64,000 bases of DNA from the NCBI GenBank assembly GCA_963843505.1, contig CAWJKR010000007.1, positions 54,384-118,383 on the forward strand. Direction: 5' to 3'. The translations under genes and the position numbers were made by a program. This DNA comes from Candidatus Aminicenantes bacterium. Lineage in GTDB: Bacteria > Acidobacteriota > Aminicenantia > Aminicenantales > Saccharicenantaceae. Within the stretch, counting starts at the first letter, position 1; each line of letters opens with the position of its first letter. The notes under the pieces are model-generated. The model was not told the DNA's origin and made no database searches. It saw only the letters and a list, made by a program, of their open reading frames with translations. Shown here piece by piece: positions 1 to 64,000 of the stretch.

Positions 1-494
1 CAAGGGCTATGCTCTCGACGCCGCCCTGGCCGTGCTGCGCGATTGGACCGTCGAGAACGTCCTCCTGCACGCCGGAACGAGCACGGCCCTGGCCGCCGGA
101 CCCGGTCCGGCGGGAAGCGGGCGGGGACGGGGCTGGCCGGTCGGCGCGGGATCGACGGCCGGAGGCGACGTCGGGGCCGGGCCGCGTCCTCCTCCGCAAC
201 CGCGCCCTGAGCGGCTCGGGGACCGAGGTCAAGGGCGCCCATATCGTCGACCCCCGGACGGGCCGGCCGGCCGGCGGGCACGCGGCGGCCTGGGCCTCGC
301 ATCCTTCGGCGGCGGCCTCGGACGCCCTGTCGACGGCCTTCATGGTCATGGCCACAGAGGAGGTGGCCGCCTTCTGCGCCCGGCATCCGGCCGTCTGGGC
401 CCTCGTGAAAACCGGCCCCAAAACGTGTAGAATATTCAACGCGGGCTCGATCGAAGAAAAGCGGCCCGCGCAGGCAAGGAGACGAAGACGATGA
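1..494 (+). CDS. apbE: FAD:protein FMN transferase (ApbE family), 5'-truncated by the window edge, frameshifted
   Basis: KGYALD at window start; LSGSG...HIVDPRTG...ASDALSTAF motifs of ApbE. Confidence 0.85.
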   Translation, partial: RAMLSTPPWPCCAIGPSRTSSCTPERARPWPPDPVRREAGGDGAGRSARDRRPEATSGPGRVLLRNRALSGSGTEVKGAHIVDPRTGRPAGGHAAAWASHPSAAASDALSTAFMVMATEEVAAFCARHPAVWALVKTGPKTCRIFNAGSIEEKRPAQARRRRR

Positions 495-1168
495 AGAAAT
501 GGCTCAGCGGCATCGCGATACTCGGCCTCGGCCTGGCCGTCCTGGCCCCGGCCGCCCCGGCCCAGGACACGGGGAAAGAGGTCCTCAAGATCCAGCTTCC
601 CAAGCCGATGTTCGTCGGCACGCCCAAGAACATCCGCACCCCCAACCTCGAGACGGTCACCGGGAGGCCCCGCGGGCCCTTCATGGTCCCCGTCGGCACC
701 GTGCTTCTTTCGGCGGGCAAGCCCGTCACGGCGAGCGACAAGGAGCCCGTCATCGGCGAGGTCTCCTTCGTCACCGACGGCAAGAAGTCCGGCGAGGACG
801 GCTATTACGTCGAGCTCGGGCCGATGCTCCAGTGGGTCCAGATCGATCTCGGCAAGTCCCAGGAGCTCACGGCCATCGTCGCCTGGCACTACCACAGCCA
901 GGCCCGCGTCTACCGCGACGTCATCGTCCAGGTCTCCGACGACAAGGACTTCATCGGCGGCGTGACGACGGTCTTCAACAACGACCATGACAACACGTCC
1001 GGCCTCGGCGCGGGCAAGGACAAGGAATACATCGAGACCTTCGACGGCCGGCTCTTCGATCCCAAGGGCGTCAAGGCCCGCTACGTCCGGCTCTACAGCG
1101 GCGGCAACACGTCGAACGACATGAACCATTACGTGGAGGTCGAGGTCTACGGTCTCCCGGCCAAATGA
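491..1168 (+). CDS. Exported discoidin (F5/8 type C)-like domain protein
   Basis: Signal peptide; WVQIDLG, ARYVRLY and EVEVYG motifs. Confidence 0.75.
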   Translation: MKKWLSGIAILGLGLAVLAPAAPAQDTGKEVLKIQLPKPMFVGTPKNIRTPNLETVTGRPRGPFMVPVGTVLLSAGKPVTASDKEPVIGEVSFVTDGKKSGEDGYYVELGPMLQWVQIDLGKSQELTAIVAWHYHSQARVYRDVIVQVSDDKDFIGGVTTVFNNDHDNTSGLGAGKDKEYIETFDGRLFDPKGVKARYVRLYSGGNTSNDMNHYVEVEVYGLPAK

Positions 1169-2745
1169 CGAAAAAGGCCTTCCGGGGGCTCTTCCTCTGC
1201 GCCCTCCTGCGGCGCCGTCGCCTTCCGCACGCGTCCGCCTGGACCTCCGGCCCATGCACGCCGACGAGGCCAACCAGGCCCTCAAGTTCGGCGACCTCCT
1301 CGAGCGCGGGGACTACCGCTTCGACCCCAAGGACCACCACGGCCCGACGCTCTATTACCTGACCCTGCCCGCGGCCCGGGCGGCCGGCGCGACGACCCTG
1401 GCCGGGCTCGATGAGCGGGTCCTCCGGCTCGTCCCGGCCGTTTTCGGCGCGGCCCTCCTGCTCGCTCTTCCTTCTCTTCTCCGGCGGGCTCTCCCGGGAG
1501 GCGACGCTCGCGGCGGCCGCGCTGGCCGCCGTCTCGCCGGCGCTGACCTATTACAGCCGCTTCTACATCCAGGAGACGCTGCTCGTCTTCTTCCTCGCGG
1601 CCCTCATCGGCGCGGGCTGGCGCTACGCGAAGAAGCGTTCGGCGTTGTGGGCCGTCGTCGCCGGGGCCGCGGCCGGCCTGATGTTCGCCACGAAGGAAAC
1701 GAGCCTCGTCCTCTTCGCCGGGCTCGCGGCGGCCTTCGTGCTCCTGTCGCTCATCGGAGCGCCTCGGGGCCCGTCATCGCGGGGCCGTCACGGACGGGGG
1801 CGGGTGGGTCTGGCGGGATCCCCGGACCGAGGCTTCCGAGCGCTTTTCACGCCGCGCTCTTCCTCGCCGCCGGCGCCGTGACCGCCGCTCTCCTCTACAC
1901 CTCGTTCTTCCAGAACCCCCAGGGACTGGCCGATTCGATCCGGGCCATCGGCGCGTCGTTCGTCCGCGCCGGCCACCCCGGCGTCCACGCCCATCCCTGG
2001 TCCTATTATTTCCAGACGCTGGCCTATTCGAGGACGGCCGGCGGCCCGGTCTGGAGCGAGGCCTTCGTTCTCTTCCTGGCCGCGGCCGGCGGCATCGCCG
2101 CCCTGGGCCACGACGCGGGCCGGGACGGCAGTCCGCGCTTCCTCCGCTTCATCCTCTTCTTCACCGTCGTCACCGCGGCCGTCTACAGCCTCATCCCGTA
2201 CAAGACGCCCTGGAACATGCTCCCCTTCTACCTCGGGCTCGTCATCCTGGCCGGCAACGGCGTCGCGCTCCTGCTGAGGGTCAGCCGCTTCAAGCTGGTC
2301 AAGATCCTCATCCTGGCCATCCTCGTGCCGGGCTTCGCCGATCTGGCCCGGCAGGACTACCGGGCGAATTTCCAGCTGCCGGCGGACCCCGCGAACCCCT
2401 ACGTCTACGCCCAGACGAGCCCCGATCTCCTGAAGCTCGTCGCGGAAGTGGAGAAGGCCGCCGCGGCCGCGCCGGAAAAACGGGACGTGCTGGTCGAGGT
2501 CGTCGCCCCGCCCGAGGAGACCTGGCCCCTGCCCTGGTATCTCCGGAAATTCGGACGGGTCGGCTACTGGACGAGCCCGGAGGCGGCGCGGCGGGATGTC
2601 CAGCCCGGCCAGGCGGCCGTGGTCATCTCCGCCGCCGCTTTCGCCGACGAGCTCGCCGCCGGGCTCGGCGAGCGTATACGATCAGACCTTCTACGGCCTC
2701 CGCCCGGAGGTCGTCCTGGCCCTCTTCGTCCGCCGCGGCCCTTGA
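1165..2745 (+). CDS. TIGR03663-like GT-C (GT39/PMT-like) membrane glycosyltransferase, frameshifted
   Basis: MHADEANQA...YRFDP..HHGPTLYY, YYSRFYIQE, ATKE, YKTPW and WPLPWY motifs; many TM helices across 3 frames. Confidence 0.75.
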
Positions 2746-2755
2746 CGCCCGGCGC

Positions 2756-3550
2756 CTATTTCTTCTTCAGCAGCGGCGCGTAGATGTCCATCTTGGCCGC
2801 GTCGTCGCCCATGACCCGGGCCGCCCAGAGGAGCCCGCGGTTGACGATCTCGCGGGCCTCGGGAACGTCGAAGTCGGCCGCGACGTGGCCGAGCGAGGTG
2901 TAGAACACGCGCCCCTTGCCGTACATCTTCTTCCAGACGACGGGCATGACCTCGCCCGCGATCCAGGCGGCGTGCTCGCCGGTGAAGGTCGTCGTGGCCA
3001 GGACCTCGTTGCCGGGATCGACGTGCATGAAGTACTGCTCCGACTTCATGTGGAAGCGCGGCTTGAGGCCCTTGGTGATCGGGTCGTCCGGGTCGGTGAT
3101 GTCGACGTCGTAGTCGATGACCCCGCCCGGGTGGGCGACCCACTGGCCGCCGACCATGAACTGGTACTCGACGGCCGAGCGGTGGGCGTCGCCGAGGCCG
3201 CCGTGCCAGCCGGCCAGCCCGACGCCGCTCTTCACCGCCTCCTCGAGGTTCTTCTCCTGCTCGGGCTTGATGTCGGACATGGTGAAGATGTGGACGATGA
3301 GGTCGAGCTTCTTCAGCTTCTCGAGGTCGAGGTAGGCGTCGAGCGTGTGGGAGATCTCGACCTTGAAGCCCTGGCTCTCGAGCCAGGGGGCGAAGATGTC
3401 GACGCACTGCTTGGGCTCGTGGCCCTCCCAGCCGCCCCAGACGACCAGGGCGGACTTTTGCGCCTTGGGGCGCCTGGGCCGTGCCCGGAACAGACCAGGA
3501 GACCGGCGACTCCGAGCGAGGACCGCGGCCAGCAGGATCGTTCTCTTCAT
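2756..3550 (-). CDS. ThuA-like domain protein (class I glutamine amidotransferase-like fold)
   Basis: [28 protein letters not shown] and [10 protein letters not shown] motifs. Confidence 0.85.
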
Positions 3551-3562
3551 GATGGGCTCCTT

Positions 3563-4329
3563 TCACTCGAGCTCCCGCAGCCAGATGTTCCGGAAGCGGA
3601 CCGGGTGGCCGTGGTCCTGGAGGGAGATCGGGAGCCTGTCGGCGTGCATCTTGTAGGGCGGCCGGGCCTTGTGGGCCGTCGGCCCCGTCAGGACGTCGTT
3701 GTCGTGGACGAGGAGCCCGTTGTGGAAGACGGTCATCCGGGCCGGGCGTCGACGACCTTGCCGTCCTTGTCGAAGCGCGGCCGGTGGAAGACGATGTCGT
3801 AGGTCTGCCATTCGCCGGGCGGACGGCAGGCGTTGACGAGCGGCGGGTACTGGCCGTAGATGGCCGCGGTCATGCCGTCGGCGTAGGTCTTGTTCTCGAA
3901 GCAGTCGAGGACCTGGACCTCGTAGAGGCCCATGAGGAAGACGCCGCTGTTGCCGCGGTCCTGGTCCGTCGCCCTTGGCCGGCGACGGGGCCATCCACTC
4001 GACGTGGAGCTGGCAGTCGCCGAAACCCTTGACCGTGCGGATGTCGCCGGTCTTCGGCGCGACCTCCATGTAGCCGTTCTCGACCTTCCACTTGCGCCGG
4101 CTGGCCCTTGGCGTCCGTCCATTGGCCGAGGTCCCTTGCCGTCGAAGAGCACGACCGCGTCGGACGGCGCCGGGACGGGCGGCCCGGCCGGGCCGGGCGT
4201 CACGACCGGCGGCAGGGGCCGGCTCATGATCGTGGACCGGCCATTGATCTTGGGCCGTGCCGACGGCGGCGACACGAGAGAAGACCAGCGCCGCCGCGAA
4301 CAGCCTGTGGCCTGAGCGCATCGTCGCAT
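3563..4329 (-). CDS. DUF1080 (3-keto-disaccharide hydrolase-like) exported protein, frameshifted
   Basis: [30 protein letters not shown] and [14 protein letters not shown] motifs. Confidence 0.85.
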
Positions 4330-4340
4330 GGGTCCCTCGG

Positions 4341-5738
4341 CTACAGGCTCCAGCCGGGCCGGTACGGGAAGTGCAGGAGCTCGTTGGCCTCGGGGAGGTT
4401 GGTGAACTCCATCTTCGCGCCGTCCCAGAGGAGCTTCATGTTCTTGTCCGCCAGACGGACGGCGACGTTGGCCAGGAGCATGGTCTCGGTCAGGGGACCC
4501 GAATAGGCGAAGTCGGTCGTCGACTTCGTGCCCTTCTTGATGGCCTCGATCCATTCCAGGCGGATGCCCGTGGAGCGGGGGATCGTCTTCTCCGGCCGCT
4601 TGAAGTCCTGCATGCGGGTCTCGGGCACGAGCCGCGGGTTCTCGCCGTAGGTGCCGCACATGAGCAGGCCCTTGTCGCCGCGGAAGAAGCAGCCGCCGCC
4701 GTCGTCGCCCACCATCCGGCCCGTGCTCGAGCTCGGGCGGGCGGGGCGGCATGAGGCCGCCGTCCCACCAGGTCAGGGTCAGCGGGCCCATCCCTTCGCG
4801 GGCGGCGAACTCGTAGGTCACGACTTCGGCCCGGGGGGCGTAATCCTTCGTGAAGACGGTCGAAGAGGCCTGGACGCTCGTCGGGGACTTGAGCTTGAGG
4901 GCCCAGAAGGGCTGGTCCATGATGTGGGCGCCCATGTCGCCGAGGGCCCCGGTGCCGAAGTCCCAGAGCCCGCGCCACTTGAAGGGATGGTAGGCGGGAT
5001 GGTAGGGCCGGAAGGGGGCCGGGCCGAGCCAGACGTCCCAATCGAGCGTCGAGGGCACCGAGGGGATCTCGGCGGGCGCGTCGACGCCCTGGGGCCAGAT
5101 GGGCCGGTTGGTCCAGCAGTGGACCTCGGAGACGTTGCCGATGGCCCCGCTCCAGATCCACTCGCAGACGAGGCGGGCGCCCTCGCCGGCGTGGCCCTGG
5201 TTGCCCATCTGGGTGACGACGTTGGCTTCCTTGGCGGCCTTGGCCAGCAGTGCGGGCTTCCTTGATCGTGTGGGTCAGCGGTTTCTGGACGTAGACGTGC
5301 TTGCCCAGCTTGATCGCGGCCATGGCGATGACGGCGTGGTTGTGGTCGGGCGTCGTCACGGTGATGGCGTCGATGACCTTTTCCTTCTCCAGCATGCGCC
5401 GGAAGTCGCGGTACTTGGCCGCCTTCTCGTACATGGCCCGCTCGGCCGGCTCGACGTCTTCACTGCGGAGGAGCCGGGCGATCATCTCGTCGTCGACGTC
5501 GCAGAGGGCGACGATGTTCTCCGAGCGGACGCCGCGGGTGTCCGAGAAGCCCATGCCGCCGACGCCGACGCAGGCGATGTTGAGCGTGTCGCTCGGCGCC
5601 TTCTTCTTCTGGGTGGCGCCGACGACGTGGCGGGGGACGATCATGATCCCGGCCGCGGCGGTCGAGGCCGCGCCCAGGAACTTCCGCCGGCTCCAGGACG
5701 GATTCGGCGGGCGAGGGGGTCTTTTTCGTTTCGTCCAT
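4341..5738 (-). CDS. Gfo/Idh/MocA family oxidoreductase with Tat-like leader, frameshifted
   Basis: RRKFLG leader; [22 protein letters not shown] and [11 protein letters not shown] motifs. Confidence 0.9.
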
Positions 5739-5820
5739 GTTGCGTACCTTCCTTATCGGAGAGATTTGATGGCTGGCGCGATCGGAGGCATCGGTGGCTT
5801 CAAGGGACGGGACGTACGAG

Positions 5821-5915
5821 GCCAAGACGGCTTATATCACAAAGACGCGGACAGGGTCAATGTCCTCATGGCGCCGGGTGTCCGATGCCAAGAGGGCTTA
5901 TATCACAAAGGCGCG
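5821..5915. repeat. Two ~29-bp direct repeats (5821-5849, 5887-5915) overlapping the promoter of the Gfo operon
   Basis: gccaagacggcttatatcacaaagacgcg vs gccaagagggcttatatcacaaaggcgcg; minus strand reads TTGACC-N18-TATAAG for the first copy. Confidence 0.75.
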
Positions 5916-5964
5916 TCTTTCCGCAGGCGGTCACTCGTGACGGCGAAGAAGGATGCCGAGAGGC

Positions 5965-5996
5965 AAAAAAAAAGAGGAGGGCGCGGGCCCTCCTCT
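5965..5996 (-). terminator. Rho-independent terminator after the FadL-like gene
   Basis: agaggagggc/gccctcctct stem preceded by an A-run (U-tract on the minus strand). Confidence 0.8.
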
Positions 5997-6019
5997 CTGA
6001 AGGTCTCGATTATCGCGGC

Positions 6020-7346
6020 TTAGAACTCGTAGCTCAGCGAGATCATCGGAACGAGGATCTTCATCTCGTAGAGCCCGGGCAGGTTGTCTCCGGAGGGGGC
6101 GACCGTCCGGTCCTTGCCCATGAGGTATTCCACCGCCAGGTTGACGTGCAGGCCGCCGCTCTTGAAGCCGAAGCCGGCCTGGACGCTGTGGAAGGTGAAG
6201 CTCGGGGTCAGGATGTTCAGCGTGGCGTCCGGAGCGGGGGCGGGGTCGTAGTAGTAGCCGCCGCGGACCGCGAACGTGCCCCAGTCGTATTCGAGGCCGG
6301 TCCGATACTGGGTCTTATTGGTCCAGTTGAGGAGCAGGGAGGCGGCATCGGCCAGGCCGACGGCCCAGGCGGGATCCTGGAACTCGAGCGCGATCTCGTC
6401 GAGCTTCGACCAGTTGGTCCACTGGAGCGTCGACGGTCCAGGTCAGTCCGTCGATGGGCTTGAGGGCGACGCCGCCGGCGAGCCACATCGGGCTGGCGAC
6501 GCTCATCTTGGTGTCCGACGTGTTGGCGAGGCCGAGGAGATTGATGTTCTCGATCTCGGTCGTCCCGGAGAGCTTGATCTTGCTCTCGGTCCGGAAGGTC
6601 GCGCCGATGCTGATCCACTCGGCCGGCTTGACGAGGGCGCCGAAGGTCGCGCCGAAGCCCCAGCCCTTGACGTCCAGGGTCTGCTGGCCGAGGTTGACGA
6701 GCGTGGGGGCGGCCATGAGGTTCTCGGAGGCGGGCGCGCCGATGCCGAGCGCGACGTACTGGCCCCACTGCTCGATCTTGAAGAAGCCGTAGTTGATGTT
6801 GAAGCTCGCGCCGAGGAAGAACTGGTCCGTGACCTTGACCGCGATCGTCGGCGCCAGCGTCACCGAGCCGATGAAGCTCTCCCAGATCGAGGGGGTGAGC
6901 GTCGGCGTGAACGCCGCCGGCGGGAAGGGCGAGACCAGGGCCTGTTCGAGGAACGGCGTGCCGGTGTTGTTCCAGGCCGCGCCGAGCCCGGACAGGGTGT
7001 AGGCGCCGAGGCCGACGACGATGTTCTCGCCGATCGGCTGGGCATAGCCGATGAGGCCGGCCGGGTACACCTTCGACTGGGTCTTCATGGTGAAGGAGCT
7101 GAGCGTGTAGTTGGCCGTCGGGATGAGGAAGTCCCCGCTGAGGCCGAAGGTCGCCTTCGTCAGCTGGGCCAGACCGGCCGGATTCCAGAAGACGGCGGTG
7201 TAGTCGTTGGCCAGGCCGACGAACGCGCCGCCCATGCTCGCGGCCCGGGCGCCGAACCCGTTCATGTTGAGGCCGTTGGCGAAGAGGCCCGTCGTCAGGC
7301 CCACGGCCAACGCCACGATTAGGAACATCCGAGACATTGTTTTCAT
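6020..7346 (-). CDS. OmpP1/FadL family outer-membrane transporter, frameshifted
   Basis: Signal peptide; GARAASMGGAFVGLANDYTAVFWNPAGL hatch motif; C-terminal SYEF. Confidence 0.85.
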
Positions 7347-7569
7347 GATAACCTCCTGTTTGTCGGAGGATTTTAACGCATCTTGTCCAGAAAATCTACA
7401 AAAAACATCTGGCTCTCACAACCTGTTTATTTTCAGAGATTTGTAGTTCCTCAAGGACGCGGCAGGCCGGCCGGAGCCAAGAGAGCCATCCGGACGGGTC
7501 GATGATGAGGGCTTTACGGGAGCCTCCGGCGGGGATAAGATGCGTACGTCGAAGGAAAGGAATCGCGGC

Positions 7570-8463
7570 GTGAAAAACGAAGACAGTCGCTTCGGCGGGC
7601 CGTCCGAGGTCGCTCCGATCCGGGAGATCCTCCTCAAGCACCCGCGGCAAGCCTGGCTCGACCAGCGGAATATCCGGAGCCAATGGAAGGACCTGGGCTA
7701 CACGGAGGAGCCCGAGTTCGAAAGAGCGTGCGCCGAATACGACGCGTTCGTCGCGATCCTGACCAGGCACGCGGCCGATATCCGCTTCCTTCCCGCGGAC
7801 GCGCGAACCGGCCTCGACTCGATCTATGTCCGCGACGCGGCCTGTGTCGCGCCGGGCGGCATCGTTCTCTGCCGGATGGGAAAGACACTGCGGCGGGGAG
7901 AGCCGGAGGCGGTCAGGGAATTTTGCGTCAAAGCCGGCTGGCCGGTCGCCGGCGAGATCCGGGAACCCGGGACGCTCGAGGGCGGCGACGTCGTCTGGCT
8001 CGACGGCCGCACGGTCGCCGTCGGTCACGGCTACAGGACCAACGCCGAGGGCATCCGGCAATTCGCGGCCATCGTCGCCCGGGACGGCGTCGAGGTCATC
8101 GAGGCGCCCCTCCCCCATTGGGACGGGCCGGGGGACGTCCTCCACCTGATGTCCATGCTCAGCCCGGTCGGCGAGAGGGACCTTCTCGTCTATTCCCGCC
8201 TCCTCGCCGTGCCTTTCCGCAAGCGCCTCCTCGACGCGGGCTACCGGCTCATCGAGGTCCCGGACGCCGAATACGCGACCATGGCCACGAACGTCCTGGC
8301 CCTCGCTCCGGGGAAATGCCTGGCCCTGGCCGGGAATCCGCGAACGGCCGGGCTCCTCGAGAAGGCCGGCCTCGAGGTCCTGACCTACGAAGGCCGGGAG
8401 ATCTCCGTCAAGGGCGCCGGCGGCCCGACCTGCCTGACCCGCCCGATCACGCGCTCGGCCTGA
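7570..8463 (+). CDS. Amidinotransferase superfamily protein (DDAH/arginine deiminase-like)
   Basis: DSIYVRD, RRGE, LEGGD, HLMS and GGPTCLT catalytic motifs. Confidence 0.85.
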   Translation: MKNEDSRFGGPSEVAPIREILLKHPRQAWLDQRNIRSQWKDLGYTEEPEFERACAEYDAFVAILTRHAADIRFLPADARTGLDSIYVRDAACVAPGGIVLCRMGKTLRRGEPEAVREFCVKAGWPVAGEIREPGTLEGGDVVWLDGRTVAVGHGYRTNAEGIRQFAAIVARDGVEVIEAPLPHWDGPGDVLHLMSMLSPVGERDLLVYSRLLAVPFRKRLLDAGYRLIEVPDAEYATMATNVLALAPGKCLALAGNPRTAGLLEKAGLEVLTYEGREISVKGAGGPTCLTRPITRSA

Positions 8464-8496
8464 AGTCCCCAGGGCGTCGGGAGCGGCCCCCGAGAA

Positions 8497-8525
8497 TTGA
8501 CACATCGGCCGGGGAATCCTATACT
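8497..8525 (+). promoter_or_regulatory. Sigma70-type promoter
   Basis: TTGACA-N17-TATACT, ~32 nt upstream of the ATG at 8558. Confidence 0.8.
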
Positions 8526-8557
8526 AAGGGCCGGAAATCCTCCCAAAGGACGTGAAA

Positions 8558-9793
8558 ATGGACCTTTTCGAGAAATGCATCGGCTTCTACTCCGACCCCG
8601 CGGTCGCCCAGAAATACGGCTACCCCATCAATCCCCGGACCGCCCAGGCCATGGGCATCTTCCCCTACTTCATCCCCATCGAGCACGCCGAGGGGACCGA
8701 GGTCTTCATCCACGGCAAGAAGTACATCATGATCGGCTCGAACAATTACGTCGGGCTGACCAACCACCCCAAGGTCAAGGAAGCGGCCATCGAGGCCATC
8801 AGGAAATACGGCACGAGCTGCACCGGCTCGCGCTTCCTGAACGGCACGCTCGACCTCCACATCGAGCTCGAGGAGCGGCTGGCCAAGTACGTCGGCATGG
8901 AGGCGGCCCTCGTCTTCAGCACGGGCTTCCAGGTCAACCTGGGCACCATCCCGGCCATCATGGACAAGGACGACATCATCATCACCGACAAAGAGGTCCA
9001 CGCCAGCATCATCGACGGCGTCCGCATGGCCAAGGCCCTCAAGATCCGTCCAGATCCGCACCTATAAGCACAACGACATGGCCGACCTCGAGGCCGTCCT
9101 CAAGGCCCTGCCGGCCGGGCCGGCCAAGCTGGTCATCGTCGACGGCGTCTTCAGCATGGGCGGCGACATCGCCAAGCTGCCCGAGATCATCCCCCTCTGC
9201 CGGAAGTACGGCGCCCGGTTCATGTCGGACGACGCCCACGCGCATCGGCGTCCTCGGCGGCGGCCGGGGCACGGGCTGGCACTTCGGCCTGCAGAAGGAC
9301 GTCGATCTGGTCATGGGCACGTTCAGCAAGTCCCTGGCCTCGGTCGGCGGCTTCATCGCCGGCCCCAAGGAGGCCGTCCACTTCATCCAGATGTTCGCCC
9401 GGCCGTTCATGTTCAGCGCCAGCCTGCCGCCGTCCAACGTGGCCACGGTCCTGGCCTGCCTCGACATCCTCGAGGCGGAGCCGGAGCGCGTCGAGCGGGT
9501 CAACGCGATCGCCGCGCGGGTCCGGAGGCGAGCTCCGGGGCATGGGCTACAACATCGGCGAGACCGAGACGCCCATCATCCCCATCGTCATCGGCGACAT
9601 GATGAAGGCCATCGAGGCCTGGAAGATCTTCTTCGAGGAAGGCATCTACACCAACGTCGCCCTGCCGCCCTCCGTCACGCCCGAGTTCTCGTGCCTGCGG
9701 ACGAGCTACATGGCGACGCACACGGACGCCCAGGTCGACCGCGTGCTCGAGGTCTTCAAGAAGGTCAAGGACCGCGTCCATATCGGCGCCTGA
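8558..9793 (+). CDS. Alpha-oxoamine synthase family PLP enzyme, serine palmitoyltransferase-like, frameshifted
   Basis: [33 protein letters not shown] and GTFSKSLAS (PLP lysine) motifs. Confidence 0.8.
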
Positions 9794-9835
9794 TCTCTCT
9801 CTCCTTAACGTTTCGGCCCGGACGCGGGTAGAACC

Positions 9836-10421
9836 ATGCGGATGAACGAGACGGAGAAGGAGCTCATCGACATGGTTCTCTCCGGCCGCACCGAGGCCTT
9901 CGAGCCGCTGGTCACCCCCTACAGGGACCGGCTCCTCGCCCTGGCCACCCGGCTGACCCGCGACCGCGAGGAAGCCCTGGAGGTCGCCCAGGAAGCCCTG
10001 CTCCGGGCTTTCCGCTCGCTCGGCCGCTTCGACGTCTCCCGCTCGTTCCGGAACTGGCTTTTCCAGATCGCGGCCAACGAGGCCCGGGACCGCTATAGAA
10101 AGAAAGTCGCGGGAGCGGGCGGCCTTCGGCGAGGTGGCCGGGCGGGCGCCGTCCGCGGCAACCGGGCTGTCTCGGACGGATCCGGAAGCCGGGCACGATC
10201 GGAGCGAGCTGCGGGCCGGCATCATGCGCTCGCTCGACGCGCTCAGTCCGCGGGAGAGGGAGGTTTTCGTGCTCCGGGACCTCGAGGAGCTCGACATCCG
10301 GGAGACGTCCCGGGTGCTGGGCTGTTCGGCGATCTCGGTCCGGGTCAACCTGTCCTCGGCGCGGCGCAAGCTGCGCGAAGCCATCCGGCGGGACTTTCCC
10401 CATCTGGAGGAGAAACGATGA
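9836..10421 (+). CDS. ECF RNA polymerase sigma factor, frameshifted
   Basis: Region 2 (AQEALLRAF...FRNWLFQIAAN) and region 4 (LSPREREVFVLRDLE...SVRVNLSSAR). Confidence 0.85.
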
Positions 10422-10936
10422 CGTGCCGAAAGGTCCGCAAGCTCATTCCGCTCATCGCCGGCGACGATCTGAGGCCCCGGCTCGCGCGCGCCGTCCGCGC
10501 CCATATCGACGCCTGCCCGGGCTGCCGGGCGGAGCTCGAGGGGTTCCGGGCGGCCCTGGCCGAGGCCAAGGCCGCGGCGAGGGCGGAAAGCGTTCCGGAG
10601 TGGGGCGGGGGCGAATGGAACGCCCTGATGGCCAGAGTGGCCGCGGAAGCGAAGGGAACCGGCAAGAGCGCCGGCCGGCGCCGGCATGCGTGTCCCGAGG
10701 CCGAGCTGGGCCGCGGCTTCGGCCCTCGGCGCCGTGATCGGGCTGGCCGTTCTCTCCGTCCTTTTAAGAGGCCCGTCGCCGCGGCCGGAGGGGCGCCGGG
10801 CGGAAGCGGCCTGGTCATCGCGTCGGAAAACCCCCGGCAGGACAGGGTCTCCATCACCATGGTCTCTCCGGAGACCGGGCTCCAGGTCGTCTGGTTCCTC
10901 GACAAGAATTTCGATTACAAAGGAGAACAGGAATGA
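10418..10936 (+). CDS. zf-HC2 anti-sigma factor with TM helix, frameshifted
   Basis: MTCRKVR...HIDACPGC zinc motif; hydrophobic WAAASALGAVIGLAVL segment; ATGA overlap with the sigma gene. Confidence 0.75.
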   Translation: MTCRKVRKLIPLIAGDDLRPRLARAVRAHIDACPGCRAELEGFRAALAEAKAAARAESVPEWGGGEWNALMARVAAEAKGTGKSAGRRRHACPEAELGRGFGPRRRDRAGRSLRPFKRPVAAAGGAPGGSGLVIASENPRQDRVSITMVSPETGLQVVWFLDKNFDYKGEQE

Positions 10937-11719
10937 AAAAGACGAATGATCGCGCTTTTCGCGTTGGCCTTCACTCTGGCCGTCGTCGTGCCCGCCTTGG
11001 CCGAAGATCCGGCCGGCAGCCGGCCGCGCAGGACGGCCGAAGCAGCCGCAGACGCGAACGAACCTGCGCAAGGAGATCGTCAAGCTCAAGTACATTCGGG
11101 CCCAGGACATCGCAGCCCCTTCTCTATCCGTATCGTCAGCCGCGAGCGGCCACATCCAGTTCCAATCCCAACATGCCCACGGTCCTCGTCGATCAGCGAC
11201 ACGCCCGAGAACATCGAGAAGATCCTGGCCGCCATCCGCGAGCTCGACGTCAAGCCGGCCGACGTCCTCTATCACGGTCCAGCTCGTCCTCGGCTCGGAG
11301 GACGAGGAGAAGGGCGCCGAACCCATGGCCGCCAGGCGACCCCATCATCAAGGAGCTGCGGAGCCTGCTCAAGTACAATGATTACTCCCTCCTCGACACC
11401 TCCGTCGTCCGGGCCCTCGACCGGCGAGAATTCGGAGGTCCGGATCGGCGAAAGGGCCGAGTTCGAGCTGCGGATGAGGCCCAAGGTCGTCAGGGACGAC
11501 AAGGCTCCCTCATCCAGACGGAGGTCAGGCTGAGGCAGATCCGCATGGCCGGGCTGCCTCCGGGCGCGACCTCGGCCAAGCCCGAGTACATCACGACCGA
11601 CCTCATCGGGACGACGCTCAACATCAAGTCCGGCGACAAGACCGTCGTCGGCGTTTCCAAGCTCGACGGGACGGGACAAGGGGCTGATCCTCATCATCTC
11701 CGGCAAGATCGTCGACTGA
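10933..11719 (+). CDS. Exported protein with a secretin-N/NolW-like repeat, frameshifted
   Basis: Signal-like N-terminus; KEIVKLKYIRAQD...SDTPENIEKILAAIRELDVKP. Confidence 0.55.
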
Positions 11720-11742
11720 CCGAAAACCGGGTCCCGAGAACG

Positions 11743-11772
11743 GGGGACACGTACCCTCGGGTACATGTCCCC
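11743..11772. repeat. REP-like palindrome, copy 1
   Basis: ggggacacgtaccc-tc-gggtacatgtcccc; related copies at 45887 and 48809. Confidence 0.75.
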
Positions 11773-11895
11773 TTCGGGTCCCGTTCGCCTGTCCCATCGC
11801 GAGCCCGGGGGGCCCTGTCGCGGCCTCTCTTCTTTTACCGGCGCGCGACTTCGGGTAAAATGAGACCGGCTGAAGGAGCGAAAGAGGAGGTCCAC

Positions 11896-12900
11896 ATGAG
11901 ACGATCCGCCCTGCCCGTCGTTCTCATCTTCGCCGTCATCTTCTTTCTCGGCCTGACCGCGGCCCAGGCGCCCAAGGCCGGGGACGCCGCGCTCAAGACG
12001 CGCAAGTACGCCGATTACCAGACGCCCCAGTTCTGCGGCACGTCCTGCCACACCGACATCTACCGGCAGTGGCAGCAGGCCATGATGTCCCAGGCCTACA
12101 CCCATCACTGGGACGAGATCGAGTACTTCAAGCTGGCCGTGCCCCAGGCCGAAAAGGACGCCAACGTGGCCGGGGTCAAGGCGGGCTGCAACGGCTGCCA
12201 CGCGCCGATCGCCTTCCTCGCCGGCGACGTTCCGCCGCCCCCGCCCTCAAAGAACAGCCGGGCCAACGAGTCGGTCTCGTGCGAGGTCTGCCACTCGGTG
12301 ACGGGCTTCGAAGGCGACACGCCCCACAACTACAATTGGATCTCGGAGCCCGGCAAGACGAAGTACGGCCCCCGCGCGGGCAAGAACTCGCCGGAGCACA
12401 ACCTGGTCAAGTCCGATTTCCTCGGCACGGCCGATTTCTGCGGCACCTGCCACAACGAGATGAGCCCCTACGGCGTCTGGGTCAAGTCGACCCACCTCGA
12501 GTGGAAGGAGGGCCCTTACGCCAAGCAGGGCGTCAAGTGCCACGACTGCCACATGACCTACGCTCCCGGCAAGTCGGCGGCCATGGGCAACGCCTATCCC
12601 GACGTCCGCCAGCACCTCTTCCACGGCGCCCACGATCCCGGCAAGGTCCGCGGCACGATCGAGCTCCGCATCCACCCGGACATCCTCGAGGCCGTGCCCG
12701 GCGACCCGGTGCGGTTCACGATCGCCCTCTTCAACCAGAAGACGGGCCACAAGTTCCCCTCCGGCTCCGTCGAGGACCGCATCGTCTGGATGCACGTCGA
12801 GGCGGTCGACGCCAAGGGCGCGGTCTACCATCTGCCCGTCGACAAGAAGGGCTTCGACGGCGAGGAATTCACGATCGGCGCCGACACGCTCGCCTATTGA
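11896..12900 (+). CDS. Multiheme c-type cytochrome (c554/c-552-like), copy lacking the C-terminus
   Basis: RBS GAGGAGG; signal peptide; CGTSCH, CNGCH, CEVCH, CGTCH and CHDCH; GHKFPSG motif. Confidence 0.85.
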   Translation: MRRSALPVVLIFAVIFFLGLTAAQAPKAGDAALKTRKYADYQTPQFCGTSCHTDIYRQWQQAMMSQAYTHHWDEIEYFKLAVPQAEKDANVAGVKAGCNGCHAPIAFLAGDVPPPPPSKNSRANESVSCEVCHSVTGFEGDTPHNYNWISEPGKTKYGPRAGKNSPEHNLVKSDFLGTADFCGTCHNEMSPYGVWVKSTHLEWKEGPYAKQGVKCHDCHMTYAPGKSAAMGNAYPDVRQHLFHGAHDPGKVRGTIELRIHPDILEAVPGDPVRFTIALFNQKTGHKFPSGSVEDRIVWMHVEAVDAKGAVYHLPVDKKGFDGEEFTIGADTLAY

Positions 12901-14086
12901 TGTCCCAGGCCTACACCCACCACTGGGACGAGATCGAGTACTTCAAGCTGGCCGTGCCGCACGCCGAAAAGGACCCGCGTCGTGGCCGGCGTCAAGGCCG
13001 GCTGCAACGGCTGCCACGCGCCGATCGCCTTCCTGGCCGGCGACGTGCCCGCCGCCCCTTCCGGCGAAGAACGAGCCGGGCCAACGAGTCCGTCTCGTGC
13101 GAGGTCTGCCACACGGTCACCGGCTTCACCGGCGACACGCCCTACAACTTCAACTGGATCTCCGAGCCCGGGCAGGACCAAGTACGGGCCCGCGCGAGGG
13201 CAAGAACTCGCCGGAGCACGACCTGGTCAAGTCGGAGTTCCTGGGCACGGCGGAGTTCTGCGGGACCTGCCATAACGAGAAGAGCCCCTACGGCGTCTGG
13301 GTCAAGTCGACCCACCTCGAGTGGAAGGAGGGCCCGTACGCCGAAGCAGGGCGTCAAGTGCCAGGACTGCCACATGACCTACGCCGCCGGCCAAGACGGC
13401 GGCCATGGGCAACGCCTATCCCGACGCCCGCCAGCACCTCTTCCACGGCGCCCACGACCACGGGCAAGGTCCGGGGGACGATCGAGCTCCGCATCCACCC
13501 CGACATCCGCGAGGCCGAGCCCGGCGACACGGTCCGGTTCACGATCGCCCTGTTCAACCAGAAGACCGGCCACAAGTTCCCGACCGGCTCGGTCGAGGAC
13601 CGCATCGTCTGGATGCACGTCGAGGCGATGGACGCCAAGGGCAAGGTCTATCACCTGCCGGTGGACAAGAAGGGCTTCGCGGGCGAGGAATACACCATCG
13701 GCGCCGACGCGCTCGCCTACCAGGACATGGGGATCGCCCTCGACGATCCGGCCTTCAAGGGCGTCGCAGCGCGACGGCATCCCCGTCGGGGACCGGATCT
13801 TCCGCATGGCCTATTTCGATCCCCAGGGCCGGATGACCCTCCAGCAGTGGAACACGAAGTCGCTGGGCGTCGACTACCGGATCGGCCCGCGGGAGACCAA
13901 GCTCGAGACCTGCACCTTCACGCCTGCCGGACGGACGTCGCCCTCGGCGACCGCTCACGGTCACGGCCGTCCTCAATTATCAGAAGCTCGTCAAGCCGGT
14001 CGCCGATTTCCTGGGCGTCCCGGCCGACGAAGCCGAGATCGATCGAGGTCAACCGGCACTCGACGACGGTCACGATCGTCGATTGA
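12898..14086 (+). CDS. Multiheme cytochrome, second copy lacking the N-terminus but with a complete C-terminus, frameshifted
   Basis: Restarts at MSQAYTHHWDEIEYF; 12898-13720 is a diverged duplicate of 12083-12897. Confidence 0.75.
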
Positions 14087-14112
14087 CGGCGACGCGAGAA
14101 AGGAGGCCGACC

Positions 14113-15308
14113 ATGAAGAGGATCCTCGGCACCGCCTGGGCGCCGGCGCTCGTCCTGGCCGCGCCGCGGCTGGGCCAGCCTCCAGGCCATGCCGGCCTTC
14201 GCCCGCAAGTACAGCATGACCTGCAAGACCTGCCACGCGCCGTTCCCCAAGCTCAAGCCCTACGGCGAGGAGTTCGCCGGCGAACGGCTTCGTCATCAAG
14301 GACAAGGACGACGCCGCGCTATTACGTCGACACGGGCGACGCGACCGCTGTCGCTCCTCCGGGACGTCCCCATCGCCTTCCGCCTGGAAGGCTTCCTGGC
14401 CTACAACAACGCCGACGCCCGAAGACGCTCGATTTCTCCGCGCCCTACATCCTGAAGATTCCTCTCGGGCGGCGAGATCGCCAAGAACGTCTCCTACTAT
14501 TTCTACTTCTTCTTCAGCGAGCGGGGCGAGGTCGCCGGGCTCGAGGACGCCTTCGTCATGTTCAACGACCTCTTCGGCCGCGACCTCGACCTCTACGTCG
14601 GCCAGTTCCAGGTCTCCGACCCGCTCTTCAAGCGGGAGATCCGCCTGCCCTTCGAGGACTACCAGATCTACGGCGCGAAGGCCGGGCGACTCGCAGGATC
14701 GACCTGACCTACGACCGCGGCGTCATGCTGACCTACGGCTTCAAGACCGGCACGGACGTCACCTTCGAGGTCGTCAACGGCAACGGCATCGGCGAGGCCA
14801 ACGTCTTCGCGAACTTCGACGACGACCAGTACAAGAACGTCCTCTTCCGGCGTCTCCCAGGACGTCGGCCCCGGCCGTCCGCGTGGGCGCCTTCGGCTAC
14901 CTCGGGCAAGGAGCAGCCCGAGGACGCTCGTGAACTCCGTCTGGATGGCCGGCGCCGACGCGACGCTGGCGCGCCAAGCCGTTCGAGCTCAACCTCCAGT
15001 ACGTGGAGCGGCGGGACGACAACCCGTTCTTCGCCGACCATCCTGCCCGATCGAGAGGTCGATGACCCGGGGCGGGTTCGCCGAGCTCGTCTTCCGGCCC
15101 AAGGGCGACGACGGCCGCTGGTACGGCGTCGGGCTCTTCAACGGGTGGATTCCGACCAGGCCCGACCTCCGCTACACGGCCGCGACGGCCCACGCCGGCT
15201 ATCTCCTGCGGCGGAACATGCGGCTCATCGGCGGAGGCGACCTACGTCCTGCGCAGCATCGCCGAACGGCATGTCCGGCTGGGAACGGGTCTCGTCCTGG
15301 GATTCTGA
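14113..15308 (+). CDS. Outer-membrane beta-barrel with N-terminal CxxCH (ExtI-like heme porin), frameshifted
   Basis: Signal peptide, then PAFARKYSMTCKTCHAPFPKLKPYGEEF; beta-strand-rich body; ends GLVLGF. Confidence 0.75.
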
Positions 15309-15324
15309 CGGCACGGCCGCCGGA

Positions 15325-17588
15325 TCAGCCGGCGGCGGCCTTTTCGAGGGCCTCGAGGCGGGCGGCCACGTTCCGGAATCCGGGGTTCCAGTCCCGGATC
15401 TCCCGGAAGAGCGCCGGCGGCCTTCTCGCGGTCGTCGGCGGCTTCCATGATCTCCGCGAGCTCGTAGACGAGGGCGTAGTACTGGTCGGTGCCGGCCTTG
15501 GCTTCGGCCATGGCCCTCTTCATCCACTTCGCGGCCTCGTCGAAATCCCTCTTCTGCCGGTAGCACTGGCTGATGAGGCTGTAGCTCTCGATGGCCAGCC
15601 TCTTGTCCTTGGCCGCCTCGGTCAGCTCGTCGACGGCCTCCGGGATGAGGCCCTGGCCCATGAACGCCAGCCCGAGCTGGTAGTGGGTCTCGGCGTCCGT
15701 CCGCCACGGCGGTCTTGCGCAGGTCCTTGCGGAAATCGGAGACGATCCCCGTCAGGTCCCGCTCGAGCGGGGTGGCGTTCCCCTGGAGCTGGCGGGCCCG
15801 GATCGCGGCGATCCAGCGGAGCTCCACGGCGGCGGCCTCCCGGAGATCGTAGTAGGCCCGCTCGCCGGTATCGGCGTTGATGAAGGGGATGATGTCGGTC
15901 TCGGCGAAGATGTCGGCCGTGCTGACCTTCTCCCCTTCGAGGACCTCGGCTTTGAACGACCCGGACGGCCTTCCGTTTCGCCTCGACCTTCCGGACCTCG
16001 GTCCTCGCGGCCCCGGGACGCTCTCTTCGGCCGTCCTGTCCCCGGCCCGTCCTTCCTCGGCGGCCTTCTCTTCGGCCTTCCTTTCCCCGGCTCTCTTCTC
16101 CTCGGCCTTCTTGCCGGCCGCCTTTTCCTTGTATTGCGCCTCGAGGAGCGTCGTCTTCTCGACCCGCCGGCGGATCTCGTCCTCGTCGATGTGGGTCCGG
16201 ACCTCGTCGAGGACGGCGATCTTCCGGATGATCTGGGGGTCCTCGGGGTAGCGGAAGCGGAGGTTCTCGAGGAGCCGGCGGGCGATCCGGACGAGCCCCT
16301 GCTGGAGGTAGAGGTCGGCCTGGTCCATGATCTCGCGGATCGCTTCGCGGTCCTTTTCCGAAAGGTCCGGCAGCTCCTCCTTCGACCTCGTCGACGGGCA
16401 GCCCCAGCTCCAGCCGGAGGGACCGGACTTCCCGGGCCAGGTCGGCGTCGTCGGGGCGCAGCTCGAGGAGCTCGGAAAAGACGCCGACCATCCGCTCCTT
16501 TTCGCCGAGCCGCCGAAGCTCGTCGAGGATGGCCCGGTCCACGACCTCGAGCTTCTTGACCTCTTTGTTCGGCCCGGTAGATCAGGGCCAGCCGCTCGAG
16601 GGCCGGGAGATGCGGCTTCTGGCTCTCCAGGATGAGGCCCAGGAGGCCGATGGCCTTCTCGTCCTGGTGCTTCTTGACGAGGTTGTTGATGAGGGGCTCG
16701 AAGAGCTCGTAGGCCTGGTCGAGCTTGTCCTTGAGGATCTGGATCCGGCCCAGCTTGATCCGGGCGTTGACGTTGAGGGGGTGGCCGGTGACGATCCGGG
16801 TGAAGATCTCCTCGGCCTTCTTGGTGTCGCCCGCCTCGAAGTGGATGTTGCCGAGGATGTTGAGGAGCTGGAGGTTGTCGGGCGCCGCGAGCGAGCTCCT
16901 TCTCGAGCAGCTCGACGGCCTGGCCGGGCCGCCCCTGCCGCTTGAAGACCTCGACCAGGCCGACGAGTGCCGCGGGCGTCTCCGGGCCGCAGGATCAGGG
17001 CCTCGTTGAGGACGGCCGCGGCCTCGTCGAGCTGGCCTTTTTCGATGCGGACGTCGGCGCTCTCGTTGAGCTGGGCCAGGGCCGCGTCGAGGTTCCCGGA
17101 CTCCCGGAAGAGGCCGGGCCAGGGCCTTCCGCGCGTCGTGGTCCTCCCGGTCGAGCTTGACGATCTTCTCGAAGATGGCGATGGCCTCGGCGGTCTGGCC
17201 CGCCCCGGCCAGCCGGCCCGCGACCGGGCGTAGACGGCCTTGGCCTCGGCGGCGAAACCCTGCTGGACATAGAGGTCGCCGAGCTTGAGGGCGTGATCCG
17301 GGCTGTCGGGCGTGAGCTTGTGGATCTTCTTGCAGATGGCCAGGGCCTGGGAGATAGAGGCCCCGCCGCTCGTACTCCTCGGCGACCCGTCTGGAAGGAC
17401 GCGGATGGCCCTGTCGTTCTGGCCGAGCGCGGATGTAGAGGTCGCCGATGATGTTGCAGAGTGCCGACGTCCTGGGGGTCGCCGAGCGAGAGCTTCTCGT
17501 ACTCGGCGATGGCTTCCTTGACCCGGCCGGCCCTGACGTACTTCTCGGCCTGTTCGACGATCCTGACCCGATCGGCTCGCGCGCTCAT
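15325..17588 (-). CDS. Large tetratricopeptide repeat protein, multiply frameshifted
   Basis: Repeated TPR-like helices (AEKYVRAGRVKEAIAEY, LKLGDLYVQQG); K/E/A-rich linker near 16030-16130. Confidence 0.75.
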
Positions 17589-17600
17589 GGCGTCCCGTCC

Positions 17601-18216
17601 TCAGCCGAGCTTGAAAGAGGTCCGATGGAGGCCCGTCGGCCCCAGCTCCCTCAGCGCCCGGAGGTGCTCCTCCGTCCCGTACCCCTTGTTCCGGGCCAGG
17701 CCGTAGCCTTCGTAGAGCGTATCGAAGGTCTCCATGAGCCCGTCCCGGAAGACCTTGGCCACGATGGAGGCCGCGGCGATCGACCGGCTCTTCCGGTCGC
17801 CCCCGCGGAATGCCCATCTGGCGGTACTTTACATCTTTTATCGGGAAGCCGTCAACCAGGAGCGATGTCCGGGCTGTCGGGCAGGCCGTCGACGGCCCTG
17901 ACCATGGCCAGCTCGGCGGCCCGGAAGATGTTCAGGGCGTCGATCTCGGCGTCGGAGGCCAGTCCCGACGCCCACCGCCAGGGCCTCGCGCGAGGAGGGC
18001 GCCGGCCAGCTCGTCGCGTCGGGTCGGGGCAAGGAGCTTGGAATCGTCGATGTCGCTGGCCCAGGCGGGCGGGCGGCGGGTGAGCCAGGCGGCCGGCAGG
18101 ATGACCGCGACCGCCACGACGGGCCCGAAGAGGGACCCCCGGCCGACCTCGTCGACCCCGGCGACGAGGCGGACGCCCCCGGGCGAGGCTCCTTCTCGAT
18201 CCGGAAGTCCGGCCAC
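17601..18216 (-). CDS. rnhB: Ribonuclease HII, frameshifted
   Basis: [29 protein letters not shown] and NKGYGT motifs; follows rplS. Confidence 0.9.
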
Positions 18217-18226
18217 GGCGCAGGCG

Positions 18227-18575
18227 TCAGGGACGCCTGGTCTTCTTTGAGCCGGGCGGCCTTGCCCTTGAGGTCGCGCAGGTAGTAGAGCTTGGCCCGC
18301 CTGACGCTGGCCTTGCGGACGACCTCGATCGTCTTGATCATCTTCGAGTGGAGGGGGAAGACGCGCTCGACGCCGACGCCGAAAGAGACCTTGCGGACGG
18401 TGAAGGTGGCCTTGACGCTGCCGCCGCGCTTGGCGATGACGTCGCCGCGGAAGATCTGGATGCGCTCCTTGTCGCCTTCCCGGATGATGACGTGGACCTT
18501 GACCGTGTCGCCGACGTTGAAGGGCGCGAGGTCCTTCTTGAGATGTTTATCCTCGACCGCGTTGATCAGGTTCAT
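18227..18575 (-). CDS. rplS: 50S ribosomal protein L19
   Basis: [19 protein letters not shown]...[12 protein letters not shown]...RRAKLYYLR. Confidence 0.95.
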
Positions 18576-19311
18576 TCGTTCTTCCTTTCCTTCCGGATTT
18601 CCTCCAGAAGACTCCCGGTCTTCCGGGGACAGGTCTCCTGTCCAGACCAGGTCCGGCCTCTGCCGGACCGTTTTTTCCAGGGCCTTCTTCCGCCTCCAGC
18701 GCTCGATCTTCGCGTGGTCGCCCGAGAAGAGGACCGCGGGCACCTTCAGGCCGCGGAACTCGCGCGGCCGCGTGTACTGGGGATAGTCCAGGATGCCCCC
18801 GGAGAAGGAGTCGTTCCGCACGGACTCCTCCTTGCCGACGACGCCCGGGACGAAGCGCGCGACGGCGTCGACGACGACGGCGGCGGCCAGCTCCCCGCCC
18901 GACAGGACGTAGTCGCCGATCGAGATCTCGCCGTCGACGAGGTGCGTCGGCGACGCGCTCGTCGACGCCCTCGTAGCGCCCGCAGATGAGAATGACCTGA
19001 CGCTCCGCGGCCAGCTCCCGCGCCAGCCCGGCATCGAGGGTCCGGCCCTGGGGCGAGAGCAGGTAGACCTTGCTCCGCCCGTCCTCGCGGACGGCCTCGA
19101 CGGCGCGAAAGACCGGCTCGGGCTTCAAGACCATTCCTTCCAGGCCCCCGAAGGGCCTGTCGTCGACCTGGCGGTGCTTGTCCGTGGTAAAATCCCGCAG
19201 GTCGTGCACCGCGATCCGGACGACCTCCCGGTCCACGGCCCTCTTGACGACCCCCCCCGAAAAGACGCCGGCGAACATCTCCGGGAAGATCGTGATTATA
19301 TCAAATCTCAT
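18572..19311 (-). CDS. trmD: tRNA (guanine-N1)-methyltransferase, frameshifted
   Basis: [30 protein letters not shown] and YPQYTRP motifs. Confidence 0.95.
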
Positions 19312-19829
19312 TCAAGTCCAAAAGACCCGTCGGGGGGGTCGATGACGATCTCTCCCGCCTTCGGCGTCCACCTTCAGGCAGATGGCCTCGGTGAAGGGGA
19401 CGTAGACCTCTCGTCCTCCGCCCGTCTCACGACGAGCAGGTCCGGCCCGCCGGCGGCCAGGACCGCCGCGACCGTCGCCGACCTCGGCCCCGTCCCGGGT
19501 CACGACCCGGCTGCCGATGACCTGGAAGTCGTAAAAGCCGCCTTCCGCCGAGGCCCGCGAAATCCGATCCGGCGGCGTAGATCTCGCGGCCGGCCAGGGC
19601 GTCGGCCGCGGCCAGCGAGTCGACGCCCTTGAGCTTCAGGAAGTAGGCGTTGCGGTCGAGGGTCAGGGATTCGACCTCGAACGGCTCGAAGCCGTCGCCG
19701 CTCGGGAGATAGACCGTCGCGCCGCCGAATCCTGTGGGCCCCTTTTCGTTGAGCCTGAGCTTGAGCTCGCCGTCGCGGCCCTGGCTCCTGACGACCTTGC
19801 CGAGGGCGACGAGGTCAGGGCTTTTTCAA
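19308..19829 (-). CDS. rimM: Ribosome maturation factor RimM, frameshifted
   Basis: [17 protein letters not shown]-terminus; EVYVPF...ICLKVD C-terminus; position between khpA and trmD. Confidence 0.8.
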
Positions 19830-20052
19830 TGATCTCGAGATTGAAGCGCCTCTTGAGCTTCATCCCCGCGGCGCCGAGGATGATGCGGATGGCCCGGGCC
19901 GTCCGTCCCTGCTTGCCGATCACCTTGCCGAGGTCCTCCGGGGCGACTTTGAGCTCGAGGATGGTGGTCTGTTCGCCCTCGAGCTGGGAAACCTGCACCC
20001 GGTCCGGCTGGTCCACCAACGCCTTGGCAATGAGCTCAACGAGTTCTTTCAC
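19815..20052 (-). CDS. khpA: KH-domain RNA-binding protein KhpA
   Basis: [10 protein letters not shown]...[17 protein letters not shown]. Confidence 0.9.
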
Positions 20053-20063
20053 GGTGACCTCCT

Positions 20064-20336
20064 TTATGCTTTCGCGTCTCGGAGCGGGTTTCGCGGCTGA
20101 CTTGGAGACCCTATCCAAGAGGGATTGGACGGTCGCCGACGGGCGGCACGCCCTTGGCGATCCATTCGTTCGCTTTTTCGAGGTCGAGCTTGACGCCGGC
20201 GGGGTCGTCGAGGGGGGTGTAGGTGCCCGAGCGTGTCCAGGGCCTGGCTCTGGCGGGCTCTCTTCGAGTCCATCACCACGATCCGGTAGGTCGGTTTCTT
20301 CTTCGTGCCAAATCTCATCAAGCGCATGGTCAGCAT
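20064..20336 (-). CDS. rpsP: 30S ribosomal protein S16, frameshifted
   Basis: [25 protein letters not shown]. Confidence 0.92.
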
Positions 20337-20506
20337 TGTGGTTTCACTTCCGTGTAGAGGTAATTGCTCGAGAATCATAGCGGAATTCAGGGGCAAGTCA
20401 ACTGGAAATCCGGCCCTGTCCCTCGAGAGGACACCCCTTCGGAAGGCCCCTTCCTCTCGCCCGGCGTTCTCTGTTATCCTATGGCCTCAGGAAGGAGACA
20501 AGGGAC

Positions 20507-21299
20507 ATGGCCAAGATCTACTATGTCGGCGACTGGGCGGTCCTGACGGGACCCGTTTTCGCCGAAACGCCGTTCTATCACTCCCCCAAGGGTCTCGACA
20601 TCTTCAACTACGGCAAGTGGCTGAAGGACGCCCTGGAATCGACCGGGAAGCACCAGGTCGAGTCCGTCCCGTCCTGGGATTTCTACAACCGGCTCGGCCC
20701 GGGCGACTACGAGCGCGTCCTGGCCGACTACGACGTCTATCATCTTCACCGACGTCGACGCCAAGCTCTTCCAGCTGGCCCCGAACTTCTTCGACCGCGA
20801 GAAGTTCGGGAAGGCCGTCCTGACCTATCCGGACCGGATCCGCCTGACCGTCGAAGCCATCAAGGAAGGCAAGGCGGCCATGTTCCTCGGCGGCTGGTAC
20901 TCCTTCACCGGCGAGCTGGGCAAGGGCGGCTGGGGCCGCACCCGGCTGCGGGAGGTCCTGCCGGTCCGCTGCCTCGACCACGAGGACCTCGTGGAGAGCA
21001 CCGAGGGCTTCGACGCCGAGCTCACGGCCGCCGGCGAGCGCTTCTTCAAGTCGATCAACCTCCGGACGATGCCGCCGATCCTGGGCTACAACAAGACCAT
21101 GGCCATTCCCGAGGGCCGCGTCCTCCTCGAGGTCCGGGACACGGGCGACCCCCTCCTGGCCGTCCGCAGCTGCGGCCGCGGCCGCGTCCTCGCCTACATG
21201 TCCGACCCCGCCCCGCACTGGGGCCTGAACTTCGTCTTCTGGGAGGACTACGCCGCCTTCTGGCTCGAGTGCGTGGAGCAGGTCCTCGAAGGGCGCTAG
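20507..21299 (+). CDS. GATase1-like (DUF1355-type) protein, frameshifted
   Basis: MFLGGWYSFTG, LPV, LGYN and SDPAPHWG motifs. Confidence 0.7.
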
Positions 21300-22636
21300 G
21301 ACTTCCGCTCTACTTTCAGGCCGCCGAGGAGCTTCTGCACCGAGCGCCCTGCTTCATCATCTTCTGCATTTCCAGGAACTGCTTGACCAGCTGATTGATC
21401 TCGTGGACCGGCCGGCCGCTGCCGCGGGCGATGCGGGCCCGGCGGCTGCCGTTGAGGATCCTCGGGTCGGCCCGCTCCGCCGGGGTCATGGAATCGATGA
21501 TGGCCGCGAAATGGGCGATCTTGCCCTCGTCGACCTGGGCCTTGCCCAGGGCCTTGAGGGGGCCCACCTGGGGGAGGTGGCCCAGGAGGTCCGAGAGCGA
21601 GCCCATCTTCCTCATCTGGACGATCTGCTTCTTGAAATCCTCGAGGGTGAACTCCTGCTTGCGGAGCTTGCGGGCCATGTCCTCGGCCTCGGCGACATCG
21701 GCCTCGTCCTGGGCCTTCTCGATGAGCGACAGGATGTCGCCCATGCCCAGGATGCGCGAGGCCATGCGCTCCGGGTGGAAGACCTCGAGCTTGTCGGGCT
21801 TCTCGCCGACGCCGATGAACTTGATGGGCCGGCCGGTCGCGGAGACGATGGACAGGGCCGCGCCGCCCCGGGCGTCGCCGTCGAGCTTGGTCAGGATGAC
21901 GGCGGTGAGACCGATCTTCTCTTCGAAGGCCTGGGCGCTGCGCACGGCGTCCTGTCCCGTCATGGCGTCGCCGACGTAGATGACTTCGACGGGATCGAGG
22001 ATGTCCTTGACCAGCCGCAGCTCGTCCATGAGCTCGTCGTCGATGTGGAGGCGGCCGGCCGTGTCGACGATGAGGGGATCGAAGCCGCGGTTGGACGTGG
22101 ACTCGAGGAGCTCCTTCAGGGCCTCTTTCGGGGTCGCCATCCGGGCCGCGGTCATCTCGTAGAAGGGAAAGCCGAGGCCCGCGGCGATCGTTCTGAGCTG
22201 GTCCTGGGCGGCCGGCCGCTTCAGGTCGAAAGAGACGAGCAGAGGGTTCTTGCCGATCCCGGGGACCCAGCGGGCCAGCTTGCCGCAGGTCGTCGTCTTG
22301 CCGCTGCCCTGGAGGCCGACGAGCATGAAGATGGACGGGGGCCGGCTCGAGAACCGGAGGGGCTTCTGGGCCCCGCCGAGGATCGCCGGTGAGCTCGTCG
22401 TGGACGATCTTGATGACCTGCTGGGCGGGGTTGAGCCCGTTCAGGACCTCCTCGCCCAGGGCCTTGGCCTTGATCCGGGCCTCGAAGTCCTTGACCACCT
22501 TGTAGTTGACGTCGGCTTCGAGGAAGGCCAGGCGCATCATCTTCAGGGCCTCGGCCATGTTCCTGTCCGTGACCTTGACCTCGCCCCGGAGGAACTTCAC
22601 CATCTTTCCGAGGCCGCCGGCGAGCTGATCGAACAT
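21296..22636 (-). CDS. ffh: Signal recognition particle protein, frameshifted
   Basis: GLQGSGKTTT, DTAGR, TKLDGDARGG and SRRARIARGSG motifs. Confidence 0.95.
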   Translation of the reverse strand: MFDQLAGGLGKMVKFLRGEVKVTDRNMAEALKMMRLAFLEADVNYKVVKDFEARIKAKALGEEVLNGLNPAQQVIKIVHDELTGDPRRGPEAPPVLEPAPVHLHARRPPGQRQDDDLRQAGPLGPRDRQEPSARLFRPEAAGRPGPAQNDRRGPRLSLLRDDRGPDGDPERGPEGAPRVHVQPRLRSPHRRHGRPPPHRRRAHGRAAAGQGHPRSRRSHLRRRRHDGTGRRAQRPGLRREDRSHRRHPDQARRRRPGRRGPVHRLRDRPAHQVHRRRREARQARGLPPGAHGLAHPGHGRHPVAHREGPGRGRCRRGRGHGPQAPQAGVHPRGFQEADRPDEEDGLALGPPGPPPPGGPPQGPGQGPGRRGQDRPFRGHHRFHDPGGAGRPEDPQRQPPGPHRPRQRPAGPRDQSAGQAVPGNAEDDEAGRSVQKLLGGLKVERKS

Positions 22637-22960
22637 CGTTCCTTGTCCCTCGGGCCATCTTAAGGAAGCCCCCCCATCCGTCAACTTCATCCGCGGGGCG
22701 CGAGCGGTAGGGCGGTGTCGCGGCATGCCTGGAGAGCTGAGAGGGCCGAAGCGCAGGCTGGCGTCGAGCCCGATTTGGGAAAGTCGGCAGACGCGTCTGA
22801 CTAGTCGAGGGAAGTTATCTGGAGAAACGACGCCCATAAACGCGTCTGAGCAGGCTTCAGCGGACGCCGAGCGAGTTGTCTCGCCGGCCGAATCCGCGAC
22901 CCGACGAGCGGCGTGCTCCGAGCCGAGTCCTCATGAGCGAGAGCCCTGGAGGCTGCTAAC

Positions 22961-22989
22961 TTGACAAATGGGGGGCATGCCGATAAGGT
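22961..22989 (+). promoter_or_regulatory. Sigma70-type promoter for accBC
   Basis: TTGACA-N17-TAAGGT. Confidence 0.6.
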
Positions 22990-23063
22990 AAAGTCACTCC
23001 GGAGAGGTGCATATGGGTAAAAACGACAAGAACGACAAGCCTGAAGGACCTGGGGAAAGCGCC

Positions 23064-23541
<478 letters not shown>

Positions 23542-23547
23542 GTCCCG

Positions 23548-24909
<1,362 letters not shown>

Positions 24910-24921
24910 AGGCGCGGCCCG

Positions 24922-25453
24922 TCAGAGCGGGCGCCGGAGGACGACGACCGAGAACTGCCCGCCGTTGTCCCTGAGGACGTTCTCGTTGACCCCCAGATAG
25001 AGCCGGCCCTTGATGGGGACGGCCACGGCGTTCTCCGGCCCGATGAGGAAGAGGACGAAGATCTCGTCGCGGACCTCCATCCCCGAATCCTCGTCGACGC
25101 GGCTGGCGACGAGCTGGACGACCTTGCCGATGAGCGCCCCCAGGTTCGCGTTGGGGATGGGCTGTTCGCACGGTGATGAGGTCGATCCCCGCGGCGCCGC
25201 AGACGGCTTCGGGATTCCCCTTCTGCAGGTCGATCTCCCCGGACGCGGAGAAGCGGATCTCCTCGCCGGGGACGACGTCGATCCCCGTGTCCACCCAGCC
25301 GGCGGCGGCGGGAACGGCGACCGTCTTTTCGAGAGGCGGCGCGGCGATCTGGAGAACATCCTGGGGCGGGTTTTGGGGACGACCCCAGCCCAGGGCCAGC
25401 GCGGCGAGAGCGAGAACGAGAAGCGTCCCGGACGGCGCCCTAACGGTCATCAC
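24922..25453 (-). CDS. Exported protein with a galactose-binding/LecA-like beta-sandwich, frameshifted
   Basis: Signal peptide; GWVDTGIDV...SASGEI...GALIGK...LYLGVNE..DNGG pattern. Confidence 0.5.
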
Positions 25454-26249
25454 CTTCTCCCTTCGGCCCGGGCAGGTTCAGGACCTCGACGATGTCCGGG
25501 TGGATGAGCCCGTTCGTGGCCACGAGGCCCGGCGCCCCGAGCTCGAACTCCCGGCCCTCGAAGTCCGTGACCCGGCCGCCCGCCTCCGCGACCATCAGGG
25601 CCCCGGCGGCCACGTCCCAGGGCTTGAGCTTGAGCTCCCAGAACCCGTCGAAGCGGCCGCAGGCGACATAGCACAGGTCGAGGGCCGCCGAACCGCAGCG
25701 CCGGATCGCCTGGGCGCGGACGATGAACCGCCCCCAATGGTCGAGGTTGTTCAGCGGGCTGACGCGGACATCGTAGGGAAAGCCCGTCGCGAGAAGGCTG
25801 CGGCCGAGCTCGGAGACGCCGGACACGCGGATCGGGGCGCCGTTCAGGAAGGCCCCCCGGCCCGCCTCGGCCCGGAACATCTCCTCGCGCATCGGGTCGT
25901 AGACGAAGCCGAGGACCCGCCGGCCGGCGCATTCGAGGGCGGCCGAAACGCTGAAGACGGGGAAGGCGTGGGCGAAATTCGTCGTGCCGTCGAGGGGATC
26001 GATGATCCAGCGGCAGTCGGAGGTCCCGGCCCGGGCCAGGCCCTCTTCGGCCAGGAAGCCGTGGGTCGGGAAGGCCGCCGCCAGGCGGCCGACGACGATC
26101 TCCTGGGCCCCGACGTCGAACGGCGTCACCAGGTCGACGGCCCCCTTGAAGGAGGCCTCGACGTGACGGCCGAGATTTCCCCTCAGATAGCGGCCGGCCT
26201 CGAGGACCACGGCCTCGCCGACCCTGATGAATTCCCTGAGATCGTCCAT
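25440..26249 (-). CDS. suhB: Inositol monophosphatase family protein
   Basis: WIIDPLDGTTNFAH, GSAALDLCYVA and WDVAAG motifs. Confidence 0.9.
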   Translation of the reverse strand: MDDLREFIRVGEAVVLEAGRYLRGNLGRHVEASFKGAVDLVTPFDVGAQEIVVGRLAAAFPTHGFLAEEGLARAGTSDCRWIIDPLDGTTNFAHAFPVFSVSAALECAGRRVLGFVYDPMREEMFRAEAGRGAFLNGAPIRVSGVSELGRSLLATGFPYDVRVSPLNNLDHWGRFIVRAQAIRRCGSAALDLCYVACGRFDGFWELKLKPWDVAAGALMVAEAGGRVTDFEGREFELGAPGLVATNGLIHPDIVEVLNLPGPKGEGDDR

Positions 26250-26436
26250 GAGCTTCTATCTTATAGGGGAAATCGAGGCCAGGGTCAAGGGCGGATACGC
26301 GTTAGCTTTGGCCCGATGCAGGCCAAAACTAAAAACGTCTAGGTCTGGCCCCGTCTTGCGGCCTGAACCCGGACGGCCGGATTCCGTAGTATAATAGACG
26401 GAAGACTTTGGAACCCGACCGGAAAGGCTTGTACCC

Positions 26437-27684
26437 ATGAGTGAAAAGGCAAGTTTCTTCAAGCGGCGCAAAAAGCCGCTGATCGTCCTGGCCGTCCTGA
26501 TCGTCCTCGGCGTCATCGTTATCGCCAACCTCCAGTCCCGCCGCGAAAAGACCGTGAACGTGACCATCGACAAGGTCAAGAAGCAGGACCTGACGTCCAT
26601 CATCTCGGCCTCCGGCGAGGTCAAGCCCAAGAAGAACATCAACATCAGCGCCCAGGTCCCCGGCCGGATCATCAAGATCGGCATCGTCGAGGGCCAGGAG
26701 GTCAGGGCCGGCGATTTCCTGCTCAAGCTCGATTCGACCCAGTACGAGGCCAACGCCGACCGCGATCAGAACTTCATCCGGGCCGCCAACGCCGACCTCA
26801 TCCAGGCGGAGGCCCGCCTGAAGAGGGACAAGAACTCCTTCGACCGCCAGCAGCAGCTCTTCGACGACAATCTCATCTCCAAGGACCAGCTCGAGGCGGC
26901 CAAGGCCCAGTTCGACGTCTCCGTGGCCCAGACGAACGCCATCGAGTTCCAGATCAAGCAGGCCGAGGCGTCCCTCAAGAGCACGCTCGACAGCCTGGCC
27001 AAGACGACCTACACCTCGCCGATCGACGGGGTCATCACCAGCCTCCAGGTCGAAGAGGGCGAGGTGGCCATCATCGGGACGATGAACAACCCCGGCACGG
27101 TCATGCTGACCATCGCCGACCTGTCCGTCATGGAGGTCGAGGTCGAGGTCGACGAGACCGACGTCATCGGCGTCTCCCTCGGCCAGCCGGCCAAGGTCCG
27201 CGTCGACGCCCTGCCGGAGACGGTCTTCGAGGGCAAGGTCACCGAGATCGGCAGCTCCGCCCTCCAGAAGACGGCGGGCGGCCTGTCGACCCAGGAATCC
27301 AAGGACTTCAAGGTCGTCGTCACCCTCGACAACCCGGCCCGGAAGCTCAAGCCCGGGCTGTCCGCTTCGGCCGACGTCATCGTGGCCGAAAAAGCGCAGG
27401 CCCTGGCCGTGCCCATCTCCTCGCTCGTCCTGCGGGAGAAGGAAGGCGTGGCCAAGGACGCCCCGGCCGCGGACCGCGAGGAGGAGGGGGTGTATACCGT
27501 CGAAGCCGGGCGGGCCAAGTTCGCGCCGGTCGGCAAGGGCATCACCGGCGGCATGATGATCGAGATCACGTCGGGCCTCAAGGAGGGCCAGGAGATCGTC
27601 ACCGGCCCTTACGCCTCCCTGCGCGAGCTCAAGGACGGCGTCCTGGTCAAGGCGGAAGTGAAGAAGGAAGCCAAAACCTCATGA
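26437..27684 (+). CDS. Efflux periplasmic adaptor (MacA/YknX-like)
   Basis: N-terminal TM, lipoyl half-motifs, coiled-coil hairpin, LKPGLSA. Confidence 0.88.
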
Positions 27685-28382
27685 GCGGACCGGACCCCAA
27701 CGTCATCTTCGCCGAGGACCTCTGGAAGGTCTACAAGCTCGACGAGCAGGAGGTCGAGGCCCTGCGCGGCGTGTCCCTGACGGTCGAGCGGGGCGAGTTC
27801 GTGGCCATCATGGGCCCGTCCGGATCGGGCAAATCGACGCTGATGAACCTCATCGGCTGCCTCGATACGCCGACCTCCGGCGTCTACCGCCTCAACGGCA
27901 AGCTCGTCAGCGCCATGTCCGAGGACGAGCTGGCCTTCACCCGGAACAAGGAGATCGGCTTCGTCTTCCAGGTCTTCAACCTCCTGCCGCGGGCCTCGGC
28001 CTTCCACAACGTCGAGCTGCCGCTCGTCTATGCCGGGACGAAGAAGGCGGAGCGCCAGGAGAAGGCCCGGCGGGCCCTCGAGCGGGTCGAGATGAAGGCC
28101 CGCATGAACCACAAGCCGGCCGAGCTCTCGGGCGGCGAGCGCCAGCGCGTGGCCGTCGCCCGGGCGCTGGTCAACGAGCCGTCGCTCCTCCTCGCCGACG
28201 AGCCGACGGGGAACCTCGACTCGCGGACGGGCCGCGAGATCCTCAATCTCTTCCACCGCATCCACGAGCAGGGGAACACGATCATCATGGTCACCCACGA
28301 CCGCGAGGTCGCCGATCAGGCCCAGCGCATCATCCACATCCGCGACGGGCAGATCGAGAAGGACGAGCGGAAAGGAGCCTAG
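27681..28382 (+). CDS. ABC transporter ATP-binding protein (MacB/YknY-like)
   Basis: [16 protein letters not shown] and ADEPTGNLD motifs. Confidence 0.92.
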
Positions 28383-28385
28383 CCC

Positions 28386-29093
28386 ATGAGCCTTTTCAAG
28401 CGCATCGAAGGCGTGTTCTTCAGCCCGCGGCCGGCCTTCGAAGGCCTGGCCGCCAAGCCCGTCTGGATCGACACGCTCATCGTCGTCCTCATCGCCCTCA
28501 TCGCCTTCAACTTCATCGTCGCTCCCTACATGCAGAAAGACCAGCTCGCCATGATGAAGGACAACGCCGCGTTCAAGGAGCGGATGGGCGAAGACAACTT
28601 CGCCAAGACGATCGAGCGGATGGAGAACCCCTCGACCTCCGGGCGGATCATGCAGACGTTCGTCATGCCGCCGTTGCTATTTATCTTCGGGCTTCTTCTT
28701 CAGAGCCTGATCCTGCTCATCCTGGGCCGGCTCGGCTCGACCCAGGGGACCTACGTCCAGGTCCTATCGGCGGTCCTTCACGCGGGACTCATCAATACTC
28801 TCCTGGGGAATGCCGTCCGCCTCATCTTGGTCCTGACCCGACAGTCGGTCATGCAGACGTCGACCAGCCTGGCCCTCCTCTTCCCCCGGATGGAAGTCAC
28901 CTCGACGCCGTACATCATCCTGAGCCAGATCGATTTCTTCCAGCTCTGGATGTTCGGCGTCCTGGCCCTCGGCCTGGCCGCCATCTTCAAGATCAAACCC
29001 GGGAAGGCCCTGGCCCTGTCCTACGTCGTCTGGTTCCTCAAGGCCCTGGCCAACATCGGCATCGGCATCGTTTTCATGAGCTTCCTCCGCTAA
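28386..29093 (+). CDS. Yip1-family membrane protein (YknW-like)
   Basis: FFSPRPAF N-terminus, soluble loop after TM1, DFFQLW. Confidence 0.7.
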   Translation: MSLFKRIEGVFFSPRPAFEGLAAKPVWIDTLIVVLIALIAFNFIVAPYMQKDQLAMMKDNAAFKERMGEDNFAKTIERMENPSTSGRIMQTFVMPPLLFIFGLLLQSLILLILGRLGSTQGTYVQVLSAVLHAGLINTLLGNAVRLILVLTRQSVMQTSTSLALLFPRMEVTSTPYIILSQIDFFQLWMFGVLALGLAAIFKIKPGKALALSYVVWFLKALANIGIGIVFMSFLR

Positions 29094-29194
29094 AGGAAAA
29101 TTCGGGACATGACCCTTTTCTCCTGAAAAGGGATCGTGTCCCGTGAATGTCCCAGGCGATTGACTTCGCGCCGTCCGGCCTATACATTAACCTC

Positions 29195-30305
29195 ATGGAC
29201 GACTGGTTCGCCTCGGAGGAATTCTCCCGCGCTCCCGTCGCCCGCGTCATGGCCGAGATCTGGAGGCAGGGGCTGAGCGGCTCGCTCTACGTCCAGGCGG
29301 GCGGCGGCCCCAAGTGCCTGTCCTTCGAGCGCGGCGCCCTCGTCCTCGATTCCGTGTCTTTCGAAGAGAAGGATTTCCTGCGCTTCCTGCTGACCACGGG
29401 CGAAACGGACCTCATCGCCCTGGCCCGGGTCGAGGAGCACGCCCAGAGGACGGAAGGCTCCATGCTCCGGTCCTTCATCGAGACCTCCGTCCTTCGGGCC
29501 GGAGCGCCTGTGGACGCTCCTCCAGACCTACGCCCGGGAGGAGGCCCTGGCCCTTTGCGAAAACGGCGGGGCCGGCCGCGAGTTCCACACCCGGAGCGGG
29601 CCGCCGGTCCGCGTCTACATCGACGCGATCGACGTCCCCGGCCTGCTGCTCGACGCCGCCCGGCGGACGCGGGACGGCGCGGCCCTGGACAAGGCCCTGC
29701 CCGCCCCGCGGCGAGGTCCTCCGGCGGCTGCCGGCCTTTTCGGCGGACGTCTTCCGCCTGTCCCTCACCGAGACGATACGTCCTCGGCCTCCTCGACCCC
29801 CCGAAGACCCTCGAGGAGATCTGCGCCGGGAGCGACGTCGGCGCGGACGAGACCCGCCAGGCGCTCTTCGCCCTGATCCTCGTCGGCCTGGCCGGCAGCG
29901 GCCGGCCCGAAGCCGAAGACGGCCAAGCTCGCCGGCGACATGTCGCTCGCGGGCATGGACAGGATCATGGGGCTCTTCAACGCGAAGTGCGCGTTCGTCT
30001 TCAAATACGTCTCGAAAGAGATCGGGCCGGTCGCCTTCCACATCATCGGCAAGGCGCTCGACGAGGTCCGGGGCCGCCTCGACCCGGCCTTCCAGGCCGC
30101 GGAGCTCCAGCCGGACGGACGGCTCGAGCTCAAGTCCCCGATCCGGGTGAGCGCGAACATCATCGGCGACGACGGCCGGCGGTCGATGCTGCGGAGCATG
30201 GACGAGATCCTGGCCGCCGAGGTCCTGGTCGTCAAGCGCACGCTCGGCCCCGAGCACGAGTCCGCGCTCGTCCGGGGCCTGGAGAAGCTCGGAGAGGCCC
30301 CGTGA
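29195..30305 (+). CDS. Hypothetical protein with a DUF4388-like N-terminal domain, frameshifted
   Basis: IWRQGLSGSLYV...LSFERG pattern; preceded by TTGACT-N17-TACATT. Confidence 0.5.
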
Positions 30306-30382
30306 AGCGGCGCCAGCTCCTGGCCCTTCTCGTCCTCGTCTCCCTGCTCGCTCTCTGGATCCTCATCAAAATTGGAACCTGA
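30302..30382 (+). CDS. Putative 26-aa single-TM small protein
   Basis: (M)KRRQLLALLVLVSLLALWILIKIGT; GTGA overlap with the upstream stop; GGAG RBS; overlaps the miaA start. Confidence 0.45.
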   Translation: MKRRQLLALLVLVSLLALWILIKIGT

Positions 30383-31295
30383 AGCCCCCGTCCTCGTCAT
30401 CGTCCTCGGACCGACCGCCGTCGGCAAGAGCCGCGTCGCCGTCGACCTGGCCCTGCGCTTCGGAGGCGAGATCATCGGCGGCGACTCCATCCAGGTCTAC
30501 CGCGGTTTCGACATCGGCACGGCCAAGCCCGGCCCCGAAGACCGGCGCGGCGTTCCTCATCACCTCATCGACATCGTCGGGCCGGAGGTCCAATATACGG
30601 CCGCCGATTTCGTCCGGGACGCGCTCGAGGCCGCCCGGGGGATCGCCGCCCGGGGACGGCTGCCGATCGTCGCCGGCGGCACCGGCCTCTATCTCAAAGC
30701 CCTCGCCGACGGCCTCTTCCCCGGCCCCGGCCGCGACCCGGCGGTGCGGGCGGCGCTCGAGGCCGAAGCGCGGGAGAAGGGTCTCGAGGCCCTGTTCCGC
30801 CGGCTCGAGGCGATCGATCCGGAATACGCCCGGAAGATCCGCGGCCGGGACCGCGTCCGCATCGTCCGCGCCCTCGAGGTCCACGCGGCGACCGGGCGGC
30901 CCATCTCCGAGCACTTCCGCGAGACCCGCTCGCCGGTCGCGGGCCGGACCGTTCTCCGTCTCGGCCTCCGGCTCGAGCGCGAGGCGCTCTGCCGGCGCAT
31001 CGAGGACCGCGTCGAGCGGATGTTCGCCCGAGGCCTCGTCGACGAGGTCCGGGGCCTCCTCGAGCGGGGCGTCCCGGAGTCGGCCCCGCCCTTCCGGGCC
31101 CTCGGATACAGCCATGTCCTCAGGCTCCTCCGCGGCGAGATCGGCCGCGACGAGGCCGTCGCCCTGACCAAGATCGAGACGCGGCAGTACGCCAAGCGGC
31201 AGATGACCTGGTTCCGGAAGATGGCCGGGGTCGTCTGGTTCTCCCCCGAGGACGGCGCCGCGCTTGAGCAATACGTCCAAAACCAACTACAATAG
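30372..31295 (+). CDS. miaA: tRNA dimethylallyltransferase
   Basis: GPTAVGKS, DSIQVYRGFDIGTAKP, GGTGLY and RQYAKRQMTWF motifs. Confidence 0.95.
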   Translation: MEPEAPVLVIVLGPTAVGKSRVAVDLALRFGGEIIGGDSIQVYRGFDIGTAKPGPEDRRGVPHHLIDIVGPEVQYTAADFVRDALEAARGIAARGRLPIVAGGTGLYLKALADGLFPGPGRDPAVRAALEAEAREKGLEALFRRLEAIDPEYARKIRGRDRVRIVRALEVHAATGRPISEHFRETRSPVAGRTVLRLGLRLEREALCRRIEDRVERMFARGLVDEVRGLLERGVPESAPPFRALGYSHVLRLLRGEIGRDEAVALTKIETRQYAKRQMTWFRKMAGVVWFSPEDGAALEQYVQNQLQ

Positions 31296-31308
31296 GGCCT
31301 GGGATCCC

Positions 31309-32579
31309 ATGGAACGCGCAATACTCGTCAACGTGGCCACGACCAGGGCCGAAAAGGAAGAGGCCGAGGAATCCATGGCCGAGCTGGCCGGCCTGACCGC
31401 GGCGGCCGGGGCCGAGGTCGCCGGGAAGGTCTTCCAGGTCCGGCCGCGCCTCAACCCCCGCTGGCTCGTCGGCGAGGGCAAGGTCGCCGAGATCGCCCAC
31501 GAGGCGCGCGAGGCTCGAGGCGGACCTCGTCGTCTTCGACCACACCCTCAACGGGGCCCAGCAAAGGAACCTCGAGGACGAGATCAAGGTCAAGGTCATC
31601 GACCGGACCCAGCTCATCCTCGACATCTTCGCCCAGCGGGCCCGGACGAACGAAGGCAAGCTCCAGGTCGAGCTGGCCCAGCTGAGCTACAGCCTGCCGC
31701 GCCTGCGCGGCAAGGGGCTCAGCCTGACCCAGCAGGGCGCCGGGATCGGCACCCGGGGCCCGGGCGAGAAGAAGCTCGAGGTGGACCGCCGGCGGATCAC
31801 CGACCGCATCAGCCAGGATCAAGCGGGACATCGAGGCCCTCAAGAAGAGGCGCTCGAGCCAGCGCGAAAGCCGCCGGGAGAGCCCCGTGCCCACGGTCTC
31901 CCTCGTCGGCTACACGAGCGCCGGGAAGTCGACCCTGTTCAACCTGCTGACGAAAGAACAGCGCTATACGTCCTCGAACCTCTTTTCCACGCTGGACCCG
32001 CTGCTGCGGCGCGTCGCCTTCCCCGACGGCACGTTCTTTTTCCTCACCGACACCGTCGGCTTCATCAAGCGGCTCCCGGTCGAGCTGGTCACGTCCTTCC
32101 GGGCGACGCTCGAGGAGGTCGGCGAGGCCGACTGCATCTGCCACATCGTCGACGTCGCCTCGGCGTCCTGCGAGCGTCAGCTCGGCGCCGTGGAGGCCAT
32201 CCTGTCCGACATCGGCGTCGCCGGCGTCCCCGTGGTCAAGGTCCTCAACAAGATCGATCTCCTCCCCGCCGAGGAGCGGGAGCTCCTTCTCCGGCGCAAC
32301 GGCGACGCCCACGCCCAGACGATCGCCCTGTCGGCGAGGACGGGCGACGGCGTCCCGGACCTCCTGCGCCGGCTCCGCGAGGTCCTCTTCGCCGGCTACA
32401 AGGTTTATTACATCCGGGTCCCCAAGGAGACCCGCGGGATCACCGATTCGCTCGCCCACCGTTCGCTCGTCCTGAAAAAGCGCGAGAGCGAGCGCTTCGT
32501 CGAATTCAAGGTCATGGCCGAACCGGCGGGGATCGTCAACTTCCTGCCGTACCTCGATCAAGGAGCTGAGCCATGGTGA
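31309..32579 (+). CDS. hflX: GTPase HflX, frameshifted
   Basis: [34 protein letters not shown] and DTVGFI motifs. Confidence 0.92.
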
Positions 32580-33895
32580 AGCGGATCGCCGTCATCGGGC
32601 TGGCCCTCTTGGGGGCCTGGTCCTGCGCGACACTGCCCCCCGCGCCGCCCGCGTACTTCGTCGAGGACCTGCCGGCGGAGGCCACGATGAAGCTGCGGCT
32701 GGACGACCGCATCGCGGCCGAGGACGCCTGGGACGCCCTCAAGTCCGGGCGGCCCGAGCTGGCCAGGAGGTACCTGATGAAGCTCGGCACGGCCAGCCCC
32801 ATCCGCGAAGCGGGCCTGGCCTACGCGGACCTCCTCTCGGCCGATCTCGCGGCCGCCGAAGCGCGGTTCAAGTCCTCGATCGCGGGGACGCCGGGCATGG
32901 TCCCGTCGCGCGTCGGCCTGGCCCAGATCTACGAATCCCGGCGCGAGCGGGACAAGGTCTTCGCCGAGTACAAGGCCATCCTCGAGCTCGATCCCGGCAA
33001 CCGTTGGACCGCGCCGCGGTACAAGGCCCTCCGGGACGACCTCGTCAAGGACGCCTCGGCTTCGGCCCGCACCGCGCTGGCCGCGGGCAACCGCGAGACC
33101 GCCAAGCGGGAATTCCTGCGCGTCCTGTCCTTCGACCCCGATTCGACGGACGCCCATCTCGAGCTGGCCCGCATCTACCGGCAGGAGAAGAACACGACCG
33201 AGGCGCTCGCCCAGTTCCAGGCGGCCATGTCAGCCGGCACGGCGGACAAAGCCCTCCTGCGGGAGTACGCGGAATTCCTGGCCGAGTCGGGCGAGCTCGG
33301 ACAGAGCCTCGACGTCCTCGAGAAGCTGGCCGGCGCCGAGCCGAAGGACGCGGCCGTCGGCAAGCGGGTCGAGGAGCTCCGGGCCAAGCTGGGCGTCTAC
33401 GAGATCCCCAGCCAGTATGACGGGATCCCGGCCCTCGAGGCCATCACCCGCGAGGACCTGGCCGCGCTGATCGGGGTCAAGTTCGGGGACGATCTCGGGG
33501 CGCCCGGGGCGCGGACCGAGATCCTCGTCGACATCGCGACGTCCTGGGCCCAGCGCTACATCGTCACCGTCGCCTCGCTCGAGATCATCAGGGCCTCCGT
33601 GAACCACACCTTCCAGCCGCGGCGGATCATCAACCGGGCCGAGCTGGCCGACGCCGCGGTCCGGCTCATCGGCGTCCTTCAGGAGCGGGGGGCGCGGTTC
33701 GTGCCCCTGGTCGAAGAGAGGCGGATCCAGGTCGCCGACGTGGCCCCGGACAATGTCTACTATCCCTCCATCACCAAGGCCCTCGCCTACCAGATCATGA
33801 CCCTCAACCCGGAGCGGAGATTCGAGCCCGAGGGGATCGTCTCCGGCGAGGAGGCGATCCGGGTCATCGACATCATCCAGAGACTGGCCAAGTAA
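32573..33895 (+). CDS. TPR lipoprotein with SLH-like C-terminal repeats
   Basis: Lipobox AWSC; TPR helices; FQPRRIINRAELA and FEPEGIVSGEEA. Confidence 0.65.
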   Translation: MVKRIAVIGLALLGAWSCATLPPAPPAYFVEDLPAEATMKLRLDDRIAAEDAWDALKSGRPELARRYLMKLGTASPIREAGLAYADLLSADLAAAEARFKSSIAGTPGMVPSRVGLAQIYESRRERDKVFAEYKAILELDPGNRWTAPRYKALRDDLVKDASASARTALAAGNRETAKREFLRVLSFDPDSTDAHLELARIYRQEKNTTEALAQFQAAMSAGTADKALLREYAEFLAESGELGQSLDVLEKLAGAEPKDAAVGKRVEELRAKLGVYEIPSQYDGIPALEAITREDLAALIGVKFGDDLGAPGARTEILVDIATSWAQRYIVTVASLEIIRASVNHTFQPRRIINRAELADAAVRLIGVLQERGARFVPLVEERRIQVADVAPDNVYYPSITKALAYQIMTLNPERRFEPEGIVSGEEAIRVIDIIQRLAK

Positions 33896-33906
33896 GGGTG
33901 AGCGGC

Positions 33907-34532
33907 GTGGACGAAATGAACGGAACGATCGAGCTCGCGGAGGCCCCCGCCGCCGGAAAGCGCCGGCCCGAGATCCTCCTCCTTCCCAACCTCCTGTCCC
34001 GTCCTGCGGATCCTGCTGACGCCGGTCTTCGTCCTGCTGCTCGTCCATGACAAGCTCTGGCCGGCCTTCTATCGTCTTTCTGGCGGCCGGAGCCACCGAC
34101 GCCCTCGACGGTTTCACGGCCCGCGCGCTCAAGCTCAAATCGAACCTGGGGCTGTGGCTCGACCCGATCGGCGACAAGGTCCTGCTCACCGCGGCGTTCG
34201 TCGTCCTGACCCTCCCGGCCCTCGGCCTGCCGAACACGCTGCCCGTGTGGCTGACGGCCCTCTGCATCGGCCGCGACCTGGCCATCGCGCTCAGCGCCCT
34301 GATCATCATGGCCCTCCGGGGCAAGCGCACTTTCCGCCCCGTCCTCACCGGGAAGGCCAGCACGGTCTGCCAGGTCTTCCTGATGTATTTCGTGCTCTAT
34401 CTGAACGCCGCGGGCAAGTCCCCCCAGTCCCTGGGCTGGTTCTACGTCCTGACGGCCCTGCTTACGGCCGCGTCCTTCGTCCAGTACGTCTTCGTCGGCG
34501 TCCGCATGCTCCGGGAGCCCCGCACATACTAG
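33907..34532 (+). CDS. CDP-alcohol phosphatidyltransferase family protein, frameshifted
   Basis: PNLLS..R; DALDGFTAR...LGLWLDPIGDK signature. Confidence 0.88.
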
Positions 34533-34604
34533 CGCCGGATTTCCTCAGCCGGTTTCGGGTCCGGATAGTCCCATGAGTCTCCTCTGCATCGCTGTTTTGC
34601 TGTT

Positions 34605-35543
34605 CTAGAACAGGCCGATCTTCACGCCGATTCTGAACGTGAATCCGCCCAGGTCGAGGAAGGCCTTCCTCACGCCGAAGGGACTGTCATATCCGTATTC
34701 TGGCGGGAAGGATGATAATACGATCTTCTCATGCCGCACATCCCAAATGTAGTCAGCATCGCCGACAAGATGATAAAGAAAGCCATCAAGAGTTAGATCT
34801 TGAGTTTCTTGAAGAATCCCATTCCCGTCGAATATATCTATGTGGTGCAGTTGACTGCCTTCGAAGGATTTAATTTTCGCAACCCTCCAGTCGCCAGCTA
34901 TTATTAAAGAAACCCTTTTGTTAAGAATATACTCGAGAGCGATTCCGCCGTGGTACCCTATCTGTTTGCCCGTCACGTCGGTATAGTGCTCGCCTATAAA
35001 ACTATGATCACTAGGCAATTGGAAAACATAGGACAAGGTTTGTTCAATTCGCGCTTTATAGTAACCAATGCCTCCATTAGCAATGAGATTAATCCTGGAT
35101 ATGATCGGCACTGCATAACTTAAGTTGAATCTTATCGGAGCGGATACGTGGATGTCCGAGGCCAGGGTGTTGTTCATGGTCTGTGGTAATCCGGATTGGT
35201 AACCAAACATGGTATGGGTCAAAACGCTGATACCGGAGAAATGCGCTGGACCGGATACGGCAATGCCGATACTAAGGCCCCGCCAGACATTCCACCTTAG
35301 CTCAGCTTGCCAGTCTCTGAATCGCGTCGGCAATGGAAGGTACTCGCCGGCGACGGCCCCGGGTTCAGTATTCCGAAGCCCATCATAGGCCGAGTTGAGG
35401 GAGACGAGAGTCGTGTTTATATCGCCGACCTTAACGGACCCGAAGCCCTCGTTGAAAAGGAGACTGAAACGTGTTTGAGCGAAAGAAAGTGAGCCACAGA
35501 ATAGCAATGCCAATACGAATATCAGCCCATATCTGAACCTCAT
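34605..35543 (-). CDS. Outer-membrane beta-barrel protein (OmpA/OMP_b-brl-like with long loops)
   Basis: Signal peptide ending SFA-Q; amphipathic strands; terminal GVKIGLF; GGAG RBS. Confidence 0.65.
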   Translation of the reverse strand: MRFRYGLIFVLALLFCGSLSFAQTRFSLLFNEGFGSVKVGDINTTLVSLNSAYDGLRNTEPGAVAGEYLPLPTRFRDWQAELRWNVWRGLSIGIAVSGPAHFSGISVLTHTMFGYQSGLPQTMNNTLASDIHVSAPIRFNLSYAVPIISRINLIANGGIGYYKARIEQTLSYVFQLPSDHSFIGEHYTDVTGKQIGYHGGIALEYILNKRVSLIIAGDWRVAKIKSFEGSQLHHIDIFDGNGILQETQDLTLDGFLYHLVGDADYIWDVRHEKIVLSSFPPEYGYDSPFGVRKAFLDLGGFTFRIGVKIGLF

Positions 35544-35623
35544 CAATAGCTCCTTGTGCCTCTTGATATATCTCCGACGCCCCATGATAGCGAGTCTTCC
35601 ATCTAAATTTCAAATACTAGGGG

Positions 35624-37362
35624 TTAATCAACTCTGACGGCGGCGACAAGTGTCTTGGTCGATTCGCCATCCGCCCTATACGCACGCACATAAAAATAGT
35701 AATAACCGGGAGCGACGTTGTCCGACATTACGTAACTTGTCGTATTGGCGGGGACTGTATCAAGCAACTGAAAAACATTCCCGGACTTTAAATAGATCTT
35801 GAACCCGCTCTCGTTATCTGAGTTATCGGTCCATGTTAACGTTATTTCGTAGTTGCCACCATTCTCTGCAACGGTGCCGTCGAGATCTGATGGCGCATCG
35901 GGAAGAACAGGGACCGTATAAACAAGGGCATTGTAAGCGTTTAGCCGCCCGTGTGATTGGGCCTTTCCGAGCAGCGCGCCAAGACTATTCACGCTTTTAA
36001 GCAATATCGTCTTGTTTTCCCACCAACTTAGCCCAGGTCGTTGACTCCAAAGAAGCGCGGCGACTCCAGACACATACGGAGCCGCCATAGACGTGCCTGC
36101 ATGATACTGATAGTCGTTACCCCGCTTAGTGCTAAAGATATTATATGATTCTTGGTCAGCGTCCGTTCCCCCCGGCGCTCCTAGGTCAACCGAATATTGG
36201 CCATAATTAGAAAAACCAGATAAAACGTCATCGTAGTCGGTAGACAAGACGGAGATGATGTTGTCCAAGTCATATCCAGAGGGATAATGCGGGTAGATAT
36301 CGTTGTTTTTACTTGAGTTGCCTGCTGCGGCAACAAATAGTATGCCGCTAGTTTGTGCTCTGTCTATCGCCGAGAAAAGCGCAGCCGAATAAGGGAGGTG
36401 CCAGCTGGCGTTAATGATGTTGGCTCCGGCCACGATTGCGTAATCGATCGCGTGAATTGCGTCGGCTGCTTCGCCATCACCTCTCCAATCGAAAATCTTG
36501 AGTGCCATTAGCTTAACATCCCAGCAGACGCCCGTAACTCCGGTGCCGTTATTTCCCTCAGCCCCAACGATGCCCGCAACATGTGTCCCATGATAATTTT
36601 CGGCACCGCCTGGTACAGTTGGATCATCGTAATCGTCCATCGGGTCATTATCTTCATGATATGGTGGCGCATAGCCCCTATTAAAATCCCAACCCACCCA
36701 ATCATCTATATATCCATTTCCATCATTATCAATCCCGTCAGCCTTATATTCACCCGACTCCGATGAATTCATCCAAATATTGGCATCGAGATCCACATGA
36801 TTATGGTCAATTCCAGTATCGATTATCGCTACGATGACCTCTGAGCTACCTGTGTTAATTTCCCAAGCCTCAGGGCTATCAATATCCGCGTCTATCGTTC
36901 CCCCCTGATCGCCTCCATTGTTGAGCCCCCATAGCGATGAAAAATATGTATCGGCGGGAATAACATCAAGGTGTACTTTGAAATTCATCTCTGCATATTC
37001 AACCAATGGACATGAACGGATAAGTGAAAGGGCCCGTTCTACTCCAATTGACTCCGGAACCCTAACGTGGAATAAATTTGGGTCCCCTAAAAAGGATCGT
37101 TCGTTCTCATTGAATCCTGTCCAAGCGGCTGCAGCAATCTCCCCGCCATGATAGCTAATGATGCTTCCTTGGAGAGACCCAAGTTCCTGGCGAACGAGGG
37201 CCGGGCTAATTGCCGACTTGAACTTGATGAGGATTTCGTTAGGAACTGCCTCCACCGCCGAAATCAGGCTTCCCTGGCCGGAATTGCTCGTTCCTCCAAT
37301 AAGAAGAGAAAAAGCTGCAAAAACGAATAAGAGGCTACTACCAAATCATTTTGTTTAAGCAT
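35624..37362 (-). CDS. Secreted S8 subtilisin-like protease with a C-terminal FN3 domain (one-base frameshift in the leader)
   Basis: Catalytic triad IIDTG, HGTHVAG, GTSMAAP; DNDGNGYIDD insert; FN3 WTDNSDNESGF...YVRAY; RBS AAGGAGGT before the ATG at 37362. Confidence 0.9.
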
Positions 37363-37378
37363 TTTACCCACCTCCTTA

Positions 37379-38677
37379 TTAAAACAGTCTGATCCTTAAT
37401 CCAACTAGAATTGAATAACCACCCAGGTCGAGATTTGCTTTCCTTATATCTCTTATGGAACTGATGCCGCCCTCGATCGGTCTCGTCTCTCTTACTGCCA
37501 GTATTTTGTACCGTGAACCGATAAGAAGGTCTTCTGCGGAATAGGAATAAAGAATTCCCGACCATTGATGTGATGTTGTATCCACGAGATTGCCTCCGGC
37601 ATCATATGAACTCGAGGTCCCTTTGGCAGTCCCTCGCAAATGGCCAGTCTTAGCAATCCTCCATTTGGTTTCAACGACAAGGGCCAACTTATTGGTCAGA
37701 TTGGCGCTTAAGTCGAAACCACCATGAAAACCAATCGGAAACGAACGACTTAGATCCAGAGTACCAACTCCTTGAGAATGGCTGCCCAGGGGAAATTGGA
37801 TATCAGTTTCCCTCGTGAGCTTATATTTCCCTGGATAATATCCCGCTCCAGCAAGAGCAGATATGTTCACAAGGCGACTAATTATTACGGAATTGCGAAT
37901 AGATAAGAGCACTGATAAATTGGCATCAACAACATGTCTTTCGAAAAGGGTAGTTGCTTGTGCTCCAGCATCGCCCATGACTGAATAGGTGATGGAACTG
38001 TCATTGGAAAGACGAACTGGCCCCAGCATAGCGACTGCACATGTCCAGCGCTTGGCTAGCCGGTATCCGATTTCTATTCCCAGGGTTTTCGTAGAGCTGG
38101 GTATCGTTTCTAGGCCGCCTGAGATATATCCGGGGTGAGTTGTTCTTAGATATTCGAAATAAGAATTGTTATTGTACGAATCAATAGCATTGTTCGGATC
38201 GCCGATGGCAAACGAGCTTATCTGCCCAAAAAAACTCAGAGAAAAGCGTAGAAAATTGGCCGAAACGGACTCATTCTTACCCTCTGTATTGTATGGACCA
38301 TAGAAGCCACTAAATATTCTCATTTTATTAGAAAACACTAAGAAAGTGTCGGTTAAAACGTTCCTTTGAAAAAAATGCGAGGGCCCGTATACGAAGATGC
38401 CGAGACTATGCCGTTGCACGAAATTCCATCTGATCTCAGCTTGCCAATCTTTGTACCGGATTGGCAGAGGAAGGTAGTCGCCGACGACTGTCCCGGGTTC
38501 AGCATCCCGAAGCCCATCGTAGATCGAGTTCAATAAGACAAGGGCCGTATTTAGATAGCCGACCTTAATGGACCCGAAACCCTCATTGAAGACCAGGCTG
38601 AAACGCGTCTGAGCAACTGAAAATGATCCGCAGAACAACAGTAAAGATAGGAAGGCCAGCCAATATCTGCTTTTCAT
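37379..38677 (-). CDS. Beta-barrel protein: truncated paralog of 34605-35543 fused to a second barrel
   Basis: First ~110 aa clearly similar to the 35543 gene; remainder is a related barrel ending VGLRIRLF. Confidence 0.6.
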   Translation of the reverse strand: MKSRYWLAFLSLLLFCGSFSVAQTRFSLVFNEGFGSIKVGYLNTALVLLNSIYDGLRDAEPGTVVGDYLPLPIRYKDWQAEIRWNFVQRHSLGIFVYGPSHFFQRNVLTDTFLVFSNKMRIFSGFYGPYNTEGKNESVSANFLRFSLSFFGQISSFAIGDPNNAIDSYNNNSYFEYLRTTHPGYISGGLETIPSSTKTLGIEIGYRLAKRWTCAVAMLGPVRLSNDSSITYSVMGDAGAQATTLFERHVVDANLSVLLSIRNSVIISRLVNISALAGAGYYPGKYKLTRETDIQFPLGSHSQGVGTLDLSRSFPIGFHGGFDLSANLTNKLALVVETKWRIAKTGHLRGTAKGTSSSYDAGGNLVDTTSHQWSGILYSYSAEDLLIGSRYKILAVRETRPIEGGISSIRDIRKANLDLGGYSILVGLRIRLF

Positions 38678-38977
38678 TATTAGCTCCCTATCTCCTGATG
38701 CCTAATGCTAATATTTACCAAGGTATGGCGCTGCTCGCGTGAAAAGAGCTTATGCACGCAATTGTGCCTCCTTCCATCTGCTCCGTGAGATGTCCGAATC
38801 CAAACAAATCGAGATGGACAAACAAACCCCCTGATTCCCATGCGCTGACAACATCCGACAACCCCAACTTCTTCCGGAAGTCGAGGGCACATTCCAGCGA
38901 GGGCCCGATCTTCATGGCCGTCCGCAACTCCTTCTACTAATAAAAACCCGTCCGGAAGGCAAAACTTCTCACTCAGT

Positions 38978-39005
38978 TTGAAACTTTCTGTCCGACTGAT
39001 ATAGT
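38978..39005 (+). promoter_or_regulatory. Sigma70-type promoter of the island ECF gene
   Basis: TTGAAA-N16-TATAGT with extended TG; ATG 10 nt downstream. Confidence 0.45.
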
Positions 39006-39015
39006 TGTCAGGGAT

Positions 39016-39531
39016 ATGGCTGACTCGATTGACGAAACCCTGAAAGAAATAGCCCCTCGCATAAGGGCTGAACTCAATAAGATTGGGTATTTCAGCCATA
39101 TTCCCGAAAGCGACGATCTGCTGCAGGAGACCCTTATTCGGGTCTGGAAAGCCCTTAAAAATCGGGACGGCAAGCTGGAATATATAAATTCATACGTAAA
39201 AAAGGTCGTATTTTCGGTTTATATTAATGAGGTCAACAGAATTCGCCGAGAAAAACAGTTGGTGGCCTCGGCTGGAGGCCAGGGGTTTTGCGACCAGGAA
39301 ACGGGCCGAGGCCGCCTGGATCCAGCAGGCCTCATTGAGGGAGCCATTATGGCATCGCTTTCGGCCCTATCGGAAACGAAGAGGCGTGTCATCAGACTGC
39401 ACATTGAAGGTTTCACCTTATCGGAGATCGCACTCTCCAACCACTGGTCCTTTAGCAAGGTCCGCGATAACTACTATCGCGGAATCGAGGAATTGAGACG
39501 AAGGTTGGCAAGGAAAGGGCTCTTGGGATGA
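39016..39531 (+). CDS. ECF RNA polymerase sigma factor
   Basis: DDLLQETLIRVWK (region 2); LSETKRRVIRLHIEGFTLSEIA...YYRGIEELR (region 4). Confidence 0.85.
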   Translation: MADSIDETLKEIAPRIRAELNKIGYFSHIPESDDLLQETLIRVWKALKNRDGKLEYINSYVKKVVFSVYINEVNRIRREKQLVASAGGQGFCDQETGRGRLDPAGLIEGAIMASLSALSETKRRVIRLHIEGFTLSEIALSNHWSFSKVRDNYYRGIEELRRRLARKGLLG

Positions 39532-40223
39532 AGACAAGCTGGACGGATGTCGAGCGAATTATTCGGGATCATCCAGAGCGGGCAGGAGCCGGGCATGCAT
39601 GCCCAAAGCCAGAGGATCTGGCCCTCCTGGTAGAGGAAGAGATCGGGCGGCGGGCCAGGAAAAGGATAATGAAACATGTCGCGAATTGTCCTGATTGCTC
39701 GATGCTCCTCAAGTCTCTTCTTTCGCTCTCGAGAGCGGTCGATGAGCTCACTGCGAAGACAGAAGTCGACCGTCGCCCCTTGTCGGAATCCATGCCTGAC
39801 GGTGCGAGGCCAGCTCGCTTCATTCGGAGCCGGAGGTTGGCGATAACGGCCATTGCCGCTATTGCCGGCATTACGATCATCGCCGTATCGATAACGAGAT
39901 TTTCGAAGCCCTATGCGCTTAGAGGAAGAACGGGAAGGATCGAGCTTATCGCTCCCAAGATGGGAGCCGTGCTTGAAGCCGGTCGCATAAGATTTGAGTG
40001 GAAGGCTGTCCCCGCCGCATCGCGTTATTTCATCGAGATCTTCGGCGGCTCTCTGGAATTGGCCTGGCGCAGTGAGCCTCTCTTCGGGCCTCAAACAGAG
40101 TTGGCCGTTGGATCCACCGCGGCGGTCCAGAGAGGGGGGACATATTTCTGGAAGGTCACGGCCGTTCTGGCGAACGGCCAGGACGTCGTCTCGAAGTCCA
40201 GGAAATTCTCGATCCGGCGATAG
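39528..40223 (+). CDS. zf-HC2 anti-sigma factor with TM helix and extracytoplasmic Ig/FN3-like domain
   Basis: HACP...HVANCPDC; TM LAITAIAAIAGITIIAVSI; LRG; FEWKAV...YFWKVTA; ATGA overlap with the sigma gene. Confidence 0.8.
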   Translation: MKTSWTDVERIIRDHPERAGAGHACPKPEDLALLVEEEIGRRARKRIMKHVANCPDCSMLLKSLLSLSRAVDELTAKTEVDRRPLSESMPDGARPARFIRSRRLAITAIAAIAGITIIAVSITRFSKPYALRGRTGRIELIAPKMGAVLEAGRIRFEWKAVPAASRYFIEIFGGSLELAWRSEPLFGPQTELAVGSTAAVQRGGTYFWKVTAVLANGQDVVSKSRKFSIRR

Positions 40224-40229
40224 GCTCTC

Positions 40230-43112
40230 CTAATATTCCCCCGTCAGAACGTAGGAGGCCCAAAAGAAGGGATGCGCGAATTTTGTTTTCCGCATCGCTG
40301 CCTTTGCCGCCTGGAGAGCCTTGGCCTTTCCCTCGTCGCGGAAATAGGCGTCGTAAAAGTATCTCATGAAGACCGAGCCCGATTCGTCGCTGATCGGCCA
40401 GAGGGTTGACAGTACCGATCTCGCCCCTACGAACAAGAAAGCCCGGGGCAGTCCGAGATTCCCTCCATTCTCCACGATCTTGCCCCGCCCCGTTTGACAC
40501 CCCGAAAGAACGACGAGGTCGGCTTTCGTTCTAAGACCGTACATTTCCGATACCTGCAGATAACCGTCCTCTCGGCTGTCGGGACCTGGCGACAAGAATA
40601 GTGATGAGCGCAAGGGATTTCTGTCATCCGAGAAGGCATGACAGGCGAGATGTATCAGCCGATAAGCGGCGAGGTCGAGGCCCTTAAAGGCTCCTTCTGT
40701 AGCCTCTTCGCCCCGGAAAATATCGATCTTTTTCCGGTCGATCCTCGACGCGAGATCCGAGACCTCTCTCTCGATAAAAGGAAGGGGATCGTCCGAAAAT
40801 CCGTCTCTCTGATAGATTTCATCGAGGATCTCGGTGGACGAGGAGGCCATTGAATTCAGGGAATGACTTTTTGACGCCGCCCTATTCGACACGCCAAAGG
40901 CCAGCGCCGTCTTCGCGTACACCGGACTCCGGATTTTTCCCGCCCGAGCCAGCGAGGCGGCGGACGGTGCGTAGGAGACTGTGAGCCGGTCATTGACAAA
41001 GACGGGTCCCGCGGGTCCAGGGGCCGGTAAGGCCAAGGCCTCGAACGGCAAGCGAAAAAGCACGCCGTCCGGCACGATGACCAACCGGTCGATGCCGGCG
41101 GGGAGGAGCGCCATCGCCGGCGCCAAAAGTGATCTATAGAGCTTCTGGGCAGCGGGGAGGCCATCCGCCTCGGCAAAGGAGGGGTCCTCGAGGAAGCTCA
41201 AGAAGCCGATGACCGAGTCCGTCAGCTCGGCCGCCGGCGGCATTTCGATCAGATCGAACGAAGTTCTGCTCATGCAGATAAGGGCGGATTTTGACCCGCC
41301 CAAAACGTATTCGAGGATCGCTGTGCGGTCGTCCAGAATATTGTCCTGAAGGTAGGCCGGGGGGACAGGGGATGATCCGGGGTCATCGGGAGTGGCGTCC
41401 CGGTTGAATACCATCATGTCCAGAAGATCGTCGATTTGGACGATCCTCTTCTCGATCGACATGCGGTCTTCCCGCCCAGGATCCCCTGAGGAGATCGATT
41501 TCAGGAGCTCGGTCCTTTCGCTGCTGAGCTTGGCCTCTTCGGCATCCCTCCTGGCTTGTTCAACTCGCGCCGGCGGCTCATAAGATCTCTCTCGGAACTG
41601 GCGATAGGACCTGGCCCTCAGGGATTCCGAAAGACGGAAGATCTCACGCCCGTATACGCTTCCCTCCTTGCCTCTCGACAATTCCAGGTAAAGGCGGACC
41701 AAGGCCTGGAACGGCTCCCCGGCTCTCCTTACGAATTCGGCACGGTGGACGTCGCTGGCGATGCCGGAGAGCCCTTGGTCGACGGCGCTTAGCGCGAGAT
41801 CGTAAAATCCGAGGGCCTGATCGAGATGTCTTGCGGCCTCTGCGCAGCGTCCCAGGCCAAATGCGGCGCTCATGGCAAAGAAGGAGTTATCCGTGCGCCT
41901 GGATATCGAAAGGGTCTCATTGAAGTAAACCTCGGCTTCGCTCAATGCCCCGGTCCGAAGGGCCCACTCTCCCAAGGTCGAGAGGATCCTGGCCAAGGCC
42001 GGAGAATCCGTTTCGGACCTCCGGGCCTCCCTCAGGGTGGACATAAGGATCCGGCGGGCTTCTTCGAGAAGGCCGCGATCGATGAAGACTCTGGCCACGC
42101 CGGCGAGGGCTTCAAAGCGAAGGAATCCTTCGTTGTTCGGATTAATGGAGAAAAGGTACGAGCTGAAGCAGTCAAGCGCCTTCTCGGTGAGATCCTCCAG
42201 CGGCCTTCTGTCTTCCAGAGCCAGGAACAGGTTGCCGAGACCAACCAGCATCGAGGTCTCGAGTGCCCGTTCCGAGCCCGCGGGAATCCGCGATACGGCG
42301 TCCAGCAGATATTCGCTGGACTTATCATAATCGCCGAGCGCGAAGTACATTTCCGAAATATTGTTCAAGCATGCGATCTGGTCGCTATTGTTAGGCGACC
42401 CTTCCATCTCGATGAGGGCCCTTAAGAAGAAGCTCAGCGCGCGAGGATGATCGCTCTTCATGGCATAGTATGCGCCAATTCTCCTCAACGCTCTGGATGC
42501 CTCTAACCTGTAGTTCAGTGATCGCGCCAATTCCAGGGCTTTAAGGCTTAAAGCTAAGTATTTCTCTTGGCTGTTCTTGTCACGGAGATAATTGAGACTC
42601 CAATCACCCAAGATCTTGAGTTGATACGAGGGACTAGCGATCCGGAGAGCCAGCTCATACGCCTCTTCGAATGCCCGGGTCGACGCGGCCATGTCACCGA
42701 GGGACCGCAGGTTGAGCGCTTGAACGATAGCCTTCTGAATCGACAATTCCTCTCCAAAGGACACCGTTTCGGCCGGCAGATGCGCCCGACCGGCCCAATC
42801 ATGCGCGGTTTGGGCGCTTACAATGGCTTCTTCGATGCGCCCTGAGAAAATCAGAACATGTCCAAGGATATGAAAGACCCGGGCCCGTTCTTTTGCGGGA
42901 AGCTCGGTATCGGCAAGCGTTTTCTCGTAACAAGCGACGGCTTCTGCGTAGCTGCCCTTCTCTATGAGGCCTAGCCCGATCGCCAGGGCCAGGTCCTGAT
43001 TACCGCCAACATTGGAATCTGGGGGTCCGTCTGAAACCGACGAACACACCGTTGATAACAGGGCCAACGCGATAATGACCCATCCTCGTTCTTTGACGAA
43101 TCCTAGCAGCAT
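40230..43112 (-). CDS. TPR-CHAT (caspase HetF-associated) protease with N-terminal signal/TM
   Basis: Hydrophobic leader; TPR repeats; IVPDGVLFRLPFEAL, HLACHA (His), LVVLSGCQTG (Cys), STLWPISD and HPFFWA motifs. Confidence 0.92.
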   Translation of the reverse strand: MLLGFVKERGWVIIALALLSTVCSSVSDGPPDSNVGGNQDLALAIGLGLIEKGSYAEAVACYEKTLADTELPAKERARVFHILGHVLIFSGRIEEAIVSAQTAHDWAGRAHLPAETVSFGEELSIQKAIVQALNLRSLGDMAASTRAFEEAYELALRIASPSYQLKILGDWSLNYLRDKNSQEKYLALSLKALELARSLNYRLEASRALRRIGAYYAMKSDHPRALSFFLRALIEMEGSPNNSDQIACLNNISEMYFALGDYDKSSEYLLDAVSRIPAGSERALETSMLVGLGNLFLALEDRRPLEDLTEKALDCFSSYLFSINPNNEGFLRFEALAGVARVFIDRGLLEEARRILMSTLREARRSETDSPALARILSTLGEWALRTGALSEAEVYFNETLSISRRTDNSFFAMSAAFGLGRCAEAARHLDQALGFYDLALSAVDQGLSGIASDVHRAEFVRRAGEPFQALVRLYLELSRGKEGSVYGREIFRLSESLRARSYRQFRERSYEPPARVEQARRDAEEAKLSSERTELLKSISSGDPGREDRMSIEKRIVQIDDLLDMMVFNRDATPDDPGSSPVPPAYLQDNILDDRTAILEYVLGGSKSALICMSRTSFDLIEMPPAAELTDSVIGFLSFLEDPSFAEADGLPAAQKLYRSLLAPAMALLPAGIDRLVIVPDGVLFRLPFEALALPAPGPAGPVFVNDRLTVSYAPSAASLARAGKIRSPVYAKTALAFGVSNRAASKSHSLNSMASSSTEILDEIYQRDGFSDDPLPFIEREVSDLASRIDRKKIDIFRGEEATEGAFKGLDLAAYRLIHLACHAFSDDRNPLRSSLFLSPGPDSREDGYLQVSEMYGLRTKADLVVLSGCQTGRGKIVENGGNLGLPRAFLFVGARSVLSTLWPISDESGSVFMRYFYDAYFRDEGKAKALQAAKAAMRKTKFAHPFFWASYVLTGEY

Positions 43113-43148
43113 AGAACGCCCTGACCCTCGACGTGTATATCCACGAAT

Positions 43149-43177
43149 ATCATAGCCAAGGCCGGCAGAATCAGCAA
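43149..43177 (-). promoter_or_regulatory. Sigma70-type promoter of the CHAT gene
   Basis: TTGCTG-N17-TATGAT on the minus strand. Confidence 0.5.
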
Positions 43178-43556
43178 GGCCCTGGGGACCTTCCGGGGTT
43201 TAATATCAGTGAGAAGAAATGCGATGGGGAGTGTTATATCGTCGTCCTCACTGAAATCATCATCGCCGGCAGTCCAATGCAGGTCCCGGCAATTATCTGG
43301 ATCCCGTGCTCATCCTCCGAATAATCAAAGCACTTGTAGCAGCGGAATCGCCTCATTATAGTTACAGCCCTAAAATGGTCGCCTCCCCGCTTCCATGTGC
43401 TTTCACGGCAGCCGCAAGATCGCCCGCTGGCAGTGATGATGAGGCATCGGGCCGACGGGTCAAAGGCAGCGCGTCCGTCTGACGTTCACGCCTCTTTGCT
43501 TTTGCAGGTCGGAATGATAAAATGCCGCCGAAATGCCCGCACCGAGGAGTCCCCGC

Positions 43557-44797
43557 ATGAACCCCGACCTGACCTATCGATAAGCTGGCCCGCCGGATCG
43601 AAAAGTACCGCGACGAGATGGTCGACCTCCAGATGACGCCTGTGCGCCATCCCGGCCATCGCCCCCTCGAGCGGCGGGGAGGGCGAGGCCAAGAAGGCCG
43701 ATTTCCTCGTCGATTGGCTCCAGGCCAACGGGTTCGTCGACATCACCGTCGTCAAGGCCCCCGACCTCGACGCGCCCGTCGGGCTATCGCCCCAACATCC
43801 TGGCCTATTACCGGGGCGGGAGCCAGGCCCGGACGGTCTGGATCATGACCCACATGGACATCGTCCCGCCCGGCGAGATGTCGCTCTGGCGCGGCGATCC
43901 GTACAAGGCCTGGGTCGAGAAGGGCCGCATCCACGGCCGCGGCGTCGAGGACAACCAGCAGGACATGGTCGCGTCGCTCTTCGCCGTCAAGGCCCTGCGG
44001 GCCGAGGGCATCGCCCCGGCTTCGACATCGGCATCGCCCTGGTCGCCGACGAGGAGACGGGGAGCCGGAAGGGCATCGATTACGTCCTCCAGAGCCACAA
44101 GGTCTTCCGCCGGCAGGACCTCATCATCGTCCCCGACGCCGGCAACGAGACCGGGACGATGATCGAGGTCGCCGAGAAGAGCCTCCTCTGGCTCAAGTTC
44201 AAGACGCTCGGCAAGCAGGCCCACGGCTCGACGCCCGAGAAGGGCATCAACAGCTTCAAGGCCGCCAGCTTCTTCATCGCCGCCCTGAACGACCTCTACA
44301 AGCTCTACCCGGGCCGGGACCGGCTCTTCGATCCGCCCATCTCGACCTTCGAGCCGACGAAGAAAGAGGCCAACGTCCCCAACGTCAACACCATCCCCGG
44401 CGAGGACGTCTTCTACATGGACATGCGGATCCTGCCCAAGGTCAAGGTCCAGGACGTCCAGAACGCGATCCGGAAGATCGCCGCGGGGATCGAAAAGAAG
44501 TTCAAGGTCAAGATCCACACCGAGATCCAGCAGAAGGCCCCGGCCGCCCCTCCGACGCCGGCCCAGGCCCCCGTGGTCATGGCCCTCAAGAAGGCCATCC
44601 AGGCGGTCTACAAGCAGGAGGCCCGGGCCATGGGCATCGGCGGCGGCACCGTGGCGGCCGTATTCCGCCGGGCCGGGTTCCCCGCCGCCTGCTGGTCCAA
44701 GCTCGACGAGACGGCCCACCAGCCGAACGAGTACTGCATCATCGACAACATGGTCTGCGACGCCAAGGTCTTCGGCCACATCTTCCTGCAGGAGTAG
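43557..44797 (+). CDS. M20 family metallohydrolase (ArgE/DapE-like), frameshifted
   Basis: HMDIVPPG, GRGVEDN, ADEETG and AHQPNE motifs. Confidence 0.85.
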
Positions 44798-44806
44798 GGC
44801 CGGGAT

Positions 44807-45802
44807 TCAGACAGGACGCCGCACCGCCGGGGCGGGCTGCGGCGGCTCCGGGTAGATCCTCTGAACGCGCTGGGCGATGCGGACCGTGTTGAGGTGGATG
44901 TCGACGGTGTCCTTGATATCCAGCGCGTAGCCCCCGGCCAGGACGACGGCGACGGGGATCCCCAGGCGCCGGGCGTTCTCGATGACGAGCTTGTCCCTTT
45001 CCTTCAACCCCGCCTTGGTCAGCGCCAGGCCGCCCAGCTGGTCTTTTTCATAGGGGTCGGCGCCGGCCAGGTAGATGATAAGGTTCGGCCGGAATTCCTT
45101 GTATATCTTGGGGATATGGGCGCCGAGCTCGGCCAGGTACTTGACGTCGCCGTCCCCGGCCCAGACGCCGACGTCGAGGGTGCTCATGGGCTTTTCCGTG
45201 GGATAGATATCCATCTGGTGGATGGAGAAGGTGAAGATCTCCGGCCGGCCGGCCAGGGCGGCGGCCGTGCCGTTGCCCTGGTGGAGGTCGCAGTCGACGA
45301 TCATGACCCGCCCGGCGAGCTCGTCGACGATGACCTTGCGGGCGGCCACGGCGACGTCGTTGAGAAGGCAGAAGCCCTCGCCGTGGTCGGGGAAGGCGTG
45401 ATGGAAGCCGCCGCCGATGTGGACGGCCAGGCCCGATTCGATGGCCTTGCGGGCGGCCAGCACCGTTCCCCCGACCGAGAGAAGGGCGAAGCGGACGAAC
45501 TCGGGGGAATAGCGGACCTCGAGGGCCTTGAGCTCCGCCGCGCTCAGCCCGCCCGTCTTGACGCGCTTGAGGTAGCGCGCGGTGTGGACGAGCAGGACGT
45601 CCTCGTCGGTGGCCGGCCGGGGCCTGAGGAAATTCTCCTTCTTCGCCCCCATGGCCAGGAGGTTCTCGTAGACGAGCCGGTACTTCTGGAGGGGGAAGAC
45701 GTGCTTGCCGGTCTCGACCATCCAGTACTCGTTGCTGAAGACGAGCTGGAACGGGAAGCGCTTTCCGACGAGCACCTTGAAGAGGTTGAGCAGGTCTCCC
45801 AT
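44807..45802 (-). CDS. Histone deacetylase family protein
   Basis: GGGFHHA, GFC, DCDLHQGNGT, GADP...D and LAGGY motifs. Confidence 0.9.
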   Translation of the reverse strand: MGDLLNLFKVLVGKRFPFQLVFSNEYWMVETGKHVFPLQKYRLVYENLLAMGAKKENFLRPRPATDEDVLLVHTARYLKRVKTGGLSAAELKALEVRYSPEFVRFALLSVGGTVLAARKAIESGLAVHIGGGFHHAFPDHGEGFCLLNDVAVAARKVIVDELAGRVMIVDCDLHQGNGTAAALAGRPEIFTFSIHQMDIYPTEKPMSTLDVGVWAGDGDVKYLAELGAHIPKIYKEFRPNLIIYLAGADPYEKDQLGGLALTKAGLKERDKLVIENARRLGIPVAVVLAGGYALDIKDTVDIHLNTVRIAQRVQRIYPEPPQPAPAVRRPV

Positions 45803-45886
45803 GGATGTTTCACCATATCAAAAAACGGCGCCGGAAAAAAGGTGCTTCGCCAGCTCCCCGGGAAGATCCGTCATCGGCTGAGGATC

Positions 45887-45915
45887 GGGGACACGTACCC
45901 CAGGTACATGTCCCC
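45887..45915. repeat. REP-like palindrome, copy 2
   Basis: ggggacacgtaccc-ca-ggtacatgtcccc, just downstream of ppdK. Confidence 0.75.
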
Positions 45916-45923
45916 CAACCGGC

Positions 45924-48702
<2,779 letters not shown>

Positions 48703-48736
48703 CGGTCATCTCCTGATACTTGAAGATATTTATGAA

Positions 48737-48765
48737 AATATACACGGATTCCGCCCGAAATTCAA
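48737..48765 (-). promoter_or_regulatory. Sigma70-type promoter of ppdK
   Basis: TTGAAT-N17-TATATT on the minus strand. Confidence 0.6.
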
Positions 48766-48808
48766 TCCGGTGCTCGAGTCGGGACCATACCGGCACGCGT
48801 CCACGTCT

Positions 48809-48834
48809 CGGACACGTCCCAGGGTACATGTCCG
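48809..48834. repeat. REP-like palindrome, copy 3 (degenerate)
   Basis: cggacacgtccc-a-gggtacatgtccg. Confidence 0.6.
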
Positions 48835-48859
48835 CATGCCGGACGTCTTCTCCGACAGT

Positions 48860-49277
48860 ACTTGTCGCCCTGTCCCGGCGAGAAGCAGCGCGAGGCCCAG
48901 GTCGAGCATCGCCAGGTCCTCGAGGATGACGCTCGAGGCCGGCTTTGCGGCTGAGGGCGCCGAAGCAGCCGCAATCGACGTCGAGGCCGCGGATCATGGT
49001 CACGACGGTCAGGACGATGAAGAAGACGAGGAGGCCCGAGATGACGAGCGCCGCGCCGCGCCTCCAGACGCCGGCGATGAGGAAAGCGCCGGCCAGGATC
49101 TCGAGCCAGGGCAGGACGATCGCGGCGACGAACGAGAGCGACTGCCCGACGAGCCGGTAGTTGCGGATGTTCTGGGCGAAATCGAGCGGGTCGAGGACCT
49201 TGACGACGCCGGCGTAGACGAAGAGGCCGCCGAGGACGACGCGGAAGACGAGCGAGGACGGCCTTGTTCCTGATCAT
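48860..49277 (-). CDS. MauE/DoxX family membrane protein (3' end uncertain), frameshifted
   Basis: AGVVKVLDP..FAQNIRNY, LPWLE and RGLDVDCGCFG motifs. Confidence 0.8.
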
Positions 49278-49786
49278 CGCCCGCTGCCCCTCCGGCGCCC
49301 GATCCCGGCTTCTCCGCGGGCAGACCGGCTCGCGTCCACGCCTCCCAGCCCCCCGTCATGACCCGGATGTCCTTGAAGCCTTGGTCGTGGAGGCGCTTGG
49401 CCAGGAGAAGACTCGATTGGCAATCCCCGCCTTCGCAATAAACGACCAGGGTCCCGGCCTCGCGGCAGATCCAGGACGGCGGCCGGCAGGGCCTTCTCGG
49501 TCTCGGCGGCCGGGACGCACCGCGCCCCCGGCACATGCCCCTCGTCGTAGAGGTCCGGCCTGCGGGCGTCGAGGAACGCCGCCTGCGCCGTCCGCCACAG
49601 GTCCTCGCCCTCTTCGAGCGTGATCAGCCGGACGCCGGGGTATTCCGAGGCCTGGAAGAACGATCTCCCGGAACTCCCCCCGGACGAACCTCTTGATGAG
49701 CGGGAGATGGACGGCCGCGCGCGACGAGAAGGGCGAGCGCCACCCAGGGCCAGGGCCTGCCGCAGGATCCGCCGCGCTTCGCTCAA
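49274..49786 (-). CDS. Membrane-anchored rhodanese-like domain protein, frameshifted
   Basis: FLDARR..YDEGHVPGA, VVYCEGGDC and GGWEAW motifs. Confidence 0.8.
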   Translation of the reverse strand: MSEARRILRQALALGGARPSRRARPSISRSSRGSSGGSSGRSFFQASEYPGVRLITLEEGEDLWRTAQAAFLDARRPDLYDEGHVPGARCVPAAETEKALPAAVLDLPRGRDPGRLLRRRGLPIESSPGQAPPRPRLQGHPGHDGGLGGVDASRSARGEAGIGRRRGSGR

Positions 49787-49800
49787 CGGGCCATCCGCCC

Positions 49801-50999
49801 TCAGCCGTGGAGGGCCCGGTATTTCTCGAGGCCGGCCTTGAAGACGCGGATGGCCTCGCGCAGCTCGTGCTCGTTGATGACGTAGGCGATGCGGGCCTCG
49901 TCCGTGCCCAGGCTCGGCGTCGAATAGAAGCCGGGGGCCGGCGCGATCATGACCGTCTGGCCGTCGAGCGAGAACTCCGAGAGGAGCCACACGGCGAAGT
50001 GCTCGACGTCCTTGACCGGCAGGCGGACGATGACGTAGAAAGCGCCCTGCGGCTTGCGGATGACGACGCCGGGGATGTCCTTGAGGCCCGTCGTAGAGGA
50101 CGTTGCGGCGCCTGTCGTACTCGTCCCTGACGCCCTGGAAGTAGCTCATGGGCATGTTGTAGGCGGCCAGGGCGGCCATCTGCTCGACCGACGGCGGGCA
50201 GAGCCGGGCCTGGGCGAACTTGAGGGCCGCCGCGTAGACGTCCTTGTTGCGGGTGATGATCATGCCGATGCGGGCGCCGCAGCAGCTGTAGCGCTTGGAG
50301 ATGCTGTCGACGACGATGACCCGCTCCTTGATGTCCTCGTACTCGAGGATGCTCTTGTGCTTCAGGCCGTCGTAGATGAACTCCTTGTAGACCTCGTCGC
50401 CGACGAGGAAGAGGTCGTGCTTCTTGACCAGGCCCACGACGCGGTCGAGCTCCTCGGGCGTATAGACCGTGCCGGTCGGGTTGTTCGGCGAGCAGAGCAG
50501 GATGGCCTTCGTCTTGGGCGTGATCCTGGCCTCGATGGCCTCGACCGGGGGCAGGCGGAAGCCGTCCTCGACGCTGAGCGGCAGCGGGACGATCTTGAGC
50601 CCGGCGAAGGCCGCGTAGCCGTTGTAGTTCGTGTAATAGGGCTCGGGGATGACGATCTCGTCGCCGACGTCGCCGATGACGGAGAAGGTGAAGTGGATGG
50701 CTTCGGACCCGCCGGTCGTGATGAGGACCTCGTCGGGCCCGAGCGGGATGTCGTACTTCGCGAAATAGCGGGTCACGGCCTCGCGGAGCTCGAGGAACCC
50801 CTGGGCGGGGCCGTAGCCGAGGACGGGCTGGCTCCAGTTGTGGAAGGTGTCGATGACCGGCCCCGGGGCGGGGATGTCCGGGTCGCCGATGTTGACATGG
50901 AAGACCTTGATCCCCTTGGCTTTAGCGGCGTCGGCGTAGGGCTTCAGCTTGCGGATCGGAGAGGCCTGGATATCGTTGCCCGCGGCGGGATACTTTCAT
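49801..50999 (-). CDS. PLP-dependent aminotransferase class I/II (aspartate aminotransferase-like), frameshifted
   Basis: NIGDPD, SPNNPTG, DEVY and SISKRYSCCGARIG motifs. Confidence 0.9.
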
Positions 51000-51080
51000 G
51001 GACGGGTCCTCCTGGGGCGACGCGTTCGGGACGTTGGGGCGTATTATATGGAATTCACCGTCGCCGGCGCAAGGACCCGG

Positions 51081-52465
51081 TCAGAAGGCGAATCCGCCGA
51101 TCAGCTTGTAGATCGCGTAGCGGAAGCGCAGCTCACGGAACGGGTCCCAGAGCCCGTCGGTGCCCGCCGCGGGCGAGGATGTCGGGGCGCTGGCCGACCT
51201 CGCGCCCCCCGAACGAGAAGCCGAGGCCGACGGTGACGGAGATTTTCCTGAGGACGAATTCCCCGCCGGTGACGATGTGGTGGATGTCCCAATCGGTTAT
51301 GCGACATGTTCGTCGCGGTCCCGGCCCTCTTGGCCGAATAGTCGGTCGTGAAGCTGGCATAGCCCTTGAACCGCGAAGAATAGAACCACTCCAGCCCCGC
51401 GCCCCAGTTCAGGGTGGCCTCGAGCTCCTGGGTGACGTCGGTCGACAGCCTCTCCCCGGTCGATTGGGCGGCGAACTCCGGGGCGTCGATGACGGTGTAA
51501 GGCCGGACGCGGGCGAACCACTCGGCGCTCCAGTAGAAACGGACCTGCCGGATCTTGAAGGTCACGCCGGCCGCGAGCGAGAAGGGGCTGCGGTAGGTCA
51601 AGGGCAGATTCTCGCGATAATCGGCGGCCACGAAGTCGTCGGAGGCCCCGTCGCCCTCCAGGTCCAGGCCGGCGAGGGTGGAATTGACGCCCGTCGAACC
51701 CCGGCCCGCGAGGGCCAGGCCGGGAGTGGTCAGCGTCAGGCCGAGGGTGAGGATCTTGAAGTCGGCGGCCAGTCCGATCTTCCAGAGCATCCGGAGATGA
51801 TTATAGGAGTACTGTCGGGCGTTGAGGGCCATGGCCAGATGGTCGTCCTGGCCCAGGGCTTCGATGAGCTCCTGCGTAAAGGCCCGGTGGGTGCGGAGCG
51901 CGAAATACTGGGTGATGCCCACGCCGACGTGTCCCGAGAGCTTGCAGGACCAGGTCAGTCCGAACCATTGCTCGGAGAGCTTTTCGTCGATCCGGAACTG
52001 GGTCACGTAGCCCTCCGAGCCGGGCGAACCGGGGAGGATATCGTGGCGCCCCGTCTGGGAAAAAGAGACCCCCAGCTTGACGTCCTGCCGCGAGAGATAC
52101 GAATAGCCGAACCAGTGCTTGGGGAGCCGCCGGATCCGGAATGTCCCGGCGATGAGCGACGGCGCCGGGCTGAGGCTGAAGGTATTGAGGGGAACGCCCG
52201 CCCTCTCCCCTCCGGCCAGGGTCACGTGGGGGTACTGGAGCACCTTGGTGGCCATCAGGGTGTCCGGCTCTTTGATGAGGCTCATGCCCCCGGGATTGTA
52301 GTAGGTCCCCGAGAGGTCGAGGACGCTGCCGATGACGGCGCCGCCGAGCAGGGTGGCGCGCGTTCCGTATTGGTTCGTCCAATAGTGGGAGTCCTGCGAT
52401 CGGGCCAGGGGGGCCAGGCCCAGACAGGACAGCGCGACCAACAGCCCGGCGCGGGGGGTTCTCAT
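51081..52465 (-). CDS. FadL-like outer-membrane beta-barrel, frameshifted near the 3' end
   Basis: Signal peptide; YGTRATLLGGAV...YYNPGG; ends IGGFAF. Confidence 0.65.
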
Positions 52466-52596
52466 CGCCCCTAGTATATATGCGATTTCCGAGGCGCCCG
52501 TCAAGCCGGAACGGATCGCTTCGGGAGAAATACCGATTGCCAAAAACCGGGCATTTCTGTTAGTTTATGGGGCGAAAAGAGCCCCCTGGAACCGCC

Positions 52597-53382
52597 ATGA
52601 CGATCGAGCGAGACGCCCGCCTCCGCGAAGTCCAGTGCTGGGGCGATTTTTTCCGGCTCACGATCGACGCGCCGGCTCTCGGACGGGCGGCCCGGCCGGG
52701 GCAATTCGTCATGGTCAAGGTCTCGGAAGGCGCCTTTCCCCTTCTCCGCCGCCCCCTCGGCATCCATGACGCGAGCGCGGGCGGCATCGAGCTCTTCTTC
52801 AAGGTCGCCGGGCAGGGCACCGGGCTCCTGTCGCGCAAGAAGCCGGGCGACCGCCTCGACATCCTCGGGCCGCTCGGCAAGGGATTTACGGTCTCCGCCG
52901 CGGCGAAGGGGCAGACGGCCTATCTCGTCGGCGGCGGCCGGGGCATCGCTCCCCTTTATTTCCTGGCCCGCGAGCTGGTCCGGGCCGGCGCGCGGCCGGT
53001 CGTCCTCTATGGCGGGCGGTGCCTCGCCGATATCCCCCTGCGGAGCAGATTCGAGGAGGCCGGCGTCGAATTCCTCTGTTCGACGGACGACGGCAGCTTC
53101 GGCTTCGCCGGGTTCGTCACCGATCTCGCCGCCCGGGAGCTGGCCAAGGAGAAGCCGGCCGTCGTCTACGCCTGCGGGCCGGACCCGATGATGAAAGCCC
53201 TGGCGGCGATCACCGCGAAGCACGGCCTCGCGGCGGAGTTCTCCCTCGAGTCCGTCATGGGCTGCGGCATCGGCGCCTGTTGGGGCTGCGTCCACCGGAT
53301 CCGGAACGAGAGCGGGGACGGCTGGGTCAAGATCTGCGAGGAAGGCCCGGTCTTTCCCGGGGAGCGCATCCTATGGCCGTGA
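52597..53382 (+). CDS. pyrK: Dihydroorotate dehydrogenase electron transfer subunit
   Basis: RRPLG, GPLG, GGGRGIAP, CGP and CGIGACWGC...C 2Fe-2S motifs. Confidence 0.92.
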   Translation: MTIERDARLREVQCWGDFFRLTIDAPALGRAARPGQFVMVKVSEGAFPLLRRPLGIHDASAGGIELFFKVAGQGTGLLSRKKPGDRLDILGPLGKGFTVSAAAKGQTAYLVGGGRGIAPLYFLARELVRAGARPVVLYGGRCLADIPLRSRFEEAGVEFLCSTDDGSFGFAGFVTDLAARELAKEKPAVVYACGPDPMMKALAAITAKHGLAAEFSLESVMGCGIGACWGCVHRIRNESGDGWVKICEEGPVFPGERILWP

Positions 53383-54305
53383 CCTCGAAGGGCGTCGACC
53401 TCACGGCGGACCTCGGCTTCCTCACGCTCCGCAATCCCGTCCTCACGGCCAGCGGCACGTTCGGCTACGGCCTCGAGTTCGAACCCTACCTGGATCTCCG
53501 GAAGCTCGGCGGGATCGTCGTCAAGGGGCTTTATTACGGGCCCCGCGAAGGCAACCCCCCGCCCCGGCTCGTCGAGACGGCGAGCGGCCTCATCAACGCC
53601 ATCGGCCTCCAGGGCGTCGGCGTCGAGGCTTTCGCCGAGAAGGTCCTGCCCAAGCTCTGCCGCGTCGACACGGCCGTCATCGTCAACGTCTGCGGCGCGG
53701 ACGACGACGAGTATGCCGCGGTCGTCGAATTCCTGAACACGCAGGAGGGCATCGCCGCCTACGAGCTCAACATCTCCTGCCCCAACGTCAAGAAGGAAGG
53801 GGCCTGCCCGGCCCTCGGTCCCCAGACGACCTTCGACCTGGTGAAGAGGATCAAGGCCGCGAGCCGGCGGCCCGTCATCACCAAGCTCTCGCCCAACGTC
53901 ACCAGCATCGTCGAGATCGCCCAGGCGGCCGAGGAGGCCGGGACGGACGCCGTGGCCCTGGTCAACACGTTCCTGGCCATGGCCGTCGACCTCGAGACGC
54001 GCCGGCCCAAGCTCGGGAACGTCTTCGGCGGGCTGAGCGGGCCGGCCATCAAGCCCATCGCCCTGCGCATGGTCTACCAGGTCGCCTCGCGGCTCAAGGT
54101 GCCGGTCATCGGCATGGGCGGCATCATGACCGGGACGGACGCCCTCGAGTTCCTCGTCGCCGGAGCGGCCGCGGTCGAGGTCGGGACGGCGAGCTTCGTC
54201 GATCCCGACGCCGCCGTCCGCATCGTCGCCGAGATCGGGCGCTGGTGCGAGGACCACGGCGTCGCGGCCGTCCGCGATGTCGTCGGGACGATCAGAGTCC
54301 CCTGA
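53373..54305 (+). CDS. pyrD: Dihydroorotate dehydrogenase (family 1B)
   Basis: ASGTFG, NISCPNV, KLSPN and GGLSGPAIKP motifs. Confidence 0.95.
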   Translation: MAVTSKGVDLTADLGFLTLRNPVLTASGTFGYGLEFEPYLDLRKLGGIVVKGLYYGPREGNPPPRLVETASGLINAIGLQGVGVEAFAEKVLPKLCRVDTAVIVNVCGADDDEYAAVVEFLNTQEGIAAYELNISCPNVKKEGACPALGPQTTFDLVKRIKAASRRPVITKLSPNVTSIVEIAQAAEEAGTDAVALVNTFLAMAVDLETRRPKLGNVFGGLSGPAIKPIALRMVYQVASRLKVPVIGMGGIMTGTDALEFLVAGAAAVEVGTASFVDPDAAVRIVAEIGRWCEDHGVAAVRDVVGTIRVP

Positions 54306-54325
54306 GCGGAAGAAAGGACCTCCCC

Positions 54326-55045
54326 ATGACCCCAACGAACGCCGACCGCATCATCATCGCCCTCGACGTGCAGACGAAGGAGGAGGGCATCGCCCTCGTC
54401 AGCCGGCTCAAGGACGCCCGGACGTTCAAGGTCGGCCTGGAGCTCTTCACGGCCGAGGGCCCGGCGCTCTTCCGCAAGCTCAAGGCCCTGCGCAAGGATA
54501 TCTTCCTCGACCTCAAGCTCCACGACATCCCCAACACCGTGGCCGGGGCGGTCCGGTCGGCCTTCAAGCACGGCGTCCAGATGATGACCATCCACGCTTC
54601 GGGCGGGAGGGAGATGATGGCCAAGGCCGCCGAAGCGGCCCGGGCCGCGGCCGAGGGCGGCAAGAACCCCAAGCCCATCCTGCTCGGGGTCACCGTTCTC
54701 ACCAGCCTCAAGGGCCCCGACCTCGAAGAGGTGGGCCTGACGTCGGACGTCGCCTCTCAGGTCCTGCGCCTGGCCGGACTGGCCAAGGCGGCGGGCCTCG
54801 ACGGGGTCGTCTGCTCGCCCCAGGAGATCGAGGTCCTGCGCCGGGAATACGGGCGCGAGCTCGTCATCGTCACGCCGGGGATCCGGCCCGTCTGGGCGGC
54901 GGCCCAGGACCAGAAGAGGATCATGACCCCGGCCGAGGCCGTGGCCAAGGGAGCGGATTATCTCGTCATCGGGCGGCCCATCACCGGGGCGCCCTCGCCG
55001 AACGAGGCCTTCCTCAGGATCGTCGGGGAGCTCGATCAGAGCTGA
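54326..55045 (+). CDS. pyrF: Orotidine 5'-phosphate decarboxylase
   Basis: DLKLHDIPNT, TPGIRP, DQKR and VIGRPI motifs. Confidence 0.95.
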   Translation: MTPTNADRIIIALDVQTKEEGIALVSRLKDARTFKVGLELFTAEGPALFRKLKALRKDIFLDLKLHDIPNTVAGAVRSAFKHGVQMMTIHASGGREMMAKAAEAARAAAEGGKNPKPILLGVTVLTSLKGPDLEEVGLTSDVASQVLRLAGLAKAAGLDGVVCSPQEIEVLRREYGRELVIVTPGIRPVWAAAQDQKRIMTPAEAVAKGADYLVIGRPITGAPSPNEAFLRIVGELDQS

Positions 55046-55626
55046 CCGTAGCGGACGGCGAAGATCCCTCCGCCGATCCAGCCGAACACGACCGTGAGGA
55101 CCACGATCACGACGATGCTCAGGACCATGTAGCCCACGATCTTGTCCTTGGGCGTCTCCATCATGGGCGTGTCGAAGCCCAGGTAGAGGAGATAGAGCCC
55201 GTACAGGCTGGCCACCAGGCTCAGGGCCCACAGCCCGGGGACGATGTAGAGCACCCCGGCCACCCATCCCGGCGTCATGCTGTAGGCGGTGAGCTTCAGG
55301 GCGCTCGTCAGGTTCTTGGTCGAGGAGAAGGTCGGGGCCAGCTCGTTGACGACCAGGGCGAAAATGTAGACGGCGACGAGCCCGAGGACGTAGGTCACGA
55401 CCGCGTTGCCGAGGGCCCGGCCGATCGACCAGCGGAAGACGCCGATGAGCGGAAGGCGCTGTCCGACAAGGATGTGCCCGAGGAACTGGAAGACGGCCGG
55501 GACGGCCGCCAGGACCATGATGTAGGACGTGAACAGACCGGCCACGGTCGCGGGCTCGGCCTTGATCTTGACCCATTCCTCCTTGGGCTTCAGCAGGATC
55601 GACTGGACTCTCTGGACGATATCCAT
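55036..55626 (-). CDS. Yip1-family membrane protein
   Basis: ILLKPKEEW, AYSMTP.W and YGLYLLYLG; five TM segments. Confidence 0.8.
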   Translation of the reverse strand: MDIVQRVQSILLKPKEEWVKIKAEPATVAGLFTSYIMVLAAVPAVFQFLGHILVGQRLPLIGVFRWSIGRALGNAVVTYVLGLVAVYIFALVVNELAPTFSSTKNLTSALKLTAYSMTPGWVAGVLYIVPGLWALSLVASLYGLYLLYLGFDTPMMETPKDKIVGYMVLSIVVIVVLTVVFGWIGGGIFAVRYGQL

Positions 55627-55717
55627 GGGGGGGCCTCCTCCCTTAAGTTGGGCCCATCATAGCCCAAGGCCGGGGGCGGTGTCAATGACGGGCCCAGGAG
55701 GGAATTCAAGGGGAAAA

Positions 55718-55793
55718 TGGAGGCGCGGGTCGGACTCGAACCGACGAATAAAGGTTTTGCAGACCTCTCCCTTAGCCGCTTGGGTACCGCGCC
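55718..55793 (-). tRNA. tRNA-Cys(GCA)
   Basis: GGCGCGG/CCGCGCC acceptor stem, anticodon loop CTGCAAA, GGTTCGA T-loop, encoded CCA. Confidence 0.95.
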
Positions 55794-55821
55794 GGGTTCC
55801 TCATGATAGCGAGCGGATCGA

Positions 55822-55896
55822 TGGAGCGGGCGATGGGACTTGAACCCACGACCTTCTGCATGGCAAGCAGACGTTCTACCACTGAACTACGCCCGC
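55822..55896 (-). tRNA. tRNA-Gly(GCC)
   Basis: GCGGGCG/CGCCCGC acceptor stem, anticodon loop TTGCCAT, GGTTCAA T-loop, encoded CCA. Confidence 0.95.
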
Positions 55897-55928
55897 CCGC
55901 TCGCCCTTTTTCAAGGGCAGCACGCCTT

Positions 55929-55957
55929 AAACTAGCAGAATCGCCGGAGGGTGTCAA
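55929..55957 (-). promoter_or_regulatory. Sigma70 promoter of the tRNA-Gly/tRNA-Cys pair
   Basis: TTGACA-N17-TAGTTT on the minus strand. Confidence 0.7.
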
Positions 55958-56010
55958 TAAAAACGGGGACATGGACGGAGAGTCCGATGCCCCCGATGAT
56001 GGCGAGGAAA

Positions 56011-56809
56011 CTAGCGGGCGACGTTGATCTGGACTTCGGCGCCGATGTCGACGGCGTCGCGGGCGCCGAGGATCTTGACCGTCGACGTCGCGCCGCGGAC
56101 GTCGATGATGATGGCGCTGGCGAAGGCCTCCCGCGGCAGGTCGGGCCGGGCCTGGTGGAAGACGTTGAGCTGGTCGCCGATCTGCACGCAGTGCTGGCGG
56201 CCCATGTCGATCAGGGCCCACTGGCCCGAGGCGGAGATGTGGAAGTCGTTCTCGATGTAGATGATGTGGCCCCTCTTGCTGGCGTTGGGGTCCATGTCGC
56301 CGTAGCCGAGGTCCTTGCCGATCTCGCCGGATTCCTCCTCGAACGGCAGGAGGAAGTCCCCGACGCGGATCGTGCCGCAGCCCTTCTCGACCCTGGCCGA
56401 GGCCATCCGGTCGTCGAGCCGCACCACCCGGGCCCGCCCGTGGCGCTCCATGACCGTGCCGAGCTTGCCGACCTTGGCCCGCAGCCCGACCGTCAGGAAC
56501 AGCTGGCCCATCTCGAGTCCGTCGGCCGCGCCCTTGTTGAGGTAGATGAGGTCGCCGTCCTCGAAGAGGCTCTTTTCGTTCATCCGCTCGGCGCCGACGA
56601 TCTGGATGTCGGGGAGGAGCTTGCCTTCCTCGTGCATATAGAACGAGCAGTTGAGGTCCGACTCATTGATCAGCTGGTAGGTCTCGTCGAAGATCTTCGC
56701 TCTTCTGGATCTGGGTTTCCTGGACGTCCTGGGCGAAAGGCCCCCCGGAGACGACCAGGGCCAGTCCGGCGACGATGACGACCGCGTAGAGTGCCCGTCT
56801 TTTGCTCAT
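56011..56809 (-). CDS. Exported hypothetical protein resembling the C-terminal part of LysM proteins, frameshifted
   Basis: Signal-like leader; GDLIYLNKG..DGL..G and IDMG....QIGD repeats. Confidence 0.5.
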
Positions 56810-56967
56810 GGTCACACCTCTTGGCCGATGGAGTTCCACCGGGCGGTATTATACGGACCGGTTCTCGCGGCTGTCAACATATAGTTAGCACCCGCTCCCG
56901 ATGGACAATTGACCTCGAATCGAATAAAATGAATCAAACCATAAGGTTAGTCGTGCCGAACGTCCGA

Positions 56968-58032
56968 ATGTCAAAAAAAACAGCCGTGTCCCTGATCTTC
57001 GGGGGCCGGTCGGCCGAACACGAGGTCTCCCTGGTCTCGGCCGCGGCCGTCCACAAGAACCTGGACCGGCGGAAGTTCGATGTCCGGTCCATCTATATCA
57101 CCCGGACCGGCCTCTGGAAGCCCGTCGAGGCCCCCTCGAGCGACATCGGGGCCCTCGAGAGCGGCCCGGCCTTCTCCTTCCTCCCCTGGGAGGCCGGAGC
57201 GCCGTTCCCCGGTTCCGGGGCCGACATCTATTTCCCGGTCCTCCACGGCCCCTTCGGCGAGGACGGGACGATCCAGGGCCTTCTCGAGATGGCCGGCGTC
57301 CCCTATGTCGGGGCCGGGGTCACGGGCTCGGCCCTGGGCATGGACAAGGCCCTGGCCAAGTCCGTCCTCCGCGACAACGGCCTGCCCGTCGTCCCCTTTC
57401 AGGCCGTCCGGGAATCGGACTGGAAGGACGACCCGGGCGCGGTCCTGCGGCGCGTCCGCCGCGCCCTGCCCCTGCCGCTGTTCGTCAAGCCGTCCAACCT
57501 CGGTTCGAGCGTCGGCATCACCAAGGTCGCCCGCCATGACGGCCTCGCGGCCGCCCTCGCCACGGCCTTCCGCTACGACGCGACGGCCCTCGTCGAGAAG
57601 GGCATCGCCGGCCGCGAGCTCGAGCTGAGCGTTCTCGGGAACGAGAAGCCCGAGGCCTCCCTCCCCGGCGAGGTCATCCCCTTCCGGGAGTTCTACGACT
57701 ATAACGACAAGTATATCGACGGCAAGACCCGGTTCGCCATCCCGGCCGCGCTCGCGCCGCGCGTCGTGGCCCGCGTCCGGGCGCTCGGCGTCGCCGCCTT
57801 CAAGGCCCTGGCGGCCTCGGGCATGGCCCGCGTCGATTTCTTCCTGGAGAAGGGGACGAACCGCCTCTACATCAACGAGATCAACACCATCCCGGGCTTC
57901 ACCGAGATCAGCATGTATCCCAAGCTCTGGGCCGCCTCGGGCCTGCCGTTCCCGCGGCTGCTCGAGCGCCTGATCGCGCTCGGCTTCGAGCGGCACCGGG
58001 ACCGGAAGGCGTGCGTCGAGAGGGACCGCTGA
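56968..58032 (+). CDS. ddl: D-alanine--D-alanine ligase
   Basis: GGRSAEHEVS, LHGPFGEDG, GSSVG and EINTIPGFT motifs. Confidence 0.95.
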   Translation: MSKKTAVSLIFGGRSAEHEVSLVSAAAVHKNLDRRKFDVRSIYITRTGLWKPVEAPSSDIGALESGPAFSFLPWEAGAPFPGSGADIYFPVLHGPFGEDGTIQGLLEMAGVPYVGAGVTGSALGMDKALAKSVLRDNGLPVVPFQAVRESDWKDDPGAVLRRVRRALPLPLFVKPSNLGSSVGITKVARHDGLAAALATAFRYDATALVEKGIAGRELELSVLGNEKPEASLPGEVIPFREFYDYNDKYIDGKTRFAIPAALAPRVVARVRALGVAAFKALAASGMARVDFFLEKGTNRLYINEINTIPGFTEISMYPKLWAASGLPFPRLLERLIALGFERHRDRKACVERDR

Positions 58033-58464
58033 TGCGCGTCCTCGGCGTCGACTACGGCGACCGTCACATCGGCCTGGCCCTGAGCGACCCTCTCCTCATC
58101 ACGGCCCAGCCGCTCGGGTCCTACGAGCTCACCGGCCGGGACAGCGTCCGACCGGCAGTATTTCCGGGACCTCGTCGCCAAGCACGACGTCGGGGAGATC
58201 GTCCTGGGGAACCCCCTCCGCATGGACGGCAGCGCCGGGGACGCGGACCGAGAAGACGCTGGTCTTCGCGGCCTGGCTCGAAAAGGCCGTCGGCAAGCCC
58301 GTCGTTCTCCAGGACGAGCGCCTGACGACGCGCCAGGCCCTCAGGACCCTCGACGACGAGAAGCTCCGCGGCCGGAAGAAGAAGGATTGGGAAGACCGGA
58401 TCGCGGCCGTCATCATCCTCTCGACCTACCTCGAACGGAAGCGCAGTACGGGCGATGTTCCTGA
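58032..58464 (+). CDS. ruvX: YqgF/RuvX family nuclease, frameshifted
   Basis: LGVDYG..HIGLALSD, DERLTT and DRIAAVIIL motifs. Confidence 0.88.
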
Positions 58465-59483
58465 GGCTCATTAAGGCCGCCCTCATCGCCGCCGTGGTCC
58501 TCGTCTATCGGGCGACGGGCTGGATCGTCCGCGGAGCTCTCGGCCCCGACCGCCGCGGTCCACGATGCCCAGGGCGCGGGGGTCTTCTTCGAGGTCCAGA
58601 AAGGCTGGAGCGCCCGCACCGTCATCGACCGCCTCAAGGCCGAGGGCCTCGTCCGGGCGGCCCTCCCCCTCCGGCTCGCCTGCCGGATCTTCTATCCGGC
58701 CGAGAGCTTCAAGGCGGGCGAATACCGGTTCACGACGCCGCTCGATGCCAAGGACGCCCTCTTCCTGATCTTCGGCGGCCGCATCTATCTCGAGCCGGTC
58801 ACCGTCCCGGAAGGGCTGACGGGGCGGAGATCGGCCGGACTCCTCAGGCCGGGCGACGCGGAGGGCGCGGCCGCGTTCCTTCGCGCCTTTCTCGACGTCG
58901 GGCTCATCGCCGATATGGACCCGCGGGCCAGGGACCTCGAGGGCTATCTCTTCCCGAACACGTACAACATGCCCCGGAAGGTCGCGGAGGCCGACCTCGT
59001 CGCGGCCATGGTCGCGGAATTCCGCGAGCGTCTTCGACGACGGGCATCGACGGCGGGCCGCCGAGCTCGGGATGAGCGTCCGGGACGTCGTCACGCTGGC
59101 CTCGCTCATCGAAGAGGAGACCGCCCTCCCCGACGAGCGGCCGCTCGTCTCGGCGGTCTTCCACAATCGCCTGAAGATCGGGATGAAGCTCGACTGCGAC
59201 CCGACCATCGCCTACGCGCTCAAGCGCGAAGGCCGCTACACGGGACGGCTGCTCTTCCGCGATCTCAAGCTCGACTCGCCCTACAACACCTACCTCCACG
59301 CCGGGCTTCCTCCCGGGCCCATTTCGAATCCCGGAAGGTCGAGCCTCGACGCCGCCCTCGAACCCCGCGCCGGCGGACTTCCTGTACTTCGTCGCCCGGG
59401 GCGACGGGGCCCACACGTTCAGCCGGACCCTCGGTGAGCACCTCGACGCCGTGAAGAAATTCCGGGAATTGAAAAATCGCTGA
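58455..59483 (+). CDS. mltG: Endolytic transglycosylase MltG, frameshifted
   Basis: TVPEG, LEGYLFPNTY, LASLIEEE, SPYNTY and GLPPGPISNPG motifs. Confidence 0.9.
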
Positions 59484-59610
59484 AATTTGATATATTACTT
59501 CTTCTCTTTCCGCCGCCCGGAGGCCTTGTGAGGCGCGATAGGACGCTGTAAGGGTCCTTTACAAACCCCGCTCGACTTGCCCGGCAGAACGAGGATTCCT
59601 GCCAGAGGAC

Positions 59611-59627
59611 TTGGCATGAGAATTGCT
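59611..59627 (+). promoter_or_regulatory. Sigma54 (-24/-12) promoter
   Basis: TTGGCATGAGAATTGCT = GG-N10-GC; upstream palindrome TGTAA-N7-TTACA at 59547-59563. Confidence 0.7.
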
Positions 59628-59673
59628 CTAAAGGAAAGTGGAAGTGAATGAGATGATACCTTCAGGAGGAAAA

Positions 59674-60729
59674 ATGAAGACTTCCAGAACGATCGCGGCC
59701 GCGCTCGCGCTCCTCTTCGTCGTCAGCGTTCTTGCCGTTTCCGTGCAGGCGGCGCCCGGAACCCAGAAGAAACAAGAACCCCCGGCTACGGGCAAGACCC
59801 AGATGCCCAAAGAGATCATGGCTGTCATGCAGGAAGGCCTGGCCGCGCGCCAGGGGCGGCAGGATTTCCCCTTCACCTTCTTCAAACAGCTCGTTCTCCC
59901 GGCCGCGCAGGACAGTCTTTATCCCATCGTTTTCTTCAAGGCCAAGAACGGCGACCTCGGCTACGCCCCGTCCGCCTCGGGAACGGGCGCGATGGAAGCG
60001 ACCGTCAACGCCTTTTACGGGTTCTACCAGGCGGACGCGACCGGCGCCCTCAAGCCGACCAAGTTCGGCGGAAGAAGCCAGGCCGTCCTGACGATGGACG
60101 GCGCGGGCTACAGCGCCGATAAGGAAGATTGGTACACGTTCGGCTATGCCCTGCCCGCCGGCACGTACACGCTGGCCATGGTCCTCACGACCCCCGACAT
60201 GAAGAAGATCAGCGCCGGCTACATCGACCTCGCCCTGCCGGGGCCGGAATCCCACGCGACATCGCTCTGGCCGACGGACCCGGTCATCGTGACCGCCATG
60301 GACCAGGTCGAACCCGACCAGCGGCCGACGATCCATCGGGGTTACTTCACCTGGGGCGCGGCCAAGGTCGTCACCAACGCGGCTTGCGAGGTCGGCTCCG
60401 GTGAGAACCTCGAGATCCTCTTCTTCGTCCTCGGCGCGTCCCCCAAGGACCCCGCGGCCCCCCAGGGCCTTGATCTCGAGGTCACCTTCGAGGTCCAGGA
60501 CCAGGACGGCAAGCCGGCCATCAAGTGGGCGCCCTCGAGCTACGAGATCTACCTCGTCAACCAGCCCCTGCCCCTCTTCCAGACCCTCCAGAAGATGGAC
60601 GAGAAGGGCACCGTGCTGAGCACCGAGAAGAAGGCCCTGCCCGCGGGGACCTACGACCTGACGGTCAACATCCTCGACAAGGTTTCCGGCAAGAAGGCCG
60701 ACACGAAGATGGCCTTCTCCGTCAAGTAA
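59674..60729 (+). CDS. Secreted hypothetical protein with two Ig-like domains (GWxTD-neighbourhood type)
   Basis: RBS AGGAGG; signal peptide; two LPAGTY(T/D)L motifs. Confidence 0.6.
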   Translation: MKTSRTIAAALALLFVVSVLAVSVQAAPGTQKKQEPPATGKTQMPKEIMAVMQEGLAARQGRQDFPFTFFKQLVLPAAQDSLYPIVFFKAKNGDLGYAPSASGTGAMEATVNAFYGFYQADATGALKPTKFGGRSQAVLTMDGAGYSADKEDWYTFGYALPAGTYTLAMVLTTPDMKKISAGYIDLALPGPESHATSLWPTDPVIVTAMDQVEPDQRPTIHRGYFTWGAAKVVTNAACEVGSGENLEILFFVLGASPKDPAAPQGLDLEVTFEVQDQDGKPAIKWAPSSYEIYLVNQPLPLFQTLQKMDEKGTVLSTEKKALPAGTYDLTVNILDKVSGKKADTKMAFSVK

Positions 60730-60752
60730 GTCCGAAGCTCTCAGAACGAACC

Positions 60753-60784
60753 GGGACCGCCCCGCGGGGCGGTCCCTTTTTTTT
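60753..60784 (+). terminator. Rho-independent terminator
   Basis: gggaccgccccgcggggcggtccc followed by T8. Confidence 0.85.
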
Positions 60785-60786
60785 GG

Positions 60787-61697
60787 CTACTTTTTCAGGT
60801 AGTCGAGGAGCTGCCGGGCGATGGCGGCCTTCTCGTGCCCGGGGGCCAGGGCCAGGAACTTCTCCAGGGCGGCCTTGGCTTCGGGCACCTTGTTCTGACT
60901 GATGAGGATGGTCGCCATCTGATAGTAGGCGTCGGCGTAATCCGGGTTGAGCTCGACGGCCTTGGCGAAGCGCGGCAGCGCGGCTTCAGGATCGCCGAGG
61001 TTGACCTGGCACACGCCCAGGTTGTATTGGGCATCGGGGTCGTCGGGGCTCAGCCCGGCGGCCTTCTCGTAGAACGGCTTCGCCTCGGCGAATTGTCCGG
61101 CCTTGGCCAGGGCCTCGCCGGTCTCCTTGTTGGCGCTGTAGCTTTCGGGATTGAGCTCGACGGCCTTGCGGAACGCCGCGAGCGCCTCCTCGGATCCGCC
61201 GGATTTCTTAGGGCCAGGCCAAGATTGAGCCGGTAGGCCCAGTTCGCCGGGATCGAGGCCGATGGCCTCGCCGTAGGCGGCCGCGGCCTCGGCGTACTTC
61301 TGCTCGGCGTAGAGCTTGTTGCCTTTCAGGAAGGCCCGGTCGGCCTCGGAAGAGCCTTCTGCGGCCGGCTTCGACCGACTTCAGGGTGAATTCGACGGCG
61401 TTCCTCGGCGACTCGATGCGGATCTCCTTGGAGGCGGGGCGAAGCCCGTCTTCTTGACGCTGACAAGGTAGTAGCCGGGCGTCAGGCCGATCTGGATGAA
61501 ACGGCCGTCCTCGTCCGTCTTGAGGTCGTAGCGAATGCTGGACGTCCTCTGGGAGACGATCGTGACCTCGGCCTTTTCGACGGGCTTCCTGGCCGGGTCG
61601 AGGACGGGGCCCGTCGACTCGCCCTGGTACTGCGCCCAGGCCGCCGGCGAGCACGAGGCAGCGTCAGGGTAATGAACGCGGCTTTCCGGGCCATCAT
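60787..61697 (-). CDS. Carboxypeptidase-regulatory-like domain plus TPR protein, frameshifted
   Basis: GPVLDPARKPVEKAEVTI...TDEDGRF..GLTPGYY N-terminal domain; C-terminal TPRs. Confidence 0.7.
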
Positions 61698-61707
61698 GGA
61701 TCGACTC

Positions 61708-63801
61708 CTATCGTTGTCCGAGGCGTTTCTTCGCCTTCTCCTCCAGGGCCCGGACGGCGGGCTGGTCGGGAGCGAGGGCGAGCGACTTCTGAAGGAGAGG
61801 CAGGGCCTTCTCGGGATGGCCGAGGGCCAGGTGGCATTCGGCGGCCAGGTTCAGGACGGGGATCTCGGTCGCCTCGGCCATGAGCTTCTCGAGGAGTCGA
61901 CAGGCCGCGGTCCAGTCCTTGAGGCCGGCGTGGTCGAGGGCCATGACCTTGGCCGATTCCCGGTCGCCGCCGCGGTCGTAGACGGCCATGGCCTGGTCCA
62001 GGGATTCTTGTAGAGGCCCAGGCCGTAGAGCGACTTGGCGAGGAGCAGCCGCGTCGGCGGGATCGTCGCGGCCCTCGAGGGCCTGCTCCAGGATCTCCCG
62101 GGACCGGGCGTAATCGCCCTTCAGGAAATACTGGGAGCCGAGGACCCGGAGATGTTCGGGACCCGGGAAAGGGCCGTGCAGCCGGGCGTAGACCCAGGGG
62201 ACGACGGGGAAGGCTGGGCGAGGACGACGAAATTCTCCTTCTCGGTGAGAGAGCTGCCGCCCGTCGGGGCGACCGCAGCGGACACGTCGGCCCGGTAGTA
62301 GCCGGGCTTGACGTCCTTCAGCGGCGCGGTCGCCCGAGACGAGCAGGGTCGCCGCGTCGCCGGGGTCGGGGGCGACCTCGGTCAGCGGGAAAGTCCCCGG
62401 CGCTCTGCGCCCGTGTCGAGCGAGACGAGGTCGAGGAAGAACGACGGCGGCGCGCCGGCGGATCGAGCCCGGCCACGTTCCGGGCCTGGACAAAGACGCC
62501 CAGCGTCGCGGCCGGCGGGGAACTCGTTGCGGGCGCCGACGAGGTACTGCCGGCCGCCGAAGACGAAGGCCTTGAGGTTCCTTCTCTGGGCTTCGGGGAC
62601 GACGTTCCGGGCCATAGTAGAGGAGCGGCACGCTCAGGCCGGCCCGGGCGCCGTGCCGGCCGGCGGCACTACGACCCTCGTCTCGAAGGACGAGAAGTCC
62701 TTGGCCGTCTTGTTCTTCAGGAGGAAGAGGAGCCCTGTAGTCGCCGGGGACGACGGCCAGCAGGTCCTGGAAGGCGAAGCGCTGGCGCTCATGGGCCTTG
62801 TACTGTTCGGGGGTGATCCGCAGCGGGATCTCCTCGGTCCTCTCGAGGACGGTCCTGCCCCGGCCGTCCTCGAGCCTCAGGACGAGCTCGAAGCTGGCGT
62901 AGATCGGCGTTCGTCCTGGGTGCCGAAATTCATCTTCTCCGGCTCGATCGACCAGTGGAGGAAGGGCTGGCCGCCCTCCGAGAACACCCGGACCTGGAAG
63001 ACGCTCTGGAGGTAGCGGTCCGTGTATTCGGTCTCGATGAAGTCCTTGAAGGTCAGGTAGGACCGGGCGTAGGAGTCGGAGAACTTTTTCTCCGGGAGGC
63101 CGCGGACCGAGGCGATGATGGTGTCGGAGGAGAACGAGACGCCGCCCATCGGCGACTCGCTCGGCAGATAGCTCAGGGAGGCGCTGGCCAGCTCGCCGTT
63201 GATGGCCTCTGATGGCGTCGATCGGCCGTCGACCGGGTCACCGCCGGTCGCCCATGGTGGGGACGACGAGCTTCTCGGGCCCCTCGACGCCCGGCGAATA
63301 GAGCCGGAAATCGCCGATCCCGTCGGGCTGGTAGAAGATCAGATAGAAATAGTCCGGCAGTCCGTATTCCTCGTCCCCCTTGTAGAACCAGAGCTCCAGG
63401 GGCCAGACCTGCGACTGGGTCGTGTAGAGAGGTCCGCTCGAGCGGCTTCCCGAGGAGCGACGTAGAAGAAGCCCCGTTCGGTCTGGCTGCCCCGCTTCGG
63501 CGAATCGTGGCCGAAGTTCTGGTCGGCGTAGCGGACCCGCTCCTCGTATTCCTTCTGGAATTCGTTCTCCGTCGTGTCGGGCAGAGGGTCCCGCATCCGC
63601 CAGAAGAAGTGGACGAACTTGGCCCGGTCGGCGTTGGTCTGGAGCTTGGGGAAGACGGCGCGCTCGGCCTTGGTGATGATCGGGCGAGACGTCCTCGAGC
63701 CAGCGTTGGAGCTCCGGCGAGAGCTTCTCCGGGGCGGCCAGGGCGCCGGCCGCGAGCAGGACGGAAAGGATGAGGACGAGAGGCCGGGCTTCATTCTTCA
63801 A
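61708..63801 (-). CDS. GWxTD domain protein with C-terminal TPRs, multiply frameshifted
   Basis: WLEDV..IITKAE...FFWRMRDP..NEFQKEYEERV.YADQNF...GSQTERG; ELWFY. Confidence 0.8.
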
Positions 63802-64000
63802 TTCGGTCGATCCTTGTTCGAAAAACTACGATAGCACACGGCCGGGGCCATTACAAATGGCGCCGGGCCCGGACCGTCCTTCGAAAAAAACTCTTGAAAA
63901 CGCCCCGATTCTTGGATGGAATCCAAATTGTGGATGAAGTCGGATGCGTTGATCTTTGTATGCTCGTTGATCATTGAACCGGCATCAATAAAGCCGCCAT

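Follow-up and report, generated by a model that had tools for sequence, protein, structure and literature searches.

Does a caspase-like protease encoded beside an ECF sigma factor and its membrane anti-sigma factor act on that pair from outside the cytoplasm, and which genes would respond? This question is raised by a locus in an uncultured Aminicenantes bacterium, which we analysed within a 64-kb window (the whole stretch of DNA under study) and by comparison with related loci. A first-pass annotation had listed six genes here and proposed that a TPR-CHAT protease releases the sigma factor to induce a neighbouring operon; our data partly support this interpretation. The six open reading frames and the HLACHA and LSGCQTG motifs of the CHAT protein are present where it had placed them (Table 1). 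As set out below, the gene trio of protease, anti-sigma factor and sigma factor probably relays envelope signals to transcription.

Results

A horizontally acquired island carries the genes

The genes lie on a horizontally acquired, low-GC insertion of ~9 kb. GC content is 0.42-0.62 within the island and ~0.67 outside it. Alignment to a genome of the same genus (G167) ends at 34486 and picks up again at 43515, and the island is missing from that genome, where both flanks are 66 bp apart.

Table 1 Features of the island and its surroundings, in window coordinates
Feature	Position	Strand	Description and basis
Low-GC island	34487..43514	.	~9.0 kb; pgsA-like gene on one side, M20 peptidase gene on the other
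barrelA	34605..35585	-	Putative outer-membrane beta-barrel protein, 326 aa; signal peptide, C-terminal ...IGLF
S8 subtilase	35624..37255	-	Fervidolysin-like N-prodomain, C-terminal fn3; Pfam S8 196.5 bits
barrelB	37379..38677	-	Diverged barrelA paralogue, 432 aa; signal peptide, C-terminal ...IRLF
Conserved 54-nt block	38832..38885	-	Sigma/cargo intergenic region; window compared with L024 and L023
Sigma-70-type promoter-like site before sigma	38978..39005	+	TTGAAA-16-TATAGT with TG
Predicted ECF sigma factor	39016..39531	+	171 aa; TIGR02937, PDB SigE/SigH chains, homologues
Predicted class I zinc anti-sigma factor	39528..40223	+	231 aa; CHCC site, TM helix, R132, FN3-like ectodomain; conserved residues, hydropathy, AF2, Foldseek
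Predicted TPR-CHAT caspase-like protease	40230..43112	-	960 aa, dyad H825/C872; Pfam, orthologues, N-terminal leader
Sigma-70-like promoter candidate for CHAT	43149..43177	-	TTGCTG-17-TATGAT, read by eye
Small six-cysteine protein gene, 3' remnant	43214..43324	+	Last ~35 codons; tblastn E 1e-4, open frame

An ECF sigma factor is coupled to a membrane zinc anti-sigma factor

The 171-aa protein has the predicted make-up of an ECF (group IV) sigma-70 factor, with only sigma2 and sigma4 domains. It passes the NCBIfam model TIGR02937 (sigma70-ECF; cut-off 42.9) with 48.9 bits, and its Pfam r2 (21.5 bits) and r4_2 (20.5 bits) matches both lie just below the gathering score. PDB chains of SigE/SigH match residues 5-165 at an E of about 1e-3, and homologues with 30-51% identity were found in all 14 related genome loci.

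The next open reading frame overlaps the sigma stop codon by 4 nt, which indicates translational coupling. Its product is predicted to be a class I ZAS (zf-HC2) anti-sigma factor from a helical H-x3-C-x2-C domain encoded directly after the sigma gene. The zf-HC2 Pfam score is below the cut-off (18.0 vs 22.2); the zinc motif comprises H50-x3-C54-x2-C57 plus C25, helices span residues 5-80 of the model, and C25, P26, H50, C54, C57 and R132 do not vary among the 19 sequences compared. Hydropathy indicates one positive-inside TM helix at about 104-122, and AF2 models the ectodomain (138-231) at pLDDT 85-92. The helix and outside domain of the first-pass annotation thus stand, whereas its description of the domain as Ig-like gives way to FN3-like, FN3 domains being what Foldseek matches (TMt 0.6-0.73). 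Arg132 is juxtamembrane, in a linker modelled as disordered, and this invariant residue is a candidate cleavage site.

The convergent gene encodes a predicted exported TPR-CHAT protease

The CHAT domain of the 960-aa protein is predicted to be a caspase-fold cysteine protease by family match (PF12770, 206.7 bits against a cut-off of 24, with many TPR families besides) and by its His/Cys dyad, H825 and C872, which is invariant across 16 aligned orthologues. The hydrophobic leader noted previously recurs in 14 of the 16 as an export-type N-terminus, in which basic residues are followed by a hydrophobic core of ~13 residues, and this signal-peptide-like leader suggests that the protease is exported. 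CHAT orthologues make up about 70 clusters at 40-79% identity. The CHAT and anti-sigma genes converge, with 6 nt between their stop codons.

A profile of the CHAT family (A1) matched 8rot_B, a chain of 991 aa, with an E of 1.8e-6, the match being limited to 115 positions surrounding the dyad. This was the only CHAT chain among the 60 matches listed of 132, and a single-sequence search with the window's CHAT protein found no CHAT chain. We take 8rot to be DdvA from its chain length and the residue numbers in the excerpted text of PMC11506125, rather than from the table name.

The trio is conserved as a unit

Exported TPR-CHAT, convergent ZAS anti-sigma factor and ECF sigma factor occur in exactly this arrangement in 14/14 related genome loci. 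All five orthologous metagenome loci have CHAT with the convergent anti-sigma gene; the sigma gene is visible in four of them, because one contig ends first. The same genome has the trio twice more, at the paralogous loci C8 and C9, and three of the four CHAT loci of that genome adjoin an ECF sigma gene. In 20 other Acidobacteriota genomes, a CHAT domain is encoded less than 3 kb from 22 of the 38 anti-sigma-profile matches (8 convergent, 14 co-directional) and is absent nearby for 16, some of these at contig ends. Beyond the trio, the neighbours in relatives vary and are housekeeping or unrelated genes, while the convergent CHAT/anti-sigma pairing is kept. CHAT, anti-sigma factor and ECF sigma factor therefore co-occur far beyond chance, which bears out the association proposed by the first-pass annotation.

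A proposed two-polypeptide counterpart of DdvA/DdvS

Anti-sigma factors that undergo canonical regulated intramembrane proteolysis, as in RseA/DegS/RseP and related systems, are single-pass proteins cut first at site 1 on the outside and then at site 2 by an M50 protease (summarised in PMC11506125). The window's anti-sigma factor is likewise predicted to be single-pass, and the same genome has an RseP-like M50 protease gene (C5:459645-460883). The candidate site-1 enzyme is different: it is predicted to be a cysteine protease of the caspase fold that carries a TPR sensor, and its gene lies next to that of the presumed substrate.

The first-pass annotation was guided by Csx29/Csx30 of type III-E CRISPR loci. 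A closer precedent is DdvA/DdvS of Myxococcus xanthus, in which anti-sigma factor and periplasmic TPR-CHAT form one polypeptide (PDB 8rot/8rw5, chain 991 aa; excerpt of PMC11506125). The authors of that structure propose that CHAT cleaves DdvA at site 1 and that RseP follows, so that, for a fused protein, the idea of a ZAS anti-sigma factor cut at site 1 by a periplasmic TPR-CHAT has already been put forward; here two genes are involved. In the same excerpt the proposed cleavage is unproven, dyad mutants have no phenotype absent the signal, and DdvA-like fusions are reported only in Myxococcota and one Comamonas.

Both systems pair an ECF sigma factor with a single-pass CHCC-zinc anti-sigma factor, have a periplasmic TPR-CHAT (a predicted location here) whose His/Cys dyad is intact, and share the proposed order of CHAT at site 1, then RseP. 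In DdvA, however, TPR-CHAT is fused to the anti-sigma factor and dimeric, whereas here it is a separate, apparently exported protein, and the anti-sigma factor carries a small FN3-like ectodomain in its stead. A single polypeptide of the DdvA type is ruled out by two genes on opposite strands and a 231-aa anti-sigma factor, an organisation shared by 14/14 relatives. The present family also differs in belonging to Aminicenantes/Acidobacteriota, in having no defence genes nearby and in its extra conserved small Cys-rich protein. DdvA is the one known protease-bearing anti-sigma factor, and the trio looks like a two-protein version of it.

We tentatively propose, giving it close to an even chance, that the module is an extracytoplasmic signalling system of Acidobacteriota/Aminicenantes and the two-polypeptide counterpart of DdvA/DdvS. 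We infer each biochemical step of this mechanism from the observed gene content, domains, residues, synteny, export signals and island status. At rest, the CHCC-zinc anti-sigma factor would hold the ECF sigma factor at the inner membrane, with its FN3-like domain in the periplasm, to which the separately encoded TPR-CHAT protease would be exported as well; anti-sigma/sigma and CHAT would apparently both be expressed from housekeeping-type promoters. An envelope signal read by the TPR array would activate the His825/Cys872 dyad, and CHAT, as site-1 protease, would clip the anti-sigma factor in its short juxtamembrane linker, possibly at Arg132. The RseP-type site-2 protease would then cut the TM helix and free the sigma factor. 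In most relatives the output would likely be the divergent gene for a small secreted six-cysteine protein with an ECF-like promoter; in the window's subclade it would be joined by a divergent operon that encodes a secreted S8 subtilase together with one or more outer-membrane barrels.

This proposal draws on the synteny of the trio, the CHAT leaders, the TM/FN3 topology, the invariant dyad and R132, the DdvA precedent with its common CHCC pattern, the RseP-like gene, the sigma-70-like site before sigma and the small-gene element described below. Against it stand the similarity to DdvA, which is weak and confined to the dyad region, the unproven status of the cleavage in DdvA itself, the possible decay of the local copy (see below), the variable cargo, the 16 of 38 anti-sigma matches lacking CHAT, the absence of the small-gene element from the window and the reading of promoters by eye.

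A small secreted six-cysteine protein is the fourth gene of the module

The widely conserved fourth gene encodes a small secreted Cys-rich protein, rather than the S8 subtilase or the barrels. Ten genome loci extend far enough upstream to show it: nine have it divergent from CHAT, as do L023 and L026, and in the tenth, L021, it adjoins the sigma gene. The protein has a signal peptide and six invariant cysteines, and its family is narrow (32 representatives among 1.84 billion). Its model is confidently folded and matched no known fold. The first-pass annotation missed this gene because only the 3' end remains in the window. The remnant has no start codon and lacks about 260 nt relative to L023, and its DNA is 79% identical to L023:40-144; a contig of run X1 continues upstream of 43220, with letters reading ...DCQCPNC. 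Together with the out-of-frame S8 leader described below, the truncation of the small gene could reflect partial decay of the local copy or an assembly error.

The divergent position of this gene, and a confidently folded protein of so narrow a family, would fit a different coupling in which CHAT is not the site-1 protease. The FN3 ectodomain would instead dock on or inhibit TPR-CHAT, the real substrate would be the six-cysteine protein or another envelope protein, and binding of substrate or ligand would alter anti-sigma stability; feedback could also come from the small protein, as a pro-ligand or as a securin-like pseudo-substrate. The small protein is, however, unnecessary to explain the trio, which persists without an intact small gene both in the window and at the paralogous loci C8 and C9, and we regard this alternative as unlikely while still according it real weight.

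Extending the site-1 proposal gives a broader picture that is rather doubtful at present. Acidobacteriota, especially Aminicenantes, might have a widespread caspase-type pathway outside the cytoplasm, in which a free periplasmic TPR-CHAT is dedicated to the site-1 cut of an FN3-bearing zinc anti-sigma factor, made at the invariant juxtamembrane arginine, a sigma-induced small six-cysteine protein with a new fold serves as ligand or securin-like feedback inhibitor, and subtilases form a cascade in some lineages. If true, DdvA would be a rare fusion derived from a split system that is both general and ancestral.

The S8 subtilase and barrel genes are lineage-specific

The S8 translation shows the DTG, HGTH and GTSMA triad motifs; its prodomain scores 21.2 against a cut-off of 21, and its fn3 domain is below the cut-off (23.5 vs 25). 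In this assembly the S8 open frame extends to 37345, and an ATG at 37363 with a hydrophobic leader is in a different frame; a contig of run X3 (~97% identical) has one extra T behind 37345. Both putative barrels have a signal peptide and end in ...LF, with a terminal F. The OMP_b-brl match of barrelA is weak (16.7 bits vs a Pfam cut-off of 28.7), its nearest ESM Atlas clusters are OMP_b-brl families (score 0.98), and barrelB matched no Pfam family. As previously claimed, the two are related, tblastn aligning residues 1-149 at 54% identity and the C-terminal part at 29%.

All three genes are divergent from sigma, and the first-pass annotation regarded them as the operon that sigma induces. They are not a conserved partner: an S8 homologue is present in 0/14 orthologous genome loci, and the cargo beyond sigma is unrelated in 14/14. 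The operon occurs elsewhere only in the two closest metagenome relatives, and S8 alone in the paralogous loci of the same genome. S8 is divergent from sigma in the window, L023, L024 and C8, and the C9 copy holds an S8 46% identical to that of the window. In L024 a barrelA homologue (73% identical) comes after S8, and barrelB was not found between sigma and S8.

The recurrence of S8 at these loci could mean that the subtilase acts on the anti-sigma factor or activates a CHAT zymogen in a proteolytic cascade, with CHAT downstream or parallel. Such regulation by proteolysis has been suggested for actinobacterial ECF54 loci, which have a conserved TPR-CHAT, subtilase and beta-sandwich protein at +1 (Huang et al. 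2015, as cited in excerpts of PMC7826278 and PMC8999054), at 0.68 subtilases and 0.71 CHAT proteins per ECF (PMC7826278). The window resembles ECF54, compared by gene context only, in all these elements; it differs in phylum and in having a ZAS anti-sigma factor translationally coupled to sigma, ECF54 being described without an anti-sigma factor. CHAT-S8 pairs at most 700 bp apart occur in at least five places in other Acidobacteriota genomes, a count resting on 150 of 191 S8 matches. The conserved trio nevertheless works without S8 nearby, as its absence from the orthologous genome loci implies, which makes a cascade of this kind improbable.

Promoter-like sites and the predicted regulon

We infer the promoter assignments and the regulon from sequence motifs. 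The site before sigma is the best promoter-like site of the region (10/12, consensus scan), and similar TTGAAC/TTGCAA-N17-TAxxAT sites were read by eye upstream of sigma in 14 related loci. The CHAT candidate was not returned by the consensus scan; comparable TTGCC-N17-TATGAT/TAGAAT sites precede CHAT in L009, L011, L017 and L018 (by eye). A conserved (T/G)GTCTTT(A/G)T element lies ahead of the small gene in eight of nine scanned loci, with GTTCTTAT in its place in L018, and an ECF-like -35 was seen there in only about 5-7 of the nine (by eye). This element was not found in the window, nor was any motif common to sigma and the S8/barrel operon.

These assignments bear on whether CHAT, S8 and barrels are no more than secreted or envelope products under sigma control, serving nutrient scavenging or envelope remodelling, with the anti-sigma factor released by a generic envelope-stress route. 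Conserved ECF neighbours may be targets rather than regulators (Casas-Pastor et al., excerpt of PMC7826278), and a secreted S8 with a prodomain and outer-membrane barrels resemble effector-type proteins. CHAT, however, has a housekeeping-type promoter candidate instead of the small-gene element, it keeps its close convergent partner where the rest of the neighbourhood changes, and the fused DdvA puts CHAT inside the sensor itself; we consider a pure output role slightly less probable still than the subtilase cascade.

Defence and CRISPR systems

A regulator that turns on an anti-phage island, as DdvA/DdvS control CBASS and type III-B CRISPR-Cas (excerpt of PMC11506125), would suit a horizontally acquired segment but is very improbable here, given that PADLOC defence-system models matched nothing in the seven proteins scanned except a subtilase of generic type and, weakly, TPR/BovA, that no CRISPR-like array was found in the 64-kb window, and that relatives have housekeeping or unrelated genes around the trio. 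None of the seven proteins matched a Cas model either, in agreement with the first-pass annotation.

Type III-E craspase (Cas7-11, the TPR-CHAT protein Csx29, Csx30 and CASP-sigma; excerpt of PMC10028731) is the more distant precedent. It shares with the proposed mechanism a TPR-CHAT that cleaves a sigma-inhibiting protein to free an ECF-like sigma factor, a cleavage that is predicted here. Craspase is cytoplasmic, RNA-guided and bound to Cas7-11, and Csx30 is not a membrane ZAS anti-sigma factor. The lack of an array and of Cas models over these same scopes, together with the export-type CHAT leader, rules it out for this locus.

A conserved intergenic block

The 54-nt block between sigma and the divergent cargo is near-invariant among the window, L024 and L023, while its flanks diverge. 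It occurs once in the genome and has no Rfam match; possible readings are a sigma-dependent promoter and a piece of a small ORF.

Linkage of CHAT, anti-sigma and sigma genes

Every open reading frame listed by the first-pass annotation was found in its place in the window, together with the HLACHA and LSGCQTG motifs of the CHAT translation, in which H825 and C872 are invariant across 16 aligned orthologues. That annotation had also remarked on the lack of CRISPR, and no CRISPR-like array was found in the window. The features of the island are collected in the table.

Features of the island, in window coordinates
Feature	Coordinates	Strand	Description
barrelA	34605-35585	-	signal peptide; ...LF end
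S8 subtilase	35624-37255	-	Pfam S8, 196.5 bits; fervidolysin-like prodomain, 21.2 vs cut-off 21; fn3, 23.5 vs 25
barrelB	37379-38677	-	signal peptide; ...LF end; paralogue of barrelA
ECF sigma	39016-39531	+	TIGR02937, 48.9 vs cut-off 42.9
anti-sigma	39528-40223	+	4-nt overlap with sigma stop
TPR-CHAT, 960 aa	40230-43112	-	CHAT, 206.7 bits; 6 nt between its stop codon and the anti-sigma stop
small-gene remnant	43214-43324		last ~35 codons, no start

The CHAT protein belongs to an orthologous family of about 70 clusters (40-79% identity, ~960 aa), and all named clusters are labelled Aminicenantes or Acidobacteriota. Co-occurrence of close CHAT homologues with an anti-sigma factor and an ECF sigma factor, which had been expected from the sequence, was borne out by tblastn. 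In a survey of one genome per species, the anti-sigma and sigma genes lie straight behind the CHAT stop codon on the opposite strand at 14 of 14 loci, 13 of which are labelled Aminicenantes/Aminicenantia/Aminicenantales or Acidobacteria. We further examined 23 metagenome loci. All five with an orthologous CHAT (L023-L026 and L043) keep the anti-sigma and four show the sigma, the fifth contig stopping before it; at the 18 with a more distant CHAT (26-43% identity), neither gene was found at E <= 1e-4. Within the source genome (G000), an ECF sigma gene adjoins three of the four CHAT loci. One of them (G000:C8:66800-76200, L006) repeats the arrangement of CHAT converging on anti-sigma and sigma, at native GC, another (G000:C9:133100-145800, L007) holds a frameshifted copy of CHAT, sigma and anti-sigma, and a same-family sigma/anti-sigma pair without CHAT lies at G000:C10:248500-249750.

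Across the phylum, matches to the anti-sigma profile were obtained in 69 of 301 sampled genomes, a floor from a stricter first look in which the unpublished G024 and G152 are counted. In the 20 strong-match genomes a CHAT domain lies within 3 kb of 22 of the 38 anti-sigma matches, eight on opposite strands as in the window and 14 co-directional, and the reverse count places such an anti-sigma neighbour at 22 of 132 CHAT matches; these genomes were picked by anti-sigma match and kin are not independent, so that the fractions describe rather than test the association. With 1-21 CHAT genes per 2.5-8 Mb, few would be expected to fall next to such a gene by chance, and we regard the CHAT/anti-sigma/sigma linkage as robust.

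Architecture of the anti-sigma factor and the CHAT protease

Alignment of 19 anti-sigma sequences identified C25, P26, H50, C54 and C57 as invariant, and C25/H50/C54/C57 make up a CHCC zinc pattern like that of the Myxococcus xanthus anti-sigma factor DdvA. Also invariant are R132 and the ectodomain residues W158, E170, F172, Y206 and W208. Hydropathy places a single transmembrane helix at about 104-122, with a basic stretch before it. In the AlphaFold2 model, a helical N-domain (5-80) is followed by the transmembrane helix, a low-confidence linker (119-133) that contains R132, and a beta-sandwich (138-231; pLDDT 85-92), which structure comparison relates to FN3 modules (TMt 0.6-0.73). A single-sequence search of the anti-sigma against the PDB returned nothing meaningful.

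The hydrophobic leader that had been seen on CHAT is present and resembles a signal peptide: in 14 of 16 orthologues a basic n-region precedes a hydrophobic core of ~13 residues, and the remaining two look like mis-called starts. By its length the core is more in keeping with a signal peptide than with a transmembrane helix, and on these N-terminal features we infer that CHAT is exported. In the window's subclade the core is followed by a cysteine, which makes a lipoprotein form possible.

A conserved fourth gene for a small six-cysteine protein

The module has a conserved fourth gene, absent from the first-pass annotation. Its product, of ~115 aa, carries a signal peptide and has six cysteines that never vary (C-x-C-P-x-C-C-x-G-x-C ... 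C-terminal C). The gene is divergent from CHAT in nine of the ten genome loci with enough upstream DNA, stands beside the sigma gene at L021, and occurs in the metagenome loci L023 and L026 as well. The mature part was modelled with a pLDDT of 91-96. Foldseek gave no PDB match at E <= 0.001, a wide comparison with VIA-align reached a best Z of 3.0 and no fold match, the best feature score in the ESM Atlas was 0.76, and no Pfam or NCBIfam family was found. Just 32 representatives of the family were counted among 1.84 billion proteins. In one relative (L014:9116-9712, minus strand), the protein carries a ~80-residue N-terminal extension with a CPKC motif ahead of a hydrophobic segment, which suggests a membrane-anchored form.

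In the window, about 260 nt of this gene are missing relative to L023. A contig from a public run (X1, covering 43220-43700) continues upstream, reading ...DCQCPNC, and a close relative therefore retains more of the gene; the window's copy of the module may be incomplete.

We then compared the upstream regions of the module's genes, where promoter assignments were made by eye and are inferred. The top sigma-70-type site of the island (TTGAAA-16-TATAGT) lies immediately before the sigma gene, with similar sites before the sigma genes of relatives, and TTGCC/TTGCTG-N17-TATGAT sites precede CHAT genes. In eight of nine loci scanned, a conserved (T/G)GTCTTT(A/G)T element stands 10-30 nt ahead of the small gene's ribosome-binding site, L018 having GTTCTTAT in its place; roughly 5-7 of the nine also show a GGAA(A/C)T-like hexamer some 16 nt further upstream. 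Element and hexamer together resemble an ECF promoter. This distribution suggests constitutive expression of the sensor parts, with the small protein as the sigma factor's conserved target. The element (GTGTCTTTAT) has no match in the window with up to one mismatch.

The island and its S8/barrel cargo

The source MAG (3.33 Mb, 15 contigs, 58% complete), in which the window occupies G000:C7:54384-118383, has a GC content of about 0.67. At 90% identity, one flanking protein of the host clusters with a protein bearing the name 'Candidatus Aminicenantes bacterium', which places the host in an Aminicenantes (Acidobacteriota) lineage. From 34.5 to 43.5 kb GC content is lower than that of the host, at 0.42-0.62. 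The pgsA-like and M20 peptidase genes on either side are 66 bp apart in the same-genus genome G167 and ~140 bp apart in the same-family genome G207, and a profile scan found the anti-sigma in neither. The segment at ~34487-43514 is thus a 9-kb insertion between these two genes. Direct repeats, an integrase and a tRNA were looked for at its ends and none was seen, and an Rfam search of 33500-44500 gave nothing at E <= 0.1.

Flanking host genes are frameshifted on both sides (33900-34100 and 43558-44160). Single-base indels at 43577/8 and 43639/40, in the 5' end of the M20 gene, set the window apart from contigs of three public runs; the public-run comparison drew on contigs from four runs, each covering the island in parts only, and no RNA run was among the 20 listed. 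Given these frameshifts and indels, the assembly seems to carry homopolymer-type indel errors, and apparent pseudogenes of the source genome need caution.

BarrelA and barrelB are 54% identical across their first ~150 residues, and the ESM Atlas neighbours of barrelA are OMP_b-brl clusters. The divergent S8/barrel operon, which had been proposed as the output of the sigma factor, is present in the window but is not conserved, S8 and barrel homologues being found by tblastn in 0 of 14 genome loci. Genes beyond sigma in relatives encode GH95, PAS-GAF-HD, amidohydrolase, PLD, TPR, OmpA, BrkB and TRCF proteins, with no common theme. S8 does occur in the window's two closest metagenome relatives: in L024 (CHAT 87% identical) S8 (62%) and then a barrelA-like gene (73%) lie beyond sigma, and in L023 (CHAT 74% identical) S8 runs to the contig end. 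At the paralogous locus on contig C8 of the source genome, a 965-aa S8 and then an S9 peptidase are divergent from sigma, while on C9 an S8 (46%) and a barrel form a low-GC pair about 7 kb from the trio, beside an AraC-type gene. S8 is therefore a recurrent yet optional companion of the trio. One public-run contig (X7) joins 35674 to 38833 with 169 other letters between, a variant without S8 and barrelB, so that the cargo differs even among close relatives.

In the assembly, the start codon and hydrophobic leader of S8 are in different frames. A ~97% identical contig (X3) has one extra T behind 37345 that brings them into frame, and the defect is thus probably an assembly error or strain-specific. 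Between sigma and cargo, a 54-nt block (38832-38885, minus strand) is nearly invariant across the window, L024 and L023. The short Cys-rich reading frame with which it overlaps is open in L024 and not in L023; the block may be a promoter, an operator or a piece of such an ORF. As a regulon probe in the source genome, the block found itself and one 2-mismatch match, equal to the control.

In other Acidobacteriota, at least five CHAT-S8 pairs lie 700 bp or less apart without an FN3-type anti-sigma (among 150 of 191 S8 matches listed). Pairing of CHAT with a subtilase, a feature of ECF54 too, may extend more widely. CHAT and S8 genes 0.5-2.4 kb apart, again without an FN3-type anti-sigma, were observed at G221:C40, G221:C69, G184:C358, G174:C17, G011:C140 and G057:C2.

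Relation to known systems and proposed mechanism

To our knowledge, DdvA is the sole anti-sigma factor with a caspase-like sensor/protease studied so far. Its authors describe a CHCC-zinc anti-sigma with TPR-CHAT as its periplasmic domain, and propose that, on a signal, CHAT cuts in trans within the juxtamembrane linker and RseP acts next (PMC11506125). In their account this cleavage is unproven, the signal being unidentified and dyad mutants behaving like wild type without signal, and the fusions they report come from Myxococcota and one Comamonas only (PMC11506125). A search of the PDB with our CHAT family profile matched the 991-aa chain 8rot_B over the dyad region only (E 1.8e-6); no other CHAT chain stands among the best 60 of 132 profile matches listed, and the length and residue numbers of 8rot_B indicate DdvA. 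We consider DdvA and its ECF sigma DdvS the best match in the literature: the parts are the same, but the window system splits them over two polypeptides and adds an FN3 ectodomain and, in relatives, the small protein. The parallel first drawn, with Csx29/Csx30 of type III-E, holds for the logic, which is analogous; Csx29/Csx30 are, however, described as cytoplasmic and Cas-bound (PMC10028731), so the window module falls outside type III-E, and DdvA/DdvS fits better. In the literature searched we found no description of the split CHAT/anti-sigma arrangement, and CHAT-linked ECF groups beyond ECF54 may be in print. The idea that CHAT cuts an anti-sigma is already in print for the fused form, and every step here is proposed.

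These data allow us to put forward a model in which free CHAT would make the site-1 cut in the anti-sigma, R132 being a candidate site. We favour it tentatively, at a little under an even chance. Related caspase-fold enzymes have arginine specificity, and the source genome holds an RseP-like M50 gene. For separase, an ExxR site is described (PMC11506125). Complex prediction for CHAT 95-960 with anti-sigma 123-231, both supplied as alignments and without control runs, gave scores of 0.11 and 0.07, where the mark was 0.32, which leaves binding neither favoured nor disfavoured. An alternative that we think rather unlikely is that the small protein is the target or the controller of CHAT, which would just dock on the FN3 domain. 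It is less probable again that the S8 subtilase is the upstream protease. Such a role is suspected for an S8-type protease in ECF54 (PMC8999054), whose loci are recorded with CHAT at 0.71 and subtilase at 0.68 per ECF and a conserved beta-sandwich +1 protein (PMC7826278). That CHAT, S8 and barrels are all mere outputs of the sigma factor appears slightly more doubtful still, next to the sigma-70-type sites read before CHAT genes. A role as a defence regulator is very improbable; matches to defence-system models were limited to a generic subtilase and weak TPR/BovA.

For the favoured reading, in which CHAT cleaves the anti-sigma, the natural split means that protease and substrate are encoded apart, and the domains concerned are small and soluble (the FN3 ectodomain plus short linker, and the ~80-residue Cys-rich partner). 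The DdvA cleavage hypothesis is thereby opened to direct tests, both in vitro and in a heterologous host. Acidobacteriota are a dominant phylum in soils and sediments, and the association over many genomes points to caspase-fold proteases as a frequent and overlooked input to their ECF sigma factors. The split module also connects with the CHAT/subtilase context of actinobacterial ECF54, for which an explanation has been wanting. Elsewhere in the window, at about 10221-10528 (G000:C7:64604-64911), lies another ECF sigma (Sigma70_r4_2, 54.1 bits) with a zf-HC2 anti-sigma (35.2 bits), a pair unrelated to the island.
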